Origin: Caecitellus pseudoparvulus
Taxonomy: Eukaryota > Protista > Bigyra: Bicosoecida
Assembly: GCA_965644315.1 (NCBI GenBank)
Contig: CBFFRQ010000051.1
Location: 62,001 to 126,000 of the forward strand
Length of the DNA stretch: 64,000 bases
Direction: 5' to 3'
Part shown: positions 1 to 64,000 of the stretch, piece by piece
Layout of the letters: every line of letters begins with the position of its first letter
Numbering within the stretch: the stretch's first letter is position 1
Notes under the pieces: generated by a model
The model's input: only the letters and a program-made list of their open reading frames with translations
What the model was told of the DNA's origin: nothing
Database searches by the model: none
Program-made: the position numbers and the translations under genes

Positions 1-444
1 TGCAGAGGACGGCTTGACCGTAGATTCGCGTTGTGCTGCAGCTGGCTGAGGTGACTCCGGCGCTTCGTCCAAAGGAGCGAGGCCAGGGGCCTCGAACGGA
101 GACGCCAACGCAGCAGCACCCATACGCGTCTTTCGTCTGCGACCACGTGCTCCTGTGGGTCTGGACATGCCAGGCTGCGACGCGGGCAGCAGCGACAGGG
201 GAGTGGCGGGTAAGCACGCGCCATGCTCGCGAAGCTGCTTCGCTCACGTGTGCCACCTCTCCGTTTGCAGAGCTTGGGGACGACACCTGGATACCAGGGG
301 CTGAAGATGGGGGGAGTACTTGTGCAGGCTTTGCTGGCTGTCGAATGGACGCTCTTCCGAGCCTGCGGGTGCAAGGTGGCCTGTGCTGAGCTGCGGAAAT
401 TGGCACAGAACTCAGGCAGACCTACGGGATGTTTTGCGCCTTGA
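1..444 (+). CDS. Possible 3' end of an uncharacterised spliced gene entering from the left
   Basis: ORF 33..389 joins in frame to ORF 223..444 through a GTAAGC..TTGCAG intron (about 210-270). No recognisable domain. Confidence 0.25.
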
Positions 445-2965
445 GCCGAGCTGCCATGGCAGCTACAGAGGGCCCTCGACTTCTAGACTCCATGTTTTCA
501 ACCCTTAACCCCACTGCACTGCCCACCTTTCCCCGATGACCGTCTGCGCAGGCCCTGGAAGGTGAACGCCAGACCAACGCTGGCGCGTGCGTTGCGTGGG
601 TCGAAGGCGGAGCCCGACCTATCCCACCAGAAATAGGCATGCTGCCAACCTCGCTGCAACACAAAGGCTCTCGTGAATTGGGTGTGCGTCACGACTTCCA
701 CAGCTGGCAGTGCCGTCCCCACCCCCCACGGGCTGGGGAGCAACCCCTTACCCGTGCTGCCGAGACCCTCGTCGTGGCTGCGCCTGCCGCCCATCGCCCT
801 CCATTTCCGCAGCAAGGGCAGACGCCAGAGTCTCCCGCCCATGCCCTTGGCTCTGCCCGCTGCCCCCCGCCACGCGCCACACGTCATCAGCCACCGAATG
901 CACAGCAGTCAATAGCGCCTCATCGTCCAAACCCTCCTCAGTAAATGAACTGGAGCCGTGCAGCTGCTCATCGCTGTGGCTTGCTGTGTGGCGGCTGCGC
1001 AGCGCTGCGCCGTGGCCGCGCGGCTGCTGCTGCTGCTGTTGCTGCAACGCAGCGGGGTGGCTGCCTCGAACGGCTGCTCGTCCGCGTGCTGCGGCGGCTT
1101 TCTGCCGCTCGGCGTCCAGCTCAGCCTGCAGTGCGTTGACTTCTGCCTCCAGGGCTGCAATTCTCTTGCGAGACAGCTGCACTTCGGAGCGTTCGCGCTG
1201 GCGTGCGGATTTCGCCTTGGCAGCCTCCTTCCGCGCTGCGTCACGGTCGGCGACGAGCTTGCCCACCTCCCCCTTCAACTTGGTCATGGTGCTTTCCATG
1301 ACATCTCGGTACAACTCGTAGTCCTTCACTTCGCTGCGCGCCTCCTTCAGCGCTGCCTTGAGTTTGCGCACGTTCCCACTGCTGCCGCCACCCGCACTGC
1401 CAGCCTCCGCCAGCGCCCTTTGCAAGCGAGAAATCTCCCCCTCAGCAGCCGCCTGCGCCGTTTCCGCGTCATCTGCACGGGCTGCAGCCGCTTCTGCAAC
1501 ACTACGCAGACGCCCTGCCTCTGCACGGGACGCTTCCAGCGCACTCAGCATGGCGCCAAACCAGCGTGCGTCGTCGTCACCCTGTGCGGCACGCTGCTCC
1601 ATTCGCAGCGCCACGGCACCAGCTTCGTCCATGCTGGGCACAGAGCTGGGGCGCATGCCAGACCAGGCACCACTGGAGGGCGACCCCGCCCCGCGGGACG
1701 TCTGCACGGGTGATGTGGGGGGTGCTGGTGCGTCGGCGGGCGTTTCGGCACTGGTTGGCGGCAGGGGCGGTACACGAGGCACTGCACGCTGCGAGGCTGC
1801 CTCCTGCCCCCCCCTGCCCACTGCCGGCAGACTGTCTGCAGCAGATGGCTGGCTGCTGGGGGAGCTGTGCACAGAGTGGCCGGCAGAGGGGGAGGGGCCC
1901 TGAGGGGGGGTGGCACCCCCCCCCACCAGGCGCTGCAGCCTCTGAGCGAACTTCAGGCTGGCCACGCTGGCCGCTGCGTCGCCTGCGCTGTCCCGCACTG
2001 CCGCTACCAGCAGCCCCTTGCCCTGTCCAGCCAGCAACGGGTGCAGCAGGTGAGTCAGTGCGGAATTTGCACAGGCCTCCTGCGTCACCGCCTGCCCGGC
2101 ATCGCCCCCTGCCAGGAGGCTCTGCAGGCTGCGCACCCACTGCTGCACGCCGTCTGGTGCGTTGGGATCAGCCGCTGATGCGTTTCCCATGAGCAGCACC
2201 GTGAAAGTGCTGACCAGGTCGCTGCCGTTGCGGCAGGTGAACACCCACCCCATGTGCTGTCCGGCAGAGGCAGGGCCAGGCGGGCCTCGCTTGGCACGCA
2301 CACCAGCCAAGAGCTGGCCCACCTCTGCGCAAGACTTCACGGCCACCTCCCACAGGCCCTGCACGCCGGGCGGCGAGCCAGCCCCGTGAGCCTCCGGCGC
2401 CAGGCACAGTGCGGCATCGTTGGCGCGCCCGCCCACAGCAGCCAGGACGTCAGACAGCCGCTCGCAGTCAATGCAGAACCACGACATGCGCACGGAGGAG
2501 ATTTCACCATTTGCCAGCGGGCCGTCCGGCGCGAAGAGCGGCTCTGCCACGGCGCCCAGCATGCCTGCGCCGCACAGCGACACAACGCACGTGACGGGGG
2601 AATGCGGCGGCAGCACGCAGACGAGAGGCGTTGGGCGGTGCAAGAGTGGGGCAAGGCATGGGAAATCGCTGTTTGCACGTACCTGCCGTGCTTGCATCCT
2701 CGACGAGGGAGTACTTGCCAGGGCTGTCCTCGCCAAAGACCGCCACCGTGCCGTGGCGACCGTTGGTCACCAAGCTGCCGATGTCCACGCCAGAGGCAGC
2801 CAAGATGACGTCGGCGCCGGCTCCCTCACCAAAGGCATTGTCAAGTTGGCCAGAGTACACGACATCGGGGGGGGCGTTCACTACGACCACGCCCGTGTCG
2901 TGGTGCAGGTCCAACACTGGCGAGCCTGCTGCCGATGAAACGCAAGCAACCACACTAGCAGCCAT
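422..2965 (-). CDS. Divergent kinesin-motor-like protein with coiled-coil tail (3 exons)
   Basis: ATG 2965; in-frame introns 2565-2682 and 654-751. Kinesin-like segments: TVAVFGEDSPGKYSL (P-loop position), VRMSWFCIDCERLSDVL, VQGLWEVAVKSCAEVGQLL, SALTHLLHPLLAG...ASLKFAQRL. These are followed by a Pro/Ser linker and heptad-rich coiled coil. Confidence 0.7.
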
Positions 2966-3565
2966 AGTTTGAAGGTTTCCCACTCGTTTTGCCTGTTGAA
3001 AGGTCCTCGTGGGGTGTGCTACACGTGTGCGTGGTAGCAGGGTGAGCAACTGTGACAGTTGCTGCGCTTAGCGAGCGTGGAAAGCGCCCAAGGCAACGTG
3101 CAGTGGTGCAGCGTGAAACGCAAGGGTTGTACTTGCGCCGCTGCAGCTCACAGTGGAACCTCCAGTCGCAAGCGAGCAGTGTGCACTGGACACACTCACC
3201 TCGAAGAGGAACAACGCGGGTGTCTGTGAATTGTGCTGACTCCCTCCTTTCCGCTGCAGCTGCCGCCCCGACAGCTTTCCTCGCAGGTGGATGCGAGCAC
3301 CACACTCCGCTGCACTCTCGCTGCTGGCATTTGTTCAGAAGCAAAGGAGGCGGGCTGCTTGCGCACAGAGCTGTGTAGGTTTCCCGTGGAAGACTCCTGC
3401 ATGTCAACTTGCGGTGCGAGTGACTCGGTGGAACAGTCAGCCAGTATAGGAGCGGCCACAAGTGACTGCTCAAGGCAGTCCTTTCCTTTGCGATCCGCCT
3501 TTTTCCCCATTCGCCCTCTGACGAGGTGGCAATGATGCAGCGACTCACTAAATACAAACTCCATG

Positions 3566-3609
3566 GACTTCCCCAGCCCTGGGAGTCTCCATTCTTCTTT
3601 GTCAACTTT
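3566..3609 (+). promoter_or_regulatory. Candidate bipartite element GACTTCCCCAG-N23-TGTCAACTTT in a divergent promoter
   Basis: Recurs with identical spacing at 25130-25173. Confidence 0.35.
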
Positions 3610-3697
3610 TCTTTGGCTTCAGGTGCACTCCCAGTGCTTGGCAGGCGAGCGCTGAGCCAGAGCGCTTCTCGCCGAGGTGCGCCTGCTCACACTCAGC

Positions 3698-6600
3698 ATG
3701 GACCAGAGCTTGGTGCGCGATGTGGGCGATATTCTCACAAGGGAAATGCACCTGCCAGAGGTAAACTTGGCATTCGCCAAGCACGTGCTGAAGGCAGGGG
3801 CGGACTGTGCCGACGCTGCGGCTTTTCATGTAAGTGCCTTGTCTGCCGGCTCGCACGCTGAGCTGCTGGGAACGCTGTGCTGGAGCCCTGCCCTGCACAG
3901 GCCGCCTGCAAGAGCTTCGGCGACATTTCTAGATCAGCCACCGACTTGATCTTCTCCAAGATGGGCCGGCAGGTGCAGCCAGCCCAGCCCTCCGCAACGG
4001 CAGGCAGCCAGTCAATTTCCGCGCCTGGCCCCGGGCCAGAGGCGGAGCAGGGCGAGACAGGAGCAACAGAGGCATACGTGCCACGGTCCTCACGGGGTGG
4101 TGGCATGGCCCAGACATCCCTCACGTCCAGGCCAGTCTTCAAGACGCGGTCGGCGCCCGGGAGCCGCCGACCAGGCAAGTCGGCGCTGGGCCTGGACAGG
4201 CTGGCAGCGCAGCGAGGACGCAAGCGCCAGCGCAGTGGGCCGGGCACCACGCAGGAAGACGCCGATGGCGACGACGACGATCCCTTTGGCGGCCCTGACA
4301 TTGTAATCGGGGGCGGCTTGCAGCGCCCTGAAGCGAAACCCACCCTCCCGCCGGCAACGGCCCCAGCCCCGGCACCCACTGCTGCGTCTGCCCCACCGCG
4401 GAGCGCAGCCCCCGCCCCGCCCAGTGCAGAGGTCGTGTCAGCTGCACAGCTCATCCAGGCCCAGGCGGCACTGAACAACGCTGACCTGGGCAGTGGCACG
4501 CGTTCCGTGGCTGTTCCGGGCGGCGCCGCCCCAACACGAGCACAGCGAGCAGAGCTGAATGCCTGGTGGGTGCGGCACCTGCGGGGGGCGCCATCTGTGC
4601 GATCACGGGGGGCCAGCCAGTGGGACAAGCGCACGACGGCGGACGGACGACCTCACATCGCGGACATCCTGGCAGGTGTGGCCGAGGCCGGCGGCAGCGG
4701 CGGCGTCGGTGCAACGCCCGTGTCGGGGTTCAGCGGCGGGGACACGCCCCGCAGCGTGGCGCAGGTGCCGTCCACACCCATGTCTGTCGTGTCCAAGTTG
4801 GAGGACCGCGTGGGGGGTCTGGGCGTGGGGGGGGATGACGAGTGGGACGCGCCGGTGGCGCTGCGTAGTGTGCCACAGCGAAGCGGCGGCAGCGGCGCCA
4901 CGCCCAGCACTGCGCCAGTGCAGGGATCAGGCATTGGCATGGCAGAGTCAGTGGATGACACTGCATCGGTTGTCGGCTCAGTGGTGGCAGGGGATGACGA
5001 CTGGGACCTGGTGACGAGCAATGCGAGCTCGCGGCGTGGCGGCTCTCGGCGGTACGGCGCATACACCCGACACCGTGACCGCATCGGGGAGGGGGGTGAC
5101 GAGGGCGACGATGATGCGGCCTTCGAACGGGCGTTCTACTCTGGGGAGGATGGTGCGGCCATGGGTGCTGTGGAGGGCGGCGGCGACGGCGCAGGTGCAC
5201 TTGCGGAATCTGCACGCTTCACAGCCCGAGCTGCGGCTGCCGGCATGGTGCCCAAGGGCGAAGCGAAGGAGAAGGGCAAGTCAGCCGCTGCGACGGCGAT
5301 GCACCGAGACCAAGAGGCTTGGGAGAACTCCCGTCTGCACCGTTCCGGCGTCGTGGCGGGGGGCCGAGTGGACCTGGACGCCATGGACGAGGGGGGGCGG
5401 CGCACGCAGCTGCTCGTGCGGAACATCCAGCCCCCCTTCCTGGACGGGCGCATCTCCTTCACGACACAGAGCGCCATGGTGCCTGTGGTGCGCGACCCCA
5501 CGTCAGACATGGCCATCATCTCCCGCAAGGGCTCTGAGCAGCTGAAGTGGATGCGGGCGGAGAAGGAGAAGAGCGCCTTCCGACCGAAGTTCTGGGAGCT
5601 GGGCGGCACGCACATGGGCAACGTGACGGGGGCGGAGGCGAAAGTGGAGGAGGAGCTGGACGAGACGGCCAAGGCTCAGGCTGCGCTGGCCATGGCACAT
5701 GAGCAGGTCGCAGAGGCCGAGGCTGCGGCGCCGTCTGGCGCCGACTACTCAGCTGCCGCGGCAGGGGGGCGGAACCCCACCACGGAAGCTGCCCTGCGCG
5801 CAGAAGCGGCCAAGCACGTGTCTGTGGCAGATCGGGAGGATGCGGGGGGGGAGGAGGGCGACTTCAAGTCGCGCTCGCAGTTCGCCAGCCACATGGGCGA
5901 GAAGGGCGCCGCCGTGTCCGCCTTCGCCAAGGGCAAGAGCATCCGGGAACAGCGGGAGTACCTGCCGGTGTTCGCGGTACGAGATGAGCTCATGCGTGTC
6001 ATCGCGGAGAACCAAGTCATCATCATCGTGGGCGAGACGGGGTCGGGCAAGACCACGCAGCTGACGCAGTACCTGCATGAGGAGGGGTACACGGACTTCG
6101 GCATGGTGGGCTGCACCCAGCCACGCCGTGTGGCAGCCATGTCAGTGGCCAAGCGAGTGGCAGAGGAGGTGGGGACACCACTGGGGGACACCGTGGGGTA
6201 CGCCATCCGTTTCGAAGACATGACGTCAGAGCGCACGGTGGTGAAGTACATGACCGATGGAGTGCTGCTGCGCGAGAGCCTGCGGGAGCCAGACCTGGAC
6301 CAGTACTCCGCCGTGGTCATGGACGAGGCCCACGAACGCAGCCTGAACACGGACGTGTTGTTCGGCATCCTCAAGAAGGTCGTGCAGCGGCGGCGGGATT
6401 TCAAGCTCATCGTCACGTCTGCCACCATGGACAGCGGCAAGTTCTCCGCCTTCTTCGGAGGCGTGCCCATCTTCCACATCCCCGGGCGCACCTTCGCTGT
6501 GAGCGTGTTCCACACGCAGTCCCCCGCCCAGGACTACATCCTCGGCGCTGTGAAGCAAGTGCTGGACATCCACATCACGCAGCCGCCGGGGGACGTACTG

Positions 6601-8220
6601 GTGTTCATGACGGGGCAGGCGGACATCGAGGCCACCTGCTGGCTGCTGGCGGACTGGGTGAAGCGCAAGGGTGTGAAGATGGGCCCCCTCCTCGTGCTGC
6701 CCATGTACTCGCAGCTGCCTGCTGACCTGCAGGCGAAGATCTTCCAGGCAGCACCCCCCGGCGCGCGGAAGGTCATCGTCTCCACCAACATCGCTGAGAC
6801 CTCCCTCACCGTGGACGGCATCAACTACGTCGTGGACAGCGGCTACTGCAAGGTGAAGGTGTACAACCCCAAGGTGGGCATGGACTCCCTCACAGTGGTG
6901 CCTGTGTCGCAGGCCAACGCCCGACAGCGCATGGGCCGTGCGGGGCGCACGGGGCCCGGCCTGTGCTACCGCCTGTACACCCAGCGCGCGTTCAAGGATG
7001 AGATGCTGCCGGCGACAGTGCCGGAGATCCAACGGACCAACCTGGGCAACGTCGTGTTGTTGTTGAAGAGCCTGGGTGTGGAGAACATGAAGGACTTTGA
7101 CTTCATGGACCCGCCCCCAGCGGACAACATCCAGAATTCCCTGTACCAGCTGTGGGTGCTGGGCGCCCTGGACAACACGGGTGCCCTGACGCCGCTGGGG
7201 CGGGAGATGGTGGAGTTCCCCCTGGACCCCGCCCTCTCCAAGATGCTCATCATGGGGGACCGCCTGGGGTGTTCGTCTGAAGTGGTCACCGTCGTCTCCA
7301 TGTTGTCCGTGCCAGGTGTGTTCTACCGCCCTCGGGACCGGGAAGAGGAGTCAGACGCGGCGCGGGAGAAGTTCTTCGTCCCGGAAAGCGACCACCTGAC
7401 CCTTCTCAATGTGTACCTGCAGTGGCGCAAGCACGGGTACAGCGGCGCGTGGTGCACGGAGCACTTCGTGCACATCAAGGCACTACGCAAGGCGCGGGAA
7501 ATCCGTCAGCAGCTCATGGACATCATGCAGCAGCGGCGCATGCAGCCCAAGACCTGCGGGCACAACTGGGACGCTGTGCGCAAGGCCATTTGCTCCTGCT
7601 ACTTCTACAACTCCGCGCAAATGAAGGGCGTGGGCGAGTACATGAACCTGCTGACGGGCATGCCGGCCCACCTGCACCCGTCCTCGGCCCTGTTCGGGCT
7701 GGGGTACACGCCCGACTACGTCGTGTACCACGAGCTCATCCTCACCACGAAGGAGTACATGCAGTGTGTCACGGCTGTGGACGCAGAGTGGCTCGCGGAA
7801 CAGGGCCCCATGTTCTTCGAACTGAAAGCCACCGGCGCAGCACGCCTGGCACAACGGCGTCGAGAACGAGCGGCACAGGCTGCCATGGACGCGGAGATGT
7901 CCGCCGTGGCGGCTGCTGCTGCCAAGGGCGGCATGGGGCCGCCTCCCTCCCGGCCGTCTGCTGCTGTCGTGGCTGCTGCGTCGGCTGCAGATGCGGGTTC
8001 CAGTGGCACGTTCCAGGTGGGCGCGGCGCTGCACAGGGCCAAGCGGGCCAAGGTGGCACGCTCCGCGACAGAGGCTGCGGCAGCCGCATCCTCTGCCCGG
8101 CGCCAGGAGCGCGAGGCTGCTGCCACCCCGCTTTGGAGCGGCCAGGGCGCCATCGCAACTCCTGGCGCCACGCCTCTGTCCCGAGGAAGGGGAGGGGGGG
8201 CTCGCAGGCGGGGCCTGTGA
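3698..8220 (+). CDS. DHX38: Pre-mRNA splicing DEAH-box helicase PRP16/DHX38
   Basis: [27 protein letters not shown]2/OB regions and the PRP16-specific [11 protein letters not shown]...VRDPTSDMA...KFWELGGT. Exon 1 (3698-3829) joins in frame through intron 3830-3900. Confidence 0.95.
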
Positions 8221-8550
8221 CGCCGCGGCCTACGCTTGCACCAAATTTCACAAACCACAAGTTTCCATGGCGACTCAGCTGCTTGACAGGCTTGCGCGCG
8301 TGTCTCAGTGACTTCCGAGCCCTTTGCTCCAGGGACTGGCGCGGCGTTTCACTGCGTCAGCCTCCACCCACACTCATCCCGGCAGGCAGCGTGTCTTCCG
8401 GCTGGGGCGTGGGGAATAACTAGCGGAACTTGTATATCTAGGTCATTTACCTGCCCTGACTCGTCAGAGCAGTTCTGCCGGGCCTGTGGCATCCAGTGCG
8501 CTTGGCAACGCGTGGCGTTTCGCTGCAGCTTCACGCCAGATTCAGTCAGG

Positions 8551-9440
8551 ATGGCTGACGCGTCCACTCGTGATGTGAAGGTGGTGCTGTTGGGGGACAC
8601 AGGTGTGGGAAAATCGTCCATTGTCAGGAGGTTTGTCACAGAGGCCTTTGACAGGTACAGCGAGCCCACCATCGGGTACGTGCCGACAGTCCAGTCGGGC
8701 GCTGCCAGAACCCAGCATGCTCCGTGGGCATTTCCAGCGGCTGAACACTGGCACACAACGGCTCACACCCGGTGCATTCACAGGGCGTCTTTCATGTCCA
8801 AAGCCATGCAGGTGGATGGGCAGTCCATCAAGTTCCAGGTGCGATGTCGCGCAGTGTGTGTGCCGGCGGCGTGGTGGCAGTCGCCTCTCCGCCCTGGCGT
8901 GAGCTGCGGGTGACCCGGCTTCCACCGTCGCGCAGTGGTTCTGCGCCCTTTCCTCCACGCTCCCACCGCGGCACCTCCCCTCCCACACCCCACTCATCCT
9001 TGCACCACCCTTTCTCGCAGATTTGGGACACCGCCGGGCAGGAAAAGTACCACAGCCTGGCCCCCATGTACTACCGCGGCGCCGCTGCCGCCATCCTCGT
9101 GTACGACATCACCCGCAACGGCTCCTTCGACACCCTGCGCAACTGGGTGAAGGAGCTGCAGACCAACGGGCCAGCTGGCATTGTCCTGAGTGTCGTGGGC
9201 AACAAGTGTGACTTGGCGGAGCAGCGCGCCGTGCCCATCGCCGGTGCACAGGAGTATGCTCAGGACATGGGGGCGGAGTTCTTCGAGACCTCCGCCAAGG
9301 CCGACACCAACGTGCGGGACGTGTTCCAGGGCATCGCGGCGCGCCTGCCCCCCCCGGGTGGCGATGGCGGGCGGGAAGAGGACGTGGAGCTAGGCGCCCG
9401 CAGTGGCGGGGGGGACGGCAAGGGCGGCTGCCCCTGCTGA
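8551..9440 (+). CDS. RAB22: Rab5-superfamily GTPase, Rab22-like (3 exons)
   Basis: LLGDTGVGKSS, PTIG|ASFMSK, IWDTAGQEKYHSLAPMYYRG, NKCD, ETSAK, and a C-terminal CPC prenylation motif. Confidence 0.88.
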
Positions 9441-9484
9441 CGGCTCGCGTGTGTTCCAGGAATGCATTGGCTGCTGCAGGGTGC

Positions 9485-10235
9485 TCAGGCCATGGTCAGC
9501 TCCATGATGGCGTTCACCATGTCGCCGTCGTTGCTCTTGAGGGCCTTGATGGCGGCGGCGCGCGACACGTCGGCCTGCTGCATGACCAGCTCGATGTCCT
9601 TGGCCTCCAGGTCGCCGGCGTCCACGTCCTCCTCATCAGCGGCGTCGTCAGACTTGCCGGCGTCAGCAGAGGCGGCGCCAGCGGCGGCCTGCTGGGCGGC
9701 GGCAGAGGTGGGCATCTGGAACTGCTGCGCGGCAGCGGCGGCGGCCTGCTGGGACAGGTCCTCGATCTTGGCCTCGCCGAAGACGACGTAGGTGTCAGAG
9801 TTGCTGCTCTTGTACACATCGGGGCTGGAGAACACGAACAGGATCTGAGGGGGGGGGGGCGAGGGCAGCGGTGTGCGGCAGTGTCCGTGGAGCGGAAATC
9901 GACGCCTGGCGATGGCCCAACGCACGTTCTTGCTCTTCTTGATGGTGATGCGGGTGATGCCAGGCACGGGCTTCATGCCCAGCTTCTGGATGGCCTTGCG
10001 GCTCTTCTTCTCGGCGCGGTTGGCCTTGCTGCTGCCAGAGCTGGTGGTCTCTGTGAAACGAACATGTCAGTGCGGCAGTGCAGCAAGGCCAGCACACGAC
10101 GCAAGCAGACCTCGCGTCCGCAGGCGCACGGCACGCACCCTCCTCGGCAGTCTCCTCAGCAGCAACCTCGGGCTCCTCGACGGGGGTCTCCTCAGCGGGG
10201 ACCTCCGCGGGCTTGGTCTCGGCAGTGGTGGCCAT
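9485..10235 (-). CDS. NACA: Nascent polypeptide-associated complex subunit alpha (3 exons)
   Basis: [32 protein letters not shown]|[13 protein letters not shown]...[11 protein letters not shown] and C-terminal [16 protein letters not shown]...[10 protein letters not shown]. Introns about 10051-10138 and 9846-9925. Confidence 0.95.
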
Positions 10236-10651
10236 GTTGACTGGTGTGGTGTGTCGTGTCAGTTGCTACGCAGCAGGAAGCAGCAGGCTCAGGGGCAGGC
10301 AATGCGGTGGGAGCTGTTGGAGAGTTGAAAGTACACTGATATGGTCCTGTGTGCGTTGCCTTTCTGCCCCGCATGCACCGCAGTGCGAGGGGGGCTCCAC
10401 TGCGGCCGAGTTGCGGATTTCGACGACCACCTGCCTGCCACACACCCCCCTCCCCCCTGTGCGACAAGCAGCCGCTCAACTACAACCTCAGCTTGCTTCA
10501 ATTTAAACACAGCCATGAGACGCCCATCTCCGTACGCGCTGCTGAACTCTCACACGGCTGCTTGAATCCGAGTGGCGGTGCGAGTTTGCGGAAGTAGCCA
10601 CTTGCACTGACAGTGCCTTGTTGGCTGCCTGGCACTCGACGGCGCAGCGCC

Positions 10652-11795
10652 ATGGCATCCATTCTCAAGTTCTTCAACGGACAGGCCCAGAGGTATCATG
10701 CCTCGGCTAAGCGGTACGCCCACTGCGCGCTTTGGCGCGACACGCCTTTGGCGTCTTGCACAGCTTTCCGCACCTTGCTGCCCAGATACAAGACCCCCGA
10801 CAACAGGGCGGTGGCTGCCGCGACCTCCAAGACGCTGTATGTGGGCAACTTGGCCTTTGTCACGACGGAGCAGCAAATCATCGAGGTGTTCCGGCGGTGC
10901 GGCCCAGTGAAGCAGGTGATCATGGGCCTCAACCGCGAAAGCCGCAAGCCTTGTGGCTTCGCCTTCGTCATGTGCGTGCCGGCCAGCCCACGGGCCCCAG
11001 GCCAGCCAGCACTGCACGCACCCCCCAACTCCGCTGCACTTGCCCAGCTACCATCGCCGTGACAGCGTCGTGGCGGCGATGAACTACCTCAACGGCAGCA
11101 AGCTGGACAACCGGTACATCCGCCTGCAAATCGACAAGGTGCGTGACGCAGCCCTCAGAGCCTGAACCGGATACGCACACCAACGACAGTCTTCAGTCTG
11201 CCCCCCACTGCCTGTGACTGACTCGGTTGAGTCACGACTCCCCGAGCCTGTGCAACATGAAACGCAGCCGTTTCAACACCGCTGACAGGCAGCCTCTCAC
11301 GCCTGCAGTGGCTTTTGACGTCTCACATCCACCACGCTTCCTGCGCAGGGTTTCCGTGAGGGACGCCAATTCGGCCGCGGTGTCACTGGCGGCCAAGTGC
11401 GTGATGAGTTGCGTGTGGACTTTGACGGCGGGCGTGGTGGCCTCGGCGTCTTGGCAGCGCAGCGCACGGCACTCTCACGCCGCTCAGCGGGACACCGCGC
11501 CAGCATGGCTGAGTTCACTGCTCAGTACGCAGAGGGGTCAGGCGGTGGTGGGCACGTGCGTCGGCGTGGCGGAAACGGTGGCGCGGCGTGGGATGGCCAG
11601 AAACGCCGCCGAGGGCGTGGAGGGCACGACCGCCGCCGCAGAGAGCCCGTTGCTCAGCGGTACAGCGCGCCAGGTGCTGCCGCCCAGCGGCCGCTTGAGG
11701 AGCGCCTGCACAGTTCCCTGGGTGCCGCTCCAGCCGGAGGTGGCGGAGGCCGGCGGCAGCGCAGCCCCCCACCGCACAGGGTGCAAGGGGAGTAG
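10652..11795 (+). CDS. NCBP2: Nuclear cap-binding protein subunit 2 (CBP20), 4 exons
   Basis: RRM with [35 protein letters not shown], then [31 protein letters not shown], followed by an Arg/Gly-rich tail. Confidence 0.92.
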
Positions 11796-12068
11796 TGCTG
11801 CGTGTGTCTGGTGTCTACTGCTGCGTCGCCTGTTTGCGTCAAATGTAATTGTTGTTACTTGCGCTGGGTGTCATCCCAGCACAGAGTCCGGGTTGTCAAG
11901 CCCGGCGTGCAGCCAATTTCAGACGACCACTTCGCCCTGCTTCACCACGAGCTTGTTCTTTGTCTCTGCACACGGGACAGTGCATCACGTTCTCCTCTGC
12001 GCAGCGCTCCTTGCAGCAGTGTTGGCGTGGTGGCTTGCGGAAGTTGCTGCGCCACCCAAGTCTAAAAC

Positions 12069-13523
12069 ATGGCCACAGCGGGCGGGCCCTCTGATGGGGA
12101 CACTGTCACACAATACCCAGCTGAGAATGAATGGGGACTGACCGCCCTGCACTTGGCGGCAGCGGCAGATGATGCTGAGGCCATTCGTGCTCTTGTGGCG
12201 TCCGGGCTCAGCCCAGACGTCGTCCCACGACCCAAGTTCCACCGCATGACACACGGACAGGACACACCCCTGCACACAGCCGCACGAAAGGGCAACACCG
12301 CAGCTGTAGCAGCCCTCCTGCAGTGTGGCGCCACCCCTGGGTGTTTGAACAGGGACGAAGCCGTGCCAGCGGCCGTCGCGATGCGTTTTGGGCGGTGGGA
12401 CGCAGCTGTGCAGCTCCTGGAAGCCTTTCCCTACTGCAGTGACTACGGCCGGTTCGTGCCTCCCCGAGCTGCTGCAGTGAAACAGGGCCGACCAGACATC
12501 TTGGGGCTCCTGGTGCGGGCCCAGCCTCAAATCGTGCTGGGGCCGAGTGTCCACTTCCGCATTCGTCTGCCGCAGCGGTCGCCCATGGCATTCACCAGCA
12601 CCATGCTGTGGCTCGCCTGTGCCTTCCAGCAGCCGGAGTGCTTGAAGGTCATCCTCAAGTATGGGCCTCGCCCACTGCCCCTGCACACCTTCCCTGAGCA
12701 GGGCCTCAAGACCAGCCCTCTCGCCGCTTGCTTCCTGCGCGAAAACTTGGCTGCCGGCGCCGCCTGCATTTCCCTGCTCCTCGCCGCGGGCGCTGACGCA
12801 ACGCTGCCAGAGAGGAACGGATCAAGTATTCTGCACTTTCTGAGGGACCGCGTTCGCGCCATGGGGCTGCCTGCGGGAGAGCAGGAGAAGGCTGAGCGTA
12901 AGGCTGGTTGGCTTGCCGTGCTGCAAGCGTTGCTGAAACACCCTGCGTTGCATGGTGGAGTGAGGCACCCACAAGGCAAGTCAGCTATGAACTACTGGCT
13001 GAACAGGCGCCCGATCCCAGCGGCGAAACCCGCCCACGGTCCGCCATTTCATGTGGAGTACTGGCAGCTCGTCTGCGCGTTGCTGCGCAGCATCCCAAAA
13101 CGCCGCCGTCGCCGCGTGATGCACCGCGAGTGGGAGGGCTCCCCTTCGCCCATGCACGCACTGTGCCGAACCGCCTCCGCCCCCCTGCACCACTGGGGGG
13201 CGCTCGTTCTGCAGGCGTTTGCTGCAGGTGCGAGTGTCGACGAGACACCACCAGAGAGTCTTGGTGCCGCTGGCGGCGTTGGTGCCGGCACGGCGACGGA
13301 CGGGCAGCCGACCTTGCCAGCCCGCCAGACGTCTCCTCTTGGCTGCCTGCCTGGAGAGGACCTGGCTGAGGCTTTGGGCCGCCCAGAAAGCACTTGTCCT
13401 TGGGTGGTCCACGCGGCAACCCCCTCCTACGCTTTGCGCGTGACGGCTCAGCTGTGCTGTGGGTGGCATCGCTGGCGCCTGCGCAGACACATGCTGCTGC
13501 TGCGGCAAGAAGCGGAAAAGTGA
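12069..13523 (+). CDS. Ankyrin-repeat protein
   Basis: GLTALHLAA, QDTPLHTAARKGNTAAVAALLQCGA, SPLAAC...LLLAAGADAT; single 484-aa ORF. Confidence 0.8.
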   Translation: MATAGGPSDGDTVTQYPAENEWGLTALHLAAAADDAEAIRALVASGLSPDVVPRPKFHRMTHGQDTPLHTAARKGNTAAVAALLQCGATPGCLNRDEAVPAAVAMRFGRWDAAVQLLEAFPYCSDYGRFVPPRAAAVKQGRPDILGLLVRAQPQIVLGPSVHFRIRLPQRSPMAFTSTMLWLACAFQQPECLKVILKYGPRPLPLHTFPEQGLKTSPLAACFLRENLAAGAACISLLLAAGADATLPERNGSSILHFLRDRVRAMGLPAGEQEKAERKAGWLAVLQALLKHPALHGGVRHPQGKSAMNYWLNRRPIPAAKPAHGPPFHVEYWQLVCALLRSIPKRRRRRVMHREWEGSPSPMHALCRTASAPLHHWGALVLQAFAAGASVDETPPESLGAAGGVGAGTATDGQPTLPARQTSPLGCLPGEDLAEALGRPESTCPWVVHAATPSYALRVTAQLCCGWHRWRLRRHMLLLRQEAEK

Positions 13524-13588
13524 AAAATGGGAGGCAATGTTGCGCATCTCCAGCCCCATCCTCCCTTCATTTGTTGGCGGATGGGCGT

Positions 13589-16539
13589 TTAGGAGCTCAA
13601 CGAATGCTTGGCATGCCGTTTGGAGCAAGTGACAACATTGCTGCAGTTGCCAATGGTTGTCGATGTCAACACCCGGGCTGCAGCAGCAGGATATAAAGCG
13701 AAGCCTACTGAGTCAAGCATCACTGCCGCTGCAAGCTTCACCTTGCCAGTTCTCGCCCACAGCATTAGACGGCCACGAGGGAGCACCTGTGCAGTTGCGC
13801 AGCACTAAGCAAAACGTCCATGAGAGCAAACTTGCGAGGGGGCAGTGCCAATGCATTGCCACACACTATCCATATACCTCCGGGCATGCGTTCATGCCCA
13901 CAAGCTGGTTGGCATACTCCACTGTGGCGTACAAGCTCTTGCACCCCTCTGACACGCGGTCTGCGATGGCTTGCTGGGCCTTGTCCTGCACTGCTGGCGG
14001 CAAGCTGGCCAGCCCGCTTCCGTCGGGAGCACCCACCTCCCGCAGTACCTGCATGTACGCCGCATCCACCAACTCGCTCCGCAAGCGCGCGACAGTGGCA
14101 GGGTCCACCCCCGTGCCTCCCTGGGCCAGTGCATGTGCGGCGTCCACTTGTGCAGGCGTGAGCCCATCTCGAGGGTGGATGGGCCGACGACAAGGGTGAG
14201 GGGGGCGTTGCTGTGCAGACACTGGTGCAGAATGCAAGTGGGACCCCTCTCTGCACGTGCTGCGTTGCAGCAAGCCCAGCTCTGGCACGCTTCGCCATGT
14301 TGCTGGACCTGTCGCGGCAGGGTGCGGCTCAGTGCGTTCGCCCACGGAAGACACTGAGGATGCACCCTCCCAAACTGGCCTTGCAGTGCTCTCGTGATAT
14401 TCTGCTGTGGGAGCACCAGAGTCGTCGGCTTTGCCTAGAACCTCCCGCATGCGCGCCAGCACCGCATAGAAGTCACCCGGCAACTGCACTGACTCACTTG
14501 ACTCCAAACTCGCTGTGCCAGAGGCCTGCTGCCTGTCGTGCCAGCCTTCAGGCTGATCTTGAGCGTCAGACTCAGAAGCCACCCCGCTGCTGGGCGAAGG
14601 GCTGGGTGGCACTGACTCCGAGTCACTGTCGAGTGACGCCAGCGGTGACAACGCACCCACCGAGCCATGGGCCGCCACTTGCCCCTTATCATCATGGATA
14701 GACTGTTCTGCAGCGCTGGCTTGTGGTGTGCGATCTTTCGTCGCGCCTTGGTCGGGGCAGGTCGGCTCAGGGATTGGGGCAGGTTGAGCCCCCACCCTGC
14801 TGCGTTCATGTGTCTTGACTACGGGGTGTGGGACTTGGGGCGACTGTGCCGCTCGCCGCACGGGCCCTGCAGCAACCACTGCATCCCGCTCAGGGGCATG
14901 CTTCATCCACGCTGCCTGCTGTGCGGGTGTGGCGGCACGGAGCGCGGGTGGAGCAAGGGATGGCAGGTGCGTGCTGGGGTGGGGCGGAGGCGAGGGCGGG
15001 GCGCTGCGCAGCCCGTCCCTGGGCAGCTCCACTCCAGGTCGAACATGCGATCTCACATCGTGGTGCGCCTCTGAGGGTGTCTGTGTCCCCACGGAGGTTC
15101 CCCGCGCTGGCTGCGCCTTGTGCGCCTGCCGTGTGGGGTGGATGTCCACTGCTGCAGCCCGGATGTGGTGTGTCAACGCCGCAGCTGGGGCCAAGGGGGG
15201 TGTGGGCGGACTAGACAGCTTGTTTGTCGCCCGTGGCGGCGTGTGGCAGTCGGCAGGGGTCATGGTGTCCACCGCCTGCACAGCGGGGGAGGAGGGCGGC
15301 GGGGCACTTGCCAGGCAAGTGCTCTGATTAGGCGCCCCTCCCAGGCCCCGCACAGGCACAGGCGGTCGCGAGAGGCCTGCTTGGTGCAGTGCCACCACTT
15401 GCTGCGCTGTGTGTGTGCGGAGGTGGGCCATGCCCGCTCCGCTGCCTGCTGCACTGTGCTGCAGCCACCACGCCGCGGGCACAGAGATGCCACGTGCTGC
15501 CTCCACGGGAACGATGTAGTCTTCAAGAGCTGCAGAAGCAGAGGTCTGGGTGGGAGCAGGCGGTGAGCCCTTGGTAGGCTCTGTGCTCGCTGCCTGCCGC
15601 CCCTCCCCGTGGTGTGCGGCATCTGCCTCGAGGATGCCAAGGTAGGCGCGTAACGCATCAGCGGCCTTGCTGCAGCCGGTGGCCGTCGTGCCAGGGGCCG
15701 TGACGGCAAGGAGGGCTGTGCGCTTTTCACACTGCGCTGCGTGGCGCTGCACTGCAGCCGAGGCGGCAGGCGACGCAGGGGCAGGGCCCTCTGTGCTGGG
15801 GCTGGCCGCAGCATGAAACGCTCCATCTTCACGGGCGCCTGCAGGACTGATCAGTTTGCGTTGTGGCGTTGGTGATGCTGCCCGTCCCCGGTGCGGTGTG
15901 TCTGAGTGTGGCGGCGACGGCACCAGAGCTGCTTGGCGGCTGCCGTTGTGCACTGCCACACCTGGCTTGCTGGTCGGTGTGTCTTGCACGCTGCCGCAAC
16001 GGCGAGGTGTGTGATCTGTGCATGTGGGAACTTAAACTGTGCCATGAGCAGCCAGTGTGTCCAGCCAGGCGGCTGTGCAACGGCCGGCGTTTCGTTGTGT
16101 TGCTTGCGACGGAGCGTTACGCACATGCAGAGCCAAACAGCACACGCCGAGGCGATGGCAAGGGCGCCTCTGCTGCCACAGCCTCTCGAAGCGAGTCCAG
16201 GACACGACCAATTGCAGAGGAGGCCGTGGAACGCATGGTGATGGCCTTGACGTGGGCCACAGTGTGCTTTGGCAGGGCTGGTAGCGGGCTGGCTGAGGGA
16301 CGCTTGTGCAGGGGGGGCACCCACTTCCCCGTGTCGATGCAGTGCAGGAGGAGGACGGCATGGTGGCAGCGGTCCCGCAGCCACACCGGCACATTCGTGG
16401 GCGCCACGAGCTCCTGCAGCCACAGCTTCACCCTCACACGCAGGCCTGCGTCCAGGGTCCGCGAAGCAGCTGCCTGCTTGCAAGCCTGCAGGAAGGCAGC
16501 CAGCACCGCGTGCAGAGGGGTGGGCGCAGGCACATCCAT
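13589..16539 (-). CDS. DUF4485 (CEP112 N-terminal-like) domain protein with long low-complexity region
   Basis: Exon 1 RVKLWLQELVAP...WLRDRCHHAVLLLHCIDTGKWVPPLHKRPSASPLPALP resembles the DUF4485 pattern and is followed by the 707-aa ORF 13866..15989. A possible last exon runs to 13589 via a GTATAT donor; the 3' end is uncertain. Confidence 0.55.
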
Positions 16540-16696
16540 GACGCGTGCAGAAATACAAGACACATCAAGGAGGTCTCTGGCCCTGGCCTGTGCAGTCGGA
16601 GTTGATTTGGCCGCGCTGCCGGGCGGAGTGCCTGCGGAAATTGCTCACACCTGAACCGCCGGCCTTCACCTGGCCTTCGCCGCCTGGGGGCCCGGC

Positions 16697-17470
16697 ATGC
16701 AGGTGGTATCCCAAGGAACTTTTCTATCCTCCCTACTGAGGCGTTCAGTGCCCCTGCGCCATGCAGTGGGCATTGACTGGGGCTCTTCCAAGCTTGGAGT
16801 GGCGCTGTGGCGTGTGGAGGAAGATGCTGTGCTCCCGTTGACGACTCTGCGGCCGCCGCTCCTCAGCACCGGTGCGCCCTGCAGCATGCAGAACTGGACT
16901 GCACACTGCAGCACAGCACTGCCACACCCCCCGCCCTGCGCTGCAGACCGAAGCGCCTTCATGGCTCGTGAGCTGTGGCAGTTGCTGCGGCGCCGGCAGT
17001 GCACGCACCTCGCTGTAGGCTGGCCCCTCACGCCGGCTGGCGCTGTGGGCACCACATGCCAGCGAGTGGCAGACTTCCTTCAAACACTGCAAGGTCACTC
17101 TCCACCACGTGCCACTGAGCCGTTGCAGGTGGTGTTGGTGGACGAGCGCGGCACCAGCGCAACAGCACGGCAGGTTCTGGCCGGGTCAAGCAACGCAGGA
17201 GCAGTGACTTGGGGAGCCGGCCGCATCCTGGCCGACGTGGCGCCGGCGCAGAAGCTGAAGCCGAGTCAAGCTGCCAAGGTGGATGCCATGTCGGCCGCCC
17301 TCGTGCTGGAGATTCTGCGCGCTGCGTTGCCGGCGCCCAGCGAGTCAACGCCCGAACACGCCACCACGCCGTCGCTGGACGTAACGGGGCGGCAGGCACA
17401 AGAGACCGGCATGCCCAGCTCCGCCGGAGCGCGAGCAAGTCGTCGCTGGCTGCGCAAGGGGCACAAATGA
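16697..17470 (+). CDS. YqgF/RuvX-family RNase H-fold nuclease, probably organelle-targeted
   Basis: VGIDWGSSKLGVA, LAVGWPL, VVLVDERGTS, VDAMSAALVLE. The N-terminus is Arg/Ser/Leu-rich with no acidic residues. Intronless. Confidence 0.85.
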   Translation: MQVVSQGTFLSSLLRRSVPLRHAVGIDWGSSKLGVALWRVEEDAVLPLTTLRPPLLSTGAPCSMQNWTAHCSTALPHPPPCAADRSAFMARELWQLLRRRQCTHLAVGWPLTPAGAVGTTCQRVADFLQTLQGHSPPRATEPLQVVLVDERGTSATARQVLAGSSNAGAVTWGAGRILADVAPAQKLKPSQAAKVDAMSAALVLEILRAALPAPSESTPEHATTPSLDVTGRQAQETGMPSSAGARASRRWLRKGHK

Positions 17471-17516
17471 CGTGCACTGCGCCCGAACCTGCCCAACACG
17501 CAGTGCCATGCATTGG

Positions 17517-18511
17517 TCACTTGGCAGCCTCGCCCTCCAAGTGTGTGAACAGCTGCAGCAGGAAGTCCACGTCCTGGGCGCCAGAGGCCGTGTAGGTGCT
17601 GGTGGCTTTCGGCTCCGCTGTGGCACCGGCCTTGGCTGGCACGGCACAAGTGCCGTCAGCTGCGCATGCAGCAGCATCGGACACGGGCGCATCGCCCACA
17701 TCAGTGGCTCCCGTGCTGGTGTGCAGGGATACGAGGAAGAACGGCACTCCGCTGATGCGGTACGTCTTCATGAAACGCTTCACCTCGTCGTGCACGTGCT
17801 GTGTGCCTTCATCGCTGCTCAAGAATTTCTTCGCTTCGGCAGCGTCCAAGCCAGCCGCACCCGCCGCTTCCGCCAACACGTCCAAGTCCCCAATGTTCTT
17901 CTCATCCTCGAAGTACGCTTGGAACAGTGCCGAAATCAGTGCATCCTGCTTCCCAAATTGGTCTGCCCACTCCACCAGGCGGTGCGAGTTGGTCGTGTTC
18001 GCGACCATGCCACCGTACTGCGCAGCGGAGCCGAGTCACACGTTGCGCTGGGCCAGCCAGCAAAGCCTGCAGCGCAACGCACGGAGAAATTGATGCCTTC
18101 TGCCTTGCCCACCTGCACCATATATGGCAGCATCTGTGCCATGCGCTCTTCCCCGAACTTCTTCTTGTACCTGAGTCCCCAGGGCGAGGGCAGCGTGGAG
18201 GTAGCGACGCAGGCGCCGCTCCCTTCAGGCCACGCACGAGGCCATCTTGTCCACTCCTTCCACTGGCAAGGACGGGTCCAGGAAGAACGGATGCCACTTT
18301 ACTTCAAATGTGGCCGTGCCACCCTCTGCCTTGTACTTGTCAATGGCCTTCTCCAGGCGTCGCTTCCCCACGTAGCACCTGGGCAGGCGGGCAGCGTGCG
18401 GGTGCATCCAATTTCCGCACGGAATCCACGTGCCAGCCCTCGCCGACAGACGCACCAGGGGCAAATGTTATCCGATACGACGTCCACCTTGAATGTTTTC
18501 TTGCTAGCCAT
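17517..18511 (-). CDS. DsbA-family (FrnE-like) dithiol-disulfide oxidoreductase, 4 exons
   Basis: VDVVSDNICPW|CYVGKRRL (CPWC), WHPFFLDP, NTTNSHRL, LFQAYFED, ISGVPFF, SGAQD. Confidence 0.9.
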
Positions 18512-18759
18512 GTTTGCAAACGCCCTGTACCAAGCCTGCTGCGTTGCCACTCGCGTGCACTGAGCAAACGTTCGACGTGCTGGTCTCAACAGCATGCTCT
18601 GCTGCCAGCGCCGACAACAATTGGGCTCGAGCGTCAAAGAAGACACTGCAAGGGAAGGGTGTGGGATGGAGCACTTGGTTCTTTGTGCTGTTTCGGTATT
18701 GTGTCATCCCCTGTCCTGCATTGGTTTTGCTCAGTCGGCGAGGAGGGAAGCTGCATGCC

Positions 18760-19909
18760 ATGGCCCTGCGCGTGTCAGGCAAGACTGTGCTTGGGGCTGC
18801 GGTGCTGGGGGGGGCAATCGGGGGCATCGGGGGGACTGCCTTCCATCAAGTTGCTGCAAAGATCCCTGGCCGGTTCATCCATGACCAGCCCTTTGCTCCG
18901 GCGGGAGCTGGAGCGCTTGTGGGTGCTTGGTGCGGGTGAGTGCTGCTCAACATGCCATGAAGCCATTCGCGCGCCCCACTCAGTCCTCTTGGTTGTGCAC
19001 CACAGTGTCTGGTATCCCTTGCACGCTCGATTGATGGCTTGGTTCAAGCGCAAGCGGACTTCTTCGCGCGCAACGGTGCGAGTGGCGTTCGAGTGAAACG
19101 CCAGCGAAACACTTGCCCCTTGCATCGGCCGCCCCCACCCCCTGCAGAGGCTATTTCTGAAAGTCATGCTGGACACCATACCCAGCACAGTTGTGTCCAC
19201 CGTTGTGGCATTCTGCATTGTCTCTGCTGCAGCCCGGACGGATGCCTTCATGATTTCAGTGCACGGCTTGGGGCTGCCGCCTTCAGCATCCCGTGAAGCT
19301 GCTGCGCGGTACGCGAAAGCCACCGCGGAACTGGCAGCAGGACAGCCCAGGCCAACTCGCCAATATGCCGACTGCCCTACACAGCAGCAGCTGGAGGCTT
19401 GGGGTGCATGGGTGCGGCAGATGGAGAGCACGGCAGCCCCAGGCTCGGCCCTGCACGAATGGGGTCCGAAAGACGTCTGCACCAGTACCTTCTACCCCCG
19501 CGCCCTGGCCCGGGCCGCGCACCACCCCCAGGAAAGTCCCCTGCGAGACCCCAGCGTAACACGCCAGGCGCTACAGGTAGGCGGTGCGCACGGCCTGGTG
19601 GCACTGGATGCTCGGCGCCGGGCGCTGTCCCAGGCCTGGTACATGACCAGCACTGGTGCCTGGTGGCCTCTGTGGCTCGTGGGCTCGGCAGTTGCCTTCC
19701 TTGCCGTGCCCCCCCCCGTTCGCCCGCTGTGGGGTGTACTGCAGTGGTCCGCAGTCAACGCACTGGCTCACTACCACCCGCCCGGCACGCACGGCTACGC
19801 ACCACCAGGCCACAAACCACGCGTCCCACCAGGCAGCCCGGACGATGAGGGCCCCCCAGAGGCGTCTGCCACTCGCAGAGGCGGAGGCAGCAAGCCCAGC
19901 ATGGTGTGA
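18760..19909 (+). CDS. Membrane protein, divergent Mpv17/PMP22-like (3 exons)
   Basis: In-frame splicing gives hydrophobic segments, LFLKVMLDT, and C-terminal WWPLWLVGSAVAFLAVPPPVRPLW, resembling Mpv17/PMP22 motifs. Confidence 0.45.
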
Positions 19910-19983
19910 TGGGCCCATGCCTGGCCCAGCCAGGCAGCAGGGGCCATGTGCCCTCAGTCGACCGCTGCTGGGCTGTGCCGCCG

Positions 19984-22900
19984 TCACAGCAAGTCCTCGG
20001 CATCGTCAGGGTCCTCGAAGCCGCCTGCGATGCGCTGCAAGAGCGCGGGGGGCAGGGGGATGAACAGCCGCTCCAGCCCGCCGCCCCCCTCCGTGCGCTG
20101 GGTCGCGACCAGGGCGTGGTCGGTGAACTCCACCAGCACGTTGCGGAAGGCGATGTCGGTGCTCACCAGCATGCTGTCTTGGCAGGCAGCGTACCATTCG
20201 TCCCACACCATGCCGCCCTCCTCGGGGTTGTCCAGCTGTTCTTGCGCGAGGATGGCCAGGATGGCGCGGTGGTTGGGGGTGAGGGACTTCAGAACGTATG
20301 CGACGCCCGTCTTGGCTGTGCTCTCGCGTTCCGGCAACACACTCGGAACATGGGGCGCCTCGCTCGCATAGCGCTTGAAGGCACTGCAATCCACGTGCAC
20401 CCACCTTCCCAGCTCACGCGCTTGCCCGCTCATCAGCACGCCTGCGTTCACGTGGTCGGTGGATGCGACCAGCTGCAGACGAGGGCACGCCGCCAGGATG
20501 GCCAGGCCTGCCTGTGCCTCAGGAGACCGGAATCCGTGCCCGTCCAGGTTGTGCAGCACCAGGCACAGCGTCCGGCCCGCAGTGCTCACTCGGCAGGTGT
20601 CCACGACGGCAGCCAGCTTGGAGACGGCGACACCCCCCACACGCCCACGGCGGCCCAAGGCATCCAGGTCCAGGCCTTGGCCCCGCACCACTCGAGCGGC
20701 ACCCGCCGTGGCACCTGCTGCCTGGACGGGGGTCCAGTCTTCACCCTCCTCCTCCGCGTCGCTGCGACCGCCGGCCGAATCTGAGCCACCCTCATCATCG
20801 CCAGCCGCCGACGCGGCTGCCGCAGGGCTCGGCCCAACGACACAGCTGCGCCGAGCTCGTTTGGCAGCCAAAGCTGTGCGGCGCCCCTTGTCGGGGTCCT
20901 GGGTGTCATCGCTGGAGCGTGCGACCTGCTTGCGGCGGCGCTTGCGACCGCCGGCTTTCACGGCCGCCGTCGGACCAGGCTGGCTCGCGTGCTCGTCACG
21001 CCCTGCACTGGCAATGTGCAGGGTAGATGTGGTGTCTTCATGCCCTGCAGATGCAGTGAGGGTGATGGGGGGCGCTGGCGGCAACCCGGCAAGGCGTCGC
21101 CAGTGACGGGACAAGTGCTGGCGGATGAACCTGTACTGGTGCTCCTCCACGTCCTCTGAGGCCAGGAGAGGGGGGTTCCCTGCGCGGTCTCCCATGAGGA
21201 GGTCCGGGTCCACTGCTCGGTTGGTGGGGTCCAGCTGGGGCAGTGCTCGAGGGGGGGCAGTGGAGCCCCGCCGACCGCCTGTTCCGCGTCCCCGCCGAGC
21301 GTGCGCTGAGGCACTGTCGCCCGCCACGTCCTCCAGGGGGTCGAAGGCGGAAAAGCCCCCCTCGTACACCTTCACCCCGCCCAACACTAGGCGCTTCTGC
21401 ACTTCCAAGCCATCCTTTGATCCCCCCAGCACCACCTGCAAGCTGCCCTGCGCATTCACTGTCAGCCCCATGGTGTGCAGCGCAGAGGGAACGGCACTGG
21501 ACCCACTGGCCCACAGGCTTGGTGCCGCGCTTGCACGCTGCAAGCTGGTCCACGTTGACGCGTCAGTGCTGGAGCTGGTGCCGGCGGGCGACGCATCGCC
21601 CCCCATGCACGCGGCGACGAAGCGGCAGTGGTCCAGAACAGAGGCGAACGTGGACGTGCGCCCCAGGAACTTCTTGCAAATGAGGTTGCACAGCCCCTTC
21701 AGGGTCACTCCAGGCGTGTACCCATTCACCACCAGCACCGACGCCTCGTGCACCAGCGTGCCGGCAAACTCCTCAAGCAGCGCCTTCTTCGAGCCGACGC
21801 CGTACGCGAGAATGCTGCGCCCAGACGTCAGTAGGGACCGCCAGTGCCCAAACTGCTCACGAATGTGCCTCGTCAACACCGCTGTTCCGACCTTGTTCCG
21901 ATCTGGCAAGCTCGCCACGACCTCGTCCGCCTTGGCGTCAGAAGGCAAGCTGCCAATGTCCACAGCGCGCTCGCTGGGACGGGCGCGCTTGCCGCGAGAC
22001 GCGCCACCCGGAACCGTGAGGCGGTGGTGTGTGAAGAACATGTCTTGATAGGCTGTGTGGGAGCGTGCAGTGGGGGTAGCCCTGCGACGGCGCCGCCCAG
22101 CGCCGTGTTCATGGTCGGCAGTTCGGCCGCGCTGCCGCGGAAATTCGCTGTCCGAGTCATCGCCGCTGCCAGCCGTACCACCCTCTTCATCAGAAGACAT
22201 AAGAGCAGTGGGTGTGGGCAGAGACAGCAGGCTGTCTGGGTTGAGGCTCATGTACACCTTGCCTTCGCCCTGCCCGCCCACTGGTAGTGCGTGTTTGGCG
22301 GTTTCTTCGTCCGCCAGGGCTGTCTGCGCAAGGTGGGACGGCAGGCACACCATCTTCCCAGCCTTGTGTCGCTTCTCGGCACAGGTACTGCAGAACCAGT
22401 CCCCCGGAGGCACCGCTGACAGCGGGGGGTCAGCACAAGCCAAGTGGCACACAGACTCACACGCGTCGCACACGACCATGAGAGCAGCATTGTCCGTGCC
22501 ACGGCACACGACACAAGGTGCCGATGTGTCCACCGCTGCCGTTGTGCTGTGTTTGGGGCAGTACGCGAGCTTAGCGACTTCCCCCTCGCCTTCCTCTGCA
22601 TCCCCCTGGTGCAGCGCCATCTCCACGTTCGCGCGAATGCCGCACAGTGGGTGGAAAGCCGCACAGCACGTGCCAAAACAGCACTGAATGGGAGCGCCCC
22701 GTGAAGAACTCGCACGCTCCAGCAGGGCTGGCCCTGCCCAGAATGCCTTCTCACCGACCCGCCCACCAGACGTCTTCAGCGGCGCCTTGGCACTGTACTT
22801 CCACCGCAGTGTGCCCTTCTTGTACCAACAAGTGTCTGGCGGGAACACGCCCCTGCCAGCCTCTGCCTTGCGCTTCTTGCACAGCGTGCACGGCAAGTCC

Positions 22901-24928
22901 CAGCGCTCCGGGTGCACAGTGGCCAGGCCACACGGGAAACTCAAACCCTCTGCATCTTTGAAGAACATGCCTGGCGTCCACAGCGCACAGCCAACGTGGC
23001 ACCAGGCAACAATGCCCCCATTAAGACCACCATCATCGCCGCCAGGGGTTTCGGGGGTAGCTAGCGGTTTCAGCGCCCGGTTTGAGCGGATGGGGCACAG
23101 AACACACTTGGGTGCCTGCACGCCCGCCCTGCACGCCTCACACACGAAACCTGAGGTCGGAATAGGACCAGGCACTCCTGGTAGCTGTTTGGCATCGGGT
23201 GGGCTGTCTGCATCGGGTTCGTAGAATCGAGGCTCAGGCCCAGGCGTGCTGCGCTGCGGTACCGCTGGCACTCTGTGCCTGCCATCGCTCGACAAGTCCA
23301 CACCAAAGCACGCCTCGTGCACACCGAGTCCGCAGCACTCACACACCACTAGGGGCGAACCCTTGTCCCCTGCACACCCACACACGCCACACTCAAGGTC
23401 CTCGCCAACGGAGATGAGGACACCCCTGCCATCGCGAGTCTGGGGTGGTTTCTCTTGCTGTACAGTTGCGGGCGGGGGTGCAGTGTCGCTTGGCTGACTC
23501 ATGGCACTCGAGCTGGCCTTCGCCAATTGCACGAGCAGTGCAGCTGCACTGCCCTTGGGAGGGCGCGATCGCTTCTTGCCTCCTGAGCGCTTGCCGTCAC
23601 TGGCTTCTGAGACTGCAGCGTCACCGCTCTTGCCCGAACCAGCCTTGCTACCACTGGCCTTGCCCGAACCAGCCTTGCTACCACTGGCCTTGCCAGCACC
23701 AGCCTTGCCACCACTGGCCTTGCCCGAACCAGCTTTGCCACCACTGGCCTTGCCCGAACCAACCTTGCCCGAACCAACCTTGCCCGAACCAGCCTTGCCA
23801 GCAGTGGCCTTGCCCGAACCAGCCTTGCCCGAACCAGCCTTGCCCGAACCAGCCTTGCCAGCACTGGCCTTGCCCGAACCAGCCTTGCCCAAACCAGCCT
23901 TGCCAGCACTGGCCTTGCTCGAACCAGCCTTGTTTGCACTGCTCTCCTCGACCTCTAGCTGAGCAGGCACAGCGTCACCGAGCATGCCGCCCAACTGCTC
24001 TTTGGCAGTGCTTTGCAGCATCTTCGCTGTGGCCTTGCGCTGGCGGCGTGATACGCGTTTCGCCGAGGACATGTCTGCTGGCGCCGATGACGGCACACTG
24101 GCAGTGTCTGTAGCGGGACTGGAGGCTGCTTGTGCCAGTCTTCGGGCGCGAGAGGCCTGCTTGAACGCGGCAGCGGACAGAGCAGGGGAGGTGGCCGGCT
24201 GCTCGGTCAACCCGAACGTGTCATCGGCAGTGTTCGCAAGACTGCGCCGGCCCTGGCTGCGGTAGGTAGCAGCCTGCTGCAAGAGTGCGGAAGACTGCCC
24301 TGCTCGGGCAGAGCGGTGCATGGCATGTGCGGCACGGCCGACAATGGAGCTGGGTGTGTGGGGCGGAGTGGAGGCGTGGTGGGATGGAGTGGACTTCGCA
24401 GACAACGGGCGACGAGACGCTGGGAGTCTCTTCCCTCGGCGCTTGGGCGTGGAGGGCGCCTCAAAGTCGAATTCGTCCGCCGCCTTTGGGCTGGGAGCAG
24501 GGTTTGCTGTTTGGACAGGAGTTGGTGGGGTGACACCAGTCACGCCAGAAGGGACGGAGGTCACCCCATCATTCGGAGAACCTGCGCAGGGTAGCATTAT
24601 GGGTATGTGGCTCTGTATAACGTGGTTTACTGGTCGTAGCGAAGGCTTGCAGTCTTGAACAGCGCAAGGTGTGTCAGCGGCGCTGTCGCTCAAATGCCGC
24701 ACAACCACACGCACGCTGCTCGGAGCCAGGGAGACTTCCTGCAACCCGTTGGAAGCGCCTTCGCAGAGGCTTTCCTGTGGAGGTCGGGACTTGACTTTCG
24801 ACATCCCCAAGGGAGGACAGCTTGCTCCCAGATGTGAGGGGCTTTGCCGGCACAGCAGGTTCGGTGTCTGCAGCCAAGTCTGAGGCGCCCGTGCTTCCCC
24901 TGCGGCGGCTCAAGCGTCGTGCAGGCAT
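19984..24928 (-). CDS. ORC2: Origin recognition complex subunit 2 with N-terminal PZP (PHD-Zn knuckle-ePHD) and an extra PHD finger
   Basis: ORC2 motifs: QFGHWRSLL...SILAYGVGSKKALLEEF, VLVVNGY, LVLHNLDG, LVASTDHVNA, YVLKSLTPN, EFTDHALV. Upstream Cys/His zinc modules lie in the same stop-free frame. Exon 1 from ATG 24928 joins through intron 24582-24714. Confidence 0.9.
23620..23934 (-). repeat. Coding minisatellite, 15-bp unit x about 21, encoding (G/S)K(A/V)(G/S/T)(S/A/G)
   Basis: Repeated cttgcccgaaccagc / cttgccaccactggc units on the + strand; translation GKAGS GKASA GKAGL... Confidence 0.95.
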
Positions 24929-25129
24929 GCTGAGGGGAGGATTACTCAATGGTGCACAAAGTAAAGGTGCGAGTGTGTCTTGAGCCTCACGTGGCGGGAG
25001 CCAACTGAGCCTCTTCCTCGCCCGATGAGCTTCGCAATTTCCGCAGGCACCTGGCAGCTGCAAGGACGCTTGGACAGTGCTAGGACGGTAGAGGGGCTGG
25101 GAACAAAGCTGGCCAAGCTAACCTAACCA

Positions 25130-25173
25130 GACTTCCCCAGATTCCCCTCTAAATTTTCATGGGTGTCAAGTTT
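25130..25173 (+). promoter_or_regulatory. Candidate bipartite element GACTTCCCCAG-N23-TGTCAAGTTT in a divergent promoter
   Basis: Second copy of the element at 3566-3609; lies between ORC2 and MVK. Confidence 0.35.
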
Positions 25174-25319
25174 GACGCTCGACGGCAAGTGGCCTGGCGC
25201 GGCAATCTTCCGGACTTCGCCATATTCCCCGTGCTCACCACCACCACATCCTGCATGTAGGCCAGGCTGGAGCCAGTGCAGGGCGCAGGCAAGCACGTGG
25301 ACATCCACCCACCGCCAGC

Positions 25320-27140
25320 ATGGCCAGCCCAGCACCGACCGCACCACACGCACGCGCCTCGGCGCCGGGCAAGCTCATCCTCTTTGGCGAGCATGCCGTG
25401 GTCTACGGCAAGACAGCCGTGGCAGGCGCCTTGTCGGACTTGCGTGTCTTCGTCCGAGCGGTGCGTCGTGAGGCCCTGCCTCCGTCTGCAGGCCGGCATC
25501 GCACGCTTGCGCGTGCTCACACAGGACGCGACACGGGACGGCGCCTTGACCATCAACATCCCCGCCTTGGTGAAGGGGGCTCAAGATGTGGCTCTGACAT
25601 GGCCTCTGGAAAGCCTAGATGGGCCTGTCATGCAGGCTCTGGCTGCGTGTGGTGCGTGCAGCGCCACTGCGTGCCGCATACCACTGCGCCATGCAAGCTT
25701 TGTCGCCGGGCACCCTGCGCAGATGCACGCAAGGCCGTGCAGCCCATTCCTGGCGTGTGTGAGGCGTTGGAGAGTTTGTGCACAGAGTACGACCCTCTCA
25801 TCCGAAAGGCCATCATTCCCACTGCCTTCCTGGCTCTTGCAATGGTGGGAGGGCATCTTCGGCGTGAAGGTGCAAAATCCGCAACCTCCTGCACTGGCCT
25901 CGCGGTGCACATTGAAAGCGACACCAGCACCTTACCTGTAGCAGCAGGGCTAGGTTCTAGTGCCGCCTTCTCAGTGGCCACGGCAGCTGCGCTTCTGGCC
26001 CTGTTCCGGCAGCTGGAAGGCAAAGGCATGGCCGGGGAGCCAGCAGGTGCTGCTGGCGCTCCACACACACCACTGGCTGGCGAGCCCGTGGTGGTGCCCT
26101 CTGAAGCGTCCCTGTCCCTCATCAACGCCTGGGCGTACTCTGCCGAGACGCTCTTCCACGGTGCGCCATCAGGCCTGGACAACACGGTGTCCACGTATGG
26201 CGGCGCCATCGCGTACCGCAAGTCGCCCCAGTACATCCACCGTGTCCAGGACATGCCGCAGTTGCCGATCCTGGTGACGAACACGAAGGTGCCGAAGGAC
26301 ACCAAGGCCCTCGTGGCGGGGGTGCGCACGCGGTACGACGCCCACCCCACCATTGTCGCGCCCATCATCGACGCAATTGAGGAGGTGTCCAACGCCTTCC
26401 TTGAGCAGGTGGAGCACCACGCCGTGACCACCGCCGACGCACGCCGCCTCATGGTGGGCGCCTCAGCCGACGGCAGTGAGATCGCGCACGCCTCCAACCG
26501 GGGCACCTCCGCCCAAGGCAGCGGCGGCCTCTCCAGCCCTGTGCCCACAGAACCCGGCCGCCCTCGTGTCCGCACCGTGTCCTGGGATGCCGCCGCCGGC
26601 AGCCTCGTCGCAGACACACAGCAGCTCATCCACATGAACCAGGGCTTGCTGGACGCACTGGGGGTGGGGCACCCCGCCATTGACGCCGTGCGCGCCACTG
26701 CTGCGCGCGTGCTGCCTGGAGCGGCCACCAAACTCACCGGAGCAGGTGGAGGTGGCTGTGCCTTGACGCTGCTGCCCGAGGGGGTGGGGGCGGAGGGGGG
26801 TGACGCGCTCGTGCAGGCCCTGGAGCAGCTCAGCTGGGCATCAGGCAAGCATGGCGCCCATGTGCCCTTCGTGTGTGTGCGTACGGCCATGGCTGGTGCA
26901 GGCGTGCTGGTGGAGCAGCCGTGTCTTGTGTCTGCAGCCGCCTCGGCTGAGCAGGCAGACTCTGACGTCACGACCGGCGTGTACGTGTCGCGGCGCCGGG
27001 CTGCCCTCATTGCCGCAGACAAGCGGCGCCGAGAGGAGCGGAAGCACTTGACGCACTTCATCGTGCCGCTGGGCCTGGCACTGTCGGTGGGGGCAGGTTT
27101 GTTGAAATCCTGGCTGGGCAAGGCCGCAGCACCGGCATGA
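25320..27140 (+). CDS. MVK: Mevalonate kinase (GHMP family), 3 exons
   Basis: SAPGKLILFGEHAVVYG, LPVAAGLGSSAA, HGAPSGLDNTVSTYGG, KLTGAGGGGC. Introns 25461-25524 and 25652-25722 restore the frame. Confidence 0.92.
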   Translation: MASPAPTAPHARASAPGKLILFGEHAVVYGKTAVAGALSDLRVFVRAVRREALPPSAGRHRTLARAHTGRDTGRRLDHQHPRLGEGGSRCGSDMASGKPRWACHAGSGCVWCVQRHCVPHTTAPCKLCRRAPCADARKAVQPIPGVCEALESLCTEYDPLIRKAIIPTAFLALAMVGGHLRREGAKSATSCTGLAVHIESDTSTLPVAAGLGSSAAFSVATAAALLALFRQLEGKGMAGEPAGAAGAPHTPLAGEPVVVPSEASLSLINAWAYSAETLFHGAPSGLDNTVSTYGGAIAYRKSPQYIHRVQDMPQLPILVTNTKVPKDTKALVAGVRTRYDAHPTIVAPIIDAIEEVSNAFLEQVEHHAVTTADARRLMVGASADGSEIAHASNRGTSAQGSGGLSSPVPTEPGRPRVRTVSWDAAAGSLVADTQQLIHMNQGLLDALGVGHPAIDAVRATAARVLPGAATKLTGAGGGGCALTLLPEGVGAEGGDALVQALEQLSWASGKHGAHVPFVCVRTAMAGAGVLVEQPCLVSAAASAEQADSDVTTGVYVSRRRAALIAADKRRREERKHLTHFIVPLGLALSVGAGLLKSWLGKAAAPA

Positions 27141-27361
27141 GTGCTGCCACACCCCGCTCAAATGCACAAATCTGGGCCCACACTGCATGCTGCGTGAATG
27201 ATGGATTGAGGTGGCTTCTGCATCCATGCGCGGTCCGCTGCCCTTGACACTAGCCTCCATAGTGTGCCCAGGCGCAGGCTGCTGCCCAGCTCGGGAGTTT
27301 CGCCTGTGCCACCTCTGGAAACCCTTTGAATGGATGAGCGGGGTGATTTCTAAGTTTCAAC

Positions 27362-28729
27362 ATGGCAGGGCACCTGCAGCTGACGTTTATCGATGATGAC
27401 GACATTCTGGGCGACGCAGGCCCCGCCCTGACTCCTTCGTTCTCCATCACGCAGCCTCAACAGGCTGGCGCCAGCGGCGTTTCATCTGCAGCAGCAGCGC
27501 ACGCCAGGCCTGTCCCCGACCTCGATGACAGCCAAAGAGAGCCTGCTGCGGCATTTCAATACTCCCTCAGCACATTTTCCCAGCCAGATGTCTCGCGACC
27601 CATTTCGCCAGTCCTGCCGGCGAGCTCCCTGGGCGGATCTGTGCGAGGGCGAGAGCCAACGCAGCCCCTCCCCGTCCCGGCACCCTCCACGCTGACAGCC
27701 CCCAGCCCCAAGCGGCCACGCGCCGTCCCAGCATACACGGCAGGCAATGCCCTCCTGGAGGGCACGCTGTCCCTCCCCAGCCAGCCCTTCATGCCCCCCC
27801 CTCCACCCCGCACCTCGCCCCCGCGTGCTGGAACGGCAGCCGCAGTCCCGTCTCACGCAAGCGCCAGGCAGCCCCCTGCCAGCCAAGGGAGCGGTCATGT
27901 GTCTGGGATCGTGCAGCAGCAAGGCTCAAGCCAGGCGTCGGCTGGGGTGCCGGAGTTTGGTGCTGCATCGCCCCAGCAGTCCGGCACCCAAGCGAGTCCA
28001 CACGCCACACCTCCTCGTGACGCAGGCGCCGGGGGCCAGACCAAGACGCACATCCCAGGCCCGGCTGGGGCCTTCTTTCGCGGAGGTGGGGACGCAGACA
28101 CCTCTGGCCTGCCTCCTAGCCACGCTGATGCGGATGACACGTCTGCCAGTGCAATCCCCGCAAACCCAGCGGTGCCCGAAGGTGGCGAGCCCACGTCAGG
28201 GATATTCGGTCCTGGCCAGCGCGTGGACGCGGCGTGGTTGTCCACAGGTGCCTGGCGCACCCTCGCCATTGATCTGGACCTGCCACCCGAGGCCACGCCC
28301 TGGGGGCGAGTGGAGGGTGCCGCCGCGCCTACACCGTCGAGTGCTCCTGCCGTGCCCAGCACCGTGGTGCCGTTGCGCACCTTCACATTACGGGCAGCGG
28401 AGAACCCACGCATGTGCTGGAAAGGTGTGCCTGGCGTGGGCGTCGTCATCACAGCGTACAGGGCCACGGCAGCAGGGGCGCTGGCGACGGTGCAGGATTG
28501 GTCTGGCAGTGCGCGCGCACTGCTTGCCAGGGACGTCGTGCAGGACTTTGGCAGTCGACTGGGCGTGGGCAGCTGCCTGTCCCTGGCAGGCGTGGCTGTC
28601 ATACAGCCCTCCCCTGGCGTGCTGTACTTGAACGTGCTCTCTGACACGGTGAGCAAGGTGTACGCCAGCGACACGCGCCAGCCCGCGCCACGACACACCC
28701 AGCAGCAGTCACAATCGGGTTCTGGGTAG
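27362..28729 (+). CDS. HROB/MCM8IP-like (DUF4539) OB-fold protein
   Basis: Disordered N-terminus with IPGPAG motif; C-terminal OB fold VQDWSGSARALL...LGVGSCLSLAGVAVIQPSPGVLYLNV. Confidence 0.7.
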   Translation: MAGHLQLTFIDDDDILGDAGPALTPSFSITQPQQAGASGVSSAAAAHARPVPDLDDSQREPAAAFQYSLSTFSQPDVSRPISPVLPASSLGGSVRGREPTQPLPVPAPSTLTAPSPKRPRAVPAYTAGNALLEGTLSLPSQPFMPPPPPRTSPPRAGTAAAVPSHASARQPPASQGSGHVSGIVQQQGSSQASAGVPEFGAASPQQSGTQASPHATPPRDAGAGGQTKTHIPGPAGAFFRGGGDADTSGLPPSHADADDTSASAIPANPAVPEGGEPTSGIFGPGQRVDAAWLSTGAWRTLAIDLDLPPEATPWGRVEGAAAPTPSSAPAVPSTVVPLRTFTLRAAENPRMCWKGVPGVGVVITAYRATAAGALATVQDWSGSARALLARDVVQDFGSRLGVGSCLSLAGVAVIQPSPGVLYLNVLSDTVSKVYASDTRQPAPRHTQQQSQSGSG

Positions 28730-28969
28730 CTGGCACACGGCGGGCAGGCTGCCCATCATGCGTTTCACTGTGACCCGTCATGCACGCACGTGGCGAGCAG
28801 CACTGGGTGGGTCGTGGTGCGTGTCCAGAGCCAGAACACGAGTGCGCACTATACGCTACACGTCACTCGTGCATTCGCCTCTCTTCTGCTCGCCAACGGT
28901 CACGCCTACTCAGCCCACCCTAACCAATGCACCTTGGTTTCATCTTTTCCATCATGCACTGCAGCCTGT

Positions 28970-30807
28970 CTAGCCCGAAGGGGTGTCGGCCTTGACAGCT
29001 TCGCCTGACAAGTCGAACGAGGCTGGTCGGGGAACACTGCGGCGTCGCGTGCTCTGCAGTCCCCAGCCTTCTCGGCGTCGTTTCTGCCCGCCAACGGGGA
29101 CCGCCGGCCCTGCACAAGCAGCCTTGTCGGAGAACCCCCGCGGAGGTGCAGCCGTGACGCGCAGGCGCGCCATCAACGCCTCATGCTCGGTGGCAGAGCG
29201 CACACTCGTCATGCGGCTGACCAGCCACTCCAGGCGACCTTCCCGCAGCGACTCGCGCCGGGCGTCCAGCCACGCGAGCGCGATGAACGGCAAGAGCAGC
29301 TGCAGGTGCGCCCACGACAGAGTGTGGAAGTGCCCCTTGGAGAGGTCAGGCGGGGTGAGGTCGCCCCACCCTGAGTCCCGGGGGTTGGGCCCCACGGCAG
29401 CGTTATACGCCACCTGCACGAACCTGTACAGCTTGTCGGCCTTGGACTCCCTGGTGCCACTGGCAGCGTCCCGCAGTGAGGCCAGCAGCAGGTCCTCGAG
29501 CAGAGGGGGGTCCTGGCCGTTCCCCAGCACGCCGATGGCGGCGAAGTTGGCAGCGTGCAGCGCCTTGATGTCCGGCTTGGTGAAGGACTCCTTCCCACCG
29601 CGGGCTCTCTTTGGCCTGTACCATGCAATCCAGTCCTCCTCCTCAGTGTTCCCTTTCAGCACTTGGATGCGGTGGTCAACCTCTCGGCGGCCGGCCGCTG
29701 AGCGGCTGACAGCATCTCCGCCAATCTCTTTCTGAATGCCCACAATCCCCGTCGCGCCGTCCATGAACTTCCGAACACGCGCTCGCATGCGCTTTTGACC
29801 CGCAGCGTACCCACCCATGCCCTCCCTGACGCTGGCGACGGCTGCTTGCACGGCCGCCCACACCGCGGAGTGCTCCCCTTCCGAGACCCCCTGCAAGGGG
29901 GCCTCCAAGCCCAGGGCGCCCATCCACTCTGGCAGGCGACTCTCCTGGCGCTCCACCATGGCCTTGACTGCATCCAAGGTCCCGCCCCCAAAGACACCCA
30001 CACCCCCCTCCAAGACGGCCCGGGTCCACAACCGGCGGAAGGCGGCCGCAGGGTTCCCCTGCCCTTCGCCAAATGCAACCAGCGGGCAGTCCTGGGGCTT
30101 GCCTCCCTGGGCTGTGCTGACCTGCACTGGACTTGAGATCGCCTGCAGAAGGGCTGCGTTGGCCTGCACTTGGCGCTGAAGTTTCAGGGTCGTGGCGGCC
30201 TGCACTTGGCGCACAAGTTGCGCGATGGTGGCGGCCTGTGCTGCCACGATCTCCTCCACCACCTGCATGTGGATGGCAAGGCCTCTCAACAACTTGCGCC
30301 TGGCACGCGCATCGGAGCTGCTGGTAAGTTTTTGCAGATGTGGGAGGTGGATCCCGTCATGCCAATCCTGGCTTCCAGCGGTGGCGGGCGCCTCGCCTGC
30401 GCAGGAGCGAAGCCAGCCAGTGCATGCACAAGCCAAGCGCTGCGTCTTCAGCACGTGCAGCCGGGCGTACCTGCACCATCTGACGGCTGCTCAGATTGTC
30501 CTTCAAGTGTTTGCATCAATGCTGCAAAGCTTGCCCGCAGAAATTCCCTGCCTGAGGGGTCGGCGCAGGCACAGGCGTGTTGGCGTGGCGTGTTTGAGGA
30601 AAAACTTGCCACAGCAAACTCACGGCTCAAGGTCCCAAAGTCGAAGCCTCGGCTTCCTCGCCCCTCGACACGTGTCCCTTGTAGCCTTTCCTCTGCAAAT
30701 CGCCTCACTTTCGTCTTGGCGGCCGTGTGCTTTAGAGCAGGGAGGGTGCTCGGCGCACTGGCTGCGTCGACAGGGGGCACCTGCCCCCCTGAGGGAGGGG
30801 CGCTCAT
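28970..30807 (-). CDS. Uncharacterised protein (probably 3 exons), no recognised domain
   Basis: 494-codon ORF 28970..30454 plus upstream segments from ATG 30807 with plausible GT..AG sites; coiled-coil-like region followed by a helical globular region. Confidence 0.55.
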
Positions 30808-30969
30808 GAGGGGAGTGGGCTTGCACCAGGGATCTAGTCGCAACAAACATACAAATCAACAATACTTGATCACAGGAGAGGTGTTGGGTTTGGCGAATGG
30901 TGCAGACTGCCCCACTGTGGTGGCGTTGCAAGTGCGGTAATTGCTTCTGCCTGCGCAGTTTGAGCAGAC

Positions 30970-31620
30970 ATGGCCTCGCACGATGAGGTCGCGATCTGCC
31001 CGTACTGCCAGAAGACCTTTGTTAACTCCACTAGAGTTTTGCAGCACTTGCGTTTCTGCAAGAAGAATCCCCACACCATTGGCACTGGGCTCCACCGCAG
31101 CGTGAAGAAGTCTCACCGCCTTCGTGCCCGTGACATTCGCTTTGTTTACAAGGCTCCACAGCTCACCCATGCAGCATCCCCCAAAGTTGGGGCCACAGCC
31201 CAGCACGATGCAACAAATCATGTTGCTGCTCAGCCGGTTGCAGGGTCTCAAGCGGCCCCTGGTGCCAACGCAGCCGCTGGCGCAGGCGCTGCCGCACCCA
31301 CTAGCGCACCCACGGCAAAGCCAGTAGCAGCCCTCCACTACGCTCCACAAAGCCTGGAGTCCAGCGATGACGAGTCCAGCGATAGCATGTTCGCTTCTGA
31401 GCCAGAATCGCTTGGAGCGGCTGCTTCCCCCGACTGGTCATCGTCCAGCTCTTTCAGCGAAGAGAGCGATGAGGGTGATCAGGAGTATTGGGACTATTGG
31501 ATCGATGAAAGTGTCGAGGCTGGGGAGCCGGCTGCCCGCCCTCCCTCCACTGCGCACACCTCCCAGACACCCCAAACATCACGCGGTGAAGGTCTGCTTG
31601 AGCACATCGTGCAGAAGTGA
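30970..31620 (+). CDS. Small C2HC/C2H2-type zinc-finger protein with acidic tract
   Basis: CPYCQKTFVNSTRVLQHLRFC at the N-terminus, then Ser/Asp/Glu-rich region. May splice on to 31756. Confidence 0.5.
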   Translation: MASHDEVAICPYCQKTFVNSTRVLQHLRFCKKNPHTIGTGLHRSVKKSHRLRARDIRFVYKAPQLTHAASPKVGATAQHDATNHVAAQPVAGSQAAPGANAAAGAGAAAPTSAPTAKPVAALHYAPQSLESSDDESSDSMFASEPESLGAAASPDWSSSSSFSEESDEGDQEYWDYWIDESVEAGEPAARPPSTAHTSQTPQTSRGEGLLEHIVQK

Positions 31621-32506
31621 TGCGATCCACGCAGTCCGAGCGTACGACTGGGACTGTCTTGTTGCTGTGCTCCAGGAGGCCAAGTCCATGTCGGAAGCCC
31701 TGCTTGTCATCCGGGCTCACATGCCTCAGCACCCCAAAATGAAACCCCCAAAGTAGTAGTTGCAGCACCTGAAACAGCACTCAGTCGCAGGGGGTGGCAA
31801 ATTGAGAGCTGCGGCTTTCCGTGACACCGCAGCACGCCAAGCAGCGCTGTACACCTGACTGCAATAAGCACCGTAGCGTGGTACTCTTCACAAGCCGAAT
31901 GGCTTGATTTGTGTCATAATTCACGGCATTTGTGCCGTCCAATGGCGCTTGAGCCGCGCACTGATCTCTGGCGCACAGCTCCATGCAGCAGCACCGCAGC
32001 ACTCCTTCCTGCAAGGCAAGCTCAATGTGGACACAATAATGTGTAGACTAAGCGCGTGTGTGCTCCCGGCTTCAGAGCGAGTGTCGCGCTGTGCTGGACA
32101 GAGGCCTGGCGCAGCAACCGCGGCAGGAGCCTGCCTGAATCTGAGCCCGAGGCTTCGTGTGAGGACACTAAGGCTCAAGGTACTTGATGTCCTTGACTGA
32201 GACTTACCATTCGTGCAGTTTGGAATGAGCGGCCCTGACAGCTGTGTGCCTTGTCGCGGACCCTACCTCGACTCTGGCCCCCCTCGAAACTGCACCTTCG
32301 CAGCAGCAGCAATCCTTCACACAGCTCTCTCCAACGACCATCAGACTCTCAAAACACGCCACTTGTACACTTTTCCTTGTCATTTAAAGACACATTGAAT
32401 TCATTTTGTTGGTTTTTCCCAACTCGCCAAGACGTGCCCGCTGAGGGAACCGATACGCCACGTTGCAGTGACTTCAGGCTGCTGCGGAATTTGTGGCACA
32501 GGCAAC

Positions 32507-34318
32507 ATGGGGGACTTCCCGAGGCAGGGGAGTGCAGTGCACATTGTGAAAGATGCTTTCTTCACAGCTTCCCAAGCAAGCACATGGTTGCGAACGTCAA
32601 TGCCGGGAGGAGCTGGGGTCGCAACGCCGGGCAGTCACGCCAGCCGCGCAAAGCAACGCAGCAGCCTTGTCTTCGCATTCTGTCATTTCGATGAGGTGGG
32701 TGCGGGACTCCTTGTGCAGCACATAGGGCAGCACAGCACAGGAAGAAGTGCATTTGCTCGGCTGGTGCTCCGCCACTGCACCGGCGTGCGATGGTTTCTC
32801 AGCGCACTGGACAACGCCGCCCACAGCTGCGCTGCATGGCGGCAAGTCACGAGGTTGGAAGTGTACTGCCCACGTGGGCAGCTCACAAGCTCAAGACCCA
32901 GTCTGCTGTGGAAAACAACCACCTTCCCAGCCCTGGAAGAGCTCACGCTTGCAGGCTGCACGCAGTTTTCCGTGGCAGCCTTGCAGAATCTGGCCGGAAC
33001 TGCTCGACGGGCTGGATTGGTCCACCTGCGCAGACTCAGCATGTGGGGGTGTGGCCTTCGCATGAACGCCAACACGATGCACAGCTTTGCGGACATCATT
33101 AGACACTTGCCGGCGCTTCGTGAGCTGGATCTGAGCCACAACCCAGACCTGTTCCAGCCACTGCTCCTTGCGCCAGCTGCCTCCCCAAGGCATGCTGCCG
33201 ATGAGGAACACCTGCTACACAGCTTGAGGGAGCTAAACCTCACAAGCTTGAACCTGTCAGCTGTCCAAATGGGTGGCCGTGGAGGCATCATACTGTCAGC
33301 CGTGCTCTCCAGCTGCCCAAGCTTGCAGCGCCTCAATGTGGCAAGCTGTGGGCTATCTTCAGCCACACCCCTGGCCGACGTACTGTCCAGCAGCATGTTG
33401 CCCTGCCTCACTACGCTTGACCTATCGGACAACGCATTCTCGCCACACGCTCAGCCAACCCTGTTCGCTGCACTGTCAACCCTGCGATGCCTCGAGAGCC
33501 TGACCCTCACCGCATGCAACTTGGGGCCAGGAGCAGGCCGGCATCTCTCCCGTCTGCTGCGCAGGTGTCCTCAGCTGAGCATCCTGCGCGCTGATCAAAA
33601 CGACCTCACCTTCTCTGATGGCCAGTCCGTTGCTCCCGCCCTCATCAGTGCGCAGCGCTTGGAGAAATTGGACTTGTCGCACAATATGCTGGGCAGCGAC
33701 GGCGTTCTGGCCATCATTTCGGCAGCTGGGGAGCACCGCACCCTGAAGCGCCTCAGTCTGTCTGGGAACCAGTTCTCATCTTCCATTGTCGATGCGGCGG
33801 CCACTGCCATGGTGAGTGCCCGGGAAGTCAAAGGGAGGGAGGAGGCAGCCGCCTTGCACCGTCTTCTCGCCTGGGCTGCCTCGTCGCGGCTCCTTCCCTG
33901 GAAGCGAACGCCAGGTCGCCTTTGCCAGGCCCAACTGGGCGTGTCCTTGCATCATGAAGGACCCATCGCAGCCCAGCAGCGATCAGAGGGAGGGCCCCTG
34001 TGCCAAGATACTCGTGCCCTTCCTCCGCCTCCACCGCGTCGCCCCGCTCCACCACCCGTTCGCCACCACCACCTTCCTCGACCGACACCCGCACCGCCTT
34101 CTGACAGTCACACTGTACCGACCCCTGCCGATTCAAGCAGACCTGTCTCACATGCAGCCATGCGCAGGGCTCTGGGCGTGGAAGTTGTCCTACAGCGGGT
34201 ACTGTCGTTCTGGAGTCCAGGGAATGCGCTTGGGGCGTGGAAGCTGGAGGTGACGCTCGATAGACCGCGTGTTCTCACACGGACAGCCCACCCAAGCGCA
34301 GCACAGGGGCAGCTGTGA
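32507..34318 (+). CDS. RNI-like leucine-rich repeat protein
   Basis: Repeated LxxLxLxxN/C units (LRELDLSHN, LQRLNVASC, LTTLDLSDN, LEKLDLSHN, LKRLSLSGN). First ATG at 32507. Confidence 0.85.
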   Translation: MGDFPRQGSAVHIVKDAFFTASQASTWLRTSMPGGAGVATPGSHASRAKQRSSLVFAFCHFDEVGAGLLVQHIGQHSTGRSAFARLVLRHCTGVRWFLSALDNAAHSCAAWRQVTRLEVYCPRGQLTSSRPSLLWKTTTFPALEELTLAGCTQFSVAALQNLAGTARRAGLVHLRRLSMWGCGLRMNANTMHSFADIIRHLPALRELDLSHNPDLFQPLLLAPAASPRHAADEEHLLHSLRELNLTSLNLSAVQMGGRGGIILSAVLSSCPSLQRLNVASCGLSSATPLADVLSSSMLPCLTTLDLSDNAFSPHAQPTLFAALSTLRCLESLTLTACNLGPGAGRHLSRLLRRCPQLSILRADQNDLTFSDGQSVAPALISAQRLEKLDLSHNMLGSDGVLAIISAAGEHRTLKRLSLSGNQFSSSIVDAAATAMVSAREVKGREEAAALHRLLAWAASSRLLPWKRTPGRLCQAQLGVSLHHEGPIAAQQRSEGGPLCQDTRALPPPPPRRPAPPPVRHHHLPRPTPAPPSDSHTVPTPADSSRPVSHAAMRRALGVEVVLQRVLSFWSPGNALGAWKLEVTLDRPRVLTRTAHPSAAQGQL

Positions 34319-34425
34319 CCTGGCTGATCAACTGCACGAACCACGAAGAGTGAAGGATTCAGTGACTCACTGCGGACCGGCGCCAAACAACATGAGGCGA
34401 ATGCAACATGAATTCACTGCCAGCA

Positions 34426-37400
34426 CTAGGTGCCCTTCAAGGTCTGGGCAATGACCACTTGGGCGATGTTCAGTGCGGGGTAGTAGCTGCTGAGAATGGA
34501 CACGAGGACGAGCATGACCAGGGTGCCGAAGAAGAGGGCATAGGGGAAGATGAACTGGAACGGCTGCTCGGTGAAGAGGTTGAACTGCAGCGTCAGCGTG
34601 ATTGACACCAGCATGCCCACGACGCTGCCCATGATGAAGGAGGCCAGCACGACGGACAGCGCCTCGTACACGTACACACGTGTGACTTGGTGGATGGTGA
34701 GGCCCAGGGCTCGCAGCACGGCCAGCTCGCGCGCGTTCTCCCGCACGTTCGCCGTGAAGGACAGCCAGGAGGCAAAGAACGCCAGGACCACTGCGAGGGC
34801 GGCGATGAAGTAGAAAAACACCTCCAACCCAAGCAATGCGCTGGCAGTGCTGGCCAGGAGGGCCTCTGTGTCTTGCACTTGCACGTCCGAGCTGCGGATG
34901 ATGCTCTTCAGAGCGTTCGCGATGAGGGTCGTGTCGTCGCGTGAGGCTCGGTCAGACATGCTGATGAGCAGGCGTTGCTTCGGCAGTCCCAGCGCCCTGT
35001 CGTCCACCAGGCTGGCATCTGCCTCGCACAGTGCCGCAGTGGCCAGCCGCAGCTGCACTTCCCCGAGCACCAGCCCTGCCTCGCCGCCCTCCAGGAGCAG
35101 GCGCCAGTACCGCGCAGAGAACGGCGACAGGCGCACGGACTGGAAGCCTGCCCCTGCGTCGTCCACTTGCAGGGCCAGGGTGCCACGTGTGGACCAGGGC
35201 CCAGTCAGGGAGCCCCCCGCTTGCAAGCGAAGACGCCTGGGGTAGCGGGCAGCCTGGTTCGACACCGTGCCGGGAAACCAAACCCGGAGACCGGATACTG
35301 CGGGGCACTCTCGGAGGTCCAGCGTCAACCGCGCCGCGTCCACTGTGGAGTCCCATGCCAGCCCCGTGGCCGTGTCATCGTCCACAACTGCAGACACGTT
35401 TCGCACGGCGGTTTCGGCCCCCGCTGCTGCGCCCAGCTCGCCGCTGAACTGCGGAGTGGGCACCATCACCAATTCAGACGCGAATTGCTGGGAGCCGTTC
35501 ACGCTGGTGTATGCGGCGGGGGGGGCGCCCCACGCTGGCAGGGAAGGCAGAAACGCCGGCGAAGCGGTCATGCCGGGGATTGCTGAGACCGCGCCATTCT
35601 GGCCCGCCTGCCCCTCTGATCCCGACTCCTCCTGGGGTGTGCTCTCCCCATCCCCCTCCCCGCTACTTCCCTGCCCCTCGCCCGCCTCCTCGTCCACTTC
35701 CCCGCCAGACTGGGTTTCAGAGGCAGCATCCAGCGCCGTGCCCGAATCCACAGCCTGCAGGAGGGACTGCTCCGCTTGCAGCAGCACCCTGCCAAAGTCC
35801 TGCATGCGCAGCAGCTGGGGGCTGCCTGCTGCCGCCTGCTGGTAGGAGGAGAAGAAGAACGCGGGCAGTTTCTGCACCATGCCGCGCACCTTGCCCAGGA
35901 ACCGCTGGCGGATGAAGGCCGTGTCTTCCTCCGTCGACGCGGTGACACGGAACAGCATGGGCGTGTCAGTGGTGACGGATGCTGCGTCTCGCACCGCCTC
36001 AGACACCAGCATGTCCACGTACTGACGGTAGGCCACCTCAGCCGCCAAGTTCAGCCCGGGCACCGACACGGCCAGGGACGCCACGCAGAGCAGAGGAGAG
36101 GTTGAGCCGTCCCGGGAGGCTGCCTCGCCACACCGCTGCACACACTCGTGATAGTCAGCGAAGCGAGGTGAGGCCTCCCGTCCTGCGCTGGGGTCGCTAG
36201 CGTTAACGAGGAAACGTGCAGGCGTTGGCGCGCCGTCGCCGTCAGTTGACGATCCGTTCACACACACATACAACGGGAAGGAGGCCTCCCCTGAGACAGG
36301 CGGCGGCGGCACAGCCTGGATGTCACCCTCCACGGGCAGGGTCAGCTCCCCTGCCCCCTGGTACAGCGCCCGGATGGCGTTCGTGTCGGTCCACTCCTCA
36401 CCGCCACGCACTCCACCGCCGCCGCCGCCGCCCGACAATGCTGCAGGCACGCCCGCGGTGGCTTTCTCTGTGATGATGGTAAAGTCATCAGCGTACGTGG
36501 CGTCGAGGAAGTTCTCCTGCAGGCCGAACACTCGCGTGGACAGCAGGGGCGTGCCGGCGAGGTTGGTGTTCGCTGTGAAACGGGCCGGCAACACGTCGGA
36601 CATGGCGTAGGTGACAAAGGTGAAGGCGGAGATGAGGCCGCCTGGCCCGGTCTGGGTGGCCAGGTATGCCTCCAGCTCAGCTTGGGGCAGGGCGGCCGCG
36701 TCGGCGCCGCCAGGGGACAGAATGAGCAGGTCTGCGCCGATGAAATTCCGCACGTTGGTGCGGATGCTCTCGCTCTGCAAGCCCACCATGGCGCCGGCAA
36801 AGAGCAGGAAGGCCGTGGAAAGGGCGACGATGTACGCCGTCTTGCGATTGCGGCTGCGGTGGCCGGAGAGATTCTTGGTGATGAGGTGCTGCAGGCGCGC
36901 GTCGGGGCGGCGGCACAGCATGGCGGCCAGCACGCCGCGCTCCAGGGCAGGCGTGCCCATCTGGGTGAGGATGGTCAGCCCCAGCACCATGGCCATGAGG
37001 ATGGCGTTGAGGATGGCCAGGAAGATGTCGATGCGGGACAGGACGAAGGACAGCGGCACGAGGTAGTACGTGACGAAGCCGATGAGGATGAGGGTGAGGG
37101 CGGTGACGGTTTGGGTGGGACTGAGGCCCACCTCCGCCAGGCGCAGCACCACCACCGTCACGTCGTGCATGCCGGAGTGGTACAGGTCCAGTGCGTCACG
37201 CAGGGTGCCGCCCAGGGCCCGGCGAATGGGCCCCACTGTCGCGATGGCCGGCACCAGGATGCCGTACGCCACCCCGTACGCTACGCCCAGCCCTGGCAAG
37301 CCCAGGCTGATGGGGGCGGAGGCAAAGGCGCCCACGCCAGCGGCGATGCCGGCGTACAGCACAGCAGCTGCCGTGAGTCCGATGAGGATGCCGGGCAGGG

Positions 37401-39107
37401 CAAACGCTGCCGTCTGCACGCCCAGCACTGCGACGAGAGTGCCGTTCTGCATGCCCAGTGCGCGTAGCATGCCGTACTCGTACGTTTTGGCTTCCGTGTC
37501 GCCCAGCATGAGGGCGTACACCACGACACCGGAGAGGCAGGCCAGGATGAACACGACAGTCTGGAAGGTGACGTCCAGGAACAGCTTGATGAAGCGCAGG
37601 CCGTTCAGGGATGTGGCCATGGGCAGCGTGGCGGCGAAGAAGTACTCGTGCCCGAGACTGGCCCCCACGGACGTGGAGAACTCCGTCATGGCGCCCAGGA
37701 CATTGTTGGAGTCCCGGATGTAGATGTCCAGGCGGCCAGCCGCCTGCACTGTCACGGCCAGTGCGAATTGCTGCATGAGGGCGTAGTCAAGTGCCGCCAC
37801 TCCGGCGCGAGCCGTGACGAGGGCGTCCTGCAGTCCGCCGTCACCCAGCGCCAGCAGGGGTCCAAACTGGGCAGAAACAAGGTCCAGGGCGTCGGACAAC
37901 TGCTCTCGCAGCCACTGCGCGACGAACTTGGCCTCCAGCATGACGACGTTTCCGAGGAGGGAAGACCATTTTCCGCGGGGGAACTCCACGCCCTCCACCA
38001 CCGTCGCATCCATCTGCAGGTCCACCGCGGCGCCCAGCACGGCGGCAATGCCCTGTGTCACAGCCGTCGTGTCCACTGGGATGAGGTCCAGGCCTGGAAT
38101 GGCGCTGGTGTCCACTGCAACGCCCAGCGACGCGGCAATGGCATCCAACAGCTCTGCAGCGGACACTGTGCCGCCGACGCCAAGCGTGGCCGCATCCACG
38201 CCCAGCAGCGCCAACAGGGCACTGGCAGCGGCAGCTGAAGGCGCTGCAGCAGTGCCGTTGCCGCCGCCTGCCCCGCCGGCAGCGCCTCCAAACGTGTTGA
38301 GCAGGGAGACGAAGTCCACCGTCAGTAGCACACGCTCGCCGGCAGCGCCTCGCACACCGATCTCCTTCAAAGCTGTGGTGGACTGCAAAGGGAGGGGGGG
38401 GGCAGGGGAGGGGGGTGCTTGTCTGCGGCAGGGGGGTTCATAGAAGCGCATCGTCGAAACGCACCACGTAGGCTTCCTCCAGTCCCAGCGGCCGCCGGCT
38501 CCAGGAGCTGCCCAGCTGCAGCCCGCTCTCCTGTTCCGAGTCCAGGGCGAGGATGATGGTGGTGGTGTTCCGGGTGGGCTGTTCCCTGTTGGCCACCCGC
38601 CCCAGCACCGCCCAGCGGGGCGTGGCGCCCAGCACGTCCGCGTTGCCGGCCAGACGGAGGTCAATGTCTGTGAAGTTGAGGAAGGGGGGAGCCCCTGCCG
38701 CGCCGAATTCAGGCGTCAGCAACATGTCGTCCGATCCAGAGTTGTCTTCGGCAAGGCGGTAAAAGATGGTGGGGCTGTGGTGGGGGGCGGGGGCGGAGTG
38801 CTGGCGGAGAGGCTCGAGCCAGCGTTTCACTGCCCACGCACGTCAAGCCAATGGCACCGATCAGCAACGCCGCGAAGGACACGACCAAGGACACAGTGCA
38901 CAGGCCCATGCAAAACTGTGCCCGGTCCCGTTGGATGCTGCCCGCGACGTAGGTGGTGGCCAGGCTGCATGCGGCTGAGCAGGTTCGCTGCGCACTCCAG
39001 CGAGCTGCGGCATCAGACTTGGCGGCTGCTGGCCTACCCTCGGGCACGCCAGCGAGGCGGCCTGAGGCAGTGAGTTCCATCTGCGCTGGCTCCACACGCA
39101 GCTTCAT
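34426..39107 (-). CDS. MacB/FtsX-like (type VII ABC) permease with two permease repeats and an inserted discoidin (F5/8 type C)-like domain
   Basis: KTYEYGMLRALGM and NARELAVLRALGL permease motifs, each within TM bundles; two large soluble loops; two introns near 38385-38465 and 38775-38840; ATG 39107. Confidence 0.85.
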
Positions 39108-39359
39108 GGGCTGGGTGCAGCCAGTTCGCGCAGGGGGGCCCTTGTGCAGGCTGCAGCGGCGTCGGCCTGCCGGCTGGCGTGGCGTTTCACAGGTTCGGCC
39201 AGGGGGGTGCTCGGCTTGCAAGTCCTGCCCAGCGTCAGGCGGAGATCTAAGGCGGTAAGCAGTGTTCGGTATGCATAAAGGGTACTTTATTTCCAGTAGT
39301 GCAGGTTTCACCCGCGCGGAGTCGATTATAGCAGCGCCGCAGCCACTGAGTGGCCCAAG

Positions 39360-41033
39360 TCACAGCTTCGCAGCGGCCAGGGATGGGTGCAGGCCCAGCA
39401 CTCCTCCTGCCGCCTCATTTGCGGCGCGAATGCCGCTGCGCATAGCCCCATGCACTGTCAGAGGGGAATCCTCCTCGACATTTCCCCCCGACGTCGCCTC
39501 TCCGGCAAACAGCACCCTGCCGTCAGCGTGCGGTGCTGCCAGCAACGCCCGCGCACCAGCCGCTTCCTGCAGCGTGGGGCAAGTGTAAGCACCACCAATC
39601 CAGGGCGTGTCTGCCCAGGAAAAGACGCTGCCGCCACGAAACGCCTTGGAGAAGTCTGCCGCCCGTGCGCATGGATGCTGCCCGAACATGCGCGTGAGCT
39701 GGGAGAGAAACGCCGCTACCACCACTTGAGGCGGCTGGGCTGTGAGCGCGTCCGCTTGAGGGCCCATGGCGAAGCCGATGCAGAACCAGGGAGCTGGAGC
39801 GACTGTGGTGTCGCTTGGCGGTGTGCCGGTGCCGGAAGCGGGTGGGGAGGCGGGGCTGGTGGTTGCTTTGCCAGCTTGCAGCGCGGAAGCCAAACCGGCC
39901 AGGCCCTGTGCGTGAGGGGGCACCATGGGCGGCTGCACGGCCAAGCCCACACCCTGCGTGCAGTTCATCCACATTTCCGGGATGGCCTCGCCTGCCGCCA
40001 CCGCCCCCATGCAGTCAGCTGGCCAGGGGCGCCACGCGAAACGCAGCGCCACCTTGACTCCGTTGCGCAATGCAATGGACCGCAGCGCATGCTCACGCAG
40101 CGGCGACAGGGGCGGGCTCAACGTCAGTTTCTTCTGCAGCAGCACGGGCGGCGTGCAGGTGACGATGACTGCCTTGGCACGAATGCTGTGCTGGGCAGCA
40201 CTGCCATCCAACTCGGCTGCCCGGTGCACTGCAGCAGGCCCCATTGCCACACGGAGGGTGACAGGGAATGCGGCGTGGCTGTCCTGGGCCGAAACAGACA
40301 CATGTGTCACTGCGCAGTGCGTGCGGGCCTGCAGGCCCAGGGACAGCCAGGACACGAGGTGGGCGAAGGTGCCTGCCATGCGGAAATCGGCCTCCTCCCC
40401 GTCCTTCTCCCACGCCGCTTCGAACTCCGCCACACGGTGCACGCTCAGCTCCTCCAGGCGCCCCCCTGCAGTGTTTGCGTACCCTGCTGCAGCCATGTCC
40501 AGGGCGTCGCCGCCGATGCCCTCTGCGTGCAAGTAGGCCGCGAAACTTGCGGGGTGATGTGGGCTGCTGGGCGCCTCCGATTTCCGCACGCCGCTCGCCT
40601 CCGCCACTTCCCCCAGGACCTCGTGCAGGTGCACCATGTCGTCTGACAGCTCATCGAAACGCATGAGTTCTCCCCTGCGTTGGACCCAGTAGTACCCCGC
40701 CCCGCCGCACGGCGCCTCCTCCTCGCTCGGCCCGCCATCGCCCTGGCTCCACGTGAACAGTTGCCGCAAGTGGTGCCCTGCTGCCTGCGCCAGGGCGGTG
40801 ATTTCGTTCGCGAAGCCGTGTACGAACTCTGCCCCCACATCCAGCGGCGCGCCCTGCAAAAACTCCCAGTCCTGCCGCAGACGCCCCCCGAGCCGGTCCC
40901 CAGCCTCCAGCACCAGCACGCTGCTGGGCGCCAGACCGTGGTGCCGCACCAGGCGCTGGGCGGCGCTCAGGCCCGCTGCACCGCCCCCAATCACCACCAC
41001 ATCAACACATGCAGGCAGGGCGGCGCCGTCCAT
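39360..41033 (-). CDS. Flavin-containing amine oxidase (MAO/PAO family)
   Basis: VVVIGGGAAGLSAA, LEAGDRLGGR, DVGAEFVHG, WIGGAY, VLFAGEAT, TVHGAMRSGIRAA. C-terminal AKL is a possible PTS1. Confidence 0.9.
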   Translation of the reverse strand: MDGAALPACVDVVVIGGGAAGLSAAQRLVRHHGLAPSSVLVLEAGDRLGGRLRQDWEFLQGAPLDVGAEFVHGFANEITALAQAAGHHLRQLFTWSQGDGGPSEEEAPCGGAGYYWVQRRGELMRFDELSDDMVHLHEVLGEVAEASGVRKSEAPSSPHHPASFAAYLHAEGIGGDALDMAAAGYANTAGGRLEELSVHRVAEFEAAWEKDGEEADFRMAGTFAHLVSWLSLGLQARTHCAVTHVSVSAQDSHAAFPVTLRVAMGPAAVHRAAELDGSAAQHSIRAKAVIVTCTPPVLLQKKLTLSPPLSPLREHALRSIALRNGVKVALRFAWRPWPADCMGAVAAGEAIPEMWMNCTQGVGLAVQPPMVPPHAQGLAGLASALQAGKATTSPASPPASGTGTPPSDTTVAPAPWFCIGFAMGPQADALTAQPPQVVVAAFLSQLTRMFGQHPCARAADFSKAFRGGSVFSWADTPWIGGAYTCPTLQEAAGARALLAAPHADGRVLFAGEATSGGNVEEDSPLTVHGAMRSGIRAANEAAGGVLGLHPSLAAAKL

Positions 41034-41454
41034 GTCTCACGTGCGCTGGCTCGGGGGTGTGCGAGGTGCCAGCCTGGGCAGGGATCAACACAGGCGAAAG
41101 AGGAAAGGGCACACAGCAGTGTGGGGGACGGATTATGGGCACGGTGCGCCTCCATCGGCCGGTTGCGGTGTTTGAATGTGAGGGTGAAGTGTAAATTGCC
41201 GCCTGCGCCGCAATGCCACTTCTCTCGCGGCACGGCACTTCATCGCACAACCAGGACGCACTACGCACGCCAGATCACAACACAAAATCACCAACAATCT
41301 TTCCCAAGGAAATCCAACCCTTCTCCCCTCATCGCTTCTCTGCTGCCGCAACTCTTGGCGCGCGACAAGCTCTGGCTTTCGCTGCGGAAATCGGTTCCAG
41401 ACTCCTCTCTGGCTGACCCAGCACACACGCCGCCACTGCACCGTCCGAAGCACC

Positions 41455-43135
41455 ATGGCTGACGGAGGTCTCGCATGCACCCGCATCCTGGCAGGCGCCG
41501 GGCGCGGCGGGCCCCTGCCCAAGGACCACGAGGAAGTGGTGCGTGGCGCTGCACGTCGCAGTGCGACACCTGCGCCACGCCACACACCCCCGCTCACCCC
41601 CCCCGTGCCCCGCAGCAAGCTGCCCTGCGCCGAGTGCGCAGCGACATGGCCACACGCGGCATGGGGAGCCTGGGCAACCTGGGCCGCGCCTTCAAGCGCA
41701 CCGACTGGAACGGCAACAAGAAGCTGGACCGTGACGAGTTCGACGACGCACTGCGCTCCGTGGGCGTGTTCCTGAAGTCCCAGGAGCTCTCAGCAGTTTT
41801 CCGTGCATTTGACATGGACGGCTCTGGCGCGGTGCGTGGGCGGGGCAGGCGCCGGCGCTGCCTGCGCTGTGCCGTTTCGCGTCGCGTGCAACTTCGCACG
41901 GACACCTTCCACGCTCCCCGCGTGCGCCCAGGTGAACTACGACGAGTTCCTGCGGGGCATGAAGGGGCCCATGAACGAGCGGCGCATGGCCATGACCAAG
42001 CGCTGTTTCGACTACATGGACAAGGATGGCAGCGGGCAGCTGACCATCGAGGTGCGCCTGGCGCCTGCACGCTGCGCTCTGCGCCGGGTCTGCTTGCAAC
42101 CCCCGCCCGGCCTTCGCCCTGCACAGGACCTGAAGCAGTACTACACGCCCTCCGCCACCGCCATTGAGAAGTGGCTGAACAAGCAGCTCCTCAGCGGCGT
42201 GTCCCCCCGCACACCCATGGCGCACTCCAAGACGCCCCCCGCCTCGCCCGACCACTTCCTGTCCACTTCCCAGGTCGCCCATGGCCCCAGCAGTGCGCGC
42301 GTGGGCGGCCAGGCGGCAGTGGACGCTGTGGGCGACGTCCCCACTACATCGGGCCCCCCTGGCGATGGGGGTGCTCACACCAGCTCCACGGTGCGCTGGG
42401 CCAGCGACACGGGGGCGGCGTCCGCTCAGCTGGGCAGCACGAAGGCTGTGCAAAGCCAGGCGGAGGCAGAGCGTGCGGCGGCGAAGGAAGCCTTGACGAT
42501 GGAGTTCCTGAACAGCTTCGAGGGGGCGCGGGGGGACGGCAACGGCATCGTGACGTGGGAGGAGTGGGTGGACGAGCACGCCGACCTGTCCGCCTCCATC
42601 CCCGACGACGACCTGTTCATCGGCATCATGGAGAGCGCCTTCATGATCACGGAGGACCCGGATGGCGCCGTGCAATCTGACATCGCGCAGGTGGAGCGCC
42701 GCCTGAAGCGCAAGTTGGAGGAGAAACGCCAAGGGTGCGTGGGCGCGACCAGCTCGGCGCCAAGTCGCCCTGTGCGACACAAGACACCCGCCCTGCCCCA
42801 CTGCGCAGGTCTGAGGACGCCTCTCACACATGCGTGCGCCTGATGAAGTACTACGACGTGGACCACAGTGGCTACATCACCGCTACGGAGTTCCGCAAGG
42901 CGCTGGCAGACCTGGGCATTTCTGTGGAACGGCGCCTGGTGGGCGGTGCGTGCGCGCGTGGCACGGCAACCAAGCACCCACGCCCCGCATGCCACACACA
43001 CTCACCCCCACCACAGAGATGTTCCGCAAGTACGACGCAGACTCCAGCGGCGGGCTGGACTACTTGGAGTTGGGGCACAAGCTGTTCGCGTACGACCCCG
43101 CCGATGGCTACGTCACCACCGCCTCTGCCATGTAA
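41455..43135 (+). CDS. Calcyphosin-like multi-EF-hand protein (multi-exon)
   Basis: DWNGNKKLDRDEF, DMDGSGA|VNYDEF, GPMNERR, DKDGSGQLTIEDL, DGNGIVTWEEW...LSASIPDDDLF, DVDHSGYITATEF, DADSSGGLDYLEL. Confidence 0.85.
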
Positions 43136-43205
43136 CGCACGAGCCTGCCGCCGCACCAATGCATGCATTGCCAGGCAAACACCCTGCTGCTGCACGTGAG
43201 CCGCC

Positions 43206-45602
43206 TCAGCGGTCCTCTGGCACCTCCGCCGCGATGCGTTTCAGCTCCGCACACACCGTGTCAGCTGACGGGCGGCAGGCGGGGTCGGCGTGCCAGCAGC
43301 TCTCCAGCAGCGCCGCGAGGTGGGGCGGCAGGTCGGGCGGGATGTGGGGCCGCGCCCCCTTCACCGTCACCTCCCTCAGCACCACCTGCGTGGGCAGGTC
43401 TGCGAAGGGGCGGGAGGCAGTAGCCACCTCCCACAACACGATGCCCAGGGAGTAGATGTCCACCGCCAAGCCGTACGGCGTGCCCTGCAGCACCTCCGGC
43501 GCCACCCACGCAACGGTGCCGATGTCTTGCTCTGCGTCGGGTGCCAGGGCGGCTGTGGCGGTGCCTGCAGGGGGCAGGGCAGGTGCTCTGCTGCCAGGCC
43601 TGGGCTGCAGCCGCGGGCCAGTCGGCAACGCGGTGGCCTGTCCGAAGTCCGCCAGCAACACGCGGCCGTCCGTCTGCACGAGGAAGTTGGGTGATTTTAT
43701 GTCCCGGTGCACGATGGGGGCGGGTGTGCGGGTGTGGAGGTGCCGCACAGCCCGTGCCGCATCCAGCCCCATGCGCAGGCGGTCACGCAGGGAGGTGGAC
43801 GGGCCCTGGTTGTGCAGGAAGTCCCACAGGCTGCCTTGCTGCGCCACGGCAAACACCATGTCGATGTAGGGGGGCCGCATGCACATGCCGTGGTACTTGA
43901 TGATGCGACTGTGGCGCAGAGCGCTGAGGAGGACGTTCTCGGAATGGTACTTGGCGAAGGTGCTTTCGCCGAAGCTGTCAGGCAGCACACGCTTCACAGC
44001 CACCTCCCGCCCTCGCCAGCGGCCCCGGTACACCCGACTGTTGGCGCCACGCCCCAGCTCCTGCCGCGTCAGCACTGCCAGGTCGTGAGGGGGAATGAGG
44101 AGGTGGGGGGCGACTGCAGCACTGCTCCCGCTCACTTCCGCACCCCCACCCGCGACAGCACCCAGGTGCGGCGACGCCGCCTCACCCGCCGAACTGCCCT
44201 GGGACTCCTGGCGAGGGCGCGGTGCAGCCTGCACCACTGTCTCCTTACCCTGTGCCAACAGCGGCACTGCCAACCCCGCACTGCCATACCCCGCACCTTC
44301 ACCCCGGACACCTGCTGCTGCCGCCGCGTCACGCTGGCCTGCCCCCCCCGCGCCAGTGGACACGGCGGCGGCGTCCACTTTGAGCGTGTCCAAGAAGTGC
44401 AGCGCGTACGAGGCTCGCCTCAGGCGGCGCCGGCCATGCTGCAGCAGCTGGTGTCCACTGCCTGTGCGGCGCAGGTGCTGGCTGCCAGGGGAAGGGGGGG
44501 GTGCCGGGAGGGGCACGCCGCTGCCGCCGCCCACCCCGACCTCGCCACGCATGTCCAGGCTGGTGGAGCGGTGACGGTCCCGGAAGGCAGCCGTGCGGGG
44601 GGGGGGTGCAGCGGGGGAGGGGGGGATGGACCCCCCTAGAGCTGCCGAGGGGAGGGGTGCGCCAATCGCCCAGTCTTCGCCGAGGCCTGCGCCGCGGGCT
44701 GACCGCTCCGTAATACGCAGCACCTGGCGCTGCGTCATGACAGACTTGAGCGTGGCGAGCCAGTGGCGGGAGTCAGACGCGAGGGCGACGTAGAGGACAA
44801 GGGGGGTGCCGCCTGCACGCACGACCTTGAGTATGGCCCCCACCAGTGACTCGGAGATGCCTGCTGCGATGGAGGCAGCTGACAGGCTGCGCCAGAAGAG
44901 GTTGAAGGCGGCATACGTGATGCTGGCAGAGCGAGTGGCGTGGGCGTGTTGGCAGGCGGGGCGCAGGAGCAGGTAGCCGTGCAGAGCACAGGGCAGGAGG
45001 AAGAAGGTGCAGTCCAGGGCAGTGTGCAGGCGCTGGGACCAGTTCATGAGGTCGTAGTTGAAGGCGATGGTGGTCATGACGGCGAGGGCCAGCGCCAGCA
45101 ACGCAGCGTACTTGACGGCTGACCCGATGGCGTGCCCAGACGGAGTGGGGAAGACGAAGAACAACGCGACGCCTTCCACGAGGAACTCGAAGAGAAACCA
45201 GTACAGAAAGTACAGCGCCGAGTTTTGCAGCCAGTGTGACTCGTGCACGAGGAGCTGCGCAGTGATGGCGCCGTCAGTCTCCACTGCCTCTGCCGTCGAG
45301 TCAACAGCGCCCGAGTACCAGCCAGGTGGAGTGGGGAAGGGCCCCGGCACCGCCAGCAGGCACGTGCGGGTGGTGAAGATGGCAAACGCCAGCCACATGA
45401 TGGGCTCGTACAGCGGCAGGATGAGGAGGGCCGTGTTGCGCCGGTGCCGGCCAGGTGCAGCTGTGCCAGTCGGGCGAGCTGCGTTGGCCAGGGCGCTCTG
45501 TCGGACACGGAGGGCGAGGAGGAGGGAGATGCAGCTGGACATGATGCCTATGGACACTTCCAGGAGGAAGGACAGGTCAAAGTCCAGGCTCATGTCAATC
45601 AT
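43206..45602 (-). CDS. Seven-transmembrane domain fused to a tyrosine-kinase-like (TKL) kinase
   Basis: About 7 hydrophobic segments ending LYVALASDSRHW; kinase motifs LGRGANSRV, VAVK, IVHRDIKSPNFLV, DFG, GTVAWVAPE, DIYSLGIVLWE, CWHADPACRPS. Single ORF. Confidence 0.88.
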   Translation of the reverse strand: MIDMSLDFDLSFLLEVSIGIMSSCISLLLALRVRQSALANAARPTGTAAPGRHRRNTALLILPLYEPIMWLAFAIFTTRTCLLAVPGPFPTPPGWYSGAVDSTAEAVETDGAITAQLLVHESHWLQNSALYFLYWFLFEFLVEGVALFFVFPTPSGHAIGSAVKYAALLALALAVMTTIAFNYDLMNWSQRLHTALDCTFFLLPCALHGYLLLRPACQHAHATRSASITYAAFNLFWRSLSAASIAAGISESLVGAILKVVRAGGTPLVLYVALASDSRHWLATLKSVMTQRQVLRITERSARGAGLGEDWAIGAPLPSAALGGSIPPSPAAPPPRTAAFRDRHRSTSLDMRGEVGVGGGSGVPLPAPPPSPGSQHLRRTGSGHQLLQHGRRRLRRASYALHFLDTLKVDAAAVSTGAGGAGQRDAAAAAGVRGEGAGYGSAGLAVPLLAQGKETVVQAAPRPRQESQGSSAGEAASPHLGAVAGGGAEVSGSSAAVAPHLLIPPHDLAVLTRQELGRGANSRVYRGRWRGREVAVKRVLPDSFGESTFAKYHSENVLLSALRHSRIIKYHGMCMRPPYIDMVFAVAQQGSLWDFLHNQGPSTSLRDRLRMGLDAARAVRHLHTRTPAPIVHRDIKSPNFLVQTDGRVLLADFGQATALPTGPRLQPRPGSRAPALPPAGTATAALAPDAEQDIGTVAWVAPEVLQGTPYGLAVDIYSLGIVLWEVATASRPFADLPTQVVLREVTVKGARPHIPPDLPPHLAALLESCWHADPACRPSADTVCAELKRIAAEVPEDR

Positions 45603-46462
45603 GGCGGGCACGGGCGGGGTGTGTGTGCCGGGTGTGGCATCGAATTCCGCTCGCAACGCCAGCGCACGAGTCCGGGAGCAGTGCCCCCGCGCCCCCGCGA
45701 GACGGCGCCTGGGTTGGCGGCAACGTACTGTGCCTGTTGTGGTTTGGCCGCCTCAGTTGAACTGCGGGGGCGGTGCGGCCATGGCAAGCGGTCAAGTGCC
45801 GTGGTGAAGTGCGCCAGGGTGATGTAGGGGCACTGCACTTCATTTGCCACCCCCATCCGCGGAGGCCGCTGACTGACGCGTTGTCGCACAGCCCGCGCTG
45901 CACGGCCAGCAGGGGGCATGCTTGCACCCTACCCAGCGCTGCCACGAGACCAACATCCGCAGCTGCGCCGCCTGCGTGCCCCGCGCCGCCTTCTTCCATC
46001 GGGCGCCGTGCAAGGGGCAGCCTTGCAGCTCCAAGCCCCGCTGTCGCACGGTACAGCACGTGCTGGTGTGGCCCGTCTCACCAAGCCACCGGCAGGGTGG
46101 CGAGGCTGTCTCGTGCTACAGCTGTTCTGGGTCCTTGGAAGCACCTCGCGCCTCGCGACCCGCGGAAGAACCCGCCAGGCTGCCGCACAGCGGGCAGTCT
46201 GGAGCGTCTGTCTGCTGCACTGCACCATCCCCCCGACACCTCCGAAGCAGCCACCAGCCCTGCAAAAAGCGCCCCACAGCACAAACCAAAACGTGCCCTT
46301 TTCCTGCTCCGGGACTGTCTCTGTGCAATGCGCCACCCCACTCCGCCCTCCTCTCTCGCGTAGCGCTGCCAGAGCAGGCGGCGGCAGCGCGTTGGCAGCT
46401 GATCACGCTTGGCCTTCCGCCAGCAGCGCGTGGCGGCAGGACACCCTGAGCCAGGCGCAAGC

Positions 46463-48221
46463 ATGGCCAGCACAGCACAGCCCGCATACAACGGGCCTGC
46501 CCACGAACACTCCCAGCCCACCAATGCCTTGAACAGCTTCCTGTCCATGCTGCGCCGGTGTGACACGTCTTGGCACGTGCTGCCCTGTGCACGGGGCGAG
46601 GCGGCGGCGGTGTCCATGCCAGTGCTCGTTGCGACTGCGCGCAACGCAGAAGTTGCGCGGGAACTGTCCAGGTGTTGCTCCACCCAATCCTTTGCGTCTG
46701 TGAAGAACGCCTGCACGCGCCTGCTGAGGCACGCTCGCACTCGGCTGCCGAAGGCGCTCTCACCTCGACGACTTTCAGGGGACAAAGACCAAGGGTGAGC
46801 GTGCCGGGAGTCGTGTGCTGCCTGGCGTCAGCCCTGCAGCCATGCTGAACCTGTCTCGTGCACGGCCCACACGCGCCGCTCGCGCGCTGGCGCAGGATGA
46901 AAATGCTGCTGAAAGTGCGCCTGATTGGCCCGGCAGGCGGCGCCCCGCGTTACGAGCGCGCCAACCCCAGCGGCGTGCAGGACAGCGGCGTCCTGCCAGC
47001 CATCGTCTTGCCCATGTTCGGTGCGTTGCCGCGTGCTGACGGGGCGAGGCCGCCGCCCAGCCCCGGCAGGGCCCGGGAGACGCCCCGGGGTGCCTGGGCG
47101 TTTCTTGGACACCCCCTGCCGAGGCCTCTGTCCAAGGCGGCACTTCACTGCTGCCCGCCCCGCCGCGCAGGCATGCCCTTCTGCGCCTTGCAGCGCAACA
47201 AGCACACGCGGCGGAAAGACGCCGCACTGAGGCAGGACGAGGAGATCTTCGCCCTCGTGCGCTGGCTGCGTGGCTTGCTGGAGCTCTCCGTTGCCGAGCT
47301 TCCGACGGTGGTGGGCGGGCACGAGGCTCCCTGGTGCCAACGCACGCTCGCCTGCCTCGCCAGCATGCGAGCCTCGGTTGGTAAGGCCAGGGACTGCGTG
47401 TCGGGGCATGAAGACCTCTTCCTCATGTCCGAGCTGTGGCTACAGAACCTCGTCGGTGCGTGCGCAGCCCTGCCCGGAACCGCTCCCGCAACGCTGCCAG
47501 CGGCCACCAAAACAGAAGCTGCTGCTCCGAAAGCCTGCCCCGGTCACCCCCCGCGCGTCTGTCCTGTGCAGACCACGGCTTCCTCCTGCAACACGCGGAT
47601 GACGCCCTGACCGCCCGCCAACCAGCCCTGCCGCAGCAAAGCAGCCTGCAAATGCTCGCTGCTCAAACGCTGCAGCAGCAGCGGCAGCAAGTCACGGCTT
47701 ACCACCCAGGCATGCACCCTGGACAAGCCATGCCGCTGCCCTACCACGGACTGGGCATGCCTGCCGCGCCCTGGCGCCAGACTGCCTTCAACCCGACAGC
47801 CATGTACCCTGCACAGGCCCCGCATGGGCAGGCAGCGCCCGTGGCTAGTCACCCGCCAACCCATGCCGCCGGCGCACCTGGGCAGGTCAGCGCCTGGCAA
47901 CCCCCCCCACTCGCCGCGCCGCGCCCCTTCACGGCCACCGGCAGCAGCTTGCACGACACGGAGATTTCTGACCTAGTCACCACCTGGCATGGCCCTGCCG
48001 GCTCCGCTGCCTCCAATGCGCTGTCCAAGGCGCTGGCATGTGTCGCCCCGCCAGCGGCGCCGTCGTCGGCAAGCACCTCCGGCACAGAGCTCAAACAGGC
48101 CCCCCTGGGCAAGGTGCCGCCCATCGCCGCCTTTGAGGGTGCTCCTGGCGGTGCTACTGCGGGTAGCAAGGTGGTCACGCCCCCCATCGGCGCGCAGGCG
48201 GTGACCTTCTTCGGCGAGTGA
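46463..48221 (+). CDS. Uncharacterised multi-exon protein with Gln/Pro-rich C-terminus
   Basis: Successive + strand ORFs (46409-46798, 46858-47610, 47436-48221) bounded by GT..AG sites; no domain recognised. Confidence 0.4.
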
Positions 48222-48802
48222 ACCGCCTTACACCCAACCGCGGCACCTGCCGCGCCGGCACATGCCGCCCAACCCTGCCGCCTTCCCCGGCCACCGCCAC
48301 TCCCTGGCGCACACTTGTGCTTAATTCTCGTGTATTTCAATCACTAGCACACCTCAATGCATCACTTTGGGGCAGAGGCGCCCTTCCAAAGCTCCGCGCA
48401 AAGCTTGCGGATAAATTCGACTCTGCGTCTCAGCCACGCGCTCGCAGTGGGGCGACAGCGTGCTGTGACGAAGAAGACACTACGCCAAGCACCTGACGTG
48501 GCACTCGTTGCCCTGGCCGTGCCGCGAACAGGGGGCGAGCCTGCCATTGCAGAGGGCGGCTGGAAGAGCGAAACGCGCCAAGGGCACGCCCAAGGCCCAC
48601 CACACAAACACGGCACAGACACATGCAACCGCTTCGCAGCCACTGACCAGCACATGAAGCACCCCCCATGCCCCCCTCTCACGCCCTGCTCGTGCGGAGT
48701 GGAGACGCAGCAGCTTGCCCCCGGACCTGAACGCCTGAACGCAGCTGACAGTGGGACCCGCCCGGCAAGTCCGCACAGAGTCCGCACGCAGACCTGGCGA
48801 CA

Positions 48803-49522
48803 CTAGAAGCAGCAGTCGCAGTCAAAGGGGCAGAGGTCTGTGCCGCCGCCCTTGCCCACTTTGAGGGCGTCCAGGGAGTAAATGTTCATGCCCAACTCCG
48901 CGTCGAAACGCAGGGGTGTGGGGGAGTCATCCCCCCGCAGACGGTTGGCAGCCGCGCCCGCCTCAGACAGGCGCTTCACACGCGCTGCAATGGCTGCTGC
49001 CTCGGCCTCGGCGGCCACGGCGGCTGCTTCGGCGGCTGCCTCGGCCTCCGCACGCTTGGATTTGGCTGAGGCAAACATCTCGTTGATGTCCAGGCCGCCG
49101 CCCTTGCCGCTGCCCTTACGCTTAGCCTTGCCCCCGCTCGGCGCAGACTTTTCTGCGGACGTGGGAGGGGCGGCGCGTGCAGCGGCATGGCCCCGTGCAC
49201 AGGGACTGGCTCCCGGCAGCTCGGGGGAAGAGTGTGTCAATTTCCGCAGGCACGCACCCTCGCGTCGCCGCTTGGTGCCCCTGTCACTTGGGGACTGTGC
49301 AGACTTGGACGCCTTCTTCGCCTTCTTCTTCTTTGCCTTCTTGTCCTTCACTCTGCGGGCCTGAGCCTCCCCAGCGTCGGCCATGGCCTTCTTGACGGTC
49401 GCCGCCTGGAACGAGCCAGCTGTGTCGCCCAGCAGTGCGCACTGCAGCAACTCGACTTCTGCGGCACAATTCAAAGCAGCAGCAGCGCGACTCGCTCGGC
49501 ACGACATCGCAGGGAGCGGCAT
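48803..49522 (-). CDS. DUF1764-family protein
   Basis: Lys-rich body, DINEMFA, and C-terminal IYSLDALKVGKGGGTDLCPFDCDCCF typical of DUF1764. Start and introns uncertain. Confidence 0.8.
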   Translation of the reverse strand: MPLPAMSCRASRAAAALNCAAEVELLQCALLGDTAGSFQAATVKKAMADAGEAQARRVKDKKAKKKKAKKASKSAQSPSDRGTKRRREGACLRKLTHSSPELPGASPCARGHAAARAAPPTSAEKSAPSGGKAKRKGSGKGGGLDINEMFASAKSKRAEAEAAAEAAAVAAEAEAAAIAARVKRLSEAGAAANRLRGDDSPTPLRFDAELGMNIYSLDALKVGKGGGTDLCPFDCDCCF

Positions 49523-49575
49523 TGCAAAGTGCTGCGCCAGCGCAAGTGTGTCGTCGGCTGGCTGAGCCTGCTCTC

Positions 49576-51997
49576 ATGGCAACGGTAGGCGGCGTGAAGC
49601 GGCCGCCGCCCCCCTCTGCCGCTGACGGGGAAGAGGAGGGTGCCGGCGCTGCAGAGGGCAAACACGTGCTGGAATCTTCCAGTGATGAGGACAGCGACGC
49701 GGGGGTGCAGCCGCCTCCCAAGCGCAGTCGAGGAGAGGGCGACGTGCGTGCTGCCTGCGGAAACTGGCGCTGCCGAGGCCCACACGCCGCCACGCCTCAC
49801 CTCGCCACAGGACGCGGGCGCCAGTGACAGCAGCGAAGCGGAGGAGGATGATGACGACGACGTCTTTGGCAGCGAGGACGAAGAGCTGTTCGACGATGAC
49901 GAGGAGGAGGAGGAGGAGGGTGGGGGGGGTGGTGCTGCCACCTCTGGCGTCGGCGGCACAGCGTTGGACGGCGGCGAGGACAGTGACTCGGACGACTCGC
50001 TGGCGTCAGTGGCCAGCTTCAAGGACGGCTTCGACTCTGACTTCGTGGGGGGTGCGGAGGACCGGGCCAAGCTGGACGCCATGCCGACCTTCATGCGTGC
50101 TGCGGAAATTGAGGACCGGCGAGTGGCACGCGCACAAGGCCAGGCGCTGGTGGCTGCCCGGCGCGCGACCGTGACCCAGAAGCGGCGCGCACGGGGCCTG
50201 GCTGTCGGGGGCGACAGCAGCGGCGAGGAGGACGTCGTGGGCAGGCTGTCGCGGCGCCGGAGCAGTGCCGCGCGTCATGCAGCCGCTGCTGCCGCGGAGA
50301 GCTCTGGCTCGGAGGAGGAGGGTGAGTGGACGGCCCAGTCCAAGAAGAAGATCCGGTCCCGGCAGAACGCCGTGAAGCGGCGCAAACACAAGTTCAAGCA
50401 GCTGACAGAGGACTGGATGGAGGAGGGTGAGGAGGGTGAGGAGGAGGGGGGTGAAGGGGGGGCTTACCACAGCGCAGGCGGCGTGGACTCCGCTGAGGAG
50501 GAAGCCATTCGGCAGGAGCTGCGCGCGACGGCACATGAGGATCTCTCGGATGACGAGCAGCAGCGGCGGCGTGGTGAGGCGGCGCGGGCGCGGGAACCGC
50601 TGCACGAAGGCGTGTTGGTGGCGCACGGTCTGCTGCGCCGTGCGTGGGTGGTGGAGCACTGCCAGTGGGACTTCTTCAAAACCGTCACGCCAGGCATGTT
50701 TGTGCGTGTGCGGGACCCCAAGGCCAGCTCCAGCTCGGGGTATGTCCTGGGCATTGTGCAGCGCGTGGTGGCGGGGCAGCGGGAGTACACTGTGAAGGAT
50801 GCAGCTGGGCGGGCGTTTCAAATGCGGCGGCGGTTTGAAGTGGTCGTGCCAGAGGTGGGCCTCAGCCCCCGCCTGGTGAAGCTAGACACCATTTCCAACA
50901 TGGACTTGCCTCCGAAATACGCCGGTGCCCCGGCACTGCAGCGGAATCAGGCCAGAGCACGCATGGTGCGCAGCGAGCTGAAAGCACTGCACGCGGCGGC
51001 AGAAGCGGCTGGACTGCCAATTCCCACTGCCTCGGAAGTCAGAGCGCGCCGAGAGGCCCTGGTCCAGGCGCAGAAGAGCCACTCTGCCAGTGCTGAGGAG
51101 GTGCAGCGCAGCGCACGGGCCGCACGCTTGGGTGCGGATTTGGCCACCGTGGAGAACTTGACAGACCTGCGGCAACACCTGCAAAACGACGCAGCCAAGC
51201 TGAGGGAAGTGCTGCAACGGGACCACGGCCTGACGTTCCCGCCCGGCACCATCATGCCGCTGCCTGCAGCACACCCCCTGCGTTCCGCCCGCACGCCAGA
51301 AGCACGCACTGCACTTCAGCTGCACGGCGAGCTCAGTCGGGTGGAGGGCAAGCTGGCCGCCGCAAACAGGGAGAAGGAACAACGCAAAGCGGTGGACCAG
51401 GCCGCTCGCAGCCACCACGCGCGCATTGCGCGGGCCAAGCAGCGGGAAATCCGTGAAGCGCAAGCTGCGTACAACAAGCAGCAGGCCCGCCTGAAACGCA
51501 GCAAGGAGTACCGGGAAGCCAGGGCGAAAGACCCCACAGTGCGGGTGGACACCGACCCAACACAGCTGTGGGACACGCGTGACAGCTCTGTCATGAAGGC
51601 TGAGCTGCAGCAGGCCAAAATCGCCGCTGCAGCGCCCAGCGGCGAAAAAACCGCCGACACGCCAGTTGCCGCAGCGTCGCCTGCCGCGGCGTCGGGCGAC
51701 GCTCTGGGCCTCACAGACACAGGCGCCTCAGGCAGCGCAACGAAGGCATCTTTTGCCCACGCAGCATCCACGGCCAGCCGTGTCCTGGCTCAAGGCGCCA
51801 CGGCACGCACCGTGCCAGCGGCGCCTGCCACTGCAGCTGGCGCTTCCGCCCTGCAGACCCTGCTGGCCAAGCTGCCCGAGGCTGGTGTGCCGGCGGCAGC
51901 GGCAGCACCTGCCCAGACGCCAGCCTCGGGCAAGCCGCGCCTGAGCTTTGCCCAGTTCAAGGCGCGTCACAGCAAGGCAGCGGCCAACGCATCGTGA
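49576..51997 (+). CDS. RTF1: RTF1-like PAF1-complex protein (Plus3 domain)
   Basis: DGFDSDFVGGAEDRAKLDAM (HMD-like) and Plus3 LRRAWVVEHCQWDFFKTVTPGMFVRV...YVLGIV, then coiled coil. ATG 49576 with intron about 49744-49810. Confidence 0.75.
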
Positions 51998-52101
51998 CCC
52001 GCGCAATACAACTTCAGCCACACTGAACGCCGCCCACGGCCGGAGGAAGGTGCCTTGCGTTGGTTACCGGGTTTCGTTGTCTGCCTTGATCCACGCCCGC
52101 C

Positions 52102-54497
52102 ATGCCAACAGTCGTCTTCGTCAATGGCGGCAAGCGCAGTGCCGTCACCGTCACGCCCATGCAGACGCTGGTGGGTCAACTGCCACTCCCAGCGCACGGC
52201 TGCCGCACAGCGTGACAGGCACCTTATCTAACGTGTTTTCCCTGCACAGCGCCAAGCCCTGGATGCGTTCTGTGAAGCCAAAGGGCTGGAGGTGCGTGGC
52301 CAAGTGGCATCGCCCAAAACGAAACGCCCGCCTAACGCCGCCTCCCCGCCACCGCCTGCAGCCCTCAGACTTCACCCTCGTCGATGGCGGCAAAGCTGTT
52401 GACATGCATAGTCCATATAGATTCCTTGGTTTGCATCGGAATGCCACGCTGACTCTCAAGGGCCCGTCAGGTGCGCCTCGTCCACGCCTCACCCCGCCCA
52501 GGCATGCTCACACGCCGGTCGCCCAACACAGGTGCCACGCGTACACCCCGCGCCACCACGGCCCACGCCTCTGCTGCTCCTGCTGTGGGCTCTGGCGCTG
52601 GCGTCGCCCCTGCACTCGAGACTCCAGTGCGCGTGGCGGTGCAAGGCCCAGCAGGCCGCAGCACACTGAGCGTGCCCCCCTCCACCACCCTCGCTGACGT
52701 CTTGCGGCGCGCACTGCCAGACGCCGCCCTGGCTGGCATGACCATCACACTCATGCGCAGAGCGCTGCAGCACAGCGACCTGGACAAGACCATGCTCGGT
52801 GCGTGGCGTGCGGAGAGTCCACAGCCCAAAGGCAACGCACGCACAAACCCCACCCTGCCCCGCCACACGCAGAGCTGGGCGTCGGCTCAGGCGGTGCGCT
52901 GTTCCGAGTCACCACTTCAGCACCTGCGAGTCAGGCTCCCGCCGCATCCCCGCCCCAGCCCGCTCCCGCCACCACCACCCCGCCCACCACGGAAGGAGGT
53001 GCCAGCGAAAGCAAAGGCATCACGCAGGCCGCCCAGAGCCACCCGACACCCCCCCTGGCCCCCTCTGCAGCAGAGGCTGTGGCCAGGGCAGCTGTTGAGG
53101 CCCTGCGCAGCGCCGCCTTTGACGAGGACAGCCTGGCAACCCTCTCACTCGTGCTGCGCCTGTTGGACAATGTGCTGAAGGCGCCAGGCAGAGCCGAGCG
53201 CAGGGCAGTGCGCCTGGCCAACCCGAAAATCGCAAATTGCATTGGAAAGTGGCCGCCGGCCGTCGCGTTGCTGCTTGCGGCGGGTTTCCTGCCCACGCGG
53301 GATGCGCCAGACTGCTCGGATGTGCTCGTGCGCACTGCCCCTGCCGAAACTCACGCAGTCCTGGCCCCCACTGTTCTGGCCACTGCTGCACGCTTGGAGC
53401 AGGCGGGAGACCCTCCACGCCTTGCCCTCCTTCCGTGGGCAGAGGACTCCGACGCTGTCGTGGCTGTGCGCTCCGTGGTGGCGCAAGAAATCTCCACCAT
53501 GACCGGAACGCCTGCGCCGCCCCTCCCAGATGTGCGCGCAGCGGCAGCAGCCGCCGCACAGGCGCAGCAAGCAGCCTCCACCTTTGACATTTACTCGTCT
53601 TCGTCATTTTCCACGGCGCCGCAAGCTGCCAGCGTGCGCGCTGCCGCAGCAGGGCCCAGCCTCATGGAGCAGCGCCTGGCGAAACTGCAAGCGGCCGAGG
53701 CGGCAGCACGCGCTGCGCTGCCCTTCTCTGCCGCATCCCCGCCACCCCGTGACACACAAGCCATTCTCCCCTCCACTTTGCCTGGGTACAACCCTGGCAA
53801 GTTCCTCCCAGCGGACAAGCCAACGGGCATTCCCGTCGTCCCACCCACGCCCGGGCGGCAAGCGAAATCCGGCGTGTCAGACGGCGCGGCGGTGCTGGCC
53901 ATCGCCAAAGCAAGAGCAGATGCAGCTGAAAAGGCCTCCCGCTTCAGCTCGCAGGCAGAGCGAGACGTGCAGGCCCTCCAGCGCAAAGTGCTGTACCCGA
54001 AAACCCTCCTGCGCGTGCAGCTGCCAGATCGCACCGTGTTGCAAGGCTGCTTTGCGCCAGATGAGCCCATCGCAGCGGTACTTGCCTGGCTGGGCGACTG
54101 CATGCAGGATGGCGTAGTGGACAAGGCGGGCATGGCAGTGTACATCTCGCCTCCCCGCCGCACCCTGCCTTCTACAGGCACCTTGGAGGCGGAAGGCCTC
54201 GTGCCCAGTGCGCTGCTGTACGCGAGCATACCGCCGCCACACACACCCTTTCGCGCTGAAGATGTGCTGCTGCCGTCTCTTCTCGGCAGTAGCCAGGCCA
54301 CCCACACCCAAGTGCGGCAGGCTCTGGAGCAACACCGCCACGCGGCCGCCAACCAGGCACAGACAGCGCAGGAAACCGCGCCAACGCCACAGCCTCCCCC
54401 ACAATCGTCAGAGACCGCGAAATCGGCGCGTGAACTGCGCGAGGCCCGCCTGGAAGCCATGGCCCAGCGCATGCTGGGCGGCCGGCGGAAACTGTGA
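52102..54497 (+). CDS. TUG/ASPSCR1-like p97 adaptor: UBL1-UBL2-PUB-UBX
   Basis: UBL1 NGGKRSAVTVTPMQTL...VDMHSPYRFLGLHRNATLTL; second UBL; PUB LRLLDNVLKAPG...RAVRLANPKI...LLLAAGF; UBX YPKTLLRVQLPDRTVLQGCFAPDEPI. Confidence 0.75.
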
Positions 54498-54658
54498 GCA
54501 GCCACTTGCAACACTGGCCACAACACTGCAACGGCCCGTTTGAACTTGCCAGAGTTGCGAATGCATTCACGGGTTGTGTTTTGAGCTACAAGTATGCATT
54601 TGTGTCGTGTTCCATGTAGTGCTGCAGGGTTTGGGCGATCTTCCAGCTTGACTCCGCA

Positions 54659-55423
54659 TCACCGGCGAAGTCGACTCCACTTGTCGTCCTCCTCCGCTTT
54701 CGCCCCTGCTTCCTTCTTCAACGCATGCTGCGCCTGCCTGGAACCAAACTTGACAGCCCTCTCCAGCAGCTCGCGCGCCTTGTCAGCGTTGCGCTGCACG
54801 CCGAAACCTCGCTTGTAGAACTGTGCAAGCTTGAACGCAGCTGTTCCATTCTCCCCGTCCACGGCCATACGAATTAACTCGACTGCCTTCTGTGGGTCCC
54901 GCTTAACCCCCTTGCCTTCCGCATACAAACTTCCCAACATGTGCAAGGCAAAGTTATCTTTTCCTGCCGCGGCCTCCTGGTAAAGTCGCGCAGCCTCAGC
55001 ATAATCCTGATCCACACCCCTACCCATGGCGTACATCTGCCCCAAACTAGCAATGCCCCTGACGCAGCCTGCAGCAGCTGAGGCTTGATACAACCTCACT
55101 GCCTCGGTGTCATCACGGGGTATCTGCCTGCCCGTTTGGTACCGCCTGCCGAGCTTGCACTGACCGTCCGGGTTGCCTTGCGCCGCCGATGCACGGTACC
55201 ACCTCAACGCTTCCTCCTGATCCTCACCCACACCTTCCCCGTCACTGTACATCTTGCCAACACGCCACTGTGCCTCCGCATCGCCCGCCTCGGCGCCTGC
55301 CAAACACTCCTCAAACGACTTGCCCTCCCACACCGTCCCACCTCCCTCACCACCTGCCACCTCACCAGCTTGCGGTGCTGCTGCACCTTGAGGAACTGCC
55401 GTCCCGCCTTCTTCGGCTGCCAT
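54659..55423 (-). CDS. Sel1-like repeat protein, copy A (5 repeats)
   Basis: 36-aa Sel1 repeats (LGxMYxxGxGVxxDxxxAxxWYxxxAxxG); ATG follows the acceptor gcgcag|gttgcg. Confidence 0.88.
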   Translation of the reverse strand: MAAEEGGTAVPQGAAAPQAGEVAGGEGGGTVWEGKSFEECLAGAEAGDAEAQWRVGKMYSDGEGVGEDQEEALRWYRASAAQGNPDGQCKLGRRYQTGRQIPRDDTEAVRLYQASAAAGCVRGIASLGQMYAMGRGVDQDYAEAARLYQEAAAGKDNFALHMLGSLYAEGKGVKRDPQKAVELIRMAVDGENGTAAFKLAQFYKRGFGVQRNADKARELLERAVKFGSRQAQHALKKEAGAKAEEDDKWSRLRR

Positions 55424-55899
55424 CGCAACCTGCGCAACACAAGCACCCACAACGTGCAAAGTAATGCACAGCACATCTCTGCTCTCCTTGTCCACACACT
55501 CGCTCCCCTGCCAACACGCGGTGAGTCGATCACCCGTGCACACAAGCGCAAGTGCTTGCGCAACCACACTCCCTACACCACGCCTACGACGCGCACACCT
55601 CCCCTTACGACACACACAGCAATGCACGCCATCACCCTCACACTACATACACAGCACGCCAGCTGCTGCCACGTCGCCTCGCGCTCACCCCCACTCACCT
55701 GGGTATGCTCGCTCTGCTTGGCTGCTGGCCACTTCGCTCGTGGCGGGTGAGCCAATGCTGCTGATGCTGGTTGCGTGACTGTTGCAAGGACGGTGAATTT
55801 GGCTGTGTTTGTGATATGGTTTGAGGCGCAGAGTATAACGTGCCCGGGTGTTGGAGGATCTGGCAAGGCCACCCTCACCTCCTTCGACAGAGGATCAAC

Positions 55900-56967
55900 T
55901 CACCGCCGAAGTCGACTCCACTTGTCGTCCTGCTCCAGCTCACCCTGCGCCTCCCGGGACCCAAGACTCGCAGCCCTCTCCAGCAGCTCACGAACCTTGC
56001 CGGCGTCGCGCGCCACACCCACACCTCGCTTGTACAAGCGTGATAGTCTAATCATTGCAGTGGTGTTGCCCTGGTCCACAGACCGCTGGTACCACTCCAC
56101 AGCCTGGTGGGCATCCTGCTCCACGCCCTGTCCTCGTTCGTACATGCCCCCCAGCATGTGCTGGGCAAATCCGTATCCAGCCTCAGCCGCCTGCCGGAAC
56201 CATCGTGCAGCCTCAGTGTAGTCCTGATCCACACCCTGACCCTTCAGGTACGCCTTCCCCAAGCTTGTAAAGCCACTTGGATTCCCAGCATCCGCTTGAG
56301 CATGAAACAGCTCCATCGCCTTGTCAGGATTGTGCTCCACTCCCCGACCTTCCAAGTACAGCTCCCCAAGCTTCAAAACAGCTGTTCCGTTGCCCTGCTC
56401 AATGGCCATCTGAATCAACTCCAGCGCTCGGCGGTAGTCTTGCTTGACACCTCGCCCGTCCGCATACATGCTCCCAAGCATGTGCTGGGCAAAGTCATTT
56501 CCACCCTCTACAGCGATGCGGTACAGCCGAGCTGCCTCGTCGTAGTCTTGAGCAACGCCTTGGCCCAAATCGTACATATTCCCAATGCTCCCGGTACCGC
56601 GAACACACCCCAAGGCCTCTGACTCCTTGAACAGGGCCATGGCTCGATCGAAGTCGCGCTCCACACCTCTCCCAGTTTGATAGCCACGCCCGACGCCCCA
56701 CTTGCCGACAGCGTTCCCCTGCTCGGCAGCCTTGGAGTACCACTGAAACGCTTCACGTTCGTCCCTGGCGACACCTTCCCCGTCACTGTACATGTCACCC
56801 ACCCGCCACTGTGCCTCCGCATCACCCGCCTCGGCGCCTGCCAAGCACTCCTCAAACGACTTGCCCTCCCACACAGTCCCACCTCCCTCACCACCTGCCA
56901 CCCCTCCAGCTTGCGGTGCCACTGCGTCTTGAGGAACTGCCGTCCCGCCGCCTTCTTCGGCTGCCAT
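55900..56967 (-). CDS. Sel1-like repeat protein, copy B (8 repeats)
   Basis: Same N-terminal MAAEEGG...VWEGKSFEECL and C-terminal DDKWSRLRR as the other copies; intact ORF. Confidence 0.88.
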   Translation of the reverse strand: MAAEEGGGTAVPQDAVAPQAGGVAGGEGGGTVWEGKSFEECLAGAEAGDAEAQWRVGDMYSDGEGVARDEREAFQWYSKAAEQGNAVGKWGVGRGYQTGRGVERDFDRAMALFKESEALGCVRGTGSIGNMYDLGQGVAQDYDEAARLYRIAVEGGNDFAQHMLGSMYADGRGVKQDYRRALELIQMAIEQGNGTAVLKLGELYLEGRGVEHNPDKAMELFHAQADAGNPSGFTSLGKAYLKGQGVDQDYTEAARWFRQAAEAGYGFAQHMLGGMYERGQGVEQDAHQAVEWYQRSVDQGNTTAMIRLSRLYKRGVGVARDAGKVRELLERAASLGSREAQGELEQDDKWSRLRR

Positions 56968-57446
56968 CGCAACCTGCGCAACACAAGCACACACGCACAT
57001 GCACGTCACTGCCTGCACACCTCTGCTCTGCCTGCCCACACATTCGCCCCCGGCCACCACGCTGCACATTTACTCATACCCGCAAGCGCAAGTGCTTGCG
57101 CAACCACACCCCTACACCACGCCCACGACACACACACCTGCTCGCATGACACACAGCAGTGCACGCTACCATCTCACACTACATGCACAGCACACCAGCT
57201 GCACGTCAGCTGCTGCCAGGTCGCCTCGCGCTCAGCCGCACTCACCTGGGTACACTGGCTGTGACTGGCTGCTGGCCACTTCGCTCGTGGCGAGTGTGCC
57301 AATGATATTGATGCTGGCTGCGTGACTGTTGCAAGGACGGTGAATTTGACTGTGTTTGTGATATGGTTTGAGGCGCAGAGTATAACGTGCCCGGGTGTTG
57401 GAGGATCTGGCAAGGCCACCCTCACCTCCTTCGACAGAGGATCAAC

Positions 57447-58546
57447 TCACCGCCGAAGTCGACTCCACTTGTCGTCCTGCTCCAGCTCACCCTGCGCCTC
57501 CCGGGACCCAAGACTCGCAGCCCTCTCCAACAGCTCACGAACCTTGCCGGCGTCGCGCGCCACACCCACACCTCGCTTGTACAAGCGTGATAGTCTAATC
57601 ATTGCAGTGGTGTTGCCCTGGTCCACAGACCGCTGGTACCACTCAACTGCCTGTTGAAAGTCCTGCTCCACGCCCTGTCCTCGTTCGTACATGCCCCCCA
57701 GCATGTGCTGGGCAAATTCATCTCCAGCCTCAGCCGCCTGCCGGAACAGCCGTGCAGCCTCGGTGTAGTCCTTGTCGACACCCCTTCCTTTCAGGTACGC
57801 CAGCCCCAAGTTCGTACAGCCACTTGGCATTTCCCAGCATCCGCTTGCAGCATGAAACAGCTCCATCGCCTTGTCAGGATTGTGCTCCACTCCCCGACCT
57901 TCCAAGTACAGTCTCCCCAAGCTTCAAAACAGCTGTTCGCGTTGCCCTGCTCAACTGGCCATCTGAATCAACTCCAGCGCTCGGCGGTAGATCTTGCTTG
58001 ACACCTCGCCCGTCCGCATACATGCTCCCAAGCATGTGCTGGGCAAAGTCATTTCCACCCTCTAGCAGCGATGCGGTACAGCCGAGCTGCCTCGTCGTAG
58101 TCTTGAGCCACACGCCTTGGCCCAAATCGTACATATTCCCAATGCTCCCGGTACCGCTGAACACAGCCCGCAAGGCCTCTGACTCCTTGAACAGGGCCAT
58201 GGCCTCGATCGTAAGTCGCGCTCCACACCTGCTCACCAGTTTGATACCGCCACGCCCGACGCCCGCACTTGACCGACAGCGTTGCCCTGCTCGGCAGCCG
58301 ATGCACGGTACCACCTGAAACGCTTCACGTTCTGATCCTCATGGCGACACCTTCCCCGTCACTGTACATGTCACCCACCCGCCACTGTGCCTCCGCATCG
58401 CCCGCCTCGGCGCCTGCCAAGCACTCCTCAAACGACTTGCCCTCCCACACCGTCCCACCTCCCTCACCACCTGCCACCCCTCCAGCTTGTGGTGCTGCCA
58501 CTGCGTCTTGAGGAACTGCCGTCCCGCCGCCTTCTTCGGCTGCCAT
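57447..58546 (-). pseudogene. Sel1-like repeat gene copy C (about 8 repeats), multiply frameshifted; pseudogene or consensus artefact
   Basis: Near-identical to copy B but split over several frames by many short insertions. Confidence 0.6.
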
Positions 58547-59021
58547 CGCAACCTGCGCAACGCACGCACACACGCACATGCGAAAGCAATGCACAGCACG
58601 CCTTTGCTCCCCTTGCCCATGCATTCGCCCCCCTGCCACCACGCTGCACGATTTACTCATACCCGCAAGCGCAAGTGCTTGCGCAACCACACTCCCTTCA
58701 CCACGCCTACGACGCGCACACCTCCCCTTACGACACACACAGCAATGCACGCCATCACCCTCACACTACATACACAGCACGCCAGCTGCTGCCAGGTCGC
58801 CTCGCGCTCAGCCGCACTCACCTGGGTATGCTCGCTCTGCTTGGCTGCTGGCCACTTCGCTCGTGGCGGGTGTGCCAATGCTGCTGATGCTGGTTTCGTG
58901 GCTGTGGCAAGGACACTGAATTTGACTGTGTTTGTGATATGGTTTCAGGCACATGTATAACGTGCCCGGGTGTTGGAGGATCTGCCAAGGCCACCCTCGT
59001 CTCCTTCAACAGAGGATCAAC

Positions 59022-60440
59022 TCACCGCCGAAGTCGACTCCACTTGTCGTCGTCCTCCTCCGCCCCCCCTGCTTCCTGCTTCAGCTCATCCTGCGCCTGC
59101 TTTGAACCAAGATCTGCAGCCCTCTCCAGCAGCTCACGAACCTTGCCAGCGTTGCGCGCCACACCCAAGCCTCGCTTGTACATGTGGGCCAGCCTGTAGA
59201 TTGCAGTGGCGTTGCCCTGCTCCACCGATCGCTGGTACCACTCTACTGCCTGTTGAAAGTCCTGCTCCACGCCCTGTCCTCGTTCGTACATGCCCCCCAG
59301 CATGTGCTGGGCAAATCCGTTCCCAGCCTCAGCCGCCTGCCGGAACAACCGTACAGCCTCAACATAGTCCTTGTCAACCCCATTGCCTGACAGGTACGCA
59401 CGCCCCAATTCGGTCACCCCTAGCATGTTTCCAGCATCCGCTGCTGCTTGAAACAACTCCACCGCCCTGCCAGGGTCGTACATCTCACCTTCACCTTTCA
59501 TGAGCAGTCTCCCGAGCTTCACCATCCCAGAGACGGTGCCCTGCTCAGCTGCTCGCTGGTACCACTTCACTGCTTTCCGAAGATCCTTCACAAGCCCACG
59601 CCCTTGCTCATATAGTTCCCCCAGCATCTGTTGGGCGAAACCGTTCCCAGCCTCAGCCGCCTCCCCGAACTGCCGTGCAGCCTCAGTGTAGTCCTGTTCG
59701 ACACCCTTGCCTGACAGGTACGCCTGCCCTAAGCTCGTCATTCCTCGAAGGTTTCCATCTTTGGCTGCCGCCCGAAACAGCTCAACTGCCCTGGTAGGAT
59801 CGTACATGGCACCTTGGGCGTGCATGAGCAGTCGCCCCAGCCTGACCATCGCAGTACTGTTCATCTGGCCAACTGCCCGTTGATGCCACTCTGCTGCTTG
59901 CTGCAAGTCCTTCTCCACGCCCTGCCCTTCCTCATACAGGCCCCCCAGCATATGCTGGGCAAAATCATCTCCAGCCTCAGCCGCCTGCCGGAACAACCGT
60001 GCAGCCTCAACATAGTCCTGATCCACACCCCTGCCCATGGCGTACATCTGCCCCAAACTAGCAATGCCCCTGACGCAGCCTGCAGCAGCCGAAGCTCGGA
60101 ACAACCTCAGCGCCTCGGCGTCATCACGGGGTACCTGCTCGCCAGTCTGGTACCGCCTGCCCAGTTTGTACTGGCCGCTGGGGTTGCCTTGCGCCGCCGA
60201 TGCACGGTACCACCTCAACGCTTCCTCCTGATCCTCATCCACACCTTCCCCGTCACTGTACATCTTGCCAACACGCCACTGTGCCTCCGCATCACCCGCC
60301 TCGGCGCCTGCCAGGCACTCCTCAAACGACTTGCCCTCCCACACCATCCCACCTCCCTCACCACCTGCCACCTCACCAGCTTGCGGTGCTGCCACTGCGT
60401 CTTGAGGAACTGCCGTCCCGCCGCCTTCTTCGGCTGCCAT
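59022..60440 (-). CDS. Sel1-like repeat protein, copy D (11 repeats)
   Basis: Intact 472-aa ORF from ATG 60440 with the same caps as copies A-C. Confidence 0.88.
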   Translation of the reverse strand: MAAEEGGGTAVPQDAVAAPQAGEVAGGEGGGMVWEGKSFEECLAGAEAGDAEAQWRVGKMYSDGEGVDEDQEEALRWYRASAAQGNPSGQYKLGRRYQTGEQVPRDDAEALRLFRASAAAGCVRGIASLGQMYAMGRGVDQDYVEAARLFRQAAEAGDDFAQHMLGGLYEEGQGVEKDLQQAAEWHQRAVGQMNSTAMVRLGRLLMHAQGAMYDPTRAVELFRAAAKDGNLRGMTSLGQAYLSGKGVEQDYTEAARQFGEAAEAGNGFAQQMLGELYEQGRGLVKDLRKAVKWYQRAAEQGTVSGMVKLGRLLMKGEGEMYDPGRAVELFQAAADAGNMLGVTELGRAYLSGNGVDKDYVEAVRLFRQAAEAGNGFAQHMLGGMYERGQGVEQDFQQAVEWYQRSVEQGNATAIYRLAHMYKRGLGVARNAGKVRELLERAADLGSKQAQDELKQEAGGAEEDDDKWSRLRR

Positions 60441-61165
60441 CGCAACCTGCGCAACGCACGCACACACGCACATGCGAAACAATGCACAGCACGCCTTTGC
60501 TCCCCTTGCCCATGCATTCGCCCCCCTGCCACCACGCTGCACGATCACCCATGCACAAGCGCAAGTGCTTGCTCAACCACACCCCTACACCACGCCTACG
60601 ACGCGCACACCTCCCCTCACGACACACACAGCAATGCACGCCATCACCCCCACACTACATACACAGCACGCCAGCTGCTGCCACGTCGCCTCGCGCTCAC
60701 CCCCACTCACCTGGGTACGCTGGGTCTGCTTGGCTGCTGGCCACTTCGCTCGTGGCGAGTGTGCCAGTGCTGGTGATGCTGGTTGTGTGAACATGATTGA
60801 GACTCTGACTATGTTTGTGATTGGATTTGAGACAGTGTGCACTGTGTGACGGGGTGTCAGTTGGCGTTTCTCATAAACACAACCACTTGCAACTAGGCCA
60901 GGCACCCCCCCCCCGACGAGGCAGACCCCCCCCCCAAGTCCAAGGACACGCCCACGCGGGAATGCGACGGCAAGACACTTTCAGACTCTTGACGTTGTAC
61001 TGTGCAGGCCTGCCTTGCACCTTTCGCTGCCTGTCGCTTGCGTTGTGCCGAGCTTTGTGCTTCGGAACACGCACGCCAGTAGCCGGCTACTTCCGCCGAG
61101 CTCACTCCGCGCATCGCACCTCGCGAGCGCTCTGTCGTGGTTCAGCCCACCTCAGTCCGTCCAAC

Positions 61166-61960
61166 ATGCCTAAGAAGCGCCGGTACGTGGGGTCGAATGT
61201 GGCGGGGATGCGGGCTGCGGGCGTCTGCAGGCGAAAGAGTGTTTGTCCAAAGTCCGCACCAGCAGCAGCTCACCTGTCCCTCCTCCCTCTCGTGCACAGC
61301 AACGGCGGCAGGTCCCGCAAGGGCCGTGGCAAGACCACCCTGGTCGACTGCGGTCACTGCCGATGCAAGCCCCCTAAGGTGCGTGCGGAATGGGCGCCAG
61401 GCAGGCCGAGGGTTCGCATCAGTGCAGTGCAGCAGGTGTGAACAGGCCGGGGGGGCCAGGCCTCCGCTCGTGGCTTGAAATGGCAGGCAGTGTCTTGCAT
61501 TCCATGCAAGTGTTGTGTTGTTTGCCTTTTCTACCCCGGGCGGCGGTGGTGGGCTGCTTTGTGGCGGCGTGTGTCTGTGCAGGCCTGCGGCTCTGCGGCT
61601 GCCTGCCGTGTGCACCATTCGCGGCATACCCTGGACGTCACGCCGCCCGTCTTCGCTCCGTTGCAGGATAAGGCCATCAAGCGCTTCTCCGTGCGCAACC
61701 TGGTGGACTCTGGCGCCATGAACGACCTGAAGGCCGCCTGCGCCATTGACGGTGCGTGTGCAAAAGCCGCAGGGGTTAAGACGTCCCCGCACACGCCGAC
61801 CCCTCCGCCTGCCGCAGCCTATGAGCCCCCTAAGCTGTACAGCAAGAACTACTACTGCGTCTCTTGCGCTGTGCACTCCCGCATCGTGCGCGTGCGTAAC
61901 GCACAGGCACGCCGCGTGCGCGAGCCCCCTGTCCGCATGCGCCGCCCCCGCCGGGACTAA
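61166..61960 (+). CDS. RPS26: 40S ribosomal protein S26 (eS26), 4 exons
   Basis: MPKKRR|NGGRSRKGRG...C..C...PK|DKAIKRFSVRNLVD...PKLYSKNYYCVSCAVHSRIVRVR. Confidence 0.95.
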
Positions 61961-62168
61961 GTGGCTAGCTGTGGAGGAAGTGTGCGCTGCCGGCCCGCTC
62001 CACATGGGCTTTGCAATGCACAAACAGTACACTCTGTCCATGCTTGGCTTCGGTGCATTGCCCGGTTGCGGCAGGCTGAGGGCGGATGTCCCGCTGGCTC
62101 AGCCTGGCGCTTGGGGGCCAGCTCCCCGTCCACCACCACTTGACTCACGCACGTTGCAGAGGGGCAGG

Positions 62169-64000
62169 CTACAACAGCCCGCCCAGGGCGCCAACCACGC
62201 CACCCAGGCAGTCCCCAAGTCCGCCACAGACATCCCCCAGGCTGCCACACGCCGAACAGACGCCGCCGGCACACTCGCCGACGGAGCCCAGGAGGCCCCC
62301 CGCCGCGCCCATGCACTCCGGCACGGCGTTGCAGACGGAGGAGCAGCAGTCCCCCGCACTGCCCACGAGGTCGCCGCACTGCCCGCAGACGCCGTCCACC
62401 AGCCCGCCGGCACAGGAGCCACAGGCGCCGACGATTTCGCAGGAGCCGCACTGTCCCAGGCAGTCCTGGGCACCGCTGGCGATGCTGCCGAGGCAGCCGG
62501 GGACACAGCCACAGGCGTCGCCGCAGAACTGCCCCACGTCCCCGAAGCAGTTGTCCAGGAAGCCAGCCACGGGGCCGCAGTCGCCGCAGCAGCCAAACAC
62601 CTCAGACAGGTCGGCGCCACAGCAGTTGCAGGCGGCGTCCCCCATGCCGCCCAGGGCGCCCCCCACTGCTGAGAAGCCGCTGGAGAAGGCGTCGCCGGCG
62701 CCGGACGCCATGCTGCCCATGCCAGCGACGAGGCCGCCGGCGTCGCCTGCGACCAGGCTGCCCACCGCCACGGCACCCGCCACGGCGGCGCCGACAGCCA
62801 CGACACCCAGCGCCACCTTGGCGCCCGTTGGCAGTCCGCCCTTGGAGGCTTTGGACTTGGGGTCGGCCATCTTGGCGTTGCGCTTGGCGGGGTCGGCTTC
62901 CGCTGCGCGGCGCTCCTGCACTTCCTTCTCGGTGGTGGGGAAGGCCACCATGGCGGTGTGGGCGCAGGGCACGGAGTTGGCGACGGAGATGGCCACGATC
63001 TTCTCGCGCATGGCCATGACCTTGGGGTCCTTCGAGGAGTCGCCCCCCGCCAGCCAGTGCCCCGACACCAACAGGTCCAGCTGCTGCCGGGCGAACACCT
63101 TGGTCACGGGCACGAGGCTGGAGGAGTAGACCGGGATCTGCCGCTCCCACGCCCGGCCGTCGGGCAGACGCCCCCGGATGCCGATGACCTGCGGGTGCTG
63201 GCCGATGTAGCGCCCCGACACAACCACCGGCGCGCCGCAGTACAGGTCTGGGATGGGCGACGGGTACACCTCCAGGCCGCCGGAGTAGCACTGGGGCGGC
63301 ATGCCCACTGCGATGTCCAGCAGCACGGGGGCGGAGGCCTTCTGCATGAGGGAGATGATGTTCTCCTGCAGCGTTTCAGCGCGCAGGGCGTTGTCGAAGT
63401 ACCCTCGCCCCACCTGGGCGCTCTGCTGCAGGAAGTAGTCGTTGCACCAGCGGCCAATGCCGAAGGTGAAGAAGCGGTTGGGCGGCAGTTGCTGGGAGAC
63501 GAGGGTGGCGTTGGAGGACTTGATGTAGCCGACGATGTGGTGTTCGTTCGGAACAGCGCCGTCGGTGAGCAGGAACACGATGGGCACCTTGGCGCCGGCA
63601 GTGGAGGGCGAGGCGGGTGCGGAGGGGTGCACCTGCCCGGGCGCGCCACGGTGCGGCCCCTCCTCCTGCTCCCCCCCCATGGGCCCACTGAGCGGGTTGC
63701 TGGCCGACATGCGCCCATCCTGCGTCACCACCGGCGCGGCGCCCACACTGCCCCGCAGCAGCGCGTTGGCCTGCATGACAGGCGTCAGGATGTCCGTCAT
63801 GCCTGCCACCTCCACCGTGCGCACGTAAGCCTGGGCGGCAGACTTGTTGGCGGGGGTGGCGGGCACCAGGCGCACGCCCATGGCGCAGATGTCCTGCAGC
63901 TGGGCGGGCACGGCGGGCGGCGGCATGCCTGCCTCCGCCGCCTCCCGCTGGGCCGTGGCGGTGGTGGCGCCGTACTGCGCCTGGTCCTCCGACCGCCAGG
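62169..64000 (-). CDS. VWA-domain (VIT-VWA/ITIH-like) protein, 5'-partial, with late TM segment and Cys/Gly-rich tail
   Basis: GMTDIL, IVFLLTDGAV, FFTFGIGRWCNDYFL, VYPSPIPDLYCGAPVVVSGRY. The frame stays open to the window edge. Confidence 0.85.
   Translation of the reverse strand, partial: WRSEDQAQYGATTATAQREAAEAGMPPPAVPAQLQDICAMGVRLVPATPANKSAAQAYVRTVEVAGMTDILTPVMQANALLRGSVGAAPVVTQDGRMSASNPLSGPMGGEQEEGPHRGAPGQVHPSAPASPSTAGAKVPIVFLLTDGAVPNEHHIVGYIKSSNATLVSQQLPPNRFFTFGIGRWCNDYFLQQSAQVGRGYFDNALRAETLQENIISLMQKASAPVLLDIAVGMPPQCYSGGLEVYPSPIPDLYCGAPVVVSGRYIGQHPQVIGIRGRLPDGRAWERQIPVYSSSLVPVTKVFARQQLDLLVSGHWLAGGDSSKDPKVMAMREKIVAISVANSVPCAHTAMVAFPTTEKEVQERRAAEADPAKRNAKMADPKSKASKGGLPTGAKVALGVVAVGAAVAGAVAVGSLVAGDAGGLVAGMGSMASGAGDAFSSGFSAVGGALGGMGDAACNCCGADLSEVFGCCGDCGPVAGFLDNCFGDVGQFCGDACGCVPGCLGSIASGAQDCLGQCGSCEIVGACGSCAGGLVDGVCGQCGDLVGSAGDCCSSVCNAVPECMGAAGGLLGSVGECAGGVCSACGSLGDVCGGLGDCLGGVVGALGGLL

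What the first reader, a model, noticed from the sequence alone, without database searches (positions are those of the whole stretch)
19984..23391. ORC2 fused to a JADE/BRPF-type PZP chromatin reader plus a third PHD finger: possible direct histone-guided origin selection
Seen: one stop-free frame carries PHD1 (CGVC..CECC..HEAC..CEAC, from about 23391), a Zn knuckle (CVLC..HVGC), an extended PHD (CTLC..CCFGTC..FHPLC..YCPKH, to about 22548), a canonical PHD (CVVC..CDAC..HLAC..WFCSTC, about 22515-22380) and a complete ORC2 domain. Established: PHD-knuckle-ePHD is the PZP nucleosome-binding module of JADE/BRPF/AF10. JADE and BRPF scaffold the HBO1/KAT7 acetyltransferase that associates with ORC1 and promotes licensing. 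Chromatin readers in ORC normally sit on ORC1 (BAH, plus PHD in plants); the ORC2 proteins I know have none. Inference: this is a Rosetta-stone fusion that wires nucleosome reading directly into ORC2. I cannot confirm that it is undescribed.
Basis: partly seen in the sequence, partly recalled or inferred. Interest (0 to 1): 0.85.

Follow-up and report, generated by a model that had tools for sequence, protein, structure and literature searches.

The report
ORC2 carrying histone-reader zinc fingers
This protist's only ORC2 gene (a core part of the machine that marks DNA replication start sites) also encodes three histone-reading zinc-finger modules, an arrangement shared by a small group of related protists including Blastocystis and apparently not yet described in the literature.

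Summary
One open frame (window 19984-24804, minus strand, about 1606 aa) encodes five parts in order. First comes a roughly 470-aa disordered N-terminus with 20 GKAGS repeats. Next is a complete PZP module (PHD1, Zn knuckle, extended PHD), then a BAZ2-like PHD finger, then an acidic linker. Last is a full ORC2 (RecA-like domain split by a ~330-aa loop, plus winged helix).

It is the only ORC2 in the 30.6-Mb genome. It is not a mis-join or a two-gene artefact:
- Independent assemblies keep the same frame.
- Every non-repeat segment, linker included, shows dN/dS of 0.5 or less (0-0.18 from the N-terminus through the insert).
- A relative's transcript and the NCBI Blastocystis gene model carry the same architecture.

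About ten lineages below 50% identity share the fusion, and nine of them fall with the window in one supported ORC2 clade. It is therefore lineage-conserved, not unique to this genome.

ORC1 here and in its closest kin lacks BAH/PHD. A more distant fusion-bearing relative keeps a BAH on ORC1, so the fusion came before that loss.

The HBO1 "Rosetta-stone" reading is not supported, because there is no HAT-binding EPcA/EPL1 region. The likely role is tethering ORC to nucleosomes through the H3 tail. I found no published description.

The parts
19984..24804 (-). Whole coding region of the PZP-PHD-ORC2 gene. Stop codon at 19984-19986. First ATG at 24804; alternative ATG at 24597, which is the start of the orthologous ORF in L023.
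   Evidence: Bounded by a divergent MVK-like gene starting at 25320 (+) and a convergent ORF ending at 19909. The same neighbours flank the gene in L023 and L001.
23404..24804 (-). N-terminal low-complexity region (aa 3-469). No Pfam domain. Contains a short conserved DEFDF..P.TP motif near aa 118-130.
   Evidence: no family; alignment with P0004; dN/dS 0.15 outside the repeat.
23629..23932 (-). 15-nt tandem repeat, about 20 copies, encoding GKAGS-type pentapeptides.
   Evidence: It varies in sequence and length against the 97%-identical kin L023 (dN/dS about 1.2, 15 gapped codons) and is absent from P0004.
23131..23391 (-). PZP PHD1 (C474, C477, C490, C493, H498, C501, C557, C560) with a ~48-aa proline-rich loop inserted before the last Cys pair.
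   Evidence: aligned to Jade-1 PHD1; loop residues 38-79 of the model have pLDDT below 50.
22987..23106 (-). PZP zinc knuckle (C569, C572, H605, C608).
   Evidence: Jade-1 alignment; ligand columns nearly invariant.
22549..22890 (-). PZP extended PHD (C641, C644, C710, C715, H720, C723, C751, H754) with a ~55-aa disordered loop.
   Evidence: zf-HC5HC2H_2, zf-HC5HC2H.
22381..22515 (-). Canonical C4HC3 PHD finger of BAZ2A/BAZ2B type, with no aromatic cage.
   Evidence: PF00628, 39.9 bits; BAZ2A PHD at 1.2e-14; rmsd about 1.5 A to BAZ2A PHD bound to unmodified H3K4; no non-synonymous change against L023.
22066..22380 (-). Acidic linker. It includes the conserved motif Y..L....LP.P.ALMSSDE at aa 853-878 (window 22177-22254).
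   Evidence: invariant columns across all fusion proteins; dN/dS 0.18; a similar motif in the PZP-less kin P0012.
21604..21930 (-). ORC2 RecA-like domain, first piece (Pfam profile positions 16-126).
   Evidence: (aligned to human ORC2 residues 61-147 of 5uj8_E).
20605..21603 (-). ~330-aa insertion inside the ORC2 RecA-like domain. No Pfam family. It is coding (dN/dS 0.09) and its length varies among relatives (absent in Blastocystis).
20230..20604 (-). ORC2 RecA-like domain, second piece (Pfam profile positions 123-251).
20050..20232 (-). ORC2 winged-helix domain.
   Evidence: PF24882, 47.8-50.2 bits.

Best explanation
Window 19984-24804 (minus strand) is the single ORC2 gene of a GC-rich, intron-poor protist, probably a bigyran stramenopile. 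Its product is a genuine ORC2 with a long N-terminal extension. In order, the parts are:
- a disordered lysine/serine-rich region
- a JADE/BRPF-type PZP module
- a BAZ2-like PHD finger
- an acidic linker with a conserved LPxPxALMSSDE motif
- the ORC2 RecA-like and winged-helix domains

Shown:
- the domains and their fold
- continuity of the coding frame
- purifying selection on every non-repeat segment
- conservation of the architecture in a clade of relatives
- uniqueness of ORC2 in the genome
- absence of BAH/PHD from this genome's ORC1 and of reader domains from its ORC4

Inferred:
- The PZP (H3 N-terminal tail through PHD1, DNA through the extended PHD, as in BRPF1 and JADE1) and the extra PHD (unmodified-H3K4 type) anchor ORC to nucleosomes.
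- ORC2 would then supply the chromatin-tethering function that the ORC1 BAH domain (animals, yeast) or BAH-PHD (plants) supplies elsewhere.
- In the window's own sub-clade, where ORC1 has lost BAH, this would be the main folded histone-reading device of ORC.
For: - Domains: Pfam; PDB sequence matches to Jade-1/Jade-3/BRPF1 PZP and to human ORC2 at 1.3e-39; AlphaFold model whose top 16 Foldseek hits are all PZP structures, with PHD3 superposing on BAZ2A PHD bound to H3K4me0 at about 1.5 A.
- One gene: the same uninterrupted ORF is present in independent assemblies L023 (97% aa), L001 (41%), L002 and L029.
- Selection: dN/dS against L023 is PZP 0.03, PHD3 0, linker 0.18, ORC2N 0.085, insert 0.09.
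- Transcript and annotation: the transcript-derived complete ORF P0007 and the NCBI Blastocystis model P0093 hold PZP + PHD + ORC2.
- Boundaries: the flanking genes leave no room for extra exons.
- Clade: nine of the ten other fusion proteins form, with the window and two PZP-less proteins, one ORC2 clade with SH-aLRT 97. 140 other ORC2 representatives and 15 metagenomic ORC2 loci lack PZP/PHD.
- Genome context: a single ORC2. ORC1 is AAA+ and lid only, with a YL1 gene immediately upstream, and the only BAH in the genome lies elsewhere. ORC4 is plain. The closest ORC1 kin also lack BAH.
Against: - An internal start giving an ORC2-only isoform cannot be excluded.
- GC3 is lower in the N-terminal half (0.58-0.67) than in the ORC2 domains (0.81-0.85), and this is unexplained.
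- Histone binding is inferred from homology only.
- In the window's sub-clade the acidic residues that BAZ2A and most relatives have before the PHD beta-strand are mostly replaced (TDNAA instead of GDNDE), so K4me0 specificity is uncertain here.
- PHD1 and the ePHD carry long loop insertions.
- Relative P0007's organism keeps a BAH on ORC1, so the module is not simply a BAH substitute.
- Two clade members (P0012, P0026) lack the module, so it is dispensable in some lineages.
Confidence: 0.6

Rival explanations
1. The fusion is real, but the reader modules serve a non-licensing role of ORC2, such as heterochromatin, centromere or silencing functions or mitotic chromatin binding, rather than origin selection.
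For: - From established knowledge: ORC subunits, ORC2 included, have replication-independent chromatin roles in animals and yeast.
- Unmodified-H3K4 type PHD fingers typically mark non-promoter or silent chromatin.
- Two clade members do without the module, and a relative keeps the ORC1 BAH as well. Both facts argue that the module is accessory.
Against: - This is the only ORC2 in the genome, so whatever the module binds will also position replicative ORC.
- ORC1 and ORC4 here carry no recognisable folded reader.
- No data separate the two roles.
Confidence: 0.2
2. Rosetta-stone reading: the PZP derives from a JADE/BRPF scaffold and recruits a MYST (HBO1-like) acetyltransferase directly to ORC2, coupling histone acetylation to licensing.
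For: - The closest solved PZPs by sequence and fold are JADE1, JADE3 and BRPF1.
- The genome encodes two MYST acetyltransferases.
- From established knowledge: HBO1 associates with ORC1 and Cdt1, and JADE and BRPF3 complexes promote licensing and origin activation.
Against: - In JADE and BRPF the HAT is bound by the EPcA/EPL1 region, not by the PZP. No EPL1 or other family is found in aa 1-469.
- The only EPL1-like hit in the genome is weak (22.8 bits, below cut-off) and lies on another contig, not next to a PZP.
- PZP modules also occur in AF10, PHF14 and NTO1, and in four other genes of this genome.
Confidence: 0.08
3. Gene-model artefact: two adjacent genes (a PZP-PHD protein and ORC2), or an assembly mis-join, that happen to share an open frame in a GC-rich genome where long stop-free frames are common.
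For: - Many 200-400-aa spurious ORFs overlap the region in other frames.
- The genome does contain introns (split MYST gene).
- GC3 steps up at the linker/ORC2 boundary.
- No RNA data were available.
Against: - The frame is kept across the junction in orthologues at 41-46% identity, and in far relatives at roughly 26-38% identity.
- The linker holds invariant residues and has dN/dS 0.18.
- A TransDecoder complete ORF from a transcript (P0007) spans all the domains.
- Independent metagenome contigs reproduce the join.
Confidence: 0.04

Closest known systems
Canonical ORC2 (human ORC2, PDB 5uj8/7jpo; Drosophila 4xgc; yeast 5v8f)
   Same: RecA-like ORC2 domain and C-terminal winged helix. It aligns to human ORC2 at 1.3e-39 over both halves and is the sole copy in the genome.
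   Different: Known ORC2 proteins have only a disordered N-terminus. This one adds a PZP, a PHD and a ~330-aa insertion in a RecA loop.
JADE1-3 / BRPF1-3 PZP modules (scaffolds of HBO1 and MOZ/MORF acetyltransferases)
   Same: PHD1, Zn knuckle and ePHD order, all zinc ligands, and the best sequence and fold matches.
   Different: No EPcA/EPL1 HAT-binding region, bromodomain or PWWP. Two long disordered loop insertions. Fused to a replication-initiator subunit.
Plant/green-algal ORC1 with BAH-PHD (Arabidopsis ORC1b, PDB 5hh7; PMC7058166)
   Same: An ORC subunit that acquired a PHD finger reading the H3 tail. ORC1b PHD is among the PDB hits of PHD3.
   Different: A different subunit (ORC1, not ORC2), a single PHD beside a BAH rather than PZP + PHD, and an independent acquisition in a different supergroup.
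ORC1 BAH domain of animals (H4K20me2) and yeast (nucleosome binding)
   Same: Proposed equivalent function: a folded histone or nucleosome reader that tethers ORC to chromatin.
   Different: Unrelated fold and a different subunit. In this genome and its closest kin ORC1 lacks BAH.
BAZ2A/BAZ2B PHD fingers
   Same: PHD3 is 40-46% identical to them and superposes at about 1.5 A. It has the same extra Cys before the His ligand and no aromatic cage.
   Different: The acidic GDNDE stretch is reduced to GTDNAA in the window's sub-clade. The protein context is different.
ORC4 with PHD finger in Ascomycota (ESM-Atlas cluster, 713 members); S. pombe Orc4 AT-hooks
   Same: Precedents for targeting modules added to ORC subunits other than ORC1 (the S. 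pombe case is from established knowledge).
   Different: A different subunit and module. I did not examine those proteins further.

Membership tests
ORC2 (origin recognition complex subunit 2) | RecA-like ORC2 domain (PF04084) above the curated cut-off | tested here: met
   170.9 bits against a 25.1 cut-off, profile positions 16-251 in two pieces.
ORC2 (origin recognition complex subunit 2) | C-terminal ORC2 winged-helix domain (PF24882) | tested here: met
   47.8-50.2 bits against a 27.3 cut-off. Aligned through the human ORC2 WHD.
ORC2 (origin recognition complex subunit 2) | Orthology: the single-copy ORC2 of the genome, nested among ORC2 proteins in a tree | tested here: met
   Only one locus in G000. 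It groups with ORC2 representatives.
ORC2 (origin recognition complex subunit 2) | Assembly with ORC3 and the rest of ORC, and helicase loading | not testable with these tools
   ORC1, ORC3 and ORC4 genes are present. No biochemical data.
PZP module (PHD - Zn knuckle - extended PHD) | Full set of zinc ligands in the order C4HC3, C2HC, C5HC2H-type | tested here: met
   The ligand columns are invariant or nearly so across the fusion proteins, and they align to Jade-1.
PZP module (PHD - Zn knuckle - extended PHD) | Integrated PZP fold | tested here: met
   Foldseek ranks 1-16 are all PZP structures, target TM 0.62-0.83 for the stand-alone PZP crystal structures (0.26-0.27 for the longer NTO1 chains), E down to 5e-13. 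Model cores have pLDDT 70-90 and the loops are disordered.
PZP module (PHD - Zn knuckle - extended PHD) | Binding of the histone H3 tail and nucleosomal DNA | not testable with these tools
   Inferred from homology only.
JADE/BRPF family (MYST acetyltransferase scaffolds) | EPcA/EPL1 region that binds the MYST enzyme, N-terminal to the PZP | tested here: not met
   No Pfam family in aa 1-469 at E<=1. The genome's only EPL1-like hit is sub-threshold and lies elsewhere.
H3K4me3-reading PHD fingers (ING/BPTF type) | Aromatic cage (Trp/Tyr before the His ligand) | tested here: not met
   PHD3 reads C-E-S-V-C-H, with no aromatic residue. Its best matches are the unmodified-H3K4 readers BAZ2A/B, PHF21A, AIRE and ATXR5.

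The most novel reading that the evidence does not exclude
In this stramenopile clade ORC is positioned on chromatin mainly through ORC2. A PZP plus a BAZ2-like PHD read unmethylated H3 tails and nucleosomal DNA, and in the window's sub-clade this route has replaced the ancestral ORC1-BAH route. Replication origins would then be specified by a histone-tail state read by a subunit that, as far as I know, carries no histone-reader domain in the model organisms studied.
Probability: 0.3. Interest if true: 0.8.

Novelty: new variant of a known kind. Interest (0 to 1): 0.6.

Why it matters
How ORC chooses sites in organisms without sequence-specific origins is an open question. The known folded chromatin readers of ORC sit on ORC1 (BAH, and BAH-PHD in plants).

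This is a lineage-conserved ORC2 that carries a complete nucleosome-binding PZP and a further PHD, in a clade whose nearest members have lost the ORC1 BAH.

It gives a directly testable prediction: ORC occupancy and origin use should follow the H3-tail state bound by these modules. It also covers Blastocystis, a common human gut protist. In addition, it corrects the impression that ORC2 N-termini are only disordered.

Tried and rejected
- **RNA evidence.** No transcript evidence from this organism was obtained.
- **Profile search.** A word-indexed search with the alignment of fusion proteins (A2) returned only four proteins and no new fusion.
- **Organism names.** Paper searches for GECG01, GILJ/GILK, GCA_024449685 and JAANST found nothing usable, and PMC5482393 is not held.
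- **Placement of the organism.** An ORC1 tree places the window only weakly (SH-aLRT 69) near Cafeteria and the GECG transcript.
- **ORC1 search.** Cdc6_C (PF09079) gave no hit in the genome. ORC1 was found through the lid-domain families instead.
- **Bacterial promoter/terminator scan**: irrelevant for a eukaryote and ignored.
- **AP2-like insert in P0007/P0008.** There is no Pfam or PDB sequence hit and only non-significant Foldseek hits. I kept it as a passing note only.
- **Recent duplication rejected.** The PZP is not a recent copy of the genome's bromodomain-PZP gene on C94, because similarity is confined to the ligand-bearing cores.
- **Intron hypothesis rejected.** The ~330-aa insert in the RecA domain is not an unspliced intron: dN/dS is 0.09 and blocks are conserved in orthologues.


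Full report
**What is there**

The window is 60-70% G+C. Between 19984 and 24810 the minus strand carries one 1608-aa ORF (1641 aa stop to stop). The in-frame ATGs upstream of the zinc fingers are at 24804, 24597, 24321, 24072, 24021, 23985 and 23502. The orthologous ORF in a 97%-identical relative starts at the equivalent of 24597.

The gene is boxed in by two neighbours. A divergent 606-aa GHMP/mevalonate-kinase-like ORF starts at 25320. A convergent 247-aa ORF ends at 19909. Related contigs have the same neighbours, so there is no room for further exons.

**Domains**

Pfam on the whole ORF and on four sub-pieces gives:
- PHD_2 at aa 485-510
- zf-HC5HC2H_2 and zf-HC5HC2H up to aa 755
- PHD at aa 766-810
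- RecA-like_ORC2 in two pieces: aa 961-1069 (profile 16-126) and aa 1403-1527 (profile 123-251)
- WHD_ORC2 at aa 1527-1587
- nothing in aa 1-469 or in the ~330-aa stretch that splits the RecA domain

Sequence and fold comparisons agree with Pfam:
- phmmer against PDB sequences aligns PHD1, the knuckle and the ePHD colinearly with the Jade-1 PZP (1.4e-13), followed by Jade-3, BRPF1 and NTO1.
- The ORC2 half aligns with human ORC2 at 1.3e-39. The insertion falls between residues 147 and 157 of chain 5uj8_E, which is a loop.
- An AlphaFold2 model of aa 470-815, built on a 12-row alignment, has mean pLDDT 67.7 and pTM 0.64. The folded cores score 70-90 and two loops are disordered: model residues 38-79 inside PHD1 and 184-217 inside the ePHD.
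- Foldseek against the PDB returns only PZP structures at ranks 1-16: JADE1, BRPF1, AF10, NTO1 in NuA3, and PHF14. E-values go down to 5e-13; target TM-scores are 0.62-0.83 for the stand-alone PZP crystal structures and 0.26-0.27 for the much longer NTO1 chains.
- The same search places BAZ2A/BAZ2B PHD fingers on PHD3 at about 1.5 A and 40-46% identity.

**Is it one gene?**

The case therefore rests on comparative evidence, which is strong.

(a) Independent assemblies carry the same uninterrupted frame. These are L023 (97% aa), P0001's contig (99%), L001/P0004 (41%, 1562 aa with the full PZP + PHD + ORC2), L029/P0006 and L002/P0002.

(b) Codon-level comparison with L023 gives these dN/dS values:

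| Segment | dN/dS |
|---|---|
| PZP | 0.03 |
| PHD3 | 0 |
| Linker | 0.18 |
| ORC2 N-piece | 0.085 |
| Insert | 0.09 |
| Non-repeat N-terminus | 0.15 |
| GKAGS repeat | about 1.2 |

Only the repeat looks unconstrained.

(c) The linker contains invariant residues across all fusion proteins: Y853, L856, LP.P.ALMSSDE at 864-875, and G877/G878 (GG).

(d) P0007 is a TransDecoder "complete" ORF from a transcriptome contig (GECG01013680.1) and holds PZP, PHD, ORC2 RecA and WHD. P0093 is NCBI's gene model KAK8789958.1 of Blastocystis sp. Blastoise and has the same set of domains in 575 aa.

A mis-join or a chance open frame over two genes is therefore very unlikely. An additional ORC2-only isoform from an internal start cannot be excluded. 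One oddity remains: GC3 is 0.58-0.67 from the N-terminus to the linker, but 0.81-0.85 in the ORC2 domains.

**How widespread is it?**

An exhaustive phmmer search of 1.84 billion cluster representatives with aa 470-1608 found 110 proteins at E<=1e-30. I re-scanned the 150 listed hits with the individual segments and with Pfam.

- The window's own cluster and seven further representatives carry PZP and/or PHD3 together with ORC2: P0003, P0007, P0008, P0009, P0081, P0088 and P0093.
- P0002, P0004 and P0006 come from the first search.
- 140 hits have ORC2 only.
- Of 16 metagenomic ORC2 loci fetched with a junction alignment, only the already known L029 has PZP/PHD upstream. The others do not, including six with 2.7-5 kb of upstream flank.

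In a maximum-likelihood ORC2 tree of 153 rows, nine of the ten other fusion proteins, the window and two PZP-less proteins (P0012, P0026) form one clade with SH-aLRT 97. Blastocystis P0093 sits on a very long branch elsewhere, without support (32).

P0012 and P0026 really do lack the module in their ORFs and flanks. P0012 nevertheless keeps a linker-like "LP..HMSSSSSD" stretch and an N-terminal "DIFDFPATPP" motif that recurs at aa 118-130 of the window protein.

The simplest reading is a single ancient fusion with some later losses. The tree cannot prove this because it is unrooted and Blastocystis is unstable in it.

**Which organism?**

Nothing names it.
- Earlier scan notes call the genome a marine heterotrophic stramenopile. 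I did not check the specific features those notes cite.
- My ORC1 tree puts its ORC1 with weak support (69) beside Cafeteria, the GECG transcript and environmental sequences.
- The sharing of the fusion with Blastocystis fits a bigyran stramenopile.
- The closest named ORC1 proteins are only 43-45% identical (Hondaea, Cafeteria).

**Rest of ORC and related genes in this genome (G000, 30.6 Mb)**

- ORC2 is single-copy.
- ORC1 is a 610-aa ORF on C41 with AAA+ and ORC1-type lid domains. It matches human ORC1 at 1.6e-70 over aa 191-598. Its first 192 aa have no Pfam family, and a YL1 gene lies immediately upstream.
- The whole genome has one BAH match, on C66, in a gene that is not ORC1.
- The three closest ORC1 relatives (54-99% identity) also lack BAH in their precomputed Pfam lists. 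ORC1 of the GECG transcriptome (the organism of fusion protein P0007), of Cafeteria and of Hondaea all have it. The fusion therefore predates the BAH loss and coexists with BAH in some lineages.
- ORC4 is plain AAA + ORC4_C. An ORC3_N match exists.
- Two MYST acetyltransferase genes are present.
- Four other genes carry ePHD-type fingers, one of them with a bromodomain. It is only distantly similar to the ORC2 PZP.
- The only EPL1/EPcA-like hit is sub-threshold and not next to any PZP.

**Mechanism**

The domains, their fold and their linkage to ORC2 are shown. What they bind is inferred.

In BRPF1 and JADE1 the PZP binds the unmodified H3 N-terminal tail through PHD1 and DNA through the extended PHD. 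This is established knowledge, and the matched PDB entries 6u04 and 8ge0 are H3-tail complexes.

PHD3 belongs to the cage-less group that reads unmodified H3K4: BAZ2A/B, PHF21A, AIRE and ATXR5. Most relatives keep acidic residues before the first beta-strand (Blastocystis has KDNDE, as in BAZ2). The window's sub-clade has largely lost them (GTDNAA or GDAGGAA), so K4me0 selectivity is less certain here.

I therefore propose that the extension tethers ORC to nucleosomes. This is the job done by the ORC1 BAH in animals and yeast and by BAH-PHD in plants (PMC7058166). The lysine-rich repeat region possibly adds non-specific DNA affinity.

I give about 0.9 to "real, conserved fusion protein" and about 0.55-0.6 to "nucleosome tethering of replicative ORC through the H3 tail".

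**Rivals**

- An accessory, non-licensing chromatin role for ORC2: 0.2.
It is weakened because the HAT-binding EPcA region is absent and PZP modules occur in many unrelated proteins.
- A gene-model artefact: 0.04.

**Novelty**

The broadest ORC evolution survey I could read describes a PHD only in ORC1 of Chloroplastida; its seven mentions of PHD (main text, figure legend and reference list) all concern ORC1, and none concerns ORC2 (PMC7058166). No held paper combines ORC2 with zf-HC5HC2H, and none combines ORC2, PHD and stramenopiles beyond that survey.

The architecture is nonetheless present in public protein sets (NCBI, EukProt), so a domain-architecture browser would show it. Reader domains on non-ORC1 subunits also have a precedent: an ESM-Atlas cluster of 713 mainly ascomycete proteins has ORC4_C + AAA + PHD.

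I therefore class this as a new variant of a known kind, namely an ORC subunit with an appended histone reader. It is apparently undescribed and of moderate to high interest.

**Limits**

- There are no expression data.
- The organisms of most homologues are unnamed.
- The structure model rests on a shallow alignment.
- The trees used the quick search.

Noticed in passing
window 23629-23932 (minus-strand coding): A 15-nt tandem repeat of about 20 copies encodes GKAGS-type pentapeptides inside the ORC2 N-terminus. It differs in sequence and length from the 97%-identical relative L023 (dN/dS about 1.2) and is absent from P0004, so it evolves fast.
   Followed up: partly
G000:C41, locus L021:3805-5637 (+): The genome's ORC1 is a 610-aa protein with AAA+ and lid domains only. 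It has no BAH or PHD, and neither do its three closest relatives, whereas more distant stramenopile ORC1 proteins (Cafeteria, Hondaea, GECG transcript) have a BAH.
   Followed up: yes
proteins P0007:565-700 and P0008:20-135 (relatives, not the window): Two fusion-bearing relatives carry a ~110-aa insert in the ePHD loop that looks AP2/ERF-like by eye. Pfam and PDB sequence searches find nothing. A low-confidence model (pLDDT 58) has AtERF1 and WRINKLED1 AP2 domains as its top two Foldseek hits, but these are non-significant (E about 1.4).
   Followed up: partly
window 19984-24810: GC3 steps from 0.58-0.67 (N-terminus, PZP, PHD3, linker) to 0.81-0.85 (ORC2 domains) within one ORF that is under purifying selection throughout. 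This is unexplained.
   Followed up: no
window about 24420-24460 (aa 118-130) and 22177-22254 (aa 853-878): Two short conserved motifs lie outside the domains. DEFDF..P.TP also occurs at the N-terminus of the PZP-less relative P0012. LP.P.ALMSSDE followed by acidic residues is invariant in all fusion proteins. Both may be docking or phosphorylation sites.
   Followed up: no
ESM-Atlas cluster: A cluster of 713 proteins, mostly from Ascomycota, combines ORC4_C, AAA and PHD. This would be a PHD finger on ORC4, another non-ORC1 reader fusion.
   Followed up: no
protein P0088 (RYG56253.1): A eukaryotic PZP-PHD-ORC2 protein is filed in NCBI under an 'archaeon' MAG, and the ORC1-like P0256 is likewise labelled 'archaeon'. 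These are probably eukaryotic contigs mis-binned into an archaeal bin.
   Followed up: no
G000:C66, locus L016:5475-7803 (+): The only BAH domain in the genome sits in a 189-aa ORF that changes frame into a 714-aa ORF with a weak PAH (Sin3-like) hit. This is probably one spliced gene unrelated to ORC.
   Followed up: partly
window 24805-25319: A ~515-bp divergent intergenic region separates the ORC2 gene from a 606-aa GHMP/mevalonate-kinase-like gene (25320-27140, +). The arrangement is conserved in L023 and L001.
   Followed up: partly
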